DNA of 64,000 nt. Source: Vitrella brassicaformis CCMP3155. Its lineage: Eukaryota; Protista; Chromerida. The DNA is taken from NCBI GenBank assembly GCA_001179505.1, contig CDMY01000386.1, positions 1-64,000 on the forward strand, in the 5' to 3' direction. This document shows, in pieces, positions 1 to 64,000 of this stretch. Every line of letters begins with the position of its first letter. Position 1 is the stretch's first letter. A program made the translations under genes and the position numbers. The notes below the pieces were generated by a model. That model was not told where the DNA came from. It searched no databases and saw only the letters and a program-made list of their open reading frames with translations.

Positions 1-348
1 GTTTGAGTCTGCGTGCTGATGGGACTGTATTTGTATGAGTATCACGGACACACAGACGAGTGTTACGGTTAATGACAGTTTCCCCCCCACCAGAAAGGAG
101 CACAGAGTGCCAGGCAGAGCTTCCCACGTGCCGTCTTGTCTGCGGTACAGTAGTGGCAACGGGGCGCGGACCATCCCGTAACGTAGAAGAGGTTGATGCT
201 CTCGGCAAGATGCCCAGCCACTACATCAATCAAGTGCCGACTGCTCTCGCTCCCTCCCACACGCGACGACGACTCGCAAAAGACAGCAGTGGCTCACAAA
301 CGATGAAGAAGGCCAGCGAAAGAAAAAAGCAAAAAAGACGGGGCAGGG

Positions 349-882
349 ATCCCCAACGCTGCGCGCCCGCTCCCCGGGCTCAGGCGGCCGTCTCCTGCTG
401 GTCCTGGGGATGCGGATGCCGAATGCCGGGTCGCAATGCGATGGTGAGTAACTCTCACCTCGCCTTGCGACAGATCACCGTGAGAAACGCCCCCGGGCCC
501 TGCACAGCTCAGGGCCAGATCAAAAACATCATCACCACGAACATCACGCGTCCACGGTGGTGTGGCCGCCTCTCCAAAAGGCGTCATCAGGAGGCGCGAT
601 CCACACGCGAGCTCGCAGCTCGCGTGTGGCAGATCCAGGATCCCGTGAGCCCTCACCGCTCACGCTCCGCTGGGGGATCCTACGGTACCGGACGAAACGT
701 CCTCAAACCTCCGAATCCCCAACGCTGCGCGCCCGCTCCCCGGGCTCAGGCGGCCGTCTCCTGCTGGTCCTGGGGATGCGGATGCCGAATGCCGGGTCGC
801 AATGCGATGGTGAGTAACTCTCACCTCGCCTTGCGACAGATCACCGTGAGAAACGCCCCCGGGCCCTGCACAGCTCAGGGCC
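349..882. repeat. 168-bp direct duplication (349-516 and 715-882) flanking one copy of the ~200-bp hairpin module
   Basis: ATCCCCAACGCTGCGCGCCC...CACAGCTCAGGGCC occurs twice, apparently identical, and explains the repeated peptide in ORF 60..944. Confidence 0.9.
517..713. repeat. ~200-bp dispersed module containing a 13-bp perfect hairpin; further copies near 4028-4240, 5078-5211 (interrupted) and 6886-7098
   Basis: AGATCAAAAACATCATCACCACGAAC...CAAACCTCCGA recurs four times. Hairpin CCACACGCGAGCT-CGC-AGCTCGCGTGTGG is at 601-629, 4128-4156, 5166-5194 and 6986-7014. Confidence 0.85.
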
Positions 883-2580
883 TGGGGCAACGCCCACATC
901 CCACCTCGCCCACCGGACCGACAGAGGGAGGTGCGGTGGTGTGAGGCGTAAAGAGGGAAGGGGGAGATGAAGGAAGAGAGGATGATCGGAGCATGTGCGC
1001 TCTCATTAGTCAGTCGGGTCGGCCCGGATCCCGGTAAATGTGGACGATTGTGGGGGCAGACCGCCGGTCGTGATGCCTTCCTCGCCATCGATGATAGCCG
1101 CGCCTATGGCACTGATGCGTCACGGTCGCCGAATCTGAATGTCATATGGCAATCGGCGTCATCTTGATATCGATCCTGGCGGAGTGTCGGCCAACCAGAG
1201 ACCGTCATGGACGAAAAGTTGCCGCTGCCTGCGTTTTGCCTTTGTCAGGCGTGAGCAGGTCTTCGCGGGCTTCTGCGGAAGCGTGGACTGGAGACAGACA
1301 CTCGCTGTCGGTTGATGTGTGGTGTGAAAGTGTGCTACGACCAGGGACCGACAGTCGGTCGATATGCAGGGTGAGAGTTACGACCAGAGGCGGCTAGAGC
1401 TGTGCCGCCGTTTGCGATGCGGTGTGAGAGACGTGGTAAGGAGACAGGCTGATTGCCATAGCCGCCCCCCGGGAGGGCCATTGATGTCTGGCTGGAATGG
1501 GAGGGGACGTCGCCGTAATGTAATCAGACAAGAGGGCCCCAGCGTGCGAATTTGTACACAAGAGCTGAAGAGCGCGAGTGTCATGCGCAAGGAGATCCAG
1601 AACAGACTGCCCCTGCCAGGACATGAGAGCATCCGAAGCGGATAGGAGACCCGCTGGGCGAGATGTATTATGGCCGACTGCCACTGCCAGCCTGAGGGGA
1701 AAAGGGCAAAGGGCCGCCCTCGTGAGTGTCGTGACAAGGCTCGAGACGGCCGAATGTGCTGCTGTTGGCATACATAGGAGGCCGACGGGTCACCAAGCTT
1801 TGCGATATGCCAAGCGTAAGGGCTGTCACGCACTTGTGGAGACGACGGAAAGTGCGCGAGAGAAAAGGGTAGGCCAAAAAGGAGGGCCTGCCTTCACGCA
1901 ATGTCAACTTCGAGGGTTGCAAAGGACAGGGTTCCCCAGTCGGCCGGCAGAACACGAAGAGCGACCTTCCCGCGAATGTCGTGTGTGTGAGACCCCTCCT
2001 GGCCGCGAAGGCCTCATCGAGGAGTGAGTCCCGCAATGCCCCTGGCCGCGAAGGCCTTATGAGATGATAGAGAGTGTTAGTGTAGGACCCCGAAGATGAG
2101 AGTGCCGCACCTGCGCGAATGCGGTATGTGAGAGCTGAGATAAGCTGAGACAAGCTGAGACAAGGCAGAGTGCCTGTTTCTGGCAGAGAACGCGAATATC
2201 GTGCGTGAGAGTAACGCCGGGAAGGTAAGGAAAAAGACGTTGATCCATGCGAATGCCGTGCGTGAGCGTGAGCGTGAAAGAAGGCAGAGTACTAATGTCA
2301 GGGTACCCAAGAGACGAAAACGCTGATCACGTGAGCGTCATCGGGGGTGGCACAGGTGCACCAGGAGAGCCGCTGTTAGGGCGGAGAGGAGACAAAAGGG
2401 GGGGAGCTGCCCCACCACGAATGTCGTCCGGAGTGCCCAATGAGGCGGATAAGACGACGGGTGCCCATAATGTGGCACGTAGAAGAGACGGAAGGGCCGC
2501 TCAACGTCCGGCAGCCCAGAATAAGATAGATAAGACGACAAGTGCCAGTGCTATGGCACGTAGAAGAGACGGAAGCAGGT

Positions 2581-2910
2581 GCCGACGCCGTGGCACACAA
2601 GGAGGCGAGACGTGCCGATGCCGTGGCACACAGAGAGACGACAAGTGCCAATGCCGTGGCACACAGCGATGCGAGACGTGCCGATGCCGTGGCACACAGC
2701 GATGCGAGAAGTGCCGATGCCGTGGCACACAGAGATGCAAGAAGTGCCGACCTCGTGGCAGACAGAGATCCGAGACGTGCCGATGTCGTGGCACACAGAG
2801 ATGCGAGAAGTGCCGACGCCGTGGCACATAGAGAGACGAGACGCGCCGATGCCGTGGCACACAGAGAGACGACAGGTGCCGATGCAGTGGCACATAGAGA
2901 GAGACAAGAG
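2581..2910. repeat. 33-bp minisatellite, 10 units
   Basis: Unit approximates GCCGATGCCGTGGCACACAGAGATGCGAGAAGT. Unit 1 starts at 2581 and unit 10 at 2878. It reads as (ADAVAHRDARS)n in ORF 2542..3309. Confidence 0.9.
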
Positions 2911-3125
2911 CCGCTGCCGCGCGAATTGACGTACGCGAGGGCCCAAAGAGAGAGAGACAAGAGCCGCTGCCGCGCGAATCGACGTACGCGGGGGCACACA
3001 GAGAGAGAGAGACAAGAGCTGCCGCGCGAATCGACGTACGCGGGGGCACACAGAGAGAGAGAGACAAGAGCCGCTGCCACGCGAATCGACGTACGCGGGG
3101 GCACAGAGAGAGAGAGACAAGAGCC
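2901..3125. repeat. ~53-bp minisatellite, about 4 units
   Basis: GAGACAAGAGCCGCTGCCGCGCGAATCGACGTACGCGGGGGCACACA(GA)n with periods 53, 55, 52 and 53. Confidence 0.85.
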
Positions 3126-3708
3126 GTTGGAGGTAGTACTGCAGGCCGTTGTCGCATGCAACGTCTCGTCCAACGCGCGGGACGAGACCGTCACCGGTCG
3201 ACGTACGGGGACACTGAAGGTAAGACAGAGGAAGACACCTCATGCCTGCATCCATGCCTCTCCCTCATACAGAGAGGGGAAGGGCTGCTCGACCTCGTCC
3301 GGGAGCTGAGATAAGACGAGAAGTGCCAAGGCCGTGGCGCACAGACGAGAGAAAAAAGGGCCGCTATCGTGCGCGATGGCCCATATAAGACAGAGAATGC
3401 CGCGAAGGCGGTTGAAAGAATATTGAATATAAACGGAAGATACACACACACACACACACACACAAAACAACAACCACAACAACAACCCCACCCCCCCCAC
3501 CCCCCCAAGGTTAAGTAGATGCATGAAACGGGCGACGAAGTTCGTCTAAGCATCAGTTCGTATCAAGCAAATGAGGCGAAACAAGACATGCAGAAACAAC
3601 GGACAGCGCTCGTTGACTGCGAAAAACATGTCGCACACTGCAAACAAGCGCGAGACATGCAACATGACACGCACATTCAGAACCCAGGTCCAGCCAGCCA
3701 CCTTAAGT

Positions 3709-4458
3709 ACCCTCCCGTTTTACCTTACCGCGACTGGATGCGTGGTGCCGAACGGTCGGAGCCTCGAAGGTGGACGAGTTGCTGCTGAAGAAGGCTGGGG
3801 CTGGTAGCGGGGAACGAAGATCTCCGGCCCGGACGGTACATTTCGTTGGAAGAAGGCCGTGGGAAGAAGGATGAAGCCCCAAAGAGCGCCGCGGAAGCCC
3901 GAGGAGGCGATAAAGGGGGAGGGGCAAGTGCCGGTTGGCTGCGTCGGTGCCCCGATGCACCGGAAAGGCACGAAGAAGAGAGAAGTCCGCTGGGAGTCCA
4001 CTCGGCCGCAATTCGAGCCTCCGCCCAAGATCAAAAACATCATCACCACGAACATCACGCGTCCACGGTGTTGTGGCCGCCTCTCCAAAAGGCGTCGGTT
4101 GGTTATTGCGTCATCAGGAGGCGCGATCCACACGCGAGCTCGCAGCTCGCGTGTGGCAGATCCAGGATCCCGTGAGCCCTCACCGCTCACGCTCCGCTGG
4201 GGGATCCTACGGTACCGGACGAAACGTCCTCAAACCTCCGAGCCTCAAGCGCGCGAATTCTCGACAGCGGCCTCTTCCAAGCTTAGTTCGGGGAGTTCTG
4301 ATATGCGCTTATGGAAGTGGAAGGCGAGGAGCCTGAGGGCTCAAGAGAGTTCGACGATGAGCCTGATTGGAATGACGTCGATTTCAAGCCGTCCGACATC
4401 TTGGTGGCGGCCCTGCGCACCGAAAAGGGCATTGGTCTGCTGACGCTGCTGCCCGCCT
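3709..4458. repeat. Block reiterated at 4759-5211 (diverged) and 6801-7316 (apparently identical); includes a duplicate of the 5' end of the 7169 gene
   Basis: 3943-4458 matches 6801-7316 (offset 2858). 3709-~4170 matches 4759-5211 with several substitutions and indels. Confidence 0.85.
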
Positions 4459-4758
4459 NNNNNNNNNNNNNNNNNNNNNNNNNNNNNNNNNNNNNNNNNN
4501 NNNNNNNNNNNNNNNNNNNNNNNNNNNNNNNNNNNNNNNNNNNNNNNNNNNNNNNNNNNNNNNNNNNNNNNNNNNNNNNNNNNNNNNNNNNNNNNNNNNN
4601 NNNNNNNNNNNNNNNNNNNNNNNNNNNNNNNNNNNNNNNNNNNNNNNNNNNNNNNNNNNNNNNNNNNNNNNNNNNNNNNNNNNNNNNNNNNNNNNNNNNN
4701 NNNNNNNNNNNNNNNNNNNNNNNNNNNNNNNNNNNNNNNNNNNNNNNNNNNNNNNNNN
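4459..4758. other. Assembly gap (300 N)
   Basis: Run of N. Confidence 1.
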
Positions 4759-5211
4759 ACCCTCCCGTTCTACCTTACCGCGACTGGATGCGTGGTGCCG
4801 AAGGGTCGGAGCCTCGAAGGTGGACGAGTTGCTGCTGAAGAAGGCTGGGGCTGGTAGCGGGGAACGAAGATCTCCGGCCCGGACGGTACATTTCGTTGGA
4901 AGAAGGCCGTGGGAAGAAGGATGAAGCCCCAAAGGGCGCCGCGGAGGCCCGAGGTGGCGATAAAGGGGGAGGGGCAAGTGCCGGTTGGCTGCGTCGGTGC
5001 CCCGATGCACCGGAAAGGCGACGAAGAGGAGAGAAGTCCGCTGGGAGTCCACTCGGCCGCCGTTCGAGCCTCCGCCCAAGATCAAAAACATCATCACCAC
5101 GAACATCACGCGTCGACGGTGGTGTGGCCGCGTCCTCTCCAAAAGGCGTCATCAGGAGGCGCGATCCACACGCGAGCTCGCAGCTCGCGTGTGGCAGATC
5201 CAGGATCCCGT

Positions 5212-6500
5212 TGTCAGGATTGCCAGCTTGGCAAGACGAACCACTGCGAGCTTGTGAGCTAGGGTAGATTGCTGTGTAACGGAGAGAGAGAGGTGGAGAG
5301 AGGAGAAGACAAGGAAAGACAAGGAAAGCATTCTGAGGAGACACGATCTTATCAGCCATCACCGAAGTGAGATCTGTGTTGACCACCCTTCATGATGCCA
5401 TACATGGACAGAAACAACTTTGACTGCCTGACCAGTCCATCGGTCTTATGAAAGTAAAAGCACTCTTACTCTGGGACTTACCGCCCAGCAGATCCTCTAT
5501 TCAGCTAACTACAGGAAAGGTCCTCACCGGCCTTTTCGCACATGGGCGCAGCAACTTGGTTCTTGCTTATCTGAGCCGAAGTCTTCGCCAGCTGACTGAC
5601 AGATCCTAACAGGTCTATCAGTGTCTTGCGCAGTATCAGCAGCAGTCAACTACTAGCAGTATCTGAAGAAAGACAATAACTACATCAACAAAGCAGACAG
5701 CAGAGATGACACTCAATCTCGAGACAAAGGCCACCTTCCCCTTTACTACCGGCAGGAGTGGCGAGAACGACATCAAGTGGCGTGAATGGGACTTTACTCT
5801 CAGAGCCTACTTAGCAGCAAGAGAGATGGATGTGAAAGTCTATCTACCTACTAAGGATGAGGACGTCCCGCCGATGAAGATAGCGGTGCCACAGATGGAT
5901 GGCAATAATCAGCCCGTGGTGAACCAGCAGGGACAGCCAATCCTGATTGAGCAGGAGAGCTCCAACGCCAAGAACCTCCGATGGCTGTTCGGCTTCCTCG
6001 CCCTGCAGACAGCAGACAAGGCCAAGCGACTGATTCAAGAAGCATACCAGAAGCACGGCGAGAATGGTGCATGGGCGTATCTAGAACTGCGGAAGCGGTT
6101 CATACCTGATCGTATCGTATGCAAGCACGAGCTCTTGCAGCGATTCTTCAGCTGGAAGATGATCAAGGACGATCTCGACGACGCCCTTGGCGACTTCAGC
6201 TATCTCGTCAGCCGCCTTCATGAAGTCGGATCAACAGTGCCAGACGAGACGATGATCGCCGTCATGCTATCGGCATTGCCTGAGAGATTCGACATGTTCA
6301 AGGCAACCATGGCGCATGAGTCAGCATCCCGCGCGTATCGTGGAGAAGCACTGACGTGGCCGCAATTTGAAGAAGCTCTTCGTAACGCGAATGACCGCAT
6401 GAAACAGCTGCGAAGAGAGCAACGAGACCGTCAACATCAGCAGAGGGGCCGTCCATCCGGAAGACAACATGACCGTCAAGACCAGCGTAGTCAGCATGAT
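5212..6500 (+). mobile_element. Ty1/Copia-like LTR retrotransposon, 5' part (5' LTR 5212-5611 plus gag), truncated by gap
   Basis: Begins TGTCAGGAT exactly where other copies of the host module continue (...GGATCCCGT|GAGCCC). The ~400-bp segment ends ATCCTAACA, an 8/9 terminal inverted repeat with TG...CA ends, and a gag-like ORF follows. Confidence 0.8.
5706..6500 (+). CDS. Copia-type Gag (DUF4219/Retrotran_gag_2-like), 3' end lost in gap
   Basis: Intronless ORF with KWREWDFTLRAYLAAREM, GAWAYLELRKRF and MIAVMLSALPERFDMFKATM, typical of Copia gag, then an R/Q-rich basic linker. The ORF-track extension across the gap to 7301 is an artefact. Confidence 0.75.
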
Positions 6501-6800
6501 NNNNNNNNNNNNNNNNNNNNNNNNNNNNNNNNNNNNNNNNNNNNNNNNNNNNNNNNNNNNNNNNNNNNNNNNNNNNNNNNNNNNNNNNNNNNNNNNNNNN
6601 NNNNNNNNNNNNNNNNNNNNNNNNNNNNNNNNNNNNNNNNNNNNNNNNNNNNNNNNNNNNNNNNNNNNNNNNNNNNNNNNNNNNNNNNNNNNNNNNNNNN
6701 NNNNNNNNNNNNNNNNNNNNNNNNNNNNNNNNNNNNNNNNNNNNNNNNNNNNNNNNNNNNNNNNNNNNNNNNNNNNNNNNNNNNNNNNNNNNNNNNNNNN
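6501..6800. other. Assembly gap (300 N)
   Basis: Run of N. Confidence 1.
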
Positions 6801-7168
6801 GTCGGTGCCCCGATGCACCGGAAAGGCACGAAGAAGAGAGAAGTCCGCTGGGAGTCCACTCGGCCGCAATTCGAGCCTCCGCCCAAGATCAAAAACATCA
6901 TCACCACGAACATCACGCGTCCACGGTGTTGTGGCCGCCTCTCCAAAAGGCGTCGGTTGGTTATTGCGTCATCAGGAGGCGCGATCCACACGCGAGCTCG
7001 CAGCTCGCGTGTGGCAGATCCAGGATCCCGTGAGCCCTCACCGCTCACGCTCCGCTGGGGGATCCTACGGTACCGGACGAAACGTCCTCAAACCTCCGAG
7101 CCTCAAGCGCGCGAATTCTCGACAGCGGCCTCTTCCAAGCTTAGTTCGGGGAGTTCTGATATGCGCTT

Positions 7169-9958
7169 ATGGAAGTGGAAGGCGAGGAGCCTGAGGGCTC
7201 AAGAGAGTTCGACGATGAGCCTGATTGGAATGACGTCGATTTCAAGCCGTCCGACATCTTGGTGGCGGCCCTGCGCACCGAAAAGGGCATTGGTCTGCTG
7301 ACGCTGCTGCCCGCCTATGACCCGACCTTCTGTGGCTACAGCGCGGGGCGGTTTGGTGCATCCGTGGACTTCCCCGTCCGCTCGCCCTCGTCGGGAAACT
7401 TCCCCTTTGGACCGATCTCGCTGGCTCGGCGGGCAGACCCCGGTGGTGACGATGATGATGATGACGACAACGACGACCGGCATGACGCCCTTGTCTGTGC
7501 CCTTTGGCACCAGACTCTTGAGTCACGGTCAGCGGTCTTCTCAACCGATGAGAGCGGCAGTCTGATCGGCAGAGAGGCCGTCAACAAGATCGGCGGGTCA
7601 GAGGAGCCGCTGTGCATGGTCGAGGTGATTGCCGGCTCCAGTGGGTCAGCCGGCATCATGTGTCTGGCGTACCAACACGTTGGCAATCGCCAGAAGGGCA
7701 TTCCCTACCTCACCAAGGGCAGGGTGGATATGGACACCGATGGCTCGGCCTCCTTCCTTGTGGGACATGTGGAGAGGAACATCAAGTGCTGGCCACTGGT
7801 GAGTCGGCCCGGCCACACAGCTGCATTGCATGTATGAGTGCATGCATGACACACACACATGGGTGGACTTTCAGACTGTTCGCTGTTCGCTCGCTGGCTG
7901 GGCTGTGTGCGTTCATTCAGGAGGAGGGGAAGGTTAGTACGATGCGTGTTGTGGATGCGGAAGACGCCCTGTGGCTGCTGGTCTTGATGGGAGACTTCCA
8001 GAGGGGAACTCCGCAGGAGAGCAGGGCACAGATGAGGGTGCTGCCGCTGCTGGGCGGCACCAACATCACAATCGAAACCACATACGATGTGGTCTTTGAG
8101 GAGGCGCTGCAGATAACGTCCTTCGCAACCTACCACAAGGTCCGTGAGGATCGGCCGAGAGAGACTGAAATCGTCCATGTGGGTTCGATTCGCGAATCAT
8201 GTCATGTGTGTTTTGTTTCGTCAGGGCAGGGAGCGTCAGTACCTCTTTGTCGCCACCGGTGGATTGCTGGCTGAGCAGCGGCTGCGCCGCTTTCGCTACG
8301 ACGAGTCAGCCGAGCAGCCCCCTCATTCTGAGCCACCACCATCCAACCACCCGACAAAGCTTACCCGCAGTATGCCGCCTCCCTATGGACGCTTTGTGAG
8401 CGACCTCAACCAGCCGCTCTACCCACGCTGGGAGAGTCGGGCGTTGGGCAAGAGCCGCCCTGAGGGGAAGGAGAGCCTGCCAACGTGCATGCAGACGGAC
8501 GACATGGTGGTTGTAGACACGGGGAGGGAGGAGACCTCCCATTTGGTGCTGCCGGCGAGAAGGGACGCGACCCAGGCCAACAACTGCATCAACGTCTACT
8601 CCCTCGATCTGGTCCTGCTGCACCAGGTGCACATCAAGGGCACACACACGCCATTCGCACTCGGGTGAGTGGGTGAAGTAAGACAAAGGATGTGCATAAG
8701 GTCCCCTGTGTCATGTGTGTGTGTGTGTGTGTGTGATGTTCAGGGTGTTCCGTCGGGAGTCTCTGACTGACAACCTCTGGGACGCTCTCTCGACCAGCCC
8801 CCTACTCGACTCATCTCTCGACGACGTCATCCTGACCCAAGACGAGATCGAGAAAGGGAGAGAATCCCGCAGGAGGGGCGGCAGGAAGAACAGCAGACCA
8901 CGGACTGATGCTGGCGGCTCCTCCTCCTTCGGAGCGTCCGTTCCGCCCGCATCTGAGCATGATGCGACGTCATCAGCAGCAGCAGCAGCAGCAGAACCTC
9001 CTGCTGCTTCGGCCGCCGCCGCTGCTGCGGCCGCTCCTGCACCGTTGCCCAAGCGGAAGGGCAAGCGTGGCCTGCCACGAAAGAATGCTGACGAGCCTGA
9101 GGCGGCGGAGTCGTCGAGAGGGGGATCGTCGCCGTCGAGGGCGTCGAAGAAGCGGAGGGATGCGGGCGAGAGGGTACGTTGGGAGGACTTGACGACACAG
9201 GACTTATTGCTGTTCCTCACCCACCACCGGTGCCAGGAGCTGCACAAACTCGCCCCCCTCTTCGAAAAGGCACGTAGTAGTTAGTAACACAATCCACTGC
9301 ATCTGTCTACACATCCTCATGTTGTCCCCCTGCCTGCCTGCCTGCCGGCCGGCCGGCCTTCTGATGTGTCCATTCAGGAGCGGGAGACGTTTGCCAATGT
9401 GTACGAGGGGCTCCGCGATCACGCAGTGCACTTCCGCACCTACTACGGCTGCCTTCTGTCGCTGGGCTGCATCCTGTGCCTCTACTTCGAGCTCGATTCC
9501 CTGCACGAGCGAGCTGTCAAGGAGGGCGGCATCCTGCGTGCAGACATTCACGATCCGCCCGCCACGAGCGCCACATCAGAGCAGCGGCTGCACACCATGA
9601 AGCCCGACTCAGTCAACGCTGTGCTGTCACAAAACTTCCGCAAACGCGCCGATGCATTCCTGCACGTGGGTACTGGGGTGATGGACATTCGTGGCCATGT
9701 GCGTCGTTGCCTGTGTTTACCTGGGTGTGTGGTCAGGAGGAGATTTCTGGGTACGTGTTGGAGAAACTGCTGTGCATTGGCAAGGCCAAGAGCAGCATGC
9801 AGGATTGGGTCAAGGAGACCATGAAGGCGCTGCAGTCGCTCCCGGAGGGCAGCAGTAGTCGCGTCCAGTTGCTGAATGAGTCTGACAGGCTGCAGATACA
9901 GTCCAAGCTGGAGAAGGACTACAACATCCAAGTGCGCAGGACGCGCGTGTGGGACTGA
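7169..9958 (+). CDS. Hypothetical multi-exon protein (about 6 exons)
   Basis: In-frame spliced path MEVEGEEPEG...IKCWPL | EEGKVSTMR...ATYHK | GRERQYLFV...PFALG | VFRRESLTD...LAPLFEK | ERETFANVY...DAFLH | EEISGYVLE...RTRVWD*. Introns are canonical except one inferred GC-AG at 9270. No family recognised. Confidence 0.65.
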
Positions 9959-10226
9959 CTGACTGGCTGATGGGAGTCTCTGCAGAGTGACTGCTTAAGG
10001 GGAGGGAGGGAGGGAGGGAGGGGAGAAGACTGTTCACTGTGTGTCAGTCGTTGGTTGCTGGGTCTGCATGTGTTTTCAAACACTATGACATTCGGTCATT
10101 CGGTGGTTTTGGTCGATACTCCTGACTGTCCCATCTATAGGTCTCCCGCCCTGCCTTGAGATGAAGTCAATCGCGCTAATGCTCCGAGCTCAACCTGCGA
10201 GCTAAGCCGGATTTGGAGGAGGCGAG

Positions 10227-11859
10227 ATGGTGGCTTTGTGCCTGGCTCGGGAGGTTGACGGCGGCCCCGTGCCGTCTAGCCGTGGAGGAAGAACAGCCAC
10301 CACGACGACCACCATCATGGCCCCTCTGCCGCTGACACCAGCTGTGACCGGCAGTGGTGCTGTGGAGCGGCGGGGCAGTGGCAGTGGCACTACTAGTGGA
10401 GGTGGAGGTGGCAGTTTGGAGAGCAGCCGGCCGGTGGATCAGTGGTACAAGACCAAGCTGTGCCCCTTCTTCAAGCGCAAGCGGTGCAACAAAGGCCTCG
10501 CCTGCAACTACGCACACAGCCGGGCGGAGCTGCGCACGCTGCCGGACCTCGCCAAAACAAGGTGGGTGGGTGGCCAGATGCCGCACAAACAAGACACAAG
10601 AGAAACAAATGGCTGGTCCACTGTCCTGTCACACGTGTGTGTGTGTTGGTTGCTATCAGTATCTGTGACGCGTATTTGAAGGGCGCGTGTGGCAACAAGG
10701 ACTGCAAGTTTGCGCACGGGGCGAGCGAGCTGCGCGTCACGCCCGACTACTACAAGACCAAACCCTGCCACAACTGGCAAGACGGTCAGTCAGCACACAG
10801 GGAAGCAGACGCTCACCAGTTATGTGTCCGCTCGACCCTCAATCGTGGGTGTGTCTGCTTGTTTATTTGCGTGTGTCTGCGTGTTTTGCCAGTAGGGTTT
10901 TGCCCGTACGGCGAATCATGCCGACACGCACACGGGGAGGCCGACCGACGTCCCAGAGTGTAAGCGCAGCACACCACAGCACAGCACAGCGTTTTGGCCG
11001 GCCGTCCTGCGTGGCTTCATTGCATTGGTGGTGTGTCGTTGGTTCAGGTACCGTGCCACCGCCCAGGAGCGTCACCTGGCACGTGACTACCGCGAGTCCA
11101 AGGGGCAGGACAAGGCCACCAAGCAGGCCCACCCTGGGGCACCACCACCCAAGAAGCCCCCGCCACTACTCAGCACACTCATCCCGCACCCCACCACCAC
11201 CACCATCACAACCATCGGCACCGCGGGCAAGGCCATCACCGCCCAGCACACACCCGCTCCCCTCACCCACCAGCACCAGCATCACCACAGCAACAGCCCC
11301 TCCTCTGCATCGACCACATCCACGCAGGCCAGCCAAACATTCGCGCTCCTCTACGCCACCACACCCACACACGCGCAGATACCAACAACTGACGCCAACG
11401 GCAAAGCGGCCACGGTCGGCGTGAGTGTGTGGGAGTGCGGACGCAGGGAGAGCAGCACGAGCACGATCCTCGACGCATCCGAGAGCGACTCGACACACGC
11501 ATCGACACCACAGTCGGCCTCGATGGTCCCGGCGTGCCCGGTGGTTGGCCCGGCCAGCGCCTTCTTCGCCCACTCGAGCCACAAGGGTGGTGACGAGTGC
11601 GACGAGGACTACCTCCGGGGGTCGTTCATGTGCCAGTGGGACATACAGAAGGCGCCCAGAGGTGCTGGTGCTGCTGGTGGTGGGAGTGCGGGGGTGATGG
11701 TGAGGCAGGGTACTGGCCAAAGCCCTCTGCTGCAGCCGGACCATGTGGTGCTCGACGGTGAGAAGAATCGCACACACAGAGAGAGGACCATGATGGCGTC
11801 TTCAAAGTGGTGTGTTTGTATGTCTGTGTGCAGTCGTGAACGCCATTTTGGAGGACTAG
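10227..11859 (+). CDS. Triple CCCH zinc-finger protein (TIS11/ZFP36-like tandem fingers, probable RNA binder)
   Basis: Fingers YKTKLCPFFKRKRCNKGLACNYAH, KTSICDAYLKGACGNKDCKFAH and YKTKPCHNWQDGFCPYGESCRHAH. Exons approx. 10227-10561, 10660-10784, 10896-10959, 11048-~11757, 11834-11859. Confidence 0.85.
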
Positions 11860-14800
11860 GCGTGTGCGCGAGCTGGTCTCGTCAGAAGTGGTCGGGCAGG
11901 CGAGGCCAACAAATGCGACGTATGCCCTCTACTTGCGCATGGAAGAGGGGCGGGCGCATGGCTGGCTGGCTGCATGGCTGCATGGCTGACTGACTGATCG
12001 GGCGCTGTTGTAAGTAAATACTGCGCTCTGTTTTGCCTGCCGAGGGGCTGCCTACTTCTCTACTTGTCTGTCTGTACATCCTTCTCGTCCTTTCGGTCGA
12101 CTGAGTCCTACCTATCGCACAGCCAGTGGTGGCCGTTCACGCTGTGTCTGCTTGTCGAGCGCGATCTTGCAGGGGCATTTCACCTCCAGAGCGAGATGCT
12201 CCAAAAGGATCGTGGGCGGGCTGCAGACACGGAGTGAGGGGTGACGCCATCCATCCGTCACGGCTTGGTCTCGTCATATCGCACCGCACCCTTTCTCCCC
12301 TGTCTGTCTGTCTGTCTGTGTGTTTTGCGCATACATACATACATACAAAGCTACATGACATGTATGTATACGTGAGTAGGGCGTGTACCCGCCCGCCCGT
12401 TCGTTTGAGTGACTGAGTGACTGGCTGCCTGCCTCCCTCGCTGCCTCCCTCCCTGGCTTCCTTGTCTCTGTCTACATTTCTTGCCTAGTCTAGGTGACGG
12501 AACTGACCGACCGACCGACCGACCGACCGACATGCATCCGATAGCGTAATTCATTCGTTCTTCGTTGGTTCTGTCCGCCACCGGCTATCTACCCGCCCAG
12601 CCTTCCTTTCCTGTGTATGTGTTTGTGTACGTGTGTGCGTGCCTTTGTGTATTGGTTCGTTCATGTCCATCCCTCCCTGCCTGCCTGCCGCCTGCCTGCC
12701 TGCGTGCGTGTGGTGCATATTTATCCGGCCGGCAACCAACAATCCAAATGGACATCGGGTTCATCTGCCCGAGTGAGTGGAGTGGGTGGCTGGAGAAATG
12801 GTGGGTGGGGCGAGCAAATGGGCGAGGGGGAAGGTTGGGTGTGGCGGGGTGGGTGTCGCTTGGTCGTTTTGACGTCGAGCTGTAGCAGCTATGACCTAAG
12901 TGCCTATGGTATCGATTCTATCGATTGCGTTGTATGTATCGCTTTCGGTGTTTTCTCTCTCTCTCTGTCCGCCTTTCTTTCTACGCGTACACGTGTACAC
13001 GTGTATGCGTCTATACGTTTTATCCCTTAACGTATTGTTGTGTGTGAGTCCGGTCCGTCCTTGAGTCAGGTAAGCAGATCGACCGATGCCCCACCCCACC
13101 CCACCTACCTGTCTGTCTGTCTTGCTTTCCTTCCCTCCCCGTCCTTGGCGGTTTTGTGGTGTCACTTACGAAGGTAGGAAAGGTGTCTTGTCAACCTAGG
13201 TAGGTTTATCTCTCTCTGGAGGCCTCGGTGGCTGGGTGGGTTGGTGAATGCATGGGTGGAGGAGAGGAACACCTGCGTACTAAAGGTGAAAGGCAGGCGA
13301 TTTGAGTTGGGAGTGAGAGTGTTTAGTGCGTGCGAACGGCGTCACATGTGTGTGTCCATGACTGACTGACTGACTAGGTAGGCCGATCGTGGGTTATTAA
13401 GAAAGGAGTAAGTAAGCCACAAAAGGTCATGCTGAAATGGCGTTTCCTAACGTCGCGTGTGCGTACATTCATCCACTCACTCAGTCACCGGTGCGTGTGT
13501 TTGATGGTGGCCAACTCTCTCTCTCTCTCTCTCTCCCTCTCCCTCCCGTCTATATCTCTGTCTCTCTTCCGTCCGGATGCGTGCGTGGCGTGTTGGTGCG
13601 TCTTTTTCACTCATGCTCTCTGCCAATGCGTCCATCCATCCATTTGCTGCCCTCTCTGTCTGTCTGTCTGTCTGTCTGGTCGTCTAACCGCCTGGCTGGC
13701 TGCTACATTTGCTCCCACACACGTGTCTGTGCATCTGGACGCTTGGCTGCCTGCATGCCTGTGAGAAATGAAAGAAGTCCGTGGCTGGCTGACTGGCTGG
13801 TCGGCTGCGTGCATGTGCATGACTCGACCGAAGACACCCCACCCCACGTCATGTCATGTCATGCCACGCCGTTTTCCTGTCGGCAGTAAGTGAGTGAGTG
13901 TCCTTGTCCTCCCTCTCTCCTTGTCTCCTCGCCCCCCTTTTTTCCACACGAGGCGACCTGCCTGCCGACAGACGGACGGACCGACCTCCAGCCGACGTAG
14001 CTATGACACTTACGACATACGTCATTCGCCTGTTTGTGTGTATGTATGTATATGTGCCATGTGTGTGGCCGGCCATGCCGTGTGTGTGGTGCGTGGCCGG
14101 CACGGCACAGCAAACCACGGCGGACCTGACTAGCTATTTAACCAGCGAAACAGAGAGAGAGAGAGAGAGACGGAGGGTGGAAAAGATGAGTGGGTGAATG
14201 CGTGATTGCATTGGGGGGGGTGGGTACGTTTGTGAGAAGTAGGTCTGTTTGTTGCACGCACGTGTGTGTGTGTTATGTGTGAAACCGGCATGCATGACTG
14301 GATGGCATGGAATACAGGTACCCAGGTGTCATGTCATGTCATGTCATGAATGGAATGCAGGCAGGTACAAAGGTATCCATACGTACGTATACGTATATAG
14401 GTCTTTCTTCATATACATATCTGTATGTGTATGTGTGTGTGTATGTGTGTACAATCGGCTGGCTCTTCCGACAGACGCACGTCAGAAAGGTCGTCAGCCC
14501 AGCCATGGCCACCGCCCGGCCCACATTTGTTTATGTATCTATCCATCTGCCTGTGATGGAAGAAAAGACAGACAGACAGGTCAAAGCAAGCGTGTCATTG
14601 ATCATGATGTACGGTCGCTCGATTGAGTACTCTAGGTATTGGTATACACGTACGTACGGCGAATGTGCCGCCCTCGCTCATGCATCCATCGATCCATCCA
14701 TCCATCGAACAACAGGTCTCTGGCTAGCCTCAATCCATTACATATCTACTAAGGTCACCTACTTGCCTACTCACTCGTCTAGTTGCTGCAAGCCAAGCCC

Positions 14801-16577
14801 ACAAAGTGTGTGTATACAACTCACTCACTCTTGTACGCTCACGTACACAGCGCAGCCGCTCACTCGATCTGCTTGAACCTGCCTTTTTGTCTTGACTCGC
14901 GGACAGGCGAGGTCACCTCACGCACGACATGCGATGATCGGTCGGAAGTGTAATTGTGATCTGTGTCAAGATTCTCCTGCCTATTTCTCGGCGGTTATGG
15001 TGTGTGTCGCGCTCGCCATTGTCGATGTCCCCGGTCCTATGTGGGACTACGGCAATGTGGTAGAGCAGGCATGCATCCGAACTGCAGAGAAAGCCCGCAC
15101 GGAAGATCTGAGCCCTCCTCACTGCTCCTGCATCGATCGACCGACTGACCGACCCCAACCAATTCACTCTCTCATGAGCTGCTGACTGACACCCCTGTCG
15201 GTGCGGTGTGGCTCGCTCGCTGTCTGGTGTTTTATGTCTGGTGTGCTGTGTGTCGCCGTACGTTTTTCCACTCTCTGTATTTGTTTGTGTATCTAGCGGT
15301 CGGTGCCCTCGATGATTGCTCGATGGACGGATGGGTGGATCCATTGTCCCACATGATGTGTGTGCATGCCATGCCAATTCACTCTTCACTCACCCACTGC
15401 TGATTCTTGCCTCCCGAGGCAGACAGACAGACAGACACTCCTGATACACTTCACACCGACACAGAGACAGAGACAAAGAGGGCACACCATTTTGCACCCA
15501 CCCACCCACACGTATCATGGAGAGACAAAAGAAAACGACCCCAACACTCACTAGTGGCGTCTCCTCTTCATGTCTTTCTGGCTACGATGCATGATTGACT
15601 TTTCCCTCCCTCCCTCCCTCCGTCTGTGCGCCGTCCGTGGTGTGTACTTGCACATCTCTCTGTGTCTGGGCCGGCCGGGGGGAATATGTGGCTGTGGGTG
15701 CTAGTCACTGAGTGAGTGGTGTGTTCTGATGTTCTTGTACATGCGCGACGATGAATGAAACAGACAGAGCGCATGAGACCCACGTGCGTCCATCCACCCA
15801 CCCATCCATGCAGTGAGTGCACTGTGTGTGTGTGCATGTGCTGCACACAAATCAAGGGAGAGTTTTCTTACGTTATCGTCGACTGACTTGTCGATGGAGC
15901 CGTAATTGCCTTTTTTTGACCGCATTCTTGCGGGGGTTGGCTTCTCGAGAGAAGCCGGCACTGCAGGGTGCTTCTATATCCAGTGTGATTTGACCGACAC
16001 AGACGCACCGACGCGCCCATTCAGATACGCACAGCAATGAAGGCATCGAAAGAATCAGTGCCTGCCAGTCAATGCATTGCAATGGACTCCACCAGGGAAA
16101 GGGTTTAGGCAGTGTGCTGGAGTGCAAAGCGTCAATGGATGCAAATGCGAAGAATGACCGGAATGGATGGATGAATGCGGTTCGATAGTTGTGCAGCAAT
16201 GAGAGCGAATGCGACCGTCACGGCCGTATGTATACTGACTGACCCTTTGATTCTCTCTGTGCGTCTGTACAAGTCCAGCACACGCAGACATCCATCCATC
16301 CATCCGATGAACGAACCATGCAGCTCTTCGTCCACCGAACATCAGCCAGTCACGCATGAGGGCATCGTGGCAGCCCTCCCCACCCCTCCCTCTCTCTGCA
16401 ACTTATCCTACACACACATCAGCAAGCTGTCGATGGGCCCGGCCGACCTGACAAACAAAGAAAGAGACAAACAGCCAAAGGACCAACCAACCAAACAAAC
16501 ATGAAACCACCGCTGCAGGACGTTCATTCCATGGACGCAGGACAGCCAGACCGCCCGTGCGTACCTGTGGTCTTCTA
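11860..16577. other. Long microsatellite-rich region with no convincing CDS (UTR/intergenic)
   Basis: Dominated by (GT)n, (CT)n, (CTGT)n, (GGAT)n and (CCGA)n; ORF-track translations are low-complexity. Confidence 0.55.
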
Positions 16578-18748
16578 TTAGGTGTCACGCTGTTTGAGAA
16601 TGAGTTTCTCATCTCTTCCCCAGCTGATGTCGTACTCGCGGCCGTCAATCCCGCCGATGGTGTTGCGGTGCGTCTGCTCGACGACCCGCTTGAAGTAATG
16701 TCGTCCAGGTCGGCACAGCGGGGCAAATCGCAGCTCAAAGGTCAGCTCCTCGACGCCTCGGATCTTGAGCAGCGATTTGACGCACGCGATGCCGAACTCG
16801 CCGACAGCATCTTCATCACGCAGGGCCTCAGGCACTGCAGCGACACAGACAGGCATACACAACACCCGATGGGCTGGTATGTGAATGGTGGCGATTGTTG
16901 GCAGCTCACCTTCTACAGTAAGGTCCAGCCGTTTGATAGTCGGCAGCTGATCCGCTATGTCCCCGCACGTGAGTCCCCCCTCGCCCACCCCCTTGACGCT
17001 TGTGGCAAGGAGCCATCCCAGGCCCCTCTCCCCGCCCACCGCCTGCAGCACCCCCACAGCCTGCTCCTCTGTTGGGTTGGTCAGCTTAATGGTTCCGACT
17101 GCCGGCATCTTGGCCACCAGCCTTCGCCCAGCCGCATGGCCCTTGTTGCTGTCCACCGTCAGGAGTGACGCGGCAGGGAATGCGTCATCTGGCATCCTGT
17201 CGAGCACCACTGGATCGGGCTGCTCGTGGGGCGCAATATGTCGAGGGTGGTTCACCACCGACACGTACTGCGCGTTGGGGAATGTCAGGCGCTCTGCGAG
17301 GTCGATGACAGCGCTGCTGGGTGTGTCGAGTGGGGTGGTGAGGTGGTGGGGATGGATGGTGAAGGACGCCCAGCGTGTGTGGGCGGCCAGCTGCTTGATG
17401 TGTTTCTGGACGAAGGGGGGGGGCTGCGCTCACAAAGCTGTGGACCGCACAATCGATGTCGATGGGAATGTCGGGCTTCACACACACGGCATTGGTGAAG
17501 GCCTCGATCGTCAAGAGGGTCTCGAAGATGCGGCTGTCGATCCCAGCGGTGCCGAAATCGATGTCGAGCTTCTTGATGGAGCGGCAGCCACGGTCGACGA
17601 GAACGTCCTGCACAAAGACACACGCAACTCACAAGCAAGCTCTGGCCCTCCCTCTCTGGCCGTGTGTACCTCGTGTGGTTCATCGCATACCTGAAGATCC
17701 TCCAGACCCGCAGCCCAAGCATTCGGCATCCTGAGGGTCCCGATGTACTCCAGCTGCGCCAGAGGCCCCGGTTGGCCAGCAGCCGCCGTGGGGATGTGCC
17801 TCAGCGTGCGCCGCATGGCGACAGGAGTGCATTCGACGTGCAGGTCCTTCAGGCACCGCGACGTCCCCACCAGCTCCCCCAATATGTCGGCCAACACGAC
17901 ATTGCAATGCACCGTCCCTGGCACGTGGACTGTCTCGAGTGACGGCAGCTGCCAGTGGCGCCCGCGGCCGGGACACACTAAAGTCCCCGGGATGGGAGGG
18001 AGAATGATGGCTGTGATGGATTCGAGGGACTGGAGAATGGGGGGCGGGTCGAGGGGCGGGGGGAGGGCCGACGACTGCTCTGTCGCAGCTCTGATGTTGC
18101 GATACTCATCCTTCTCGACGGTTATGCTGCACTCCTTCCTGCTGATGTCTATCGAGTTCAATGTGCTGCCCGCCGGCTGCCTGGTCGCTGCCGCCGCCGC
18201 TGCCGCTGCGGCTCTCCGTCCCTGAATGTGCCCCTCCACCAATGCCGTGACGACCTTGTTGCTCATCCGCGGCAGCAGAGTCAAGCTGTCATTAGCGGAC
18301 AGCCGCCCAGCGGGAGTCACAGTCGGGACGTGGAGGCACATGGGATACTCGACGACAATGGAGCTGAGACGTTTGAGCCGCCGGCCCCACTCGAGGGCGT
18401 CGTTGAACGACAGGCCGCACCAGAAGCGCCGCTCGGCCGTGTCGTAGGTGTCCATCACCAGCTGGGTGATCTGGCAGCCGACGTGGCGCCACAGCCGCTG
18501 GGGCAGCGCCGCCACCAAATGAAGCGACACGAACGAGAAGACGTAGGCAACGACAACAGGCTGAGTGGACAACACACGCCACACAGAGGACACAATGAAG
18601 ATCTATGTGTTTGCCAGTGGTTTCGTTTGGTGCATGTTACGAGTTGGCTGCAGCGCTGAGCAAACGCCTCCAAATCTACGCTGTGCGTGACCTGCGATGC
18701 CGCGGCCTGCTGCTGCTGCTGCTGCTGCTGGTCGTCGGAGTCCATCAT
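16578..18748 (-). pseudogene. Member of a lineage-specific expanded family (F-box-like N-terminus, LRR-like body) with an apparent frameshift; pseudogene or homopolymer error
   Basis: Exons 18748-18641, 18560-17691, 17607-16910, 16834-16578. Motifs SQLPVVVAYVFSF, ITQLVMD...RRFW...EWGRRL, ALVEGHIQGR. The frame changes at a G9 run (17415-17423) between DCAVHSF and PFVQKHIKQLAA. Confidence 0.65.
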
Positions 18749-19079
18749 GGCCTCCGAGTCGTCGTGTGCGTCCTCCGGTCTGTGGCCTCTCCCCACCTTT
18801 CTGCCCCCCACAGTCAAACCCTATAAGTTTCAAACCCTTGACCCTATCGATCCGGCGAATTTGGCGCGGGGAGATGGCTGCAGGAGGGCGTGGAAGGGCG
18901 CAACTCTGCCACACCTGAATGAGCCCTTCAACTGCCACTATAGCTCGTCGAGACGATTCCGTGTTCGACGACCATCTATTGCCTCCGCCTTAGTCGTGCC
19001 TCTGCAGCCGGCCTCATTAGATATCTAGATCTGCCAGCGGCGGCCTGCCGGCGTATACCCCTCTCTCATCGCAGCCGTG

Positions 19080-22000
19080 ATGTCGGAGCGTCTGGCCGAG
19101 GGGACTGAGGTGTGGATCCGTTGCGAAGAGGACGTATGGCGGCAGGCGGAGATCGTCAGCGTGGCCGACACGGGCGTGACGGTGCGGGACAACGAGGGGG
19201 AGACCATCGTGCTGAAGAAGGCCGAGCCCATATACCTGCGCAACACGGAGCAGTTCAACAGCGAGGGGCTGGTGGCTCTCGACGACCTGACGCAGCTCAC
19301 GCACCTGCACGAGGCGGCCGTGCTCAACTCGCTCAATGTGCGCTTCGATATCGACAAGATCTACACGTTCACGGGGCCCATCCTGATCGCCGTCAACCCC
19401 TTCAAGATGATTCCCGGCATGTATGACAATGACGTAAGCGATCAAGGGAGGGCGGGCAATCAGCCAAGCGAGCGGTCAAAGGAGGCCGCATCTCCTCGCT
19501 ACACATACATCAATGCTTGTGTCCGTGTGTTGTTTACGGTCCTGCAGACGCTGCGGCAGTTCGTGCTTCCAGTTCGGTCCAAGATCCCTCACGTCTTCTC
19601 GACGGCCAACAGTGCCTACCGGGGTATATGCGATCGCAAAAAGAGCCAGGTCAGCCAATCGGCACCATCCATCCATCCATCCATGGTGTATGTGGTGTGT
19701 GTGCTGTCTGAATCTATCAGTCGATTCTGATTAGTGGTGAGAGTGGTGCGGGCAAGACGGAGACGACCAAGTTTGTCATGAAGTTCCTGGCGCTGGCCGG
19801 CAGCGGCAGCGAGGAGAACACTTCCACAGTCGAGAGCCAGGTCCTCGAGTCCAACCCACTGCTGGAGGCTTTCGGCAACGCCAGGTCAGACAGACAGACA
19901 GACAGCACACTACACACCACACGCACAGCAGCAGGCAGCATTGTCCGTGCGGCCGTGTATGTGTGTGTGCAGGACGCTTCGCAACGACAACTCGAGTCGT
20001 TTCGGGAAGTTCATTGAGCTGCAGTTCAAGATAGAGACCGACCAGGAGGGCATCGAAAAGGGCAGGTCAGTTACGCACACACCGGCAGACAGGCAGGCAG
20101 TGAGTGATGCATTCATTTGTGTGTCACCGGTGGTGTGTGCAGGTTGTGCGGCGCGCGGATCCAGACGTATTTGTTGGAGAAGGTGCGAGTGGTGGACCAG
20201 CAGGAGGGCGAGCGCAGCTTCCACATCTTCTACCAGCTGTGCGCCGCCGCATCGCGCGGCTGCGACCAAAACGGCGTCTACCATTTCCCACAATTCGACA
20301 GGGTGAGTCCGAGTGCACACANNNNNNNNNNNNNNNNNNNNNNNNNNNNNNNNNNNNNNNNNNNNNNNNNNNNNNNNNNNNNNNNNNNNNNNNNNNNNNN
20401 NNNNNNNNNNNNNNNNNNNNNNNNNNNNNNNNNNNNNNNNNNNNNNNNNNNNNNNNNNNNNNNNNNNNNNNNNNNNNNNNNNNNNNNNNNNNNNNNNNNN
20501 NNNNNNNNNNNNNNNNNNNNNNNNNNNNNNNNNNNNNNNNNNNNNNNNNNNNNNNNNNNNNNNNNNNNNNNNNNNNNNNNNNNNNNNNNNNNNNNNNNNN
20601 NNNNNNNNNNNNNNNNNNNNNCCCCCCCGCGCAACACAGACACAGAGACAGAGACAGACAGACACAGACAGCTCCCCCCTCTCTCTGTGTGTCCGTGGTG
20701 TCTGTCCTTCAGACGAAGCGCAAGCCCCGCCCGCCAGTGCCGTTTTCGTTGGATCTGTCTGCGTACGGCCCGCACGACTCGTTCCGCTACCTGTGCAAGA
20801 GCAGCACCTACATGCTCGATAATGTAGACGACGTGGAGATGTTCGAGGCGACGCTGTACGCCATGCAGGTCGGGAGTGACAGATAGACAGACAGATAGAT
20901 AGACAGACAGAAGACAGAGAGGCGTTTGTGTGTGATCGGTTGACGTGGCAGACGATCGGCATCCCTTTGGAGGAGATCGAGTACATCTTCCGTGTGGTGG
21001 GCGCCGTCCTGTACCTCGGCAACATCATATTCGAACCGCCGCAGAACAACTCAGAGGCCTCAGAGGTCGGTGCACTGCACTGCCTGGTCCACATACCGTC
21101 TTTACACTCTCTGTGTGTGTATGTCACGTGTCTGTCTGTCTGTCTGTGTGTGTGTTGTGCAGATCTCTGGCACGAGTCAGCATTCCTTTGAGAGGGCCTG
21201 CGACCTGCTGGGCGTCCCGCGGGACCGACTGGCCGAGACGCTCTGCCTGCGGGTCATCCGCACACGATCAGAGTCATACATGTAAGCACACACACCCTCC
21301 CCCCTCCCAACCCAACCCACCACACCACACACTTGCCCATGTGGATGGTGGATGGTGGATGGTTTGCAGGAAGCCGCTGAACGTCAAGGAGGCCGAGGAG
21401 AACCGCGACGCGTTGGCACGTGCCCTCTACGGCACTCTGTTCCTCCGGATCGTGCAGCGCACCAACGAGTCCATCGGATACATCCCCAACGTCAAACTCA
21501 TGTATGTATGTCTGAACGGCGTGGGGGTGGCAGACAGAGGAGAGAGAGGCGCATCGATGGATGGATGCCCGCGCGTGTGTGTGTGTGTGTGTTTAGCTGT
21601 GGCGTGTTGGACATTTTTGGATTTGAGTGTTTCAAGAACAACTCCTTCGAACAGATCTGCATTAACTTCACCAACGAGCGGTGCGTTACCGACTGCCTTG
21701 CCAGACCAGATGATCTATCTGCATATCCGTGTGTCCGTGTGTCTGTGTGTGTGCTGTGCAGGCTGCAGCAGTTTTTCAACACGTTTGTGTTCAAGTGTGA
21801 GGAGGAACTGTATCAGAAGGAGAAGATCCCGTGGGACCCGCTGGACTTCCCTGACAACCAGGACTGCGTCGACCTGCTCCAGGGCAAACCACACGTACCT
21901 ATCACACACACACACACCTACACGGATGCATCAGGGACAAGTGTGTGTGTGGTGGTAGGGTCTCTTTTCGATGCTCGACGAGGAGTGTCTGGTGCCCCAG

Positions 22001-25000
22001 GGCTCCGACCAGGGCTTCTGCAACAAGATCTGCAAACAACACACCGGTAGGTACCACCCTCACACACACCTCTCCCCCGCCCCCACCGCCGCCTCCACCC
22101 TCTCCATCGCACGTGTCCATGTCTGCAGGCCACCGTCGATTCTCACCGTTCCGGACGGACCCGAAGCTGTTCACGGTCAACCACTTTGCGGGCCCGGTGC
22201 ACTACGACAGCCGGGGGTTTCTGGACAAGAACAAGGACCAGCTGTCGCAGGACGTGCAGGAGGTCATCAAGGAGTCATCAGTCACGTGGATCGCCGACCT
22301 CTTCAAGTGAGGGAGGCAGAGAGAGAGAGAGAATCAATCAGAGAGGGAGGGAGGGGCGGTGGCAGGGCGAGTGGATGCTCTCTCTCTCTCTGTCTGTGTG
22401 TGTAGGGATCTGCTGAACCGTGGCGGCGGTGCTGAGGCAGCAGCGGCGGGGCAACCAAGGTGACTGACAGCGAATGGATTTGCCGCGCCATGGACGCACA
22501 GACACACACACACACACACACAGCCCATCTCCTCCCCCTTGGTGTGCATTGCAGGAAGTCAGCCAAGCGTCCCGCGACGGTGTCGTCCGAGTTCAAGGAG
22601 CAGCTCAACGCACTCATGACCACCATACAGGCCACTGAACCGCACTTCGTCAGGTGCCTCGCTCAACACACACACACTAATACCTCCACACGTAGCTAAG
22701 CTGTGTGGTGTGGTGTGTTGTGTTGTGTGGCGTGGCGTGGCGTGAAGGTGCATCAAGCCCAACCCCCAGAACCAGCCCGATCAGTTTGAGCGGAAAAGCG
22801 TCACTGAGCAGCTCAGGTCAGTTGTCAATCAGCATGCAAGCACACGATAAGAGAGAGGAGATACGATTTGCCAATGTACCGCACCCATACTTGTTTGTGT
22901 GTGTGTGTGTGTGCTGTGTGTGGACAGGTACGGTGGTGTGCTGCAGGCGGTGCAGGTCAGCCGTGCCGGCTACCCCGTGCGGGTCTCACACGCCGAGTGC
23001 TTCACCGACTACCGAATACTCGCAGATAGACCGGTACACGACACCCGCCCCACCAGACAGACAGACAGACAGACGACCCGCGTGTCCACGGTGTTTGGTC
23101 AGGTTATGAAGCCGTTGCTAAGCATCGAGGTGCGGACGGCGAGTGAGAAGCTGCTGGTCCACCTGACGGACAGCCTGCCGCTGCCCAAGACCAAACACGG
23201 CGGCAGGAGCTGGGCGGTCGGACAGACGCTCTGCTTCTTCAAGTACACACACACACACACACACAGAAATTATATCCCCCCCCACTGTGTGTGTGTGTCA
23301 TGTGTCCACCAGGCAGGAGTCCTACGAGGTGCTGTCGTCCCGCCGGAAGAAGCTGCAGCGCGAGTGCGCCATCAAGCTGCAGGCCAAGTGGAAGGCCATC
23401 CGGGAGAAACACGCCTACACACAACTCAAGGCCTCGTCGCTCAAAATACAGGCACGCCCCCCGCCCCGAGCTCCAGCGGCTGCATTGCCATTGCATCGTT
23501 CCCTCTCTCTGTGTCTGTCTCCTCACAGGCGTTGATGCGTGGCCGGTTGGGGCGCAAGGATGCCCGCCGCCGGCGGGAGGAGAGGGCGGCCACCGTCCTG
23601 CAGAACTTCGCCAGAAGAAACAGAGACAGAATCAAATTCCTCAGGTACTGGACAGACTGGCACTTTTCCCACCCCCCCACAGCCGACACAATCTTTCTCT
23701 TTCTCTGTATTGTTTGTGTTGTGTGCACAGGATCCGTTCGCAGATCATTTTGATTCAGTGCGCCTACCGCGGCCACACCGGCCGGCTGTATGCCAAGAGC
23801 TATAGGGTGCACCGCGCGGCGAGCCGCATCCAGGCCACATGGAAGATGCACACGGCGCGGACCTACTACGCCAAACTCAAGAGGGCCAACACGCTCGCAC
23901 AGAGGAGGTGCGCTCACCCCCACCCCACCCACATCGGCATCAATAGAGACAGACAGACAGACAGATGGACTCTGTGTGTGTGCCGGTTGTGTGGTGGTTA
24001 GGTGGCGCACGATATTGGCGAAGCGTCAGCTGCGTCGTCTGAAGCAGGAGGCCAAGGAGGCCGCGTCCCTCTTCACCAAAGTGCAGCAGCTGCAGCAGGA
24101 ATGCAACAACCTCAAAAAGGCCAGAGGAGACGTAAGCACTCCACCCAACACAGCACCCACACCACAGACCAGACACACCCCCGGGTCGCTGACTACTACT
24201 TGTGTACTGGTGGTCTGTCTGCAGGCGGAAACGCAGTTGTTGCAGAAGGATGACCACATCCACACCCTCAACAGCCGCCTGACCCGGCTGCAGCACGACC
24301 TCAACGCAGCCAAGACACAGCTGCAGGAAAAAGACGACGAACTGCAGGCCGAAGTCCAGCGGTCAGTAAAAGAGCAGCTTTCCCCCTCCCCCTCCCTCTC
24401 CCCCCCACCACACCACATGCAATGTGCCCTGTGTGTATCCCTGCAGGTTGTCCGAGAAGCATCGTCGCGAAATCGAGGCTCAGCGTGAGGCCCTGGAAGC
24501 CGCTCAGCCCCCTCCCCCGCCCCCCATGCCCTCACCCCCTCCCATGCCCAGCGTGCGTGAGAACCAGGTCCAGACCACACACACGGAGCCCCCCACAGCG
24601 AGGCACACGATGCCGCCCGCCACCAACGCCGACAGCCCCTCAGGCCTTGCGCCACACCCCCACCACCCCTCACGGACGCGTAGCGGGTCGAGAGAGGACC
24701 CCCACCACCCCCCCACGCCCGGGAGATCGGGCAGACACGACATACACGAAATGGTGCGTTCGGGGTGTGGGAGAGAGAGGGGAGGGGGTTTCGCGTGTTG
24801 AGTGGTGTGTTGTGTTGGGTTGTGCGGTGGTGTTGCGTGCAGCTGGAGAGTGTCCGTGCGGACGCGCTGCAGCAGGGTCGGGCTGAGCGTGCGAGTGAGC
24901 TGGAGGCCAAGGACAGCGAGTTCGAAAGCCTGAAGCAGCAGCTCGAGAAGATGAAACAGGAGAAGGACGCGGCGGAACGAAAACTACAAGAGGCAAGCCA

Positions 25001-25723
25001 ACCACACCACACCACACTTGTCCCTAGCCAACCACCCTCCACCACGCTGTCTGTCTGTCTGTGTCAGTCTGAGAGCCGCTACGCCCACCTACTCCGGTCC
25101 TCCGTGCTGTCGTCCACCCATCATATGGAGCAGCACGCTGGCGCAAACAGAGCCAGCCAGCCGGCCCTGAACGGCCCCGTCTCCGGTGCTGGTGCTGGTG
25201 CTGGTGCTGGTGCGGCGGGCCAGCAGCGCATGATGGCCACGCAGCCCGCTCCGCAGACCATGCGGCAGACCACCGCTGGCGGACAGAGGACACGGCCACA
25301 CAGGTACCGCACCTGTGTGGGAGAGAGAGGGAGAGGGAGAGAGAGGTGGTGGGTGGGCTGTGGTGCAGTCAATGTGTGTGCTTGTGGTTGTAGGTCATAC
25401 GAGCCGCGGCCGATCGACATTATATTGGTCGGTCCTCCTAAAGTGGGAAAGACGGCGCTGCTCGAGGGGTTCTTCCTCAAGGCAAACACGCACACACACA
25501 CACACAGCGCCCATCCATCCATCCATCCATCGTGCTGTGGTTTGTCTCTCTCTCTCTCTGTGTGTGTGTGTTTGTGTGTCAGTTGGGTGCGGATCGGCAG
25601 GCGTCCAATCTCGAGAAGTTGCGTTTGTCGCGGGACCAGCAGCGTGAGGGCCACGACACGACCTTCATGCAGTACGCCGTCGACTTCAACAACGCGCCTC
25701 TCAGGATGATGGACGCACCGGGT

Positions 25724-25762
<39 letters not shown>

Positions 25763-28657
25763 GTGCCATAGATACAATACAGTTTTTAAGGACACAGTGG
25801 ACGGATGGGATGTCCGTTCATGTGTGTGTAGGTGATCCGAAGTACCAGCAGCTGGCGACGCAGCACTTTGCGCGGTCCAAGTTCGGCATAGTGGTGTACG
25901 ACCTCAGCAACCGGGCGTCATATGAGCACTGTGTGCACTACATCAAAGAGGTACGTGACTGACGTATACGCCTCTCGGGGCCGCCAAATGGATGGATGGA
26001 TGGATGGATGGTCCGTCCGTCTCTCTGTCTGTCTGTCTGTCTTTCTGTCTGTCTCTCTGTCTCTCTGTCTGTCTGTCTGTCTCTCTGTCTGTCTGTCTCT
26101 CTGTCTGTCTGTCTCTCTGTCTGTCTGTCTGTCTGTCTGTCATCCTTTAGCTGCGTGGCGTGGGTGCGGAGGTGATGCTCCTGGGCAACGAGTACGAAAT
26201 CAACAAAGGAAAAGACGCAAAGGCAAGCACCCCCCGAGCCCCTGAACACACAAATACACACACACACACACACACGTTCATCTATCGTCCGTCCGTTCAT
26301 TCATTCTGTCCTCAGGTGAACATAGAGGCGGCCAAGGACACGGCAGCGCGTGAGGGCGGCTACAGCATGGAGACCGACAACCTGGAGGAAGTCGTGAGGG
26401 CCATATTCCCACACCTCCAGCCACGGGCAATGCCGCCCAGCGGCAGCTTCGCCGACGCCAACGCACCTGCTGACGGGGTCAGTGGGTGATCATGACGACA
26501 CTCACTCATCGACGTCTGTCTGGTGTGTACCTGTGTTGTGTATGTGTGTGTGTGTGTGATGTAGACGTTGAGCAAGGCCGCGCTGTCCTCCCTGATGACG
26601 GGCATGCGCAACTGGTTCGTCGGACCGGCCAAACCTAAACAGCAGCAGAACCAGGTTGGCCTGGCCACCCCTCCCACGCCACCCGTGTTCGTTCAACTCT
26701 CCCCTGTGCGTGTGTGTGTTGCAGCTGCTGCAGAGTTCGCTCAAGGGCACCGAGGGCATGCGAGCGGCCGACCGGCGCACCGACACGGCCTGGGCTGACA
26801 TCCGTCCAGTGCAGGAGCTGCAGGAGACCGAGAGCGCCGTCACCTGCCTGTCCTTCGGCCAGGAAAGGCACCACAGGGGATATGTGCTGCTCGCCACCGG
26901 CGCGAAAGACGGATCGGTCACCGTGTACAGGTACGCACACGGGGGGTGGGGGGGAGTTGTGGGTGAGTTGGTGCGGGGGTGTGCAGGTGTTATCGGACTG
27001 AGATGGAGCTGTCCATCTTGAAGGATGTTGATTTCCGCACCAACGAGGCCCAGCCGGTGCCGCAGGAACACTCCAACATCGCCATACACTCCAGAATGGT
27101 CGGTCGGTCGCCGTGCATCTTCACCTTCACCTTCACCAGGACCCTCCCTCCTCACACACATCCATCCCATCTCGGGAACATGTGTGTGTGTATGTGTGTT
27201 GAATGGACAGACTGGTCATCAGCGGGCGGTGACTTCTTTGTTCTTCAACCTTCTGGAGGACCAGGTCGTCACCACGTCCATCGACAAATCAGTCAGATTC
27301 TGGAACGTCGACACAGGTCGCCACGGCACCACCCCCTAAACTCTCCCCCCCTCTCCCCCACACACTGCCAATGCAATGGTGCAATGGTGCGATGTGGGTG
27401 CAGGTGAGATGTTGAAGGTGTTCACCGATAGCAGCCCGGCCCTCGTGGCGGCCTTCCTCCCCTTCAACCCCTCGGTGTTCGTCGCCGCCAACGCCAACGC
27501 CGTCCTGAGGCTCGTCAACGTCCAGAATGGGATCGTCGTGCAGAAGCTCAAGGTAAGAAGCCAGCCACTCGAGCACACAGACAGACAGACAGACAGGCAG
27601 ACAGGCAGGCAACATCACCCCCTCCCTCCCTCCCTCCTCCCTCCGCATGGTGGTGGTCTGTGTGTGCGTGTGTGTGGTTGGGTGGGTGCTGTGTTGTCAG
27701 GTCGAGTCGGAGGTGCGAGCGTTGAAGTTTGACGACACCGGGCTGTTCTGCCTGGCGGGCACCAAGAACGGCGCCATCCACGTGCTGGAGGCCTCCGACT
27801 CCAACACGCTCAAGTTCAAATTCAAGAACCACCTCTCGCGCGTAGGCAGGCCAGCCTTACCACACCACCCCTCCCCTCCCAGCCACCAATGGATGTGTGT
27901 GTGGGTGGTAGGGTGCGGTGACTTGGATTACCTTTGTGGGCTCGAACAGCCCCGACAGCAACCCCTGTCTGCTGGTCAACAGCTGCGACTCGCACATAAC
28001 GATCATCGACTGCATCTACGGACCGCCTCAGGGCGTCCTCACTAACCTGGCCGTCAGGCAACGGGTCAAGGTGCGTTTTACACCCCCGCTCCCTCTCCTC
28101 TCCCCCGAACACACAGACGTGGATGTGTGTGTGGGGGTGTGTGTGTGGGTGTATGGGTGTGTGTTTGTCACTGGCACACTTGTCTGTCGTCTGCAGGTGG
28201 CGCATTCGTTGTTGCCGCTGCGCAACTGCTTCTCTGCGTATGGAGGGGGGTTCCTCATTTCGGCCTCGGAGGACAAGGAGGTCAGTCAGACTATAAGATC
28301 ACATAGACTTCATTTGTCCATCCGTCAAGACCTCTGGGACCTCCGTGTGTGTGTATGTGCTTGGTTTGTATGTGGTGTCTGTCTGCAGATATACATATAT
28401 TCCCTGGCGAAGTCCGCCAACTACAAGATGCACTACCTCAAGCACCACAACGTACAGTACACACAGCCTCCTCACCCCCACACACGCAATCAACGCCATG
28501 TGTCTGTTGCTCTCTGTCTGTCTGCCGGTCGGTCATCCAGGCGCCGGTGTTGGCAGTGGCGGTGAACGCGCTCGACACGCTGATCGCATCGGCCGACTCG
28601 CTCGGCAACATCGTCTTGTGGCGACGGCTGGACTTCCCACATACCGGCGACCCATAG
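19080..28657 (+). CDS. MyoF: Myosin F-type (class XXII) myosin: SH3-like N-terminus, motor, 6 IQ, coiled coil, Ras/Rab-like GTPase domain, WD40 tail (~40 exons)
   Basis: GESGAGKT (~19736), [27 protein letters not shown] (21610), FVRCIKPN, six IQ-like motifs (23.3-24.0 kb), heptad region, then WD40 repeats (SAVTCLSFG...[30 protein letters not shown]) to TAG at 28655-28657. Confidence 0.9.
20322..20621. other. Assembly gap (300 N) inside a myosin intron
   Basis: Run of N flanked by intron-like sequence. Confidence 1.
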
Positions 28658-29836
28658 ATGGGAGGGATTCGGTTACGATTACTAACGCTGAGAGGGACGG
28701 GTCGGTGAGGGGGTGGGGCTTTTGTGAATACGACACACATACACACATGGCTACACACACCTCCCTCCCCTTCATGCCATGTGTACGCTATGTGCTGGTT
28801 TTGCTAAGTGAGCCGTGTGGTTGGGTGTGGTTGGGTTGCTGCAGGCAGTGTGCGTGCGTGTGTCTCTGTGTGGTGGGCAGGACACCTCACCTGTGGGGGG
28901 CCCAGCCCACAGGTATGCGTGTGTCCGTGCTACCTGTGGGCCCCGCCAAGGGGATGTCGATCGACTCACCCAGTTTTGACGCCTCCCCCACCCACCCCTT
29001 CTCCACGGTATTGGCTAGCCCCCTCCCTCCCTCTTCAAGTCTGCGTGTCAATACCATACCAGTCAATGAATGAAAGAATGGCTGGCTGGCTGGCTAGTCA
29101 AACATTATGATGCACGTGAGTCACGTGCTGCGGCAATTAATGCCATGAGATTGCTCCGTGTCAGGGTTGGTGGTGGGAGTTGGGGGGGTCGGGTGCAACA
29201 TACATACACGACACACACATACACATACACACATATACAATGAATGCCCGTGATGGATGGCCCAGAGGGACCCCTCACTGCTCGCTGCTGATGGATGGAT
29301 GGATGGATAGCTGCTGTAGAGTACTCTCTCTCTCTCACCTCCCACACACGAGTTGCGCAGCGTCTGTGTTTGTGTGTGTGTTTGTGTGCGTGAGTGCTTA
29401 CGCAGCCGGGCGGGGGCGACATGGGTGTGTGTGTGCGTGCGCGCGTCGAGTGCGGGGGTGGGTCCATTTCTTGATTGACGTCTATTATGCATCAGATTGT
29501 GTGTCAGTCTCGCTAGTGGTGGTCTGCATGCGGTGAGTGAGTGAGTGAGTGTGTAGGATCTTTGCTGCATTTTGACATCGATTCATCGATTCATCTCGCT
29601 GTGTGTGCCGGCTGCGTTCCCCTGGGAGGGAGGGATGGAGGGAGGAGCGGCTTTCCCTATAGCTAAGCTGCCCGTGGCTTCGATCATGCTCACTCATGTT
29701 GGTTGAGACCTTATGGCTGACTGCATGACTTGACTGCCTTTGTCTGATGCGTGACATGGTGCCGCCATCTCAATCAACGTGCCTTTTATACCAACACCAA
29801 TACCAATCCATCCATCCATCCATCGTACTCGTTCGT

Positions 29837-32800
29837 TCAAGAGATCCTCTCGGCGACGTATGCGCTGCCCTTGCTGGGCAGGTGCACACAGTACGACCTA
29901 CCAGCCGTAGAAGTGCCCACACTCGAACGCATCACGACAAACACACCCTTACCACCTACTTCTCTATCTCTCCCACCACTCTCTTCGCTCTCATCAGCAA
30001 TGCCTCGCGCCTCCAACACACCAGACAAGTCCCCCAACTCGCCCCCCGCACCAACCCCTCTCCCTCTCCCTCTCGCCATCTCGTGCACCACCATATGCCG
30101 CCTTGTGTGTTCCGTGTCTGCTGCATCTCCCGCAATGACCACACGCACTCGCGCAGATTCAGTGTCCTCCCCTCCTTTAGTGCGTGTCTCAGCGTCGCGC
30201 CTATGCGGCAGTGTGTCACGGAGAAATCCATGAGACGTCTTGGGTCGGGTGCGTTTGTGGATTCTCCCTTTAGCTCGTGACTGCGGGCGTGTTGATGTTG
30301 AGGAGGCAGGGGCCTGCAGCAGCAGGGGGGGCTCCAAAGCGATCATCTCGCTTCTGGGTGTCTTGGGGGTGGCTGGGACGACGGGTGTTTTCCTCGTCTC
30401 TGCCTTGTCCATGGCTGGTGAGGCCGTCTTGGGCGTCGTCAGCCGGACGGCCTCTGGCGACATGGCGACTGTGGCGGCTGTCGTCTCAGGCGTTTTCACC
30501 CTCTCTTGGCACACAGGAGTCGCCTTGCCGCCCCCCGGCAGCGGCTCAAAGTCGAAATCCGTGACGAAGCGCGTCCCCGCTGCTTTCTCCCTCGCCGACA
30601 ACAGCCGTGAGCTCCGACAAGGCATAGCGCTCAGGACCCTTCGATGCACCGTCGCAGCGGCTGTGGCTGCTGCAGCGGGTGTGTGTGGTGTGGCCGTGGC
30701 CGGGGGCGATACCGACGCAGCGCGGTAGCTGAGAGCGTACTGTGGTGCGGGTGCTGGTGCTGGTGTGGGCGAGGTCATGGCTAAGGATACTGGCGAGAAG
30801 AGTAGGGGTGTGAGTGGGACGGAGTCGGTGTGGGGGGAGGAGGTTCTGACGGAGGGGTGGACCAGAGAAGGGACCGGCGACGGGGCACCTGACCACGCAC
30901 AGAGAGACATGAATGACACGACAGCAGCAAAAAAGTGGATGGAAGGTGCCAGAAAGAAAGTGACAGTACAGTACCTGCTATCCTGGCTCCTTGCATGACA
31001 GAGAGGCGTCGTGAGCCGACGATCAAGTCCGTCCGCGACTGAGATTCCAGACTGTCGTGCTTGTCCCTCTCCGCCTGCAGAAACGTCGCCACCGACGCCA
31101 CCAGCCTCCCGCAGTCCCACTCCAGCTTCACTACCCTCAACTCCCCTGCCTCCACCCACACAAGCCGACCCCCGTCAGGCAGCATCATTCCTTTGGCACC
31201 GCACTCGCACTTCGGTCGCAGCAAAGTCAGGCAGCTTTTCATCACCCTGCCTGCTGCTCCTGCTGCCGAGACGTCTTTGTCCTTCTGTGGCGACTGCGGG
31301 GGGCCTCGGAATCGCCAAATACGCGGAGAGGTCTTGGGCGTGAAAGGGGCGAACGTGGCCAGAGACACGTCTCCTCTTTCTTTGTCCTTGCCCCTGGCTT
31401 GACGCATGGCGGCGGTCTGGAAGGTGGCCGGGGGGAGGGGGTAGAGCGAGATGGTCATGTTGTCGCCGTCGTGCACCAGCAAGGCGTGCTGCCGCGGGGT
31501 GTATGTCACCCACCCGTTCGCTCCCGTGTGCGGCATCTTGACAGGCGGGGCCGCCACGACGTCGATAGCGAAAATCGACGGACCGGTGGCTTCTCTCTCT
31601 CTCTCCATCACCGTGACGGATTGCGAGAGAAGCCCTGATTGTGACGTGGAGGGGCCCCTCGATACGGACACAGACGCAGACACGCTTTCGCCGCTGACAC
31701 TGCTCTGCCGCGACAGCAGCTGAGAGGAGGACGGCGTCATGGTGGTGGACCGAGCGGGGGGGGCAAGGAGGGCGCCACGCGTCTGTATCCTCGACGGCAT
31801 GAGCGTCACCCTCTTCCGCCTCAGTCGCCTCTTCTTGCGCAGAGTCCAGAACGATAGCGTGTCTCCGCTGTGGACCATCAGCGTCAGGTTGCAGAAGATG
31901 GCAGAGTGGACGTCGGCTGGTGGGCCAGAGGGGCACAGCATTGAGGGCGGGAGGTAGGCCAGCCGCTCCACTCCCATCTCGGGCAGCGTTGTCACGCTCG
32001 AGGTGATGGGCATCGGTCGCCTCTCCGCCTTGCGGGTCACCCTTGCCACCCCGACAATCCCATTTGACAGCACGAAGGCCGCGAACCGCCCGTCACCGCT
32101 CAAATCGCTGTCTTGGAAAGTTACTCTCTCTGTGAACACCCTCTGCTGGCTCAGCAGCGACTGTGAGATCAGAGAGTTGACCGACTTGCTGGGGATGGTG
32201 GCCGTGAGAGTGGAGTGCACAAACACGTAGAGAGAGTGGGGGGTGTGGACGAGGAGGGTGGTGGCCTCGGAGGAGATGCGGATGGCTGTCGCGGGGGGGA
32301 TGGTCGAGAGAGGGTGTTCCCGCGACATCCAGAAAAGCTCCGTCAACCGCTGCCCGTCACGCACGTCCCACACCTTCAATGTCCGCCAGGCCGACGCAGC
32401 GATCAATGCGTTGGTCGCACAGACCACCAGCAGGAGCACCTCCTCCCCATTCTGGCCGCCTTCGTGAGCTTTGACCGACTTGTTGAGCAGAAATGGGTCG
32501 TCATCCCCCTCGCCCCGCCTCCAGATGTCCATACGCCCGCCAACATATCCCACCAGCAGGAAGAGTCCCTCCCTGTCCACAGCCAGGGAACAGAGTCTCG
32601 GCGCACGCATCGACTGCAGCAAGCTGACGTTTGTGAGATGGCCTTTCTGCATCTGGGGGTGGGCACGTGTGAGCGAGGGGAAAGGGGGAAAGGCCTCGCA
32701 CCACATGGATGCCACGGACGGGTGGCTCCACCTGGCGGTGACCTCCCTCTGTATGAGCGACCGTTGTTTCTCCAAGTGCCTGTGGAAGCCGTGGATGAAG

Positions 32801-35800
32801 TAGGGCGGATGCTGGCCCTCAATCGCCCGGGAAGACGCCAGCAAACGGCTCAGCTTGCCGGCGTAGTCACAGAGCCCCGTGAAGGACACACTGCCTTCGT
32901 CAAGACCGCATGGCATTGACCGGCACTCCCTGACAACCTGATTGACGGCCTCATCACAGGCCTCCATGTGTCTCGCCGCCTCCACATAGGCCATAGCAGT
33001 CGGGCTGGACTCCTCTCCTTTCCCACCAGCACCGTAGCCATGGCTCTCCGCCGTCAGGTACTCTTCCATCTGCGAGAAGAGGCTCTCCAGCCGGGAGGAC
33101 GACACAGTGATGGTCGACAAGTTGTCGGCGGTGGACACGCTCCCGGCCACAGACGTCCCCCTGCTGCCCTTGCTGCCCTTGCTGCCCTTGCTGCCGCCTT
33201 CGCCCCTTCTATGGCTCCGCTGGCCATGCTGGAAGGTGGGGATGATGTACAGCCGCCCGGATGAGGCGCGCACGAAGACGCTCGGCCGGGAGCGGAGGGT
33301 GGTGTGGAGGAGCTCGCCTTGGTCGATTTGACGGGAGGGGAGGGTGGTGTTGATGAAGGGGTCGAGTTGGGTGCCGAGGGGGGCAGTGCTGTCGGGGAGG
33401 CGGGTGGACTTGCGCCTCATGGACAGCTGGCTGACGATGGCCATCCGGCGAACGGCCTGCCTGCAGGTCGAGGGGGAGAGAGGACAAGCAGCGACGCATT
33501 CGTGTGTGTATGTATGTGAAGAGATGCCTTCCTTCCTCGCACTCATTTGCTTACTTGAGTGTTGAGGCCCTCCTGGCTGTCGTGGCCCTTTCACCAGCAG
33601 CCTCCTCTTTCTCACGCTGAGACGGCCACCACACACACAGACACAGTATGAGACACAGGCACTCTCCTGCCTCTCCCTGCGTCTGTCTACGTCTCACCTA
33701 CCTTTGCCCATGCGGTGCTGAGTTTGTAGCACTTGACCCTGGGGCCCATCCCGACAGCCAATAGGGGCAAAGAGGAGAGGCTCAGGGCCATCCACGGGCG
33801 AGGCTTGCCGGCGGGATTATGTGCGACTGGCAGCGGGTCGGTCGAGAACAGAAACTCGCCCGTCTTGCTGGAAAGAACGATGACGCTACCTGCAGGTGGA
33901 CAGACAGGGAGGTGAAAGAACGACTGGCTGGGTGTTTCTCCATCTGACTGTGTTGGGCCCGGCCCGCTCGCACCGTCCTCATTGAGGAGGGCCAGGTGTG
34001 ACGTCTTGGCCGACCACGTGCAGCCCGCGTGATCGCGGCCCTTCGGCAACGGTACACGCCGCCTGCATTGTTTGCATCCAACACGTCACATCACATTCAT
34101 GTCATGCAGCCAACACATGAAGGGCCCGTGTGTTGTGTTGCGTGCCATCACTCACTCACGTCGGCACAGGGCAGATCTGCGCGTCTCCCCTCGGGGGCAG
34201 GCCCCTCAGTTGCGTCGTCTTCTCTGCGTTGGCGGCGAGGCTGTACCACAGCACCTGCCTCTCACCCACCACCATTAGCGCCATCTCGTCAGGAACGATG
34301 AAGGCCCCTCTCAGCACGTCAGGCGGCTGCCGATCACCCGAGCCGTCCACAAACAATGGGGAGGCCGGGCGGCTCGCTGAGGGTGACGTCTTCTGTGGCA
34401 GGAGGTCGTCGATGTCCGGCACCTCTGTCTCAGACATGTCGGTTGAGCGGAACCGCAGCAGCCGCAGCTCCCTCTGTCTGTCCACCTTGACGTCGGTGCT
34501 GCCCACCCACAGAACCCGCACACACGGCACCACATGGTACCTCTCCCCCTGCCCTTCGGCACCCCTTTCTGCCGACGGATCGTCTGCGAGGCTCTCGGCG
34601 GTCAGGCGCAATCGCAGTTTGGTAGGGCTTCGGGGGCTCCTGTCGTTCGCCTTGTAGCTAACAGCATTGATGTCCAGCACGGCAGCGCGGGAGTCGATGA
34701 CGAGCAGTAGAGGGGGATTGTCCTGGGTGTTGCTGAGGGGGGCGGCGTGCAATACCTTGATGGGCGTGTGGGTGAGGGTAAGCAGGTGCGCAGTGGGCAG
34801 GAAGTAGTTGCTGTAATACTGAACGGACGAACCGGCAAAATCAGAGAGCAATGCCATTCCAGAGATTTCAGAGCTCCTCGCGTCCGCTTCTTTACCTACA
34901 TTGGTCTTTATGTATGGCTCCAGCTCAGAGTTTGGCGTGAATTTTGCCCCTGGAGGCACGCGCTTCTTCCTCATTTCGTCGGCATACAGCAGCAGCCGAT
35001 GCTTCTTTATCAAACTGCATCCACACGCCGACACACACCCACATCCATTCACCGAGCCCCTGTGTCTCTCTCCGTCTGTCTGTCTCTCACGCGGCGTTGT
35101 CTTCCATGAGTCTCAGTCTGAGCTGGTCAGTGATGGGCAGGGCGTGCACCACTGAGGGGATGATCCGCTGGTAGTTGAAAGCAACCAGACCTGCCGCGGC
35201 CCTCTCCGCTATCAGCTGGGCGGAATCGCTCGTGTCATCTGCACGCATATTAAGACACACATACACCCATCTGGACTGAGAGAGAGAGAGAGGCAAAGGA
35301 AATGGCGTCGGTGCTGACCTGCGATGATGCTGACGTGTGACTTCTTCCTGGCTGTGAGGACGAAGCGCTGGATGCTGCCGTCACAGTAGAAGATGAGGAC
35401 ACTCTTGTAGGCTGGTGGCATGACGACTGCGTGCGCGATGGGCTCCGGGTGTGTCCGCAGCAGATGAAACTCCTAACAGTGACAGAATTCAGCCGTTGGG
35501 TGGGTCTTGGTGTGGCGTGGTGCGGCATATCCACCAGGTGGTCTTAGACTACCTGTATCTCTTTGCTCAGCTTGATGAGCAGCGACACATCAGGCTGCAC
35601 CCTTACACACAACAAACACACCCACAAGACAAATGACCCACCACAAATGAAGCCTCACTCACCCATATGTGCTTCGGCGCCGTCCGACCGAAGAACCTCT
35701 CATGGTACGCCGCCACACCGTCCGCCCCCCCATGCATCAGCACAAACCCAGGGGGCAGCAACCGAAGCGAACCCACCTTCCCCCGCTCCTCATCCCGCTG

Positions 35801-37807
35801 GCCATAGCCAATCCCAGCCATAAAAGTGTCGCCCTCCCGGCTGTAGAACTGGGGAGCCTTGGCGTTGAATAGAGGGGCCGATTGTGGGCCGGGGTCTCTC
35901 TTTCTGCCGCTACCTTCAATATCGAAGACGGATTGTCTGCGGCCGGATGAGCGTCGTCTTGCGGTGAGGAGGGAGAGGCGGCGGTCGACGGGTTGTGGGA
36001 TGGGGAGGGAGGGGGGAATGGTGGGCGGGGTGCACTGGGTGAGCTTGAAGTGGGGGGCCAGGAGGTGGCAGAGGTTGACATTGCTGATGAAGTCGTAGAG
36101 GACCGAACGAATGCTGACACACAGACAACACAGACACGGAGAAAGAGACAGACACACAGCCGCGTCAATGTACACAGAACACACTGTGTCTCTCTCTCAC
36201 TCGTATAGCAGCTTGAAGGCCGAGTATTCTGATCGAGTGAAAGAGTGCCGATCCCACAGTGCCCCGTACCTACAGATGGACATGTCCCAGCCAGCCAGCC
36301 ATTCCTTCCAGCAGTGCAACTCGAGTCTTCACAGGTACCTTGCGAGCATCATGTCAGCTCCGTTTAGAGCCTCAGGCAGCCAGAACTCCATGCACAGGAG
36401 ACATATGCCCAACACGGCCACCTCCAGGCTCGGTACACACAGCTGCAGCTGACTCAAGGCCGCCGGGAGCGACGATAGCTCTTGACATCTCCGCCTCAAT
36501 AAGAAGCTGAGCATTTGTGCCTCTCCTAAGGACGGATCGCCTTCCGATGCCGCGTCAACGAGCCCCTGAATGCGGCCCCACCCCCATCCGCAGACACCGT
36601 CATCCTGCCCACCTCTGTCTTCGATAGCCACACCCCTGCGGTCCCTGCACAGCGTCAAGAGCACTTTCGCCCTGTGCAGCAGGCCCCGCGACTCCAGCCA
36701 CGCCACCATTCGTGGGCTGTTAAGCAGCGCCTCCAGGGGGTGGGGTGCGGGTGTTTCTGATGAATAGATGGAGAAGAGGGCATCTTGGAATGCCCCATGG
36801 GATGTATCCAGTGTCTCGGTGTCGGCAGTTGCGGAAGCGAGGCGGTCCAGCAGTTGATGGATGGCGCCGAGGACCAGTGCTGTTGTGTTGTTGTCAGTCT
36901 CAGTGAGGTTTGCTTGAAGGTGCCCTACCAGGTCTCCCAACTCGTCCAGCCGAGTGCTGCTTTGTTCCATCTCCCAAGGCAGCAGGGAGCACCAACACAG
37001 CACACGGAGGACCATGCTGCAAAGGGCCAACAAGTCGGCAAATACAGCCGCGAAAGACTCAGCCGAGTCGTCGATTGGCCGGCAGTGGAAACAGGGCGAC
37101 ACAATCAACATATAATGCTGGCCTCCAAGAGGATATTGGCGCCAAAATGAGGGCGGAAGGGCGTCGTCGGCATCTCTGTCCTTTGCTGCCACCTTCACCG
37201 CAATACCGCCATTCGGCTGATCGATGGACGAGTAGCTCCGCATGTAGCCCGATGTGCCTTCACTTGACGCATCAATGTCATCCCCAGTGGCTTGTGTGTC
37301 GCTGCATGGTGTCACGTAGATGTCCCTTGGGCTGATTCGGCCGCCGAGAGTGACACCTGCAGCGTGGCAGCCCATAATGGCCGAGGACAGCTGGATGGCC
37401 CAGTCGACGCACATCTCCATCGCTTCATCTGATGAGCCCTCATCCTCACCACGATCGCCCATGCCGCTCTCCAGCACCTCTGCAAGCGTCACAATCTGGG
37501 TCCGCCTTGACGACTGTCCAGTCCTCAGCTCAAACACCGGCACGGGATCACACACGCCCACCCGCCGGTGTGCCGGCTGCCTGCCCTCCACTGCAATGGA
37601 CTGCAGGAAGTGGACGGGCAGCACATGCGGGTGAAAGATTCCATGCCAGAGAAGGGCCGCGTCGTCGAGGGCCACATCGTCAGACTCTTCTTCTGGCGGG
37701 ACGCAGACAGACAGAGCCACGGACGAGGTGCCGTACTTGAGGACCACAAGGGCTGGCCCAGGGCTCTGTGAGGGGCTCAGCAGCGGGCGAACGGCGGCGT
37801 TGAGCAT
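29837..37807 (-). CDS. Large multi-exon protein: degenerate protein-kinase-like N-terminus, helical middle, WD40-like propeller, S/T/P-rich C-terminus
   Basis: Exon 1 has AIQLSSAIMGCHAAGVTLGGRISPRDIYV (kinase subdomain VIa/VIb-like, lacking HRD). Phase-consistent splices were traced at 36339/36270 and 30975/30790. WD40-like CSLAVDREGLFLLVGYVGGRMDIW and AASAWRTLKVWDV. Some internal junctions are unresolved. Confidence 0.6.
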
Positions 37808-37896
37808 GACAGATCGTCACAGTCTCCCGTCTCTGCAGCTGTCGTTGGTGTTTCCCTTTGGGGCTCAGGTTCAAGACTCAATCGAGACGGCAACGA

Positions 37897-38196
37897 NNNN
37901 NNNNNNNNNNNNNNNNNNNNNNNNNNNNNNNNNNNNNNNNNNNNNNNNNNNNNNNNNNNNNNNNNNNNNNNNNNNNNNNNNNNNNNNNNNNNNNNNNNNN
38001 NNNNNNNNNNNNNNNNNNNNNNNNNNNNNNNNNNNNNNNNNNNNNNNNNNNNNNNNNNNNNNNNNNNNNNNNNNNNNNNNNNNNNNNNNNNNNNNNNNNN
38101 NNNNNNNNNNNNNNNNNNNNNNNNNNNNNNNNNNNNNNNNNNNNNNNNNNNNNNNNNNNNNNNNNNNNNNNNNNNNNNNNNNNNNNNNNNNNNNNN
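37897..38196. other. Assembly gap (300 N) between divergent genes
   Basis: Run of N. Confidence 1.
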
Positions 38197-38325
38197 GGGG
38201 GGGAACTTCTCCAGCTGCGAGCTTAGAGAGGAAGGCGATCGGTCTTCCCGAATTTCGAATTCGCATGGTGGCTGTAGTGTCGTGTTGCCAGGTCTATACG
38301 GTCACCAGGAAGGTGAGTGAGTATT

Positions 38326-39595
38326 ATGACCGATCCTTCCTCTCTTGCTGTGGACTACTTCCTCGTCCTCGACTTTGAGGCCACGTGCGAAGAGAAGCGC
38401 CGACTGGTGCCTCAGGAGATCATCGAATGGCCGGTGGGGAACAAACAGGCAGCACCGCAGCACCGAGAGGGGGCTTGACGTACGTATGTGGGTTGACCTG
38501 TGGCCTTCAGGTTGTGAAGGTGAATGCACACACGTGCTGCATCGAGGACCCTGCTTTTCATCAGTACATAGCGCCTCAGGCGCATCCCACGGTGACTCCG
38601 TTCTGCACACAACTCACCGGCATCACACAGGTGAGGGACAGGAGGGATGGACGGCACGGCGCCGCCTGACTGCAGGCCCAAGCCCATGGCCATCGAGTGA
38701 GTGCATGGAAACGATGAACGACAGACATAGATCCAGACACATACACAGGCTGTCTGCCTTTTGCAGCCCATGTGTTCTGTTCGTATAGGAAATGGTGGCT
38801 GGGCAGCCGCCCTTCGCTGAGGCACTGCAACGGTTCACGGCGTGGATGATACAAAACCGTGAGCATATAGAACACGAGACCAGCGGCTCGACGACAGGAG
38901 GCACGTGTTTTGCTTCAGGCTTGGCAGCTCCAGCCGTGCCTCAGGACAGCAGTGAGGAGGAAGAGATCACCCCCACCGTCCCCCCTCTTCGCTCGGTGTT
39001 CGTCACGTGTGGTGTAGGTTCAATGCATGACACATCCTGTCCATCAAACACCCCCACACACGTGTATATCACCTGCACCTTTTTGACGCCCCCCCTTCGC
39101 TCGTTGCGTAGGACTGGGATCTCAAGACCATGCTGCCCGCTCAGTGTGCGGTGTCGGGGGTGGAGGTGCCGCTGGCGATGAGGACGTGGATCAACATCAA
39201 GAAGGTGTGCAGACTAAATGGGTTGCTAGGGGCAGCGAAACGGCTGTCATGTGCTGTTGCTGATCTGTGCAGGTAGCTTCCCACTGTTTCAGTCGCAGAA
39301 TCGACGGCATGCCCGCCTTGCTGCAGCGCTGCGGGCTGTCGCTTGAGGGCAGGCACCACAGCGGCATCGACGACGCTATCAACATTGCGAGGTGCTGGGT
39401 GCACCTGATCAAGTACAGAGGGGGAGGATGGCAGGATGCTCACATGCAGCCACTATCTGTAACGTTCGTTGCTGTGTTTGGACCAGGACCTACCCCGAAT
39501 TGAGGACAGCTGAGGGCATCGCCCCCTGGCTCACTCGCAACACTGCAATGGTAGCACCCCCTGGAGCAGAGGGAAGTCAAGGGAAGATAGCTTGA
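38326..39595 (+). CDS. ERI1-family DEDDh 3'-5' exoribonuclease
   Basis: MTDPSSLAVDYFLVLDFEATCEE...QEIIEWP, FHQYIAPQAHPTVTPFCTQLTGITQ, FVTCGDWDLKTML, WINIKK, LEGRHHSGIDDAINIAR. The last exon end is either 39503 or 39595. Confidence 0.9.
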
Positions 39596-40290
39596 TGTGG
39601 CGGGTTGTTTCTGTGTCATGCGGGTCGTAAGCTGTGGATTGTGATGAGCGATGCTGCGTCGACAGGCAATAGAGATCTTCATGCCGCCTGCATGCAGACC
39701 ACATGTTCCCCCAGTGCCAATCGTGTATCCCCAAGGCCAACCCAATGCCATTCTGTTTGAGCGAACGCGGCTGGTGCATGCATGAGGCGTTGAGATGAAT
39801 AGCGGTCAGCAGGACTGGTTGATGTACCATCCAACGCACTCGTGTACGCTACATAAGCAAGTCCACCCGACACACAACCGGCCTAAACCGGCCACGAGTG
39901 GGGCGGTCGTGGACGGGCTGCTTTCCATTGCAAGAGTGAACAGATTCCAGCGTCCGTCGCTTGCTGACCCTCACACAGCCAGTATGCCGTCCGGGATCAT
40001 CGGTGAAGTTGACAAGGCCCCCACCTTTCGCCCCCCGTCTCTCGCGTTTTCGAGAAGTCCTTTTTCCCTCCTTGCTGCCCCGTTTTGGACCGGCTGTATC
40101 CAAGTATATCGGTCTACCGGCTGAAATCGGCTGCAATCGAGGTGAAACACCCGTCGGACTCCTCGCTCTGTCAGGCGGCCTTATTCTCACGTTTCCCTCT
40201 CGAGCCAACCGGCGAATCATCGCGTTTCGGCGTCAGGAGCATCCTCCATCGGCGGTTGGACCCGTCGGCAATGGCAACTCACCGTCTCAC

Positions 40291-42271
40291 ATGAGGCAAG
40301 TGCAGAATCAGTCTGCTGATATGCTGCCGCCACCGAAGGCCCAGCCCGGCTTCCCCGGGCCGCTTCCCGCCTCTTCTGTCGATACGACGCTGCATGGGGG
40401 CCAGCAGATGTCCGCCGCGGCGCTTTTCGGTCCGGGACCGGCCGGCAAGGCGGCGCAGGTTAGCGATAAAGTGGAAGAGATGGTGGAGGAAGAGGTGCCT
40501 GGCGAATCGGACGAGACGACTGCGGGGAGCGAGGAGGGAGGTGAGCCAGCCCGTTAAGGCAGCAATATTGACATGGTGGATGAGAAGTTGGTGTGGCGGG
40601 GCTTGGGTGTGTGTGTGGTGTCGTTTTGCAATGCAGGTTATGCTGTGTTTGTTGATTCCAAGGATAAGTACCTGGCCGACTCGCCGCACTTCTTTCAGAA
40701 GAAGTTCGCGGACGGCAAGAACTACTGGGGCGTTGTCGCGTGGAAGGTCAGACTCCTCAGAAAGAGAGCACACCAAAAGTTGGAGAGAGAAGAAGGCAAT
40801 TTTTCCTTTTGGTGGGCTGTGTATACGTTGTGTGCAGGAGCCGCGTTCGTGGAAGGGGAAGGAGCAGTTGATGTACCAGGTCATCTATGCCGATGGCGAT
40901 GCAGAGCACATGGACAAGAGCGAACTCAAGTATGCAAATGCAATGCACACAATACAGCCGTCGCACCAAATGCATCTTCGTCCATTCTTCCCGTAGGCGT
41001 TGTTCGGAGGGCCGCTCCCGCTCGGGTGCCCGTCGCCGCGCCCCGTCCATGCCGCCCTCCCTGGCCAGCGTGTTCAAGGAGATCCGCGAGGCGGCCATCC
41101 AACTCAAGAAGGATGGCATCACAGGTGCGTCACAATACATGCACTCCTCCGATCGCCATTCCGTCTGTTTGTTGTCTGCTGTATGCATGTGCTCAGAGGA
41201 GGATCTCCTGCCGCTGAGGGAAGCCACGGCCGAGATCGAGATGAAGCGCAGACGCACACAGGCGTTCATGCCTGCCAGGCAGCACACCACCCGCAGCGCC
41301 GCCCGGCAGGGAGGGAGCCGCAAGAGGGGGCCCTCCGGCACACCCAAGAAGCAGCCCCGGACCAACAACACAGCCAAGCGGCAGAAACCCCCGCCCATTC
41401 CATCCGATCGCCGCGCACAGAACCGCCGCAGGGCAACCGATGCGGCCTCTGTGCCTCCCCGGTCAGACAGGGGGCGGGCGAGGGCGGCTGGTCGGAGGCG
41501 GCAGTGGGAGAAGGAGCTGCCGATGTCGTGTGACGATGTGTGTGTCGACGCGTGTGTGGATGGCGGCGGGGGGCAGGGGGACGGCGGCCTGAGCGTTGAG
41601 GTGGGCGTGTGTGGTGGTCGCGATGATACGTGTGGCAATGGGGGTGACTCCGAGAAGGACGGCCCTGGGGTGGTGGCTGTCGATCTGGAGGACCATTCTC
41701 AGGATCAGACGCCCGCCAGCAAAGCCGATGTGCTCGTAGCGAAGGGTGCACCCGTGCTGCAGGTGGGGTGGATACACATGGAATATACACACGGACAGAG
41801 AGACACCCACCACAGCTATTTGTGCATGTGGTTGGTGCAGGCCGGTGCGGGTTTGTCGATGCGGGCGGTGAATGCGTTTGTGGAGTACCACGGCGGCCAC
41901 CCCTTCAGCCAGTCCTTCTGGACGGTCGACGCGCTCATCGGCATGGCACAGCGGAGCGACCACCACAGGGTGAGCTCGTGGGGGTGACCACATACACACC
42001 ATGGACGCATCCATCCATCCATCCGTCCATGTGTGCGTGTGTGTGTGTACGTCTGTGTGCACTGCAGACACGTGAGATGATCGCTCAGCCCTGGTGCCCA
42101 CCGGAGAGGCGCGACTGGATTGTGTCCCGCCTGTTTGAGGTGCTGCTCGAGCACGACCGCATGATAAACACCCCCACCCACACCAACGACGCAGACACCG
42201 ACCACACATCCCCATGTAAAAAGAGGGATCCCAAAGCGGAGCCCTACATCGAGATGGAAGTCGACACGTGA
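40291..42271 (+). CDS. Hypothetical protein with a Tudor-like (PTM/DIR17-type) module and basic low-complexity region
   Basis: Spliced exons give FQKKFADGKNYWGVVAWK|EPRSWKGKEQLMYQVIYADGDAEHMDKSELK, resembling the 'KF..G.V....Y.V.YEDGD.E' Tudor-like pattern. The start codon is uncertain. Confidence 0.55.
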
Positions 42272-42779
42272 TTAGTTCACCAAGTACATATACATCGACG
42301 CGTCGCGTGCATGGACGGCTGCTTAATGGGACTGACGCAGGGCGGGAGTGGGGGTGAGGGAGGGGTGGGCATGCTTTGCTTTGCTTTTCGTGCCGCGCCA
42401 CAACGTACGTCACATTGATGGCCACAGGACACATGACTGACTACTTTGCCAACGTTCACTGATTGATGGATATAACACTGAATTGTCTCTCTCATGGCAT
42501 ACATCAACCCACGGGAGACGCCAAACCCAGAAACCGACTCACTGTCACACACACACCCCGTGGGTCATACACGCACACTCACACACGCCCTGCAGCCGCT
42601 GGAGTACCAACTTGACTTGAAACGAAAAACGCAGGGTAAGGATTTCTCTGTGCTTTTCTTGTTATGCTCGAGTCGCAGCTTGACCAGGAGACATGAAGGT
42701 CTCCCCAGGTCAAGAACCACACCACCTAGCAGACATACAGTACACTGACTGCACTTGATAGATCTGCTGTGTGCATGAC

Positions 42780-42867
42780 ACAGGGGCAGAAGGTTCGCTG
42801 TCCATCGGGCTGGGCCGCTTCCGGTAAGGGATTGCACAGCCAGCAGCCGTCACTCGCGGCCCCCTGT
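42780..42867 (-). promoter_or_regulatory. SECIS element (distal copy), form II, GUGA type
   Basis: Minus strand: GTGAC GGCTG ct GGCTGT gc AA TCC cttacc GGA a GCGGCC CAGCC CGAT, closed by helix I (ACAGGGG/CCCCTGT). Core UGAC at 42852-42849, AA at 42833-42832, CGAU at 42807-42804. Confidence 0.8.
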
Positions 42868-43181
42868 CGCCCGGTCACACACATCAGCCAAGATCGCATG
42901 ATCGTGCTTGTGGGGCTAGTGGTCCAATCAGCACATGTACGAAGCGAGTGACCGGTTGACGAAAAAGAAAAGGAGGAGAAGGGCAGCAAGGAACACCCCC
43001 CCACACCCACATATATGGAAGAGGAGCATACAAACCACGTACATGCCCTCACACCCACATGCAGACCAGCCAAGAGGGGAAGCAACGATATATACGGTGC
43101 AGATGCCTACGTATACGCGACAAATCCATCCACCTCCATCCACACACACGCAATGGACGGATGGGCTGTGTGGTGTGAGAG

Positions 43182-43268
43182 AGACAGGCAGCTCGCTATC
43201 ACTTCAGGCTGGGCCGCTCCCGCCAAGGGATTGCGCAGCCGTCAGCCGTCACTCGCGGCCCCCTGTCT
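43182..43268 (-). promoter_or_regulatory. SECIS element (proximal copy), form II, GUGA type
   Basis: Minus strand: GTGAC GGCTG ac GGCTGC gc AA TCCC ttggc GGGA GCGGCC CAGCC TGAA, with helix I AGACAGG/CCTGTCT. It lies ~230 nt after the stop codon of the UGA-containing gene. Confidence 0.85.
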
Positions 43269-43499
43269 ACGCTCACACGCACATATGGCAGCAGACATCA
43301 CATAGCATGTTGTCTATGTGAGTGAGTGGATGGGGTGTTGGGAGGTCGAGGTCAGATACAGAGATGCAGCAACGACGCAGCGAATGTATACCTTCCCACT
43401 GGCCTAAACTCATTCATTAGAAACGTACAAAAGCACACATGGCCCACCGTGTGCGGCCAGCAGCAGCTATGGCCTGTCTATATGAGTCGGTCTGCCTGT

Positions 43500-45344
43500 C
43501 TATGCGGTGATGACATTGTTCCGTAGGAAGGCATTGATATCCATCGACTCGTACAGAACGCCGCCGTCGGGCAGACCCAAAGCAGGCACCTGACTCACAC
43601 ACACACACACACGCACGCACCGGCGTTGCACATGTGAGTGTAACAGCACAGCACCTCCCACCTGTGTGAGTCCGCCCCTCTGTTTGAGTTGGTCCTTCTG
43701 CGACGGGTCGGCCTTGACGTCCACCAGCGGCAGCATCCCCTGCAGCCCCAAAGCACTCAGCTGGTCCAGCACATGGACGCAGAAGGGACACTGGGGCATG
43801 TAGAAGAGGCAGTAGCCCTCCTTCGACAGATCCTGCACACACGCAGCCAGCCAACCAACACACACACACAGACACACACACACAATCATCTCTTTCACTG
43901 TGTCGGTTCTGTGTGTGTCATCCCACTGCCCACCGTGGCGTTGACGTGCTTCATGTTTTCGACAAGCGGTGCGGGCGGCGCGTCCTTGCGAGAGGCCTTG
44001 ACCTCGCTGATGTAGTCGCGGCCCGTCTGCTTGCCCATCCACTGCAGCACGGCGTCAAACGAGTAGTCGAATGGACCAGGCCCACCTGCACCAACGACGT
44101 ACACACCGCACACACACCCATTCCCCCTTCATAAGTGTGTTTGTTTCCTCGATCTCTGGCCGACCGATGAATGCCAAAGTGCCATCGGGTTTGAGGACCA
44201 TGAGGCGGTCGAGCCAGGCGGCGTAGGCCACGCAGGCCTCGTCGTCCGAGCCGTCGATGAGCAGCTCGCCAGTGACGCCCTTGCCGGCGAAGAAGTCCAC
44301 CGCCAGCTTGGTCCGCTCGGCGAGGCTCGTGGTCTTCTTGACCCTCAGATTCCCATACACCGCCCACTCATCAGTCGGGTGGGCCTCCTGTGGCCACACA
44401 CACAGACATGGAGAGATGGCCGCAGCCGTCACCCACAACCTCTGCTGGTGTGTGGTGTGTGGTGTTGGTTACCCTCATGTAGATGGTGACGAACTTGGCG
44501 TCGTCCTTGAACAGCTGTTGGGCGACCATCAGGTCGTCCATAACAGCCGCAAACTGACATGCCAATCAATCAAGACACACACACAGGGGGAGAGAGGCAT
44601 GGATGGAGCCACTCTCAAGCAAACCGAGGAGGCGGATCGATCTCCTCTCTCTCGTGGCACTTACCGGGGGTCAGCTGCAGCTGCCGAAGTTGAGCACCAG
44701 GAACTTGGTGGCGTCGAGGAAGTCGTAGATGTGACGCTTCTCACCCTCAGTCGTGTACACCACACAATTGGGCGCCTTGCGGCCCTCTCTCAGGGTCCAG
44801 CGGCCACGCCTCCACACACAACACACCCAAACAGTGTCCGTCTCTCTCCCTCTCTCTCTCTCTCTCTCTGTGCCCACCTGTGAAGGCGCACATAGATCCA
44901 GATGCGGTGGTAGAAGGCGGGATTGGTCAGAGTGTGCCACATGGTCTCGCTGAGGTCATGTCGCAGCGGGTTGGGCTTCTCGGCGCCCAGCTCTCCGACG
45001 CCTTGTCGGTTGGTCATCGGGCCGGGCAGCCCGGTGACCTTGACGCCCAGCGCTCGCGAAGTGGGAGCATCCGGCTTTGTCGAAGCAGGAGCCTCCTTCC
45101 AGCCGAGCAGTCCCTTGATGAAACCCATAACGCACTTGAGAATGTAGCCCTGACAGCAGACAGACAAGGCACACACACCAACAAGCATGCATCTCATCCT
45201 CCCAATGGATGCTGCTGATCAGCTCAGAGACGTCGCCGACGGACTGACCTGTGTCAAGAAGCCGACCATAAAGGCAAACCTGATGACGTCCAATGGCAGG
45301 TACGCCACCTCCCACAGCTGCTCTGACACCGACGACGCCCTCAT
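43500..45344 (-). CDS. DIO: Iodothyronine deiodinase-like selenoprotein fused to a C-terminal glutaredoxin domain (409 aa, Sec at residue 169)
   Basis: Exons 45344-45249, 45149-44878, 44809-44665, 44553-44473, 44387-44165, 44085-43934, 43832-43662, 43589-43500 (1230 nt, all GT-AG, phase-consistent). Hydrophobic N-terminus; EGRKAPNCVV; KFLVLNFGSCS-U-PPF; TIYMREAHPTDEW; AYAAWLDRL; FIGGPGPFDY; then LFYMPQCPFCVHV...QVPAL...LYESMDI. Confidence 0.92.
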
Positions 45345-45567
45345 TTTGTGTGAAGGAAGATCAGCACAGCAGTCGACGGCCTTCATTCATGCAGACCGCC
45401 GACCACCAGATCCAGGCGCTTGCCGACGCCTCTCCGATCCCGCTGGCTACCGAAAGAATGGATGAATTGAAAGTCCTCCTTCTCTTGGAGCTAAGCTCGC
45501 AAGCGCCCAAGTTCGCAGCCCGCTCTGCACACAACTCATTGATTTTCGACGGAAAGGCCAGCTCGCG

Positions 45568-46763
45568 ATGATAGCGGCGATTGACGTGCTGTCAGCTCAC
45601 ACGCTGCGGATCGGTGCCATTCTCGAACTGACCGGCGTGATCTTCCTCCACTCGCTGTTTCTCACGGGATGCACCTCGCCTCTCTTCGATGTGTATGCGG
45701 CGTCCATGACGGGCCAGCCAGTCGATGACTACGAGGAGAAAATGAAGGCCGCCATTGCAGCGGTTCGCCATTGGAGCCTGCCTTCCCTCTATGGGCAGGT
45801 GCCGTGGATGACGGGCGCCCTGTTCATTCTCGGCTTCCAGGTGAGCATTCCACTGCAAACAGAGCGGAGGTGAGCTGTGTGTGTGTGTGTGTGTGTGCGT
45901 GTCGCGTCAACAGGTGAAGCTCACTGCAGACCCCTGGCTGTCCTCTCGGCATCGTCTGTTTCGGCTGGGAATCGGAGTGCTGCAGATCGGTGCCTTCCTG
46001 GACGTCACCTGGAACCTCGTCAACCTGGCAGAGTGGTGAGCTTGCAGACGAGCAGAGCCCCTCGATCGAGGGTGGCACGTGTCCTGTGTTCGTGTGTCTG
46101 TGTGTGTGTGCAGGGTGATTGCCGTCAACTATGTGAAGGCCTCCGATGCAACCATTACTGCACTCATAGAGGGAGGGTTCTTCTGGTGGCCCGAGATGCT
46201 CTATGTGTCCTTCCTCTCGCTGGCGGTGCTGGTGAGTAAGGGAGAGGGGGAGAGGGGGGGACGGACAGCTCATGGTGCAGTGCAGTGCACACCACAGCGC
46301 TGTTTGTCTGGTGTGTGCGTATGTTGTTGTGCGTGTAGCTGTATGGCGTGTCGTTCATGCTGCTGGATGTGCACCATCCGGAGGGCGGCAGCACCTGCCT
46401 GGCCTGGACCCTCCTCGTCTCGTGGACACTCACAGGCACCACCGGTACACACACACACCACACAAGACGCATGGTCGATTGTGCCTGTCTGTCTGTCTGC
46501 CTGACATCCACGGGATGTGTGTCCATTCAGCCTTTCTCCGTCTGCTGGTGCCGCCCTCCCTGGCGGCGCTGAGCGTTGTCGTGGCCATCGACACAGCCTG
46601 GCCTCTCTTTCTCATTTTATCTCTCGTCCTCACTGTCGTCTGGTCTTTCCTATTCGAGCCGGCCGTCAACAGAGGTATATACGCTGAGGCTGGTGGTGCT
46701 GATGACTATGGGCCAGAGCATACCCCCCCAAGGCACTGCTGGGCCGCCATACGCCGCATATGA
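45568..46763 (+). CDS. Multi-pass membrane protein of unknown family (about 5 exons), head-to-head with the deiodinase gene
   Basis: Several hydrophobic segments across spliced exons (IGAILELTGVIFLHSLFL, VPWMTGALFILGFQ, MLYVSFLSLAVL, AWPLFLILSLVLTVVWSFLF); stop at 46763. Confidence 0.7.
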
Positions 46764-47331
46764 CATTGGCCCGGCGTATAAGTGAAGGAGGAGAGCAGCG
46801 GGACAGAGGATAGGGGGTGTGTCGTAGCGCCAAAGGACTTACTTGACGTGTGGGTGTCCATTTAGCCATGTGGCTGTGTGTGTTTGTGTGTGTGTGCGCC
46901 GATCGGATAAGTTGTGTCGACAAGTTGGATGCGATCGCGATGAGGGCAGGTTTCGGCGCGTGAATTCAGTTGTGTTGGTGTGCTGGTGTTTTATCTGTGC
47001 GGCGGGTCAATATCTGCTTAGTTACAGAGAGTCTCGTCTTTCAGAAGACAAGACCCATCGCCATTGACTCGACCATCACTACATGGCCAATTGTCGTGTG
47101 TCCGCAAGTGTGCTGTCCTTTGCACGTACACACAAGAAGGGAAGAAACTCACATCCAATGGAATGACCCACCTCGATCGAGGCAGCCAGAGCAGCAACCC
47201 GTCCCTGACTACTACATGTCGCACACGACATATTACAGCCCCTGCTAGCGACTCACTCACACAGGGCATACAATGACATCCGCGGCGAAATGACCAGATA
47301 AAAAACTCTTACAGACCAGACACACACACCC

Positions 47332-48380
47332 TCAGTCAGCTGGGTAGTCCAACAGTGAGCTGACAGGATCCTCCCCACCACCGTATCGCAGCAGGAACTG
47401 CTTCAGCCAAGCCATGGTGACGGGAAAACGCTCGTCGAGAGTCCGGCCAGCAGCCACAGGCACCTCAGTGGTTTCCACCTGCAGAACTCTGCCGCCGTTG
47501 ACGTAAACTTCGCCGTCGACGAAGTTGACTACTAGCAAGACAGGTCCACCGAGCCCCTCGAGCAGGAAGACCATCCCCCTGCGGGGATCTGCTTTCGACC
47601 GATATTTGGCCGAAGTCAAACCGTACCTCGAACGTAGCGAGTATGTCCGCCTTGGTCAGCCACATTGCGCTTCGCCGCCTACCTCCTGCTCATTGTTTTA
47701 AGCTCCTCGTCGCTGAATGGGGGCTTGGTGAGGCACACCTCGCCGCTGCCGTAGTGGAGCACCCCCTGCCGGAGTACCTGCGGTGCTTGGACGTTGGGCG
47801 TCGACCCGTGAGTCGACCTGTGAGAGGAGAGAGGAGAGAGGGGCAGTGGCTGAGCTTAGTGAGGGCGCCACGCATACCAGTGGTTGATGAAAGACTGCTC
47901 AGCCATGACTGACACGACAGCCCTCAGCTGACATGAAACGTGCGTGACAATGACGAGAGCACACCCGCACAGCGGAAAAGACGGATGGTGTAATGGCCAT
48001 GGATGTCATCTCGCTATTGACTGCAGCTGCTGCACGGTCTACACACATGTGTCAACACAAAGGCATGTATACAGGCAGACAGATGAGGCAACACACATGA
48101 TTCACGTACCTTCTCGTATGTCTTCTTCTGCCCCTTGCACCATCCCCTGGGGCAGCTCCTGCCGAAGCTCATGGAGCCAGCCCACCAGACACCCCTCGCA
48201 GTACTCATGCCCACACTTGGTGCATCGGCTCTGACAGATGGGGCAGTCGCTGTCGCCCTCTCCCTCCCCCTCACCATCCCCGCCGCTCTCTGCTGCCTTG
48301 CCCTCTCGCCGCAGCAGTGCGCCCGGCAGCACATCACTGATCGGGCAATGGCACCTCTTTCTGTGGCAATGGCCTGATGT
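47332..48380 (-). CDS. Possible RING-like zinc-finger hypothetical protein (may be degenerate)
   Basis: CPICQSRCTKCGHEYCEGCLVGW near 48230-48170; downstream exon-like segments end ...SSLLDYPAD*. Exon phases were not fully reconciled. Confidence 0.35.
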
Positions 48381-48513
48381 GATGTGAAGGAAAGGGAAAA
48401 CAAAGTAACAGTGCTCTGTGTGATGGGCTAGAAGTGTGCAGTGTCACTTACTTTTGAGTGTCTCTGTCGAAGTCTTTGGCGCCTAGAGGGATGAGCTCAG
48501 TTCTCCAAGGTTT

Positions 48514-48564
48514 CGTCTGACAGACGTCAACGGGTTCTGCCCACCCGTTGACGTCTGTCAGACG
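48514..48564. repeat. Perfect 22-bp inverted repeat with 7-nt loop
   Basis: CGTCTGACAGACGTCAACGGGT-TCTGCCC-ACCCGTTGACGTCTGTCAGACG. Confidence 0.95.
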
Positions 48565-48627
48565 GTGCAGGAGAAACAGAATGGCGCCGACATCGCGAGT
48601 GATTGTGACAGGCATCTATACGGCACC

Positions 48628-48663
<36 letters not shown>

Positions 48664-49307
48664 TGGAGAGAGAGAGCGGCTCCTGTTGTATGCCGTGTGT
48701 GCCGCTGTATCTGTGAGTATGTCATTTCGCCTGCCTGTCATTCGACCAGCGCACCCGTACCGTTCCTTCACAATGTGAACATCTGCATCGCCGTAGTTGC
48801 AGCAGCCTGCACACAGCCACGTGCGAGGAGATGAATCCTACACACTCACATGAGGGTCTGGATGCGTGTGGCTTGTGGCCTCTTACGTCGTAGTATGCAC
48901 AGTGACTGGATGTGCGCCGGGGATGTTGCCCATGTCATGGCGTTTGCCTTGGCGCCAGCAGCCACAAAGAGGCTGTGGTCCATCCTGTTGCCGTTCTTCC
49001 CCTCGTATCGGCGGTCAGTGCCTCCTTGTCCTTGGTGAGGGCCTCCTTCTGCAGCTCAACGTGTTGACGCTGCCGTCGGGCATAATTACGAGCGCCAGCA
49101 AATGCCGGAAAGATGGCTCACAAACGATGCTGCAGCGGTGAGAGGGGAAGGGAGGGCAGATGAGATGCGAGAGAAGGCAGCGAAAGAAAAACCCTAAAAA
49201 AGACGGGGGCAGAGTCTTGGGGCGCGAATTCTCGACCGGCCAAAGTGTGACCTTTCCCCGTTCCACATTCTCCCGCACCGAATTCGGTGGTAACAGCTGT
49301 CGGCATT

Positions 49308-51687
49308 ATGGATGTGCATCAGGTGAGCCAGCAGCCGTGAGCAACGATCTGATGATTCTCCTCGTTGCTTCGCTACTCTGTGTGTGTGTGCAGGTCAGGG
49401 AGGATACGCGAGCAGTTGAACAGGGCCTGCGGCACCTGCAGGAGCTCAACACAGCGGTGCGCCTGCCTGCCTGCACAGAACAAGTCGTCGACTCTCTCTC
49501 TGCGTATGTGTCTTCCCTGCAGCTCGGCGCGTTGCGGTCTCACTTTGAGCAAGCGCAGCCTCCCAGTCTCACTGCACAGGTACGTCACACACACTGCCGC
49601 ATCGCTCGTGGAGTTTCCGTCTTTCGCAGGCGCCGTCGGCCAGCTCATTGGAGCTCCATGTGCAGCATGCCCTCGTCAGCTCCCACATCGCCACAGCACA
49701 GTCGCAGCTCACCCGCACACATGAGGACGTGTCGCGGGTGGTGGATGCACTCAAACCGATCCTGGCGGCCGCACCCAATCCCGCCACTCAGGATGATGCC
49801 GAGGTGCGCACAGCAGATGGCGACAGCACGACACTCTCTCTGTGTGTTAATCGCTGGTTCTTGTTGCTCTGTGTTTTGCAGGCCTCTGCAGTGAAGCGCC
49901 CGTCATTTCGTCTGACCCATCGAAGCGGCAACCCTCCACCTGTGAATGTGAATCAAGGACCGGTCAGACCGACACCATGACAGATCTGATACATCGAATC
50001 CTCTTGACCTTACTCTGATGTCATGTTGATTGTCACATCAGGCCCGTCGTCGGCTGTCGCGTGATGAGCTCTCCAACGTGTTCGGCCACCTGCAGCACTG
50101 GGAGCTGACGCGCCACCGCCGGCGTCTCGGCACGCCCCTCTTCCATCAGTCGGCCGCCAACTACACCCACCTGGTCATCGACTGTGAGGACGACACGGCG
50201 CGGCGCATGTGGGAGACCATGCCGCTGGCCGTGGCCCAGAGATGGGGGCAGAGGGCGACCAACGTCCGAGTGATCAAACACCGCTACCCCAAGTGGCATG
50301 ATCTATGGTGCCGCGGGACCTGGGCGGCATTAGTGGAAGGTCATGCGAGGGGCCGGGCGGCCATCGCAGACAAGAAACGACGAGAGAGGGAGGGAGGGGA
50401 GGGGGCAGCTGCTGCGGTGGCGCAAGACGATTACGGCCCCAGATCAGCTGCTCGCGTTGTGGAACGCGTGGTCGACTGGACGCGTCATCAGTCGGCTGAC
50501 GAGGGCACACTAGAGGTGCTGTCATTCGAGGCCGTCGAGCTCGATGACAGCATTGACATCCCCCACCCGCTCCCCTCATCTGATCTGCCGCCCGCCCCCT
50601 GCGTCCCGATCCCCATCCACCTGCCGGCACTCAAGACAGCCAACAGCATCCCGGGATACCTTGTGATGGCTCCTCAACGTCGCAACTGGCATATGCCCGC
50701 TCTCAGGGTCCTCACCATCGGAGAGCTGCCGGGAGGCGATGCCGGGTCGGTATGGCTGACGCACTGTAAAGCGATTGAGGTGCTGGACTTCAACGCCACT
50801 GGCTCTTATTCTGGTGCGTTTGTGGCCGACCTGCCGAGTGCGCTGCCGGCCGGATGCGGAGCACTCGAGGCGCTCCACACTCTGCGAGGCATCGCACTGC
50901 CGGCCTCCCCCGCCGACATCGACAAGCTGCGTGAGGTGATGGTGGCGAGGGGCGCCAGGCGGTCCATTCGCAACCTTCAGTTCATCTGGAACCATTGTGT
51001 GGTTGACACTGACAACACTGTGCAGCAGCTGAGGAAAATCGCGGAACTCAGGTGGGTCGGGACGGACCAGGCAGGCAGACAGACAGGACCGTGTATGTAT
51101 GTACTTCATGTGACTGTGGTCGTCTGTTTGTGCTGTTTCGTCAGGGACGCAGTGGCTGATCCCGCTGCCATGTCGGAGCCACTTGTTTGCGGCAACATGG
51201 GGTATGGGGGTCTCGCCATGGAGCTCCTCTCGCGCAGCAGCGACCACGTGTTCCAGAACGTCATCGCCGTGTTCGCCAAGACCATCACGACCGTGACCTA
51301 CTGCGGGCGTACCGAGGCCACCCCTGCATCGATCACGGACGACACCTTCCCCGCCGCCCACACCCTGCAGCTGCAAGACGATGCCCTCCCCAGTGAGGCC
51401 AAGAAGAAGAGGGCGGTCGAGATCGCCTCCCACATGGCCAACCTGCAGCGCATCGAGGCAGACGCCCATGTGGCTGTCAGTGAGGTGTGGCGTTTCGTTG
51501 CACGGCTGCAGCGGGCGCGGATTGGCAGAGGGCGAGAGGGCGGCCTGACGGTGCATTTGATGGTGAATTTTTACACACTGCTCGGCCACGTGCCTGCTTG
51601 CTTCTGTCTGGGGGGGCGGTCCGTCGAACAGCTGCGGGGCGTTGAGAAGATTGAAATCGATATCTGGGGTGAGGGATCTTCAACAGG

Positions 51688-51722
<35 letters not shown>

Positions 51723-52122
51723 GAGAGAGAGAGCAGAGAGAGAGAGAGAGAGAGAGACAAAACAAACATGAGTGTTCTCTTTGAGCGTCAGGCGACGTCG
51801 AGGAGCTGGGAGAGGAGTTTGAGGTGGGAGACGAGTTTGACACCTTCTACGGTAATGTCATGGCTATGGTGACTGCGTACAACGAGATCAAGGTGGGTGC
51901 GTTGCAAAGTGTGTGTCACACGCCCACGCACACATCTGTCATGCTGGTCTATTTGCCCGTCGATAGGGACACACAGCCACTCGCGTGTCCATCGCCGAAC
52001 ATGGTCTCCGCTACAGGTTCCAGGAGCGATTCCACCAGCAGCATGCTGCCCTCAAGTTGGCCGGTGGACCGTTTCGGTTCTGCTGCGACGACCAGGGCTT
52101 CCTCGTAGAGCGCAGGGCGTAA
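49308..52122 (+). CDS. Second member of the same lineage-specific expanded family (coiled-coil N-terminus, F-box-like, LRR-like)
   Basis: MDVHQ|VREDTRAVEQ...NQGP|ARRRLSRDELSNVFGHL, YTHLVID...RRMW...QRWGQRA, ALVEGHARGR, NWHMPAL, EVMVARGARRS. Shares motifs with 16578-18748. TAA at 52120-52122. Confidence 0.7.
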
Positions 52123-52563
52123 CTGGCTGACACAATTCACGTGGACAACGGAGGGAGGGAGGGGAGGGGAGGGAAAGGGGGCCGAGCAACACCAAAGGCA
52201 TGGCAATCCATCCGTGTCTTATGTATGAGTGGGATGCGGGCTATATGCACCGGGAGACTTCGATGCTGTCCGGTGCCTTTGACGTGCCCTGGCGGCTCAT
52301 GTTAGGTAGAGAGAGACGTATGAGTGTATGTTTGTATGCTAATTGGAGACATGTGTTGCGTGCTGGTGTGATTCATGGAATGTTATTGACATAGGTGAAC
52401 TGTGTTCCTCATACCTAATCGGATTTCGCTGCGTATTTGGCTGTCTGTACACACGTCTCACTCACGCACACCATCTGGGCAGGCAGCTAGCTATGTCGCC
52501 CTCGGCACAGCTCCGATTTGCACAAAGGCACATACCCCAAATCCACGCTACAGTAGCTGGCAG

Positions 52564-53576
52564 TCACGCCATGGCTACCGGGCTGTTCATCAGCGGGGCC
52601 CTCTCTGCCTCTGAACAGACACATGACGAATAACAGCTGCACACACTCACCCCCCTCCCGCGCGTCACTTACGTGCCCTAGGTAGGTCTTCTGCACACAG
52701 CAGCTCGGTGCCGGTGCCGCCCACCAGCCACACGCGATAGAGGCTGTAGGACACGTAGAGTGTGTAGACGCTGCAGACGCAGACAGAGGGAAGGGATACC
52801 AAGGAGAATCTTTTCTGACTGCCCCGCCCCAATGTGTGTGTGCATTCACGGCGCACAGGTATATCGACAGTAGCGAAGGCAAGAGGACCGCCGCGATGTA
52901 GAGTACCTCGATGAATCTGTCCATCGTTGCTGCGTCAGTCTGCAGTGCATGACGCACACATGGTGGATACCATTACACAGCCAGCCAGCCAGCCAGCCGG
53001 GCGTGTGTGTTCTGTTCCTGGCCAGCCATTTATCCATGGCTTCTCACCTTAGCGGCCAGCGTAAGGCGCAGAGGAACGACGCCCGCGAAGAGCAGGACGC
53101 AGTAGACCATCAGGACCAGGCTCAGCAGGAGCATCAACCCCTGACACCTGAGGAAACAGACAGACGTCCAGGAAGGGTGTCGTGGCAGTGGAAGGGTGTC
53201 GTGGCAGTGTATGGTCTCACCCACCCCATGTATACGCAGAGTGCGAACGCCTCCTGACACATCGCCGCAAAGATGCCCACAACCGATATCACCATAAGAC
53301 CAACTGCAGTGCACACACATCCACAGCTCATGCAATGCAGCTCGAGACCAGCCTGGTGCGGCGCCCTCGCTCACTCGCGAAAAGACGTGTGAGCGGGCCG
53401 AACATGAATGCGACGAGGGCCGCCGCGCAGTGGAGCAGCGCCAGAAAGATGACGCCCGACCGCAGCGACAGGCAGAAACAGCATCTGCAATGTAATGGAT
53501 CATCAACGAAAGATCATGCTGCCCTTGCGGCTGTGGTAACGTCGCTTTCCAACCTGCTAGTCGTTCGGATCTTCAT
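52564..53576 (-). CDS. Small multi-pass (~4-5 TM) membrane protein with a CCFCLSLRSG N-terminus
   Basis: Spliced MKIRTTSR|CCFCLSLRSGVIFLALLHCAAALVAFMF...IGLMVISVVGIFAAM...LLLSLVLMVYCVLLFAG...VLYIAAVLLPSLLSIYL...LVGGTGTELL...MNSPVAMA*. Confidence 0.7.
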
Positions 53577-53710
53577 CAAGCGGCGCTCTTATTGGGTGGA
53601 GGGACCCTTTATACGACGGATCTTTCCTAGAATGCCCTCTTTTCGTCGCTGCCTTTCTGCCTCTTGGCGATCGCAATTTGCGCGCTTAATTTGTTCGTCT
53701 TAAGTCCAAA

Positions 53711-56636
53711 ATGCATCCCCACGCCTTGCCTGCAGCCGCTGCGCCAGCTGCCAACCATCGGACGGCCAACGCTCGAAGGGCAATGGGCTATGGGAGGAGG
53801 AGATGGTCCGCCACGACAACGCCAATCGCAACGTCCCCCGCCCAGCAGAATGCGCTCACCATGACGGTATGCGGTACTTTGCACTGATGGTTATTGCATG
53901 CACAAGACATCCTGCCTTTTCTGCAAGGTCTGCACCTCCAATGTGTCCCACGGCATCCGCCTTGACCCTCCCCCCAACGCAACACGCCACTACCATACAG
54001 TGGAGTGCTTTGGCTTTGCACAAGAGGCGCGGCCGCCAGGGCAGCCTGAGCCGGCCAGCCAATGTGAGGTCAAGAAGGTGATCACGGAGTGGAGACAACA
54101 CGAAAAGAGCCGCAAAGTAAGAGTGGGTGGGGGAGAGACGAGAGACAAGCTTGACACGGTGACACCATTGATTCAGGCTCTATTCGCGTTGCCCTATCGG
54201 TCGCCGCCCTTGTCTACTGCCCATCGACAGCCAGCGAAAGGTCATGGGAGAAGTGTCGGCGGAGACAGTAGCGAAGGGGCGAGACGTGACGCTGAACGTG
54301 TCGACATACTTCAGAGTTGGGACGAGTCGGTGCCCGATGCAGTGCAGAGGGCCAACAGGTGGGCGGCGCAGCAGGCGGCACGTGACCTGGTCACAGCTTA
54401 CCGTGACTGTTTTCAGGTGCGATGGAGAGTGGGACCGCCATGTCAACGAGTGGGCTGCCCTGCGCTTCACAGTGAGGCCACTCACAGCCTTCACTTGCGA
54501 GAAATGACCGCGCCTCTCTGTGGTGCATACAGGTGTATCGCCAGCTATGTGAGCTGCATGCTCTCAGCCGTCCCTCTGGACAGCAGGAAAGAGACACAGA
54601 AGGGGATGATCGAGACGAAGCATGGATTGAGGAACTGTACAAAGGCAATGCCAAGCAGTTTAGCAGCCTTGATCGTCTGGCCGGCGGACTCTTCAGGTGA
54701 GGAGTGAAGATGTTGGCCTTCCTACGCACAAATTGGAGTGCTTTGGCTTTGCTGCTGTGCAGTGGCGGCCATGATAACGGACATCGAGACATGACACCTT
54801 TCGCAACGCCCTTCTTCTTCTCGCCCACTTCGTGCACCCTCAGCCCCCGACCGATGCTCCTCTCACTCCCTCTCAGATGCCAACAACCCAGCAGCCTTTC
54901 TGCGTCTCCGACATCTCCCCCGATGCGCTGCGTCGCCGAAGGGCAGGAGCAAAAGACCGTTAATCCGCCTTTCGCGCCCATATCGGCTGCAGAAGGCGCC
55001 TTCGACGAATTGCAGGGTGACGAAGCATGGGAAATAGCAGACGACCACCCTGGAGCTGGCCCTGTCGCGGGTTCGGAAGGGGATGACAGTCAACGTGCAC
55101 GACAAACGACGGGTATTTCGGTGCCTTCGGTACAAGTCCCTGACGCGTGGGAGGACATTGAAGTGATGGACGAGCCGACACCCTCCCATGTTGATGGGAA
55201 CAGGGGGCATCCAGACGCCCCGCACTCCAACGAGCTACCACTTCCCAGCTGTCGACGCAGCCCTCGATCCCAGTGTGCGGCCACGTCATCGACGGAGCCG
55301 CAACCTCCTGCCTCATCTGTGTGGCCCCACCATGCACCTCTGGCCTTGGGTCATATCAACTCGAGATCGAGAGCGAGACAGTCGCCCCCTCTCGGCGAAG
55401 CAACGAGCCCCCCTCTCTTCAGCTCGGCCCACACCGCGACACATGCGGGCCTTTCTTCAACCGGGACTTTCCTGGACTTGGGTGCCGCTCCCGGCGGCTT
55501 CTCGAGTCAGCTGTGTAGGTGGGGCTGGAGAGGGATTGGCGTCAGCATGCCTGTCGAGCAAGGAGGGCTGCCAATGCTGTTCACGCCCAGCGGCGACCCG
55601 GAAAAGTACCGGGTCATCTATGACGACTTGGTTGGCGGGGCCTTAGAGGGCGGTGAGGACCCTCTGGGTATTGCTAGTCGCCCTCCAATCCTCCGATCAT
55701 CGAATAGGGGTGAGCAGCCGCACGCGTGCTTCTCCCTAGTGGTTATGGGCGCCGGTTGGGAAGAGGGATGGGGAGGGGACACACAGTGGGGTGCGTCGAG
55801 CCCTTTGTTGCTTCTGGCCCAGCTGTATCTGGCCCTCACGTACTTGACAGGTAAACACAAGGGCTGTGAGGCGAGACGCGACTCATCGTCACTTGTCTGG
55901 TCCAGAGGGTGGTGTTTTGGTGGTGTCGTTTAGCGGTCTTCCTCGACTTCGCTCTTTGTCTGTCCTGTGGCACTTGCATCGCATTTTTGGCTGTTCGAAT
56001 GTCCGCGCGTACAAGCCCAACACCAGATTCGGGATGGCGTCAGGAGAAGCCTTTGCTGTGGCCCTCCATGCCCCGTCGCCGACTGACCTAGAGAGACAGC
56101 AGATGAGAGACTTCTGCCGGTACAACCACGTGCATGCAGCCATCTGGAAAATGGAACATTCCTGTTTCTTTTCTTTCTTGTCTCAGGGCCCTTCTCGTGA
56201 GGGCTGCGTCGTATCGGCAAGAGCAAATCACTGGTTTTCTCCGTCCGTGGTGGCTCGACGCCCACCGTCTTCCTGACTCAGATGCAGTAGTGGCGAGCCA
56301 CTTGCCGCTGCCCCCACACGTGACGGTCAAGCATCTTTGCGCGTTCGTCGAGGCACTAGCAGGGGACCTCAAGCCCCTCTGGAGCAAACAGGTGGGCAGA
56401 GAGGGAGACGGTGGATCTGTCGGTAAGAGACACCTTCTCTTTTCATTTTTTGTCAGGTTGCTGCACTGAAGGCCAGCTTCAACCTGGCATCGTCGTCCGC
56501 CGGGCACAAGCAGTCAGCCCCCCACAGTACCCCCAGCGAAGCTGCCACGCCTCGCGAGTGGTGGCCTGTCAAGAGGGGCAGGCGGATGAGGCCTGGGCAG
56601 TGGAAGCCGGGCAGGAATGCCCAATTTCAGCAGTGA
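53711..56636 (+). CDS. FtsJ/RlmE-like SAM-dependent RNA 2'-O-methyltransferase family protein
   Basis: FLDLGAAPGGFS (SAM-binding motif), GIGVSMPVEQGG, LAQLYLALTYLTEGGVLVV, VRAYKP, LKPLWSKQVAAL. The start codon is tentative. Confidence 0.75.
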
Positions 56637-56910
56637 ATTTCATTAAAACAAGGCAGAGACCTATATATCTCTTTCTGCAGAGATCTATGGGTCTCTTGTC
56701 ATGAGGTGGCATAACATTTCTCGATGTGGAACAGACATGAACCTTTGATCCTTGCCAGCTACACGTCAATCGACAAAGGTGCATACACAGCACACGCCGA
56801 CATTCAACGCAACCTCGTCCCTGTCGTTCTGGACACGATAGCAATGTCACATAGTTTTCAGCCGATCGTATCTCACAATTGTCACGCATACCACGCCGCA
56901 CTGCAAAGAA

Positions 56911-58334
56911 TTACGTCCATTGGGACTTGAGACGTTCTATTGCCGCGTCCCTCTTGATAAGCTCCACTCTCAACTTGGTGCACTCCGAGGCAAGAGCTGA
57001 GTCTCGAATCTGACAAATGAGACACATGGCCGGCCATTGAAGTGGGAATGTACACTCCCTTGATCCGCCCCGCGCACCTTCTCTTCGAGGACACCACATG
57101 CGTCAAGGAGGAGAGTGCATCGACTCTGCAGTACATTGACGTCCCACTGACCATCCTCCGCCTCGTCGTGCGAAGTGTCGCCCGCGTCCGTTTCTACAGC
57201 TGCCACTGTCTCCTTTGCCACGGCCTGAACTCTCATCTGTGTCAGCTTGTCGACGAGGGCGTTGCGCCTCTCCGTCTGTCTACGGAACTCTTGTCTGAGT
57301 CGTTCGCGCTTCTTGGCCTGCGACGGCCCCTCCATCACCTCGTCTACATCTCGTCTCAGCTGCATATACAATCCGCAAAACATCAATGGGATTTTGGGTC
57401 TACCAACAGGTGCAATTACCTGGTTGGCGTCGTCTGAGAGTTTGCAGTTCTCTGCTTTGAGGCTGAGCTGCTCCGCCCGTCCAAAGAGGCTGTCAGGGAC
57501 GTCTGCGCCGTCCATGCCGAGATGTCTCAGGTGCCTCTCGATCTGTGTTATCATGTTCTGGTTCTTGGTGACTTGCCCCTTGACTGGCAGCACCGACTCG
57601 CTGTACCTCCGATGCAGGCGATCCACAACGCTGCGCTGACCAGCGAATTGATGGGTATGAACGAAAAGCATGGCACAGACACAAGCTGAGATGAATGACA
57701 GTACTTGTGAGGATCCGTGTCTGCGACCTGTTGCTCGCCCACGTCGCTGAGCTCTGTCAGACAGGCCTCCAGCTGCCTGAAGTGCCAAGCCACTTGTCTG
57801 CAGCTTCGCATGTACTTTCTTTACCTGATTTGTTTCCCCTTTGTCTTCAGGGGCTTGAGCTGATCCCAGAGCTTCACCACCTCAGCTCGTGCCTTGTCAA
57901 ATCGCTCAGCCACCCGACCTGAGGAGACACGAGCACACTCCCATGAACGAATGGCTCCGTCGACTGTGTGATGGATCGTACTAAAAATGTGATTCAGCCT
58001 TGTGCGGCCGTCTTTTGACGCCAAGATGACCTCGAGATCCTGCGTCATGGCAGACCAAGCAGCGGAGTCCCATGTATCGCTCATTCTCGTCCACCAACCA
58101 TATCAGTGATGGCATTCTCTATCAGCGCCTTGAGTTGCTTCTTCGTGCTTCGAATGGAATCCTGAACAAACAAAGGTGCGTGTCCTGACGAGAGGGTAAG
58201 AGTGAGGGGACGCGCATATCGTGCTCTTTGTGTCTTACGATGATGCCATCTTTCTCCCCCTTCAGGTTCCTCTGTTCTTCGTCAAGGTCAGCCTGGTGAC
58301 GCTCCACGGCACGGCAAAGCTGCACTGAATGCAT
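56911..58334 (-). CDS. Hypothetical coiled-coil protein (5' end unresolved)
   Basis: Exon-like segments QLCRAVERHQADLDEEQRNLK, ERFDKARAEVVKLWDQL, KRERLRQEFRRQTERRNALVDKL, KLRVELIKRDAAIERLKSQWT*. Confidence 0.5.
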
Positions 58335-58692
58335 TCATGAGAATGAGAACACAGACAAGCGCCTTTAGCCGCATGCATTCGAAAGGAGCGTCCGTCCGCC
58401 CTTACACGTTAGTAGCCGGTCCGTGGGGTGATGACAGGGCGGCATAGCGAAGGAGCGGTGGGAGATTCTTTGCAAAGATATTTCCACAGTTCCGAGGGGA
58501 AGAGCGTGAGAGACGGGAATCAGATGGGGGCTCGCAGCGCCTCCTTCCGCATAACCTTCTCCCCGCCCTAACCTCTCAGTTTGCGAATCCTTGTTTTTAT
58601 GAGAGATCATGAGTCCCTGCGCGTATTGAAGACCCCCGGCTGGTTGAAGATGGGTTTGATGGATGCTTGGAGGTAGCTGACCCCGTTTGCTG

Positions 58693-61600
58693 ATGGCGCA
58701 GGCATTTCAGTCGGTGCAGGCGATAGGTGCCTTAGCTGCAGTCCAAGCCGGTGCGGGCGCACAGTTCGCTGCGGTCACCGCATCCACCAGACCAGCAGCA
58801 CCCCGAGTGAGCATGCGCATCCATTCATCGCTTTACCCCTCGTGGTTGCGATGTGATCTCTCCCCCTCTGTATATCTGTGTATGTGCATCGTGTGTGTCA
58901 GCAAGAGGCCAGGTCGGATGGAGGCATTTTCGGCGCGTTCGACATCTTCGGCATGTGCACGTCGGGTGCAGCGGTCAAGCCGGCGGAGGCAGCAGCGGCC
59001 CAGGCCAAGAGGTCGGAGCAGGTGCTGTATCTGCGGCTGTGCCTGCACTCGGCGACCAACCTTGCGTCAGCTGACGTGGCCAGCCTCTCTGACCCCTACG
59101 TGGACGTCAAGTTCCAGAACAAGGAGCACAAGACAAAGGTCATCGACAACAGCCTCAACCCCGTCTGGGAAGACCTCTGGGAAACGGAATTCAGGGTGCG
59201 TACGGTGGAGGGGCCTATATGTGTGTGTGTCGTGTGTGTGTGTGTGTTGGGATGTTGCTGTGTGTGTTGTGTGGTGCAGGATGGTTCGTCGAACGAGCTG
59301 CTGCTGACGGTGTATGACAAAGACACACTCAGCGCCAACGACCCACTCGGCAACGTGACCATCAAAGTGCCGTTCGAGCCCTCCAAAGTCAAAAGGTAAC
59401 TAACGCGCCGACAAACACCCCCACGCCGCCAGCAGCCATGCCATGATGCGTGGGTGTCGCGTGTGCAGGGAGGTTTTGCAGCTATCGAACGTGCCAGGCG
59501 GTTGGTTCAGCAAGAGACCAGACAGCCGGCTGACGATCCTGTACCAGGTCACCCCACCACCCACACCAGCTGACAACGACGGAGATGCATCGACACGCAC
59601 GACCGTATGTTTGATTTGTGCAGGTGACCGATTCGCTTCAGAATCAGCCCGACCTGGTAGCGATGGCGCAGCGGGCCCGTGACGCCGACGACATGGAGCC
59701 CAAGACGTACAACCTCAGCATCACCGTCTACAAGGTACCACCACCAACACACACACGAGAAACCAACACCTGATCTGCATTGCATGCACGTGTGTGTCAG
59801 ATCCACATGCTGAAGAAAAAGCCCAACGTGAGTGGGATGGTCAAGGTGACGCTTGGCAGCGGCCCCAGCGCTGTGACGCACAACTCAACGGCCACAGCCG
59901 TCGACGAGAGGTCACGCACCATACGGATCGGTAACAGAGTGCAGGTACGCCAGACATACACACACAGACACAGACACAGGCAAGGGATGGAGAAGAATGT
60001 GTCTTTCCTGTCTGTTCTGTGTGTATTGTGCTCTCTGTGTGCTGTGTGTCGGTCAGGGCTGGACTCCCGAGCCGTTTCTGTTGGAGGATAAGACCATCGA
60101 GGACCTCATGATGCTTAGGTATACACACACACACATACACACACACACGTGTGCAGCGAGTGCCCCACACACAGATACTGTTTGTTGCCTGCCCTTGTTC
60201 ACTCAGGCTGAAGGTTGAAGGGCTCCTATCGCACACGGCTGCCGAGGTGAGTGACCGATCAGATGCACCACCCACACCCAATCGTTCCTGCCTCCGCGTC
60301 TTTCTCTGTGTGTTCACACGTGTCCGCCTTGTGTCCCTGTGTGTGTGCAGAAGCTTGGCGAGCAGGTGAAAGCGTCGGAGCGGGTCGGGGAGGAGATCAA
60401 GAAGGAAAAAGGTGAGAGTGGCGCCGAGAGAGAGGGGCTTTCACACCGTCCGTCCGTCACTTCCGGTGTCTTGGTTTGTTGCAATGTGCTGTCTGTCAGC
60501 TGAGGGCAAGAAGGACAGGCAGCACAAGCGGCACAAGCGGCTGCTCCAGCGCAAGAAGAAACGGGATGTAGCCGAGGTAAGCACCAGCAGCACAGTCACC
60601 ACACCCACCCCTCCGCCATCTGCACCCCTCTCACCCTCCGTCGGTGTGTGTGTTGTTCGTTCAGTTGCCGGTTCAGAGTTTGGGCGTGTGGGAGGAGTCG
60701 CTTGACGAGTTCCACGACCACATCACCGAGACCAAGACCCCCTGGGCCGCTCGGGCACTCCTGCACGACATCCAACACAACCAACTCACCGGAGAGGTAG
60801 GTAACTCACAATCTCACAATGCAAGAACAACACAACAGACAACAGAACGCCGCAGGGTCTTACCCTTCCCCTCTCTCTCTCTCTCTGTGCGTGTGTGTGC
60901 AGGTGTTTGTGCAGATCGACATGTGGAGTCCGGCCGATGAGGAGAGCCACGAGCCCCTCGACATGGAGACCATGGAGGAGAACAAGGAGCTCCGCAAGTC
61001 CAAGGGCTCCCACGCCGGCCTGGGCCGCGGCGCCCCCACCACCTACTACCTCTACGCCTACGCCGACTTCCTGCCCACCGTGGACGAGCCCATCTTCGGC
61101 TTCGGCCGTCGGATGGACAAGCACACGGCGTGCGACCCGTTCGTGCGGCTGACAGTGGCTGGCGGGGGTGCCAAGCCGCAGCGAGTGACGTCAGCCACTG
61201 TGAGTGACCGGCAGCGGGAGGTCATGTGGGACGTCATGACCTTCACACTGCCCGCCAACGCGTAAGTGCGAGGGGATGGGACATACAGGATGACGGAGAG
61301 GGGAGGGGGGGGACACTTTCTGTCTGTGTGTACTTGTGTGTGTCTGTGTCTGTGTGAGGTGTGCAGGAAGCGGACTCGTTTGCTGGTGGAGTTGTATGAC
61401 AACGATTCGGTGTCGCTCATCTCACTCGAAGAGCTCATCGGACAGGCACACACACACACAAAGACACACACACGCACGCACGCTGACTCACAGAGCTGAC
61501 CCATTTGTGTGTGTCTGTGGGTCGCTGTGTGCTTTCCGTGTTTGTTCATTCATTCAGGTTCAGCTGTTCAACTTGCCCCTGAATCGCCGGCAGTGGTATC

Positions 61601-64000
61601 ACCTCTACGGAGGGGGCCTCCGGGCGCCCAGAGACGACTACGCACTTGCAATGATCAAGGCAGGCACCCATCACACGCACACGAGCCACTCCATGGTGCT
61701 TTCTCTGTCTCTGTGTGTGTGTGTGTGTGTGTCTGCAGGGGGGTGTGCAGCCGGCGAGTACGTACCGCGGGTCACTGTGTCTGTCGATCGATCAGAAGCG
61801 CGTGCCCAACAAGAAGGGCTGGCCGCCCCTCGTCACCCTGGCAGCACACCCACTTCGCCTCAGAGTGCGACTCTACAGAGGCCTCTACCTCTTCGACATG
61901 AGGTCACCAACCAACTCACCACTTCCCCATCTCCATCCTGAACCCCACACACACTTCTTCTTGTGTCGTGTGTGTCTGTTTGTCTGTCTGTCTGACAGGG
62001 GCACGGATCTCGGCGACACCGAGGTGACGGTGCTGATCCAGGTGGCGGGTTGTGAGCTGCACCCGACCAATCCCTGGGGCGAGCCGATCGACGAGGACCC
62101 GCGGAAGGTCAAGGAGGGTGACAAGGGGGCCGTGGTGCGGCAGGTCATCCCGGACAAGATGCTCAAGCAGCTGCCCGAGGGCAACCCAGATATCCTCGCA
62201 TTCCCGGGCAAAGTCGACCAAGACGTGAGACCACGCCCACGCCCACGCGAACACACATACACAATGTGTCGAGTGGTGTTGTGTTTTGTGTGTGTGTGTG
62301 TGTGTGTGTGGACTTCTCTGTCAGGGTGTGTTGCGTCTGTATCCGTGGAACCGGACGGCCAAGCAGATGGAGCGTGACAAGAAGAACAAACGCGTCGACA
62401 AAACGGCCCTGGGGGTCGACACGGTCAGTGTGCCGCGTCTGGCGGTGTCTGTCAGGGAGGGAGGGAGGCAACCGACTTATGTGTGCGTGTGTGTTGTGTG
62501 TGTGTATGTTGTGTGTGTGCAGGAGCAGCCGACGGCATGGGTGGAGCGCACCACTCCTGTGCTGCGGGTACTGCCCGACGTGAAATATGCATACGTCTAC
62601 ATCCAGGTCACTAAAAATCACCATCATTGTCTGGCGCAACTCGAGGAGCATTCGTGTGTGTGTGTGCCTTCCTTCCGTCCCCCTGTGTGTCATGTGCTGT
62701 GTGTGATGTGGTGCAGGAGAAGGGCCAGGAGGGGAAGCTCCCTCGCATTTTCGGACGGTAGGTACCATCTTCCTACAGATAGATGGGGGCGATCAATCAT
62801 TCCATCAGGTTGGAGTTGATCGACGCCCCGACGCGCAACCGCGACGAGGAGGGGCCCGATGGCGGCGAACAGGCGTCACCACAGGCCACCAAGCCCGGCG
62901 AACGGAGAAGGCCAAACCCAGACTGGGTCAAGGTACGCACACACGCCCCGCACATCCATCCACTCACCAAACGAGAGCCATCCATCCAACCACTCTCCCT
63001 CCCTCCCTCCCTCCCTCCCCCTCCCTCTCAGCTCCACTTCGACCAGTCTGTGGTCCGTCTGCCCGAGGCCCGGTACCCATCTGACTTCGCGGGCTGCCTG
63101 CTGGGGTCGGCCCAGTTCATCCCGCCCCCCTTTGTGCCCAAGAAGCGCACCACCACATCGACCGTGCCATCAGAGGCCGGCGCCGGCGGGCAGAAGGAGA
63201 CGCGCATCGACATGCCCTTCGGCGAAACCCAGCCCCCCTCGTCGCCGTCGGAGGGCGGCGACCCATGGGACCTGGAGGAAAAGATGATTGAGTAAGAGAC
63301 AGAGAGAGAGAGAGAGAGAGATGTCGGCATCTTGTGTGTGCCTTTATTTATGTGGATGTCAGTGACCCTAGGATGGCTCCGAAGATAGAGGAGACGGCGT
63401 ACGTGCCCACCCTGACGCACACAGTGGGGCTGTGCCAGTGCAGACCCCAGGTGGTCCGCGACGGCTCGCCAGGCGCCACCGTCGAGTTCGAGCTGGAGCC
63501 GCCACGACCCAAGCGCGAGGGCACAGAGGGAGAGGCGTTGGCGAAGGAGCCGTCTCCGTTCTTCCCGCCGCTGTACCTGCACGTGGACGTGCTGCAAGCG
63601 CGGAACCTGCCGTCGCAGGATGAGGACGGGCTTGTCGACCCTCTCTGGGAGATCTGCGTCGAGGACAAGGTGGGGTGGTGGGCTGGTGGGTGCAGAGAAG
63701 AGCGAGGTCGTGTGTGGATTGGGTGTGCTGTCTTGTGTTGTCTTGTGTTGTGTTGGGTGTGACAATGGACAGCGTGTGTGTCCTGCTCGTGGGTTCGTGC
63801 CCAAGTCGCTGAACCCCTCGTACCTGCAGCGGGTGGTGATTCCCCTACCAGAGATCTACTGCCCGCCACCCACTGGCCCGTGAGCACCAGCAAGACCAGC
63901 ACCATGGGGCACACACATGACATGTGGCGGGCATGTGTGTGAAATGGTGCAGGCGCTCACCCGGCTCGTTGGGACCACCCGATTCGTTGGAGCGGTACGA
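58693..64000 (+). CDS. Ferlin-family multi-C2-domain protein, 5' part (runs off window)
   Basis: C2 motifs LHSATNLASADVASLSDPYVDV...KTKVIDNSLNPVW, CDPFVRL...VELYDND, QWYHLYGG...STYRGSL (ferlin-like), and LHVDVLQARNLPSQDEDGLVDP...KSLNPSY. Confidence 0.8.

What the first reader, a model, noticed from the sequence alone, without database searches (positions are those of the whole stretch)
42780..43268. Two tandem SECIS elements serving a single-Sec mRNA
Two ~88-nt elements ~400 nt apart both fit the eukaryotic form-II SECIS: GUGA-type core, G.A/A.G quartet, 11-bp helix II with a 2-nt bulge, unpaired AA and an apical mini-stem. Their differences fall in the bulge (AC/CT), apical loop (TTGGC/TTACC) and a C-G to U.G change, a pattern consistent with selection on structure. 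Dual SECIS is best known from multi-Sec SelenoP, yet this gene has one UGA. It may boost Sec insertion or give alternative polyadenylation isoforms different recoding efficiency.
Basis: partly seen in the sequence, partly recalled or inferred. Interest (0 to 1): 0.85.

Follow-up and report, generated by a model that had tools for sequence, protein, structure and literature searches.

The report
Two SECIS hairpins, one selenocysteine codon
An alga's gene for a selenium-containing enzyme carries two near-identical copies of the RNA hairpin that tells the ribosome to read UGA as selenocysteine; both sit in one messenger RNA, a rare arrangement that most likely comes from an old local duplication.

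Summary
Two ~85-nt hairpins on the minus strand (43268-43182 and 42868-42783) both fold as type II SECIS elements. Each has a GUGA core, an 11-bp helix II with a 2-nt bulge, an unpaired AA and a mini-stem. A home-made SECIS descriptor hits only these two places in 128 kb.

They lie 232 and 631 nt after the stop codon of an intact 8-exon deiodinase-glutaredoxin gene of Vitrella brassicaformis (CEM08771.1). That gene has exactly one in-frame TGA. RNA contigs from two runs run without a mismatch from inside copy A, across copy B, to about 42442, so both copies are transcribed together.

A recent paralog (CEM27681.1, dS 0.05) and a distant paralog each have only one SECIS. Homology with the recent paralog stops between A and B, and B lacks A's own changes, so B is older than that gene duplication. 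The SECIS core differs 13% between A and B, against 36% in the adjoining homologous flank. This points to constraint on both copies.

Weak points:
- Rfam's SECIS model scores neither copy, but it also finds nothing in a control mRNA.
- B folds less reliably than A.
- Function was not tested.

Two predicted SECIS on a one-Sec gene have been reported before (Ciona SelW1, human Sep15). Interest is modest.

The parts
43182..43268 (-). SECIS copy A (upstream, 232 nt after the stop). GUGA is at 43252-43249, helix II is 11 bp with an AC bulge, AA is at 43232-43231, the mini-stem is UCCC/GGGA, and the 3' quartet side is UGAA at 43206-43203.
   Evidence: In a fold of the whole 1058-nt UTR, the helix II pair probabilities are 0.98-1.0.
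42783..42868 (-). SECIS copy B (downstream, 631 nt after the stop). GUGA is at 42853-42850, helix II is 11 bp with a CU bulge and one U-G pair, AA is at 42833-42832, the mini-stem is 3 bp (UCC/GGA), and the 3' quartet side is CGAU at 42807-42804.
   Evidence: In the whole-UTR fold, the helix II pair probabilities are only 0.43-0.65.
42869..43181 (-). Spacer of about 320 nt between the two hairpins. It shows no recognisable coding remnant. Homology with the paralog locus L001 ends inside it, at about 43136-43106.
42442..43499 (-). Inferred 3' UTR of about 1058 nt that holds both SECIS copies.
   Evidence: RNA-run contigs X1 (42442-43260) and X8 (42457-43260) match with 0 mismatches. Transcript contig L008 carries the window-type last exon and UTR down to 43403. 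The next annotated gene is convergent and ends at 42271.
44671..44673 (-). The single in-frame TGA (codon 169), at the deiodinase active site FGSCS-U-PPF.
   Evidence: The same context is present in paralog L001 and in the distant paralog mRNA L002, as FGSCS*GPF.
43500..45344 (-). Deiodinase-glutaredoxin gene (CEM08771.1). Its 8 exons are 45344-45249, 45149-44878, 44809-44665, 44553-44473, 44387-44165, 44085-43934, 43832-43662 and 43589-43500. All introns are GT-AG.
   Evidence: The splice joints appear in a spliced RNA contig. The identity with P0030/CEM08771.1 comes.

Best explanation
Both elements are paralogous type II SECIS hairpins with a guanine before the UGA/GA quartet. They lie in one ~1.06-kb 3' UTR of the Vitrella brassicaformis deiodinase-glutaredoxin selenoprotein mRNA.

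They arose by an old local duplication of at least ~140 nt. That duplication predates the recent duplication of the whole gene.

Either hairpin can present the kink-turn core to the SECIS-binding protein, and so bring the Sec-specific elongation factor and Sec-tRNA to the single UGA at codon 169.

Copy A is the thermodynamically robust, probably dominant element. Copy B has been kept structurally intact and acts as a second, redundant or additive recruitment site.

Shown here: the sequence and fold of both copies, that they are co-transcribed, that there is a single UGA, their evolutionary relations, and the uneven divergence between core and flank.

Inferred: protein binding, and that both copies actually support recoding.
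For: 1. SECIS anatomy is present in both copies, and they are the only strict-descriptor hits in the window.
2. The gene is intact, with one TGA at a known Sec position. dN/dS against its paralog is 0.43 downstream of the TGA, so the TGA is read through and a SECIS is needed.
3. RNA contigs from two independent runs cover B, the spacer and most of A with 0 mismatches, and stop about 340 nt past B. Depth is ~0 further downstream. The window-type last exon and UTR start appear in a spliced transcript contig.
4. The A-B core (75 nt) has 10 differences (13%). The homologous 3' flank has 21 of 59 (36%), Fisher p=0.0036, and the flank homology itself is significant (2 of 2000 shuffles).
5. Among A, B and the paralog's SECIS, the variable columns are 8/56 paired, 2/11 core and 9/20 unpaired (p=0.011). 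Helix II has 1 change in 22 positions, and that change is C-G to U-G.
6. B carries 7 states of its own, against 3 each for A and L. It shares CGAU with L rather than A's UGAA, so it was not copied from present-day A and is older than the dS=0.05 gene duplication.
7. A guanine before the quartet occurs in the functional nematode trxr-1 SECIS (PMC4114682). It is also seen in the independent SECIS of the distant Vitrella paralog.
Against: - Rfam SECIS_1 gives no hit for either copy, even at E<=10.
- B has C where the published core consensus UGAN/KGAW (PMC3753652) wants G or U. It also has a shorter mini-stem, a weaker helix I, and only ~50% helix II probability in the full-UTR fold.
- The recent paralog and the distant paralog each manage with one SECIS, so a second copy is not required.
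- No compensatory double substitutions were found.
- The test on B's own changes is only marginal (p about 0.06).
- Contigs cannot show whether some transcripts end between A and B.
- The 143 nt between 43403 and 43260 are bridged only by DNA-run contigs and by thin RNA depth.
Confidence: 0.55

Rival explanations
1. Only copy A works. Copy B is a slowly decaying relic of an old duplication that is carried passively in the long 3' UTR.
For: - B deviates from the KGAW consensus (it has CGAU). It has a 3-bp mini-stem, a C.A break in helix I, and only 0.43-0.65 helix II probability against >=0.98 for A.
- B has 7 lineage-specific changes against 3 for A.
- Paralogs function with one SECIS.
- In human Sep15, one of the two predicted SECIS is reported to be non-functional (PMC2874816).
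Against: - The sole SECIS of the expressed recent paralog also has CGAU, so that deviation is tolerated.
- B's core is far better preserved than its homologous flank (13% against 36%).
- None of B's own changes touches GUGA, GA, AA or breaks helix II.
Confidence: 0.3
2. The two copies are not on the same mature mRNA. The main poly(A) site lies between them, and the RNA over 42442-43260 is a separate or read-through transcript.
For: - Contigs have no strand and drop rare forms.
- The RNA contig starts inside A, at 43260, and is not physically joined to the coding exons in any single record.
- A convergent gene ends at 42271.
Against: - The contig break at 43260 is explained by the 37 nt that A shares exactly with the paralog's SECIS, which makes a branch in the assembly graph.
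- One contig runs from inside A through B in two runs.
- RNA depth is ~0 between 42271 and 42442, and the convergent gene is barely covered (depth 4.5 against 73).
- The paralog's mRNA also has a ~1-kb 3' UTR.
Confidence: 0.08
3. Neither hairpin is a SECIS. They are a duplicated GC-rich hairpin with some other role or none, and the TGA is a true stop or lies in an intron, as the public annotation has it.
For: - Rfam SECIS_1 finds neither copy.
- The public gene models splice out the TGA.
Against: - A spliced RNA contig and MMETSP transcripts keep the TGA-bearing exon end in frame.
- The TGA sits exactly at the deiodinase Sec position in three paralogs.
- The sequence downstream of the TGA is conserved as protein.
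- No other SECIS candidate exists in the UTR.
- Rfam also fails on the control mRNA.
Confidence: 0.04

Closest known systems
Selenoprotein P 3' UTR (two SECIS elements, vertebrates)
   Same: Two SECIS hairpins lie in one 3' UTR exon a few hundred nt apart. The spacing here is ~320-400 nt, and the vertebrate SelP average is 334 nt (PMC3316567).
   Different: SelP has many UGA codons, and its two SECIS differ in sequence and in task (PMC5133445). Here there is one UGA, and the two copies are near-identical type II paralogs.
Ciona intestinalis SelW1 and human Sep15 (one Sec, two predicted SECIS)
   Same: These are single-Sec genes with two SECIS-like hairpins in the 3' UTR. In Ciona both are type II (PMC2874816).
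   Different: Those cases were called with SECISearch, and for Sep15 the upstream copy is reported to be non-functional. Here the two copies are clear duplicates of each other. They come with RNA evidence, and with a paralog that carries only one copy as a natural comparison.
Nematode trxr-1 SECIS, with a guanine before the quartet
   Same: [quoted passage not shown]
   Different: The nematode element is type I. The Vitrella elements are type II with a mini-stem.
Eukaryotic type II SECIS consensus (SECISearch3: core UGAN/KGAW, unpaired A's, extra helix)
   Same: Copy A fits fully (UGAC/UGAA). Both copies have the GA/AG core, the AA and the extra helix (PMC3753652).
   Different: Copy B and the paralog's SECIS have C at the K position. 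Rfam's covariance model does not score any of them.

Membership tests
Eukaryotic SECIS element (type II) | Lies in the 3' UTR of an mRNA with an in-frame UGA at a Sec position. | tested here: met
   There is one TGA, at the deiodinase active site. The hairpins lie 232 and 631 nt after the stop, inside RNA-covered sequence.
Eukaryotic SECIS element (type II) | Kink-turn core with tandem G.A/A.G pairs; consensus UGAN / KGAW (PMC3753652). | tested here: met
   Copy A has (G)UGAC ... UGAA, which fits fully. Only the sequence was tested, not the 3D pairing.
Eukaryotic SECIS element (type II) | The same core consensus, applied to copy B. | tested here: inconclusive
   Copy B has (G)UGAC ... CGAU. 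GA and W fit, but K is C. The sole SECIS of the expressed paralog has the same CGAU.
Eukaryotic SECIS element (type II) | Helix II of limited length above the core, then conserved unpaired A's on the 5' side. | tested here: met
   There are 11 bp plus a 2-nt bulge, then GCAA unpaired, in A, B and L.
Eukaryotic SECIS element (type II) | An additional mini-helix above the A's (type II). | tested here: met
   The mini-helix is 4 bp in A, 3 bp in B, and 3-4 bp in L.
Eukaryotic SECIS element (type II) | Recognised by a curated covariance model. | tested here: not met
   Rfam 15 gives no SECIS hit at gathering score or at E<=10, even on 88 nt. The same search finds none in the 3' UTR of the distant paralog's one-UGA mRNA, so the model seems insensitive here. 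SECISearch3 was not available.
Eukaryotic SECIS element (type II) | Binds the SECIS-binding protein and supports UGA-to-Sec recoding. | not testable with these tools
   This needs a reporter assay, a binding assay or 75Se labelling.
SelenoP-type dual-SECIS 3' UTR | Two SECIS on one mRNA. | tested here: met
   A single RNA contig spans from inside A through B in two runs.
SelenoP-type dual-SECIS 3' UTR | Multiple in-frame UGA codons served by the two SECIS. | tested here: not met
   There is only one TGA in the 409-codon reading frame.
SelenoP-type dual-SECIS 3' UTR | The two SECIS are distinct in sequence and specialised in function. | tested here: not met
   The copies are 87% identical duplicates of the same form. 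Functional specialisation was not tested.

The most novel reading that the evidence does not exclude
The two hairpins act together, and SECIS dosage sets how efficiently, or how selenium-dependently, the single UGA is recoded. The older two-SECIS gene and its recent one-SECIS paralog would then differ in selenoprotein output. This would make the pair a natural experiment on SECIS copy number, possibly modulated by a poly(A) choice between A and B.
Probability: 0.2. Interest if true: 0.55.

Novelty: new member of a known kind. Interest (0 to 1): 0.4.

Why it matters
Outside selenoprotein P, one SECIS per mRNA is the rule. Only a few computational exceptions are on record.

This case has:
- two clearly related copies;
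- RNA evidence that they share one transcript;
- signs that both have been kept intact;
- sister genes with a single copy.

That gives a simple test system for whether a second SECIS raises Sec insertion. It also flags that both Vitrella gene models (CEM08771.1 and CEM27681.1) hide their selenocysteine. The finding adds to the picture that chromerid SECIS elements commonly use GUGA, which standard models miss.

Tried and rejected
- **Rfam.** A gathering scan of the whole window, and E<=10 scans of 2 kb, 531 nt and 88 nt, gave no SECIS family hit, only chance matches. The control on the L002 3' UTR was also blank.
- **Relaxed SECIS descriptor.** It is not specific: 3 hits in the window against 1-8 in shuffles, so only the strict version is used.
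- **Metagenome scans.** The B-specific 31-mer found nothing. The 18-mer shared by A, B and L gave 44 hits, all chance matches in unrelated contigs with at most 40/75 identity. No relatives from other organisms were obtained.
- **Exact look-up of the window-type C-terminal 234-aa ORF in transcript assemblies.** It is not on record. Assemblies collapse the two paralogs onto the L type.
- **An apparent extra SECIS-like match on the other strand of L001 (near 2137).** It is only an 11-mer at an exon-intron border.
- **A second small selenoprotein ORF between A and B.** The ORFs there are low-complexity and have no support. This was not pursued.
- **A-5'/B-3' cross-pairing.** Its probability in the UTR ensemble is 0.
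- **Literature searches.** Searches for Vitrella or Chromera together with SECIS or selenoprotein returned no papers.
- **A covariance model from A, B and L.** I did not build one, because three near-identical sequences would only find themselves again.

Full report
**What is there**

Two stretches on the minus strand, 43268-43182 (copy A) and 42868-42783 (copy B), share a 75-nt core, GACAGGGGGCCGCGAGUGACGGCUG...AGCGA. Copy A folds unconstrained into a long hairpin (-47.5 kcal/mol, z -2.76). Copy B does the same once a few more flanking bases are included (-38.8 kcal/mol).

Both copies have the following, in order:
- Helix I.
- An internal loop holding GUGA on the 5' side and GA on the 3' side.
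- Helix II of 11 bp, interrupted by a 2-nt bulge.
- An unpaired GCAA.
- A mini-stem of 4 bp in A and 3 bp in B.
- A 5-6 nt loop.

That is the type II SECIS layout described in PMC3753652.

I wrote a strict descriptor: RUGAN, a 9-14 bp helix II with at most one irregularity, an unpaired AA, NGAN, and a helix I. It hits only these two sites on both strands of the window. Fifteen dinucleotide shuffles gave a mean of 0.27 hits. I wrote the descriptor after seeing the elements, so it shows specificity rather than independent discovery.

**The gene they serve**

The minus-strand gene 45344-43500 has eight exons with GT-AG introns and a 409-codon frame. It has exactly one in-frame TGA (44673-44671), at FGSCS-U-PPF, the deiodinase active site. 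A C-terminal CPFC glutaredoxin/GST_N domain follows.

It is CEM08771.1 of Vitrella brassicaformis CCMP3155, on contig CDMY01000386.1 at the same coordinates as the window. The public model splices out the 11 residues around the Sec.

A spliced RNA contig and MMETSP transcripts keep that segment in frame.

**Are both on the mRNA?**

In two runs that behave as RNA, a single contig matches the window with 0 mismatches. These runs show a spliced contig, or coverage limited to transcribed blocks. The contig spans 43260 to 42442 in X1 and 43260 to 42457 in X8. It therefore runs from inside A, across the spacer and B, to about 340 nt beyond B. Depth is about zero further downstream.

The break at 43260 is where A becomes identical for 37 nt to the paralog's SECIS, which makes a branch point in a k-mer assembly.

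Transcript contig L008 carries the window-type last exon, spliced, and the UTR down to 43403. The 143 nt in between are tiled by DNA-run contigs and by thin RNA depth.

The next annotated gene is convergent. It ends at 42271 and is barely covered.

The simplest reading is one ~1058-nt 3' UTR with both hairpins. Contigs cannot show minor poly(A) sites between A and B.

**History**

A second locus in the same assembly (L001, CEM27681.1) is ~90% identical in DNA over window 46725-43136. Between the two genes, dS is 0.054 and dN/dS is 0.34.

That paralog has one SECIS (L). Its full-length transcript L005 has a ~1-kb UTR with only that one.

Homology ends at about 43136-43106, between A and B.

In the 75-nt core, A-L differ at 6 columns, A-B at 10 and B-L at 10. 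B has 7 states of its own, and A and L have 3 each. B shares CGAU with L, where A has UGAA plus an extra base. So B was not copied from present-day A, and it is older than the gene duplication.

The A-B homology extends into the flanks over about 140 nt. The 3' flank similarity was reached by only 2 of 2000 shuffles. That flank is only 64% identical, against 87% for the core (Fisher p=0.0036).

A third, distant Vitrella paralog (P0004, 44% identical; transcripts L002-L004) has FGSCS-U-GPF. It has its own single GUGA-type type II SECIS, different in sequence, 424 nt after the stop.

**Evidence on selection**

Among A, B and L, the variable columns are 8/56 paired (mostly the 3' strand of helix I), 2/11 core (both at the N positions) and 9/20 unpaired (p=0.011). 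Helix II has a single change, C-G to U-G.

There are no compensatory double changes. A test on B's seven own changes sparing the critical positions gives p about 0.06. So constraint on B is likely but not proven.

In a fold of the whole UTR, A's helix II has probability >=0.98 and B's has 0.43-0.65. A looks like the stronger element.

**Evidence against**

Rfam 15 gives no SECIS hit at any setting. The same search finds nothing in the distant paralog's 3' UTR, where a SECIS must exist. I therefore treat the model as insensitive to these GUGA-type elements rather than as a rejection. SECISearch3 was not available.

A guanine before the quartet is documented in the functional nematode trxr-1 SECIS (PMC4114682). 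Other first-stage notes on this genome list several GUGA-core SECIS (I did not check these).

B's C at the K position departs from UGAN/KGAW, but the paralog's only SECIS has the same base.

**Comparison and verdict**

Two SECIS in one UTR is the hallmark of selenoprotein P, which has many UGAs and two dissimilar SECIS (PMC3316567, PMC5133445).

For one-Sec genes, Ciona SelW1 and human Sep15 have been reported with two predicted SECIS, and the upstream Sep15 copy is reported to be inactive (PMC2874816).

The present case is a further, better-documented instance. The two copies are duplicated, co-transcribed and apparently both conserved, and sister genes carry one copy.

Most likely both are competent and redundant or additive, with A dominant (0.55). 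The main rival is that B is a relic (0.3). This is a new member of a known kind, of modest interest.

The scan had noted this same stretch before from an overlapping window (s1-199373).

Noticed in passing
window 44665-44697 and L001 3644-3676: Both public gene models (CEM08771.1 and CEM27681.1, each 398 aa) treat the 33 nt that encode VLNFGSCS-U-PP as intron. This hides the selenocysteine. The true products are 409 residues.
   Followed up: yes
window 44211-44213: The window paralog has Leu (AAWLDRL) where the recent paralog, the distant paralog and bacterial relatives all have Pro (AWP[DN]R). This is a change at a strongly conserved position, and it might weaken this copy of the enzyme.
   Followed up: partly
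L002 1-1137 and 1561-1607 (also L003, L004): A third Vitrella deiodinase-glutaredoxin selenoprotein is 44% identical, with active site FGSCS-U-GPF. It has one GUGA-type type II SECIS 424 nt after the stop. The same transcript contig goes on to a further 299-aa ORF (1797-2696) of unknown nature.
   Followed up: partly
window 43459-43502: Relative to the paralog, the window has a 22-nt tandem duplication that starts at the stop codon (TAGACAGGC...). It also has a 14-nt insertion at about 43436-43449. The motif TAGACAGG recurs at the 5' foot of SECIS A.
   Followed up: no
window 42005-42050: A (CCAT)n/(GT)n microsatellite gathers depths of 1300-5000 in DNA runs, against 12-70 nearby. It also produces many false 'joints' in the read layout.
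   Followed up: no
window 49900-50387 and L001 6568-7055: A second segment is shared by the two loci (88% identical over 493 nt). Its orientation is opposite to that of the gene segment. It may be a dispersed repeat or part of a more complex rearrangement.
   Followed up: no
window 40291-42271 (+): A convergent annotated gene (492 aa, no Pfam hit) ends 170 nt from the inferred 3' end of the selenoprotein mRNA. It is almost silent in the RNA runs examined.
   Followed up: no

What the first reader, a model, noticed from the sequence alone, without database searches (positions are those of the whole stretch)
43500..45344. Deiodinase-glutaredoxin fusion selenoprotein in an alveolate-like genome
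The in-frame TGA (44673-44671) sits exactly at the Sec position of the deiodinase motif (LVLNFGSCS-U-PPF; vertebrate DIO: PLVLNFGSCTUPxF). The downstream YxxEAH..DxW, AY.A..(D/E)RL and G.GP..Y motifs are intact, and SECIS elements follow. After a short linker comes a full glutaredoxin domain (CPFC, QVP, LYES). Deiodinases have a thioredoxin/peroxiredoxin-like fold and need a thiol reductant, so this looks like a self-recycling enzyme analogous to Prx-Grx hybrids. It implies reductive dehalogenation of halo-aromatics, or a peroxidase-like role, in a unicellular organism without thyroid hormone. Standard gene callers would truncate it at UGA, as the ORF track does. I know of no described DIO-Grx fusion, but did not search.
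Basis: partly seen in the sequence, partly recalled or inferred. Interest (0 to 1): 0.95.

Follow-up and report, generated by a model that had tools for sequence, protein, structure and literature searches.

The report
Deiodinase–glutaredoxin fusion selenoprotein gene, Vitrella
A gene of the alga Vitrella brassicaformis encodes a selenocysteine-containing relative of thyroid-hormone deiodinases fused to its own glutaredoxin-like domain; public annotation hides the selenocysteine, and the fusion hints that glutathione/glutaredoxin is this enzyme family's natural recycling partner.

Summary
An 8-exon minus-strand gene (45344-43500, all introns GT-AG) encodes a 409-aa protein. It has an N-terminal hydrophobic anchor, a deiodinase (DIO) domain with UGA at codon 169 in FGSCS-U-PPF, a roughly 40-aa linker, and a C-terminal CPFC glutaredoxin/GST-N-like domain.

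The organism is Vitrella brassicaformis CCMP3155. The gene is public as CEM08771.1, but that model uses an earlier donor and deletes the 11 residues VLNFGSCSUPP, so the selenocysteine is hidden.

Assembled transcripts confirm all seven introns. They keep the TGA and join the DIO and Grx exons on one mRNA. Those spanning exons 1-7 come from a second gene copy about 96% identical.

A third paralog of about 39% identity, most likely also Vitrella, has the same architecture and a TGA at the same site. Bacterial homologues carry Cys there.

Two hand-built SECIS-like hairpins with a GUGA core lie in the 3'UTR. Rfam does not detect them.

No DIO-Grx fusion turned up outside Vitrella in the protein and metagenome searches, and no paper describing one was found.

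Self-recycling by glutathione through the fused domain is plausible, because human DIO1 is regenerated by glutathione via its proximal Cys. It remains untested, and the substrate is unknown. The scan also noted DIO-Grx fusions on other pieces of this genome.

The parts
45345..45469 (-). 5'UTR; the transcript contigs start at about 45469
   Evidence: blastn of transcripts L004/L006/L007 on the window
45249..45344 (-). Exon 1: ATG and the start of the N-terminal hydrophobic segment
   Evidence: Kyte-Doolittle 19-aa maximum 1.6
44878..45149 (-). Exon 2: rest of the anchor and the N-terminal module
44665..44809 (-). Exon 3: DIO beta1/active-site strand ...LVLNFGSCS-U-PP. The public model CEM08771.1 uses a donor at 44697 and so drops 44697-44665.
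44671..44673 (-). In-frame TGA, Sec169. The proximal Cys167 lies two residues upstream.
   Evidence: No base difference at these positions in the spliced RNA contig. TGA in all three coding sequences.
44473..44553 (-). Exon 4: F...IYMR, including Tyr196
44165..44387 (-). Exon 5: EAHPTDEW, the loop-D region, and AYAAWLDRL
43934..44085 (-). Exon 6: GGPGPFDY, the end of the DIO domain, and the linker
43662..43832 (-). Exon 7: first part of the Grx/GST-N-like domain, with CPFC at 43790-43779 (residues 338-341)
43500..43589 (-). Exon 8: VP of QVP (Gln380 closes exon 7), LYES, and the TAG stop (43502-43500)
   Evidence: L007 is 100% identical here
43190..43272 (-). Proximal SECIS-like hairpin (type II). 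The 5' core is A-GUGA-C at 43252-43249 and the 3' core UGAA has its GA at 43205-43204. Helix II has 5+6 bp, followed by an unpaired AA and a mini-stem.
   Evidence: Rfam negative.
42791..42873 (-). Distal SECIS-like hairpin, a diverged copy of the proximal one. The core GUGA is at 42853-42850 and the 3' side reads CGAU.
   Evidence: RNA contigs with no differences cover 42442-43260.
42442..43499 (-). Probable 3'UTR. It is covered by exact-match RNA contigs except 43261-43402, where the contigs break at the repeated SECIS sequence.

Best explanation
This is a real, expressed selenoprotein gene of Vitrella brassicaformis.

Shown:
- The mature mRNA keeps an in-frame UGA at codon 169, in the deiodinase active-site motif FGSCS-U-PPF.
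- The same mRNA continues in frame through the rest of the deiodinase fold, a linker of about 40 residues, and a C-terminal CPFC glutaredoxin/GST-N-like domain.

Inferred:
- SECIS-like hairpins with a GUGA core in the 3'UTR recode the UGA as selenocysteine.
- The protein sits in a membrane by its N-terminal hydrophobic segment, with both domains in the cytosol.
- Sec169 is oxidised by its substrate. By analogy with deiodinases it abstracts a halonium ion from a halogenated aromatic, giving a selenenyl halide or selenenic acid.
- The proximal Cys167 traps this as a selenenyl-sulfide.
- The fused CPFC domain reduces the selenenyl-sulfide and is itself regenerated by glutathione.

On this reading the enzyme carries its own reductant module, as peroxiredoxin-glutaredoxin hybrids do. 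The substrate is unknown.
For: Gene model:
- Eight exons, all GT-AG, consistent phases, one open frame apart from the TGA.

RNA:
- A spliced 1184-nt contig in run X8 joins exons 1-7, including the TGA exon and the CPFC exon.
- MMETSP and Logan transcripts L004-L007 map to exactly the eight exons.
- Each transcript carries a 168-aa ORF ending ...GSCS and a 234-aa ORF running to the Grx end.

Domains:
- T4_deiodinase scores 65.7 bits, Glutaredoxin 30.6, GST_N_2 32.5 and GST_N_3 29.1, all above their cut-offs.
- The post-Sec piece matches mouse Dio3 (4TR3) and Dio2 (9H48) at E about 1e-9.

Sec signature:
- TGA at the aligned codon in the window copy, copy 2 and a 39%-identical paralog.
- Cys at that position in bacterial homologues, GSCTCPPF.
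- dN/dS is 0.36-0.38 downstream of the UGA.

SECIS:
- The UGAN/KGAW core consensus (PMC3753652) is met by the proximal element and by the paralog's element.
- An ad hoc scanner finds 3 hits in the window against a mean of 0.175 per shuffled window.

Mechanism:
- In human DIO1 the proximal Cys of C-x-U forms a selenenyl-sulfide with Sec that glutathione reduces. A GSH/GRX1/GR system supports turnover and the thioredoxin system does not (PMC9141512). C167-x-U169 is conserved here.
- Five of the six Dio proton-relay residues listed in PMC11592359 are present: Ser166, Ser168 (Thr in Dio), Tyr196, Glu199 and His201.
- The nearest clusters by language-model features are bacterial AhpC/TSA-Grx fusions.
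Against: - No Rfam SECIS model matches either hairpin, even at E<=10 on 151 bases.
- In the Vitrella elements the unpaired AA lies 16 nt after the core, longer than the 12 nt in the paralog's element. The distal element and copy 2's element have C at the K position of KGAW.
- Sec machinery (tRNA-Sec, eEFSec, SBP2 and others) was not checked.
- The second relay histidine (Dio2 His182) is Thr217 here, and the Dio3 Arg275 clamp residue is Pro.
- No protein-level data exist.
- The transcripts that span exons 1-7 belong to the 96%-identical copy 2. For the window copy, only exon 8 and the 3'UTR are shown at 100% identity.
- Nothing tests that the Grx-like domain reduces the Sec site.
- No Grx-like ORF lies beside the 80 bacterial DIO-like genes examined.
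Confidence: 0.6

Rival explanations
1. The gene and fusion are as described, but the enzyme is a thiol/selenol peroxidase rather than a dehalogenase. Sec169 would reduce hydroperoxides, and the fused Grx-like domain would recycle it with glutathione. That would make it a true functional analogue of peroxiredoxin-glutaredoxin hybrids.
For: - The deiodinase fold is peroxiredoxin-like (PMC9141512, PMC11592359).
- The nearest clusters by features are bacterial AhpC/TSA-Grx/GST_N_3 fusions.
- The organism has no known thyroid hormones.
- Thr replaces the second relay histidine and Pro replaces the Dio3 Arg275 substrate clamp (alignment).
Against: - Pfam assigns T4_deiodinase, not AhpC-TSA or Redoxin.
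- The Dio-specific loop-D region and the Ser/Ser/Tyr/Glu/His relay residues are kept.
- The 39% paralog keeps the second histidine.
Confidence: 0.25
2. The C-terminal domain is not the reductant of the Sec site. It would act on its own as a glutathione-dependent GST-like catalytic or substrate-binding module, or as a redox or regulatory module, for example in deglutathionylation or GSH-dependent dehalogenation chemistry.
For: - The best solved-structure matches of the domain are omega-type GST N-terminal domains, LigG 4G10 and TDR1 4AGS.
- GST_N_2 and GST_N_3 score as high as or higher than Glutaredoxin.
- The top NCBIfam hit for the window-type domain is glutaredoxin 2.
Against: - The protein ends 29 residues after QVP, so no GST C-terminal helical domain is present.
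- A CxFC dithiol is conserved in both divergent paralogs, CPFC and CKFC, as in dithiol Grx.
- The DIO1 precedent points to GSH/Grx regeneration (PMC9141512).
Confidence: 0.15
3. The annotated isoform, which uses the donor at 44697 and lacks VLNFGSCSUPP, is the real or main product. On this reading the protein has no Sec and no active-site strand.
For: Both public models, CEM08771.1 and CEM27681.1, are built this way. The alternative donor is an in-frame GT.
Against: - Every transcript contig recovered (X8 record 7, L004-L007) runs to 44665 and contains the TGA.
- The deleted segment is the most conserved motif of the family and is kept, with its TGA, in the 39% paralog.
Confidence: 0.04
4. The UGA is a genuine stop. 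Only the 168-aa N-terminal fragment would be made, and the downstream frame would be an untranslated relic.
For: Rfam finds no SECIS. Sec machinery was not verified.
Against: - The downstream frame stays open across five further exons, with correct phases, in three gene copies.
- dN/dS is 0.36-0.38 downstream of the UGA.
- The catalytic motifs and the CxFC are conserved at 39% identity.
- SECIS-like hairpins sit in all three 3'UTRs.
- Bacterial homologues have Cys at the site.
Confidence: 0.03

Closest known systems
Vertebrate iodothyronine deiodinases DIO1-3 (Pfam PF00837; structures of mouse Dio3 4TR3 and Dio2 9H48)
   Same: - A thioredoxin/peroxiredoxin-like catalytic domain.
- Sec in FGS-C-(T/S)-U-PxF, with the proximal Cys two residues upstream.
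- The EAHPxDxW, AYxAxxxRL and GGxGPxxY motifs.
- An N-terminal hydrophobic anchor.
- A UGA plus a 3'UTR SECIS.
   Different: - It carries a C-terminal CPFC Grx/GST-N-like domain that no described deiodinase has.
- Thr replaces the second relay histidine, and Pro replaces the Dio3 Arg275 / Dio2 Lys241 residue.
- No distal Cys sits at the Dio3 Cys239 / Dio2 Cys205 position.
- The host is a unicellular alga with no known thyroid hormone.
- The SECIS core is GUGA rather than AUGA.
Deiodinase-like selenoproteins of protists and bacteria (Dictyostelium homologue, PMC2375036; NCBIfam NF038285 'deiodinase family protein')
   Same: - A stand-alone DIO-family domain with Sec or Cys at the same site, in organisms without thyroid hormone.
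- Function unknown.
- The 80 best soil-metagenome relatives all have an in-frame stop directly before PPF.
   Different: None of those recovered here carries a Grx or GST-N domain.
Peroxiredoxin-glutaredoxin hybrid proteins (bacterial AhpC/TSA + Grx/GST_N_3 clusters; the Haemophilus PGdx type is cited from my own knowledge)
   Same: A Prx-like thioredoxin-fold catalytic domain followed by a C-terminal Grx-like domain. These are the nearest Atlas clusters by features. The presumed logic, a fused GSH-linked reductant, is the same.
   Different: The catalytic domain is AhpC/TSA with a peroxidatic Cys, not the T4_deiodinase family, and it has no Sec. It is an analogue, not a homologue of the fusion.
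Other selenoproteins fused to thiol-redox modules: thioredoxin-glutathione reductase (Grx-TrxR, own knowledge); GST-MSRA fusion selenoprotein of Emiliania huxleyi (PMC7539508)
   Same: A selenoenzyme covalently linked to a glutathione-system domain. These are algal or protist examples of selenoprotein domain fusions.
   Different: The catalytic families differ. PMC7539508 lists SELENOM-pVHL, SELENOM-ShKT and GST-MSRA fusions but no DIO fusion, and it does not cover chromerids.

Membership tests
Iodothyronine deiodinase family (PF00837) | Profile match above the curated threshold | tested here: met
   T4_deiodinase scores 34.9 and 28.6 bits on single exons, 65.7 bits on the post-Sec piece and 31 bits on the pre-Sec piece. 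The cut-off is 27.
Iodothyronine deiodinase family (PF00837) | Sec or Cys in the FGS-x-(T/S)-U/C-PxF active-site motif, with a proximal Cys | tested here: met
   The motif FGSCS-U-PPF has the TGA at 44673-44671. Bacterial homologues read GSCTCPPF.
Iodothyronine deiodinase family (PF00837) | Proton-relay residues Ser, Thr, Tyr, Glu, His, His (Dio2 S127, T129, Y157, E160, H162, H182; PMC11592359) | tested here: inconclusive
   Five of six are present: S166, S168 (for Thr), Y196, E199 and H201. The H182 equivalent is T217. The 39% paralog has His there.
Iodothyronine deiodinase family (PF00837) | Dio-specific insertion (loop-D) between EAHPxDGW and (H)xSLEDR | tested here: met
   It aligns without large gaps to Dio3 and Dio2 over this region.
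Iodothyronine deiodinase family (PF00837) | N-terminal membrane anchor | tested here: inconclusive
   The Kyte-Doolittle 19-aa maximum is 1.6 for the window copy (borderline) and 2.39 for the paralog. No dedicated TM predictor was available.
Iodothyronine deiodinase family (PF00837) | Reductive deiodination or dehalogenation activity | not testable with these tools
   Needs an enzyme assay.
Eukaryotic selenoprotein (UGA recoded as Sec) | In-frame UGA retained in spliced mRNA, with a conserved coding frame downstream | tested here: met
   dN/dS downstream is 0.36-0.38, and the 39% paralog has TGA at the same site.
Eukaryotic selenoprotein (UGA recoded as Sec) | Cys-containing homologues aligned at the UGA | tested here: met
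   P0005 and P0014.
Eukaryotic selenoprotein (UGA recoded as Sec) | SECIS in the 3'UTR: UGAN/KGAW core, helix II, unpaired AA (PMC3753652) | tested here: met
   Found by hand folding and an ad hoc scanner. The proximal element has GUGAC/UGAA. The distal element and copy 2's element have CGAU, with C at the K position. The AA lies 16 nt from the core, which is long.
Eukaryotic selenoprotein (UGA recoded as Sec) | Match to curated SECIS covariance models (Rfam) | tested here: not met
   No SECIS hit at E<=10. In my own understanding the Rfam seeds are mostly AUGA-type metazoan elements.
Eukaryotic selenoprotein (UGA recoded as Sec) | Sec machinery in the genome (tRNA-Sec, eEFSec, SBP2, PSTK, SepSecS, SPS2) | not tested
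   There is no tRNA in this window and the whole genome is not searchable here. Other scan notes report further candidate selenoproteins in this genome, unchecked.
Glutaredoxin (PF00462) | Profile above threshold, a CxxC active site, and the cis-Pro (T/Q)VP motif | tested here: met
   Glutaredoxin scores 28.7-30.6 bits against a cut-off of 22.9. CPFC is at residues 338-341 and QVP at 380-382. The paralog has CKFC and QVP.
Glutathione S-transferase (full two-domain GST) | GST C-terminal alpha-helical domain after the N-terminal thioredoxin-fold domain | tested here: not met
   The protein ends 29 residues after QVP. Only GST_N_2 and GST_N_3 match, with no GST_C. It is a GST-N/Grx2-like domain, not a GST.
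Peroxiredoxin-glutaredoxin hybrid | AhpC/TSA or Redoxin catalytic domain | tested here: not met
   Pfam gives T4_deiodinase only for the catalytic part. The resemblance is in architecture, not membership.

The most novel reading that the evidence does not exclude
Vitrella carries a small family of self-contained, glutathione-driven selenoenzymes. In each, a deiodinase-type Sec site is recycled intramolecularly, or across a dimer, by a fused dithiol Grx domain. They would reductively dehalogenate iodinated or brominated aromatic metabolites. If so, the fusion is natural 'Rosetta-stone' evidence that GSH/Grx is the ancestral physiological reductant of the deiodinase family, and it offers a simple model for the still unresolved regeneration half-reaction of deiodinases.
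Probability: 0.3. Interest if true: 0.8.

Novelty: new variant of a known kind. Interest (0 to 1): 0.6.

Why it matters
The physiological thiol reductant of deiodinases, and the mechanism of their re-reduction, are still debated (PMC9141512). A natural fusion of a Sec-deiodinase domain to a dithiol Grx-like domain is genetic evidence for a GSH/Grx partnership. The fusion is kept in two paralog lineages only 39% identical.

It also offers a compact system, as a U-to-C recombinant protein, for studying the regeneration half-reaction. It adds a selenoprotein fusion type that I found in no paper searched. And it exposes a systematic annotation artefact: the UGA is spliced around, deleting the active site. 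This probably hides other selenoproteins of chromerids, whose selenoproteome was described in none of the searched papers.

Tried and rejected
- **Rfam.** Four cmscan runs, on the gene region, on the paralog transcripts, and on 151 and 161 bases around single candidate elements, gave no SECIS hit.
- **RNAalifold.** A run on four SECIS candidates misaligned the paralog's element and gave no usable covariation. I relied on single folds and a home-made scanner instead.
- **The "second species" reading.** I first took P0004 (L001-L003) for a second species. I rejected this because the same samples (JGI 3300017148, ERR558152) also hold the Vitrella copy-2 transcripts. It is most likely a Vitrella paralog, so cross-species conservation is not shown.
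- **Protein searches.** A word-index search with P0030 found only its own cluster. A profile search (A2) found the fusion only in Vitrella proteins. An exhaustive phmmer with exon 5 gave 27 hits, and only P0001 and P0004 were fusions.
- **P0002.** This 2925-aa protein with 26 matching stretches is a spurious repeat match.
- **Metagenome scan.** The 80 best loci are all DIO-only. The long match of L031 was a low-complexity tail.
- **Gene neighbourhood.** No Grx-like ORF lies within 1.5 kb of the bacterial DIO-like genes. Neighbour clustering was dominated by spurious high-GC frames.
- **Literature.** No paper holds both 'Vitrella' and 'selenoprotein'. The algal selenoproteome survey lists other fusions but no DIO-Grx fusion. 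Schweizer 2014 (PMC4115520) is not held.
- **Structure prediction.** Not run. The only full-length record (P0030) lacks the active-site strand, so a model would mislead.
Full report
**What is in the sequence**

Reading the minus strand of 43000-46000 and joining GT-AG-bounded exons gives an eight-exon gene. The exons are 45344-45249, 45149-44878, 44809-44665, 44553-44473, 44387-44165, 44085-43934, 43832-43662 and 43589-43500. The introns are 68-111 nt, and most contain (GT)n/(CA)n runs.

The 1230-nt coding sequence has one internal stop, TGA at 44673-44671 (codon 169), and ends with TAG at 43502-43500. The product has 409 residues:
- a hydrophobic N-terminus (residues about 13-47; Kyte-Doolittle maximum 1.6);
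- a deiodinase-type domain with the motifs FGSCS-U-PPF, IYMREAHPTDEW, AYAAWLDRL and GGPGPFDY;
- a linker of about 40 residues;
- an 85-residue C-terminal domain with CPFC (338-341), QVP (380-382) and LYES.

**Is it more than chance?**

Single exons already pass Pfam's curated thresholds. T4_deiodinase scores 34.9 bits for the 45 residues before the TGA and 28.6 bits for exon 5. Glutaredoxin scores 28.7 bits for exon 7.

On the longer transcript-derived pieces, T4_deiodinase reaches 65.7 bits. The C-terminal domain matches GST_N_2 (32.5), Glutaredoxin (30.6) and GST_N_3 (29.1). The post-Sec piece matches mouse Dio3 (4TR3) and Dio2 (9H48) at E about 1e-9 over the whole C-terminal half of their catalytic domains.

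**Organism and public records**

An exhaustive phmmer search with exon 5, followed by a cluster look-up, identifies the genome as Vitrella brassicaformis CCMP3155, a chromerid alveolate.

The window's gene is public as CEM08771.1 / A0A0G4F8U6, 398 aa, named 'GST N-terminal domain-containing protein'. A second copy, CEM27681.1, is 96% identical. Both models are identical to my translation except that they lack the 11 residues VLNFGSCSUPP. The predictor used an in-frame GT donor at 44697 to jump over the UGA.

So the fusion architecture is already visible in databases. The selenocysteine and the active-site strand are annotated away.

**RNA evidence**

Laying public run contigs on 42400-45700 shows one 1184-nt contig in run X8 at depth about 200. 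It is spliced exactly at my junctions and joins exon 1 through exon 7. It therefore carries the TGA exon and the CPFC exon on one molecule, and it shows no base difference at 44671-44673.

MMETSP and Logan transcript contigs L004-L007 map to all eight exons, confirming all seven introns. ORF callers split each transcript into a 168-aa product ending ...VLNFGSCS and a 234-aa product running through the Grx-like domain to ...VITA. That is the expected picture for an mRNA with an in-frame UGA.

These full-length contigs belong to copy 2 (97-99% identical in the exons). For the window copy itself, exon 8 plus 3'UTR (43592-43403, from L007) and 42442-43260 (runs X1, X7 and X8) are covered at 100% identity.

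No recovered contig uses the annotated 44697 donor.

**Selenoprotein signature**

A third transcript family (P0004; L001-L003) encodes a protein only about 39% identical. It has the same layout: a hydrophobic N-terminus...YVLNFGSCS-TGA-GPF..., EAHPTDGW, AAWPDRL, GGHGPFGY, a linker, then CKFC...QVPAL...ILYDS. The TGA is at the aligned codon in all three coding sequences.

These transcripts come from the same samples as the Vitrella copy-2 transcripts. I therefore read P0004 as a divergent Vitrella paralog, not a second species. Scan notes s1-235820 and s1-197151 report DIO-Grx fusions on other pieces of this genome. I did not check which loci those notes refer to.

Further support:
- Bacterial homologues have Cys at the UGA position, GSCTCPPF.
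- The 80 best metagenome relatives have an in-frame stop directly before PPF.
- Between the two recent copies, dN/dS is 0.34 overall and 0.36-0.38 downstream of the UGA.

Together these indicate that the frame beyond the UGA is translated and under constraint.

**SECIS**

Two similar hairpins lie about 250 and 650 nt after the stop codon. Each has these parts:
- the 5' core A-GUGA-C;
- a helix II of 5+6 bp with a 2-nt bulge;
- an unpaired GCAA;
- a mini-stem;
- a 3' core, UGAA in the proximal element and CGAU in the distal one.

Copy 2 has one such element. The 39% paralog has an element with the same AGUGAC core, 12 nt to an unpaired AAA, a mini-stem and a UGAU 3' core, inside a long helix I.

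The proximal element and the paralog's element fit the UGAN/KGAW core consensus quoted in PMC3753652.

A simple scanner written for this purpose finds three hits in the 64-kb window. Two are these elements, and the third is at 14294-14348 on the plus strand. Dinucleotide shuffles give a mean of 0.175 hits per window.

Against this, Rfam reports no SECIS match even on 151 bases at E<=10. In addition, the AA lies 16 nt from the core in the Vitrella elements. I rate the SECIS assignment as probable, not proven.

Unchecked scan notes mention GUGA-core SECIS elements at other candidate selenoprotein genes of this genome. Sec machinery could not be examined. The window holds no tRNA.

**The C-terminal domain**

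This domain lies between classical glutaredoxins and GST N-terminal / Grx2-type domains. Its best solved-structure matches are the N-terminal domains of LigG-type GST (4G10) and TDR1 (4AGS), followed by Grx1. The top NCBIfam hit for the window-type domain is glutaredoxin 2.

The protein ends 29 residues after QVP. There is therefore no GST helical domain, and 'Grx-like dithiol domain' is the right description. The CxFC dithiol, QVP and the (E/D)S motif are kept in both paralog lineages.

**How it probably works (inference)**

In human DIO1 the proximal Cys of the C-x-U motif forms a selenenyl-sulfide with Sec. That bond is the substrate of glutathione. A GSH/GRX1/GR system supports turnover, whereas the thioredoxin system does not (PMC9141512).

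Here C167-S-U169 is conserved. No Cys occupies the 'distal' position of Dio3 and Dio2. A dithiol Grx-like domain is tethered by a flexible linker.

The simplest model has three steps. Sec169 is oxidised by its substrate. Cys167 traps it as a Se-S bond. The fused CPFC domain reduces that bond at the expense of glutathione.

Five of the six Dio proton-relay residues (PMC11592359) are present. The second histidine is Thr217 here but His in the paralog. The Dio3 Arg275 clamp is Pro here and His in the paralog. The substrate is therefore unlikely to be bound as thyroxine is.

A peroxidase role is the main rival. The nearest protein clusters by language-model features are bacterial AhpC/TSA-Grx fusions.

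**Distribution and novelty**

The fusion was found only in Vitrella across these searches:
- the exhaustive 50%-representative search;
- a word-index search with the full-length model;
- a profile search with the post-Sec pieces;
- the Atlas;
- the 80 best metagenome loci.

No Grx-like ORF neighbours the bacterial DIO-like genes.

Deiodinase homologues in protists have been known since the Dictyostelium selenoproteome (PMC2375036). Selenoprotein fusions are known in algae (PMC7539508). No DIO-Grx fusion and no chromerid selenoproteome appear in the library searched.

I class it as a new variant of a known kind, a deiodinase-family selenoprotein with a built-in glutathione-system module. Interest is moderate to high, because it bears on the unresolved question of the deiodinase reductant. 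It is limited by occurrence in one organism and by the absence of any biochemical test.

Noticed in passing
window 44665-44697 (minus): The public gene models CEM08771.1 and CEM27681.1 avoid the UGA by using an in-frame alternative GT donor, which deletes the 11 active-site residues. The same artefact may hide other Vitrella selenoproteins.
   Followed up: yes
window 14294-14348 (+): My ad hoc SECIS scanner gave a third hit here: an AUGA core, a 12-bp helix II, and AA 13 nt from the core. It overlaps a (CATGT)n repeat and may be chance. No upstream gene was examined.
   Followed up: no
L001-L003 (transcripts from JGI 3300017148, ERR558152, SRR646408): A divergent paralog of about 39% identity has the same DIO(Sec)-Grx layout, a CKFC motif and a more canonical GUGA-type SECIS at L001 ~1558-1610. 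Its genomic locus was not identified.
   Followed up: partly
L008-L087 (soil and other metagenome contigs): All 80 best bacterial deiodinase-like loci have an in-frame stop directly before PPF. L031, for example, reads LIFGSYT-stop-PPF. Sec-type deiodinase-like genes therefore look widespread in these bacteria. None is fused to or neighboured by a Grx-like ORF.
   Followed up: partly
window 42791-42873 vs 43190-43272 (minus): The window copy has two SECIS-like elements about 400 nt apart, a local duplication, for a single UGA. The transcript of the 96% copy shows only one.
   Followed up: partly
window 45514-45900 (minus): Separate RNA contigs in four runs cover an upstream neighbouring gene, ending about 45 nt before the 5' end of the deiodinase-Grx transcript. 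The two genes are tightly spaced.
   Followed up: no
window 38000-38499: GC content drops to 0.34 in this 500-nt bin, against 0.53-0.67 in the other bins profiled (38000-50000). The cause was not examined. It could be an assembly gap or an AT-rich element.
   Followed up: no
P0002 (2925 aa): This is an unrelated repeat protein. A unit of about 73 residues containing APAYAAWVE(R/K)Q mimics the AYAAW motif, producing a spurious E=1e-34 hit from 26 weak stretches.
   Followed up: yes
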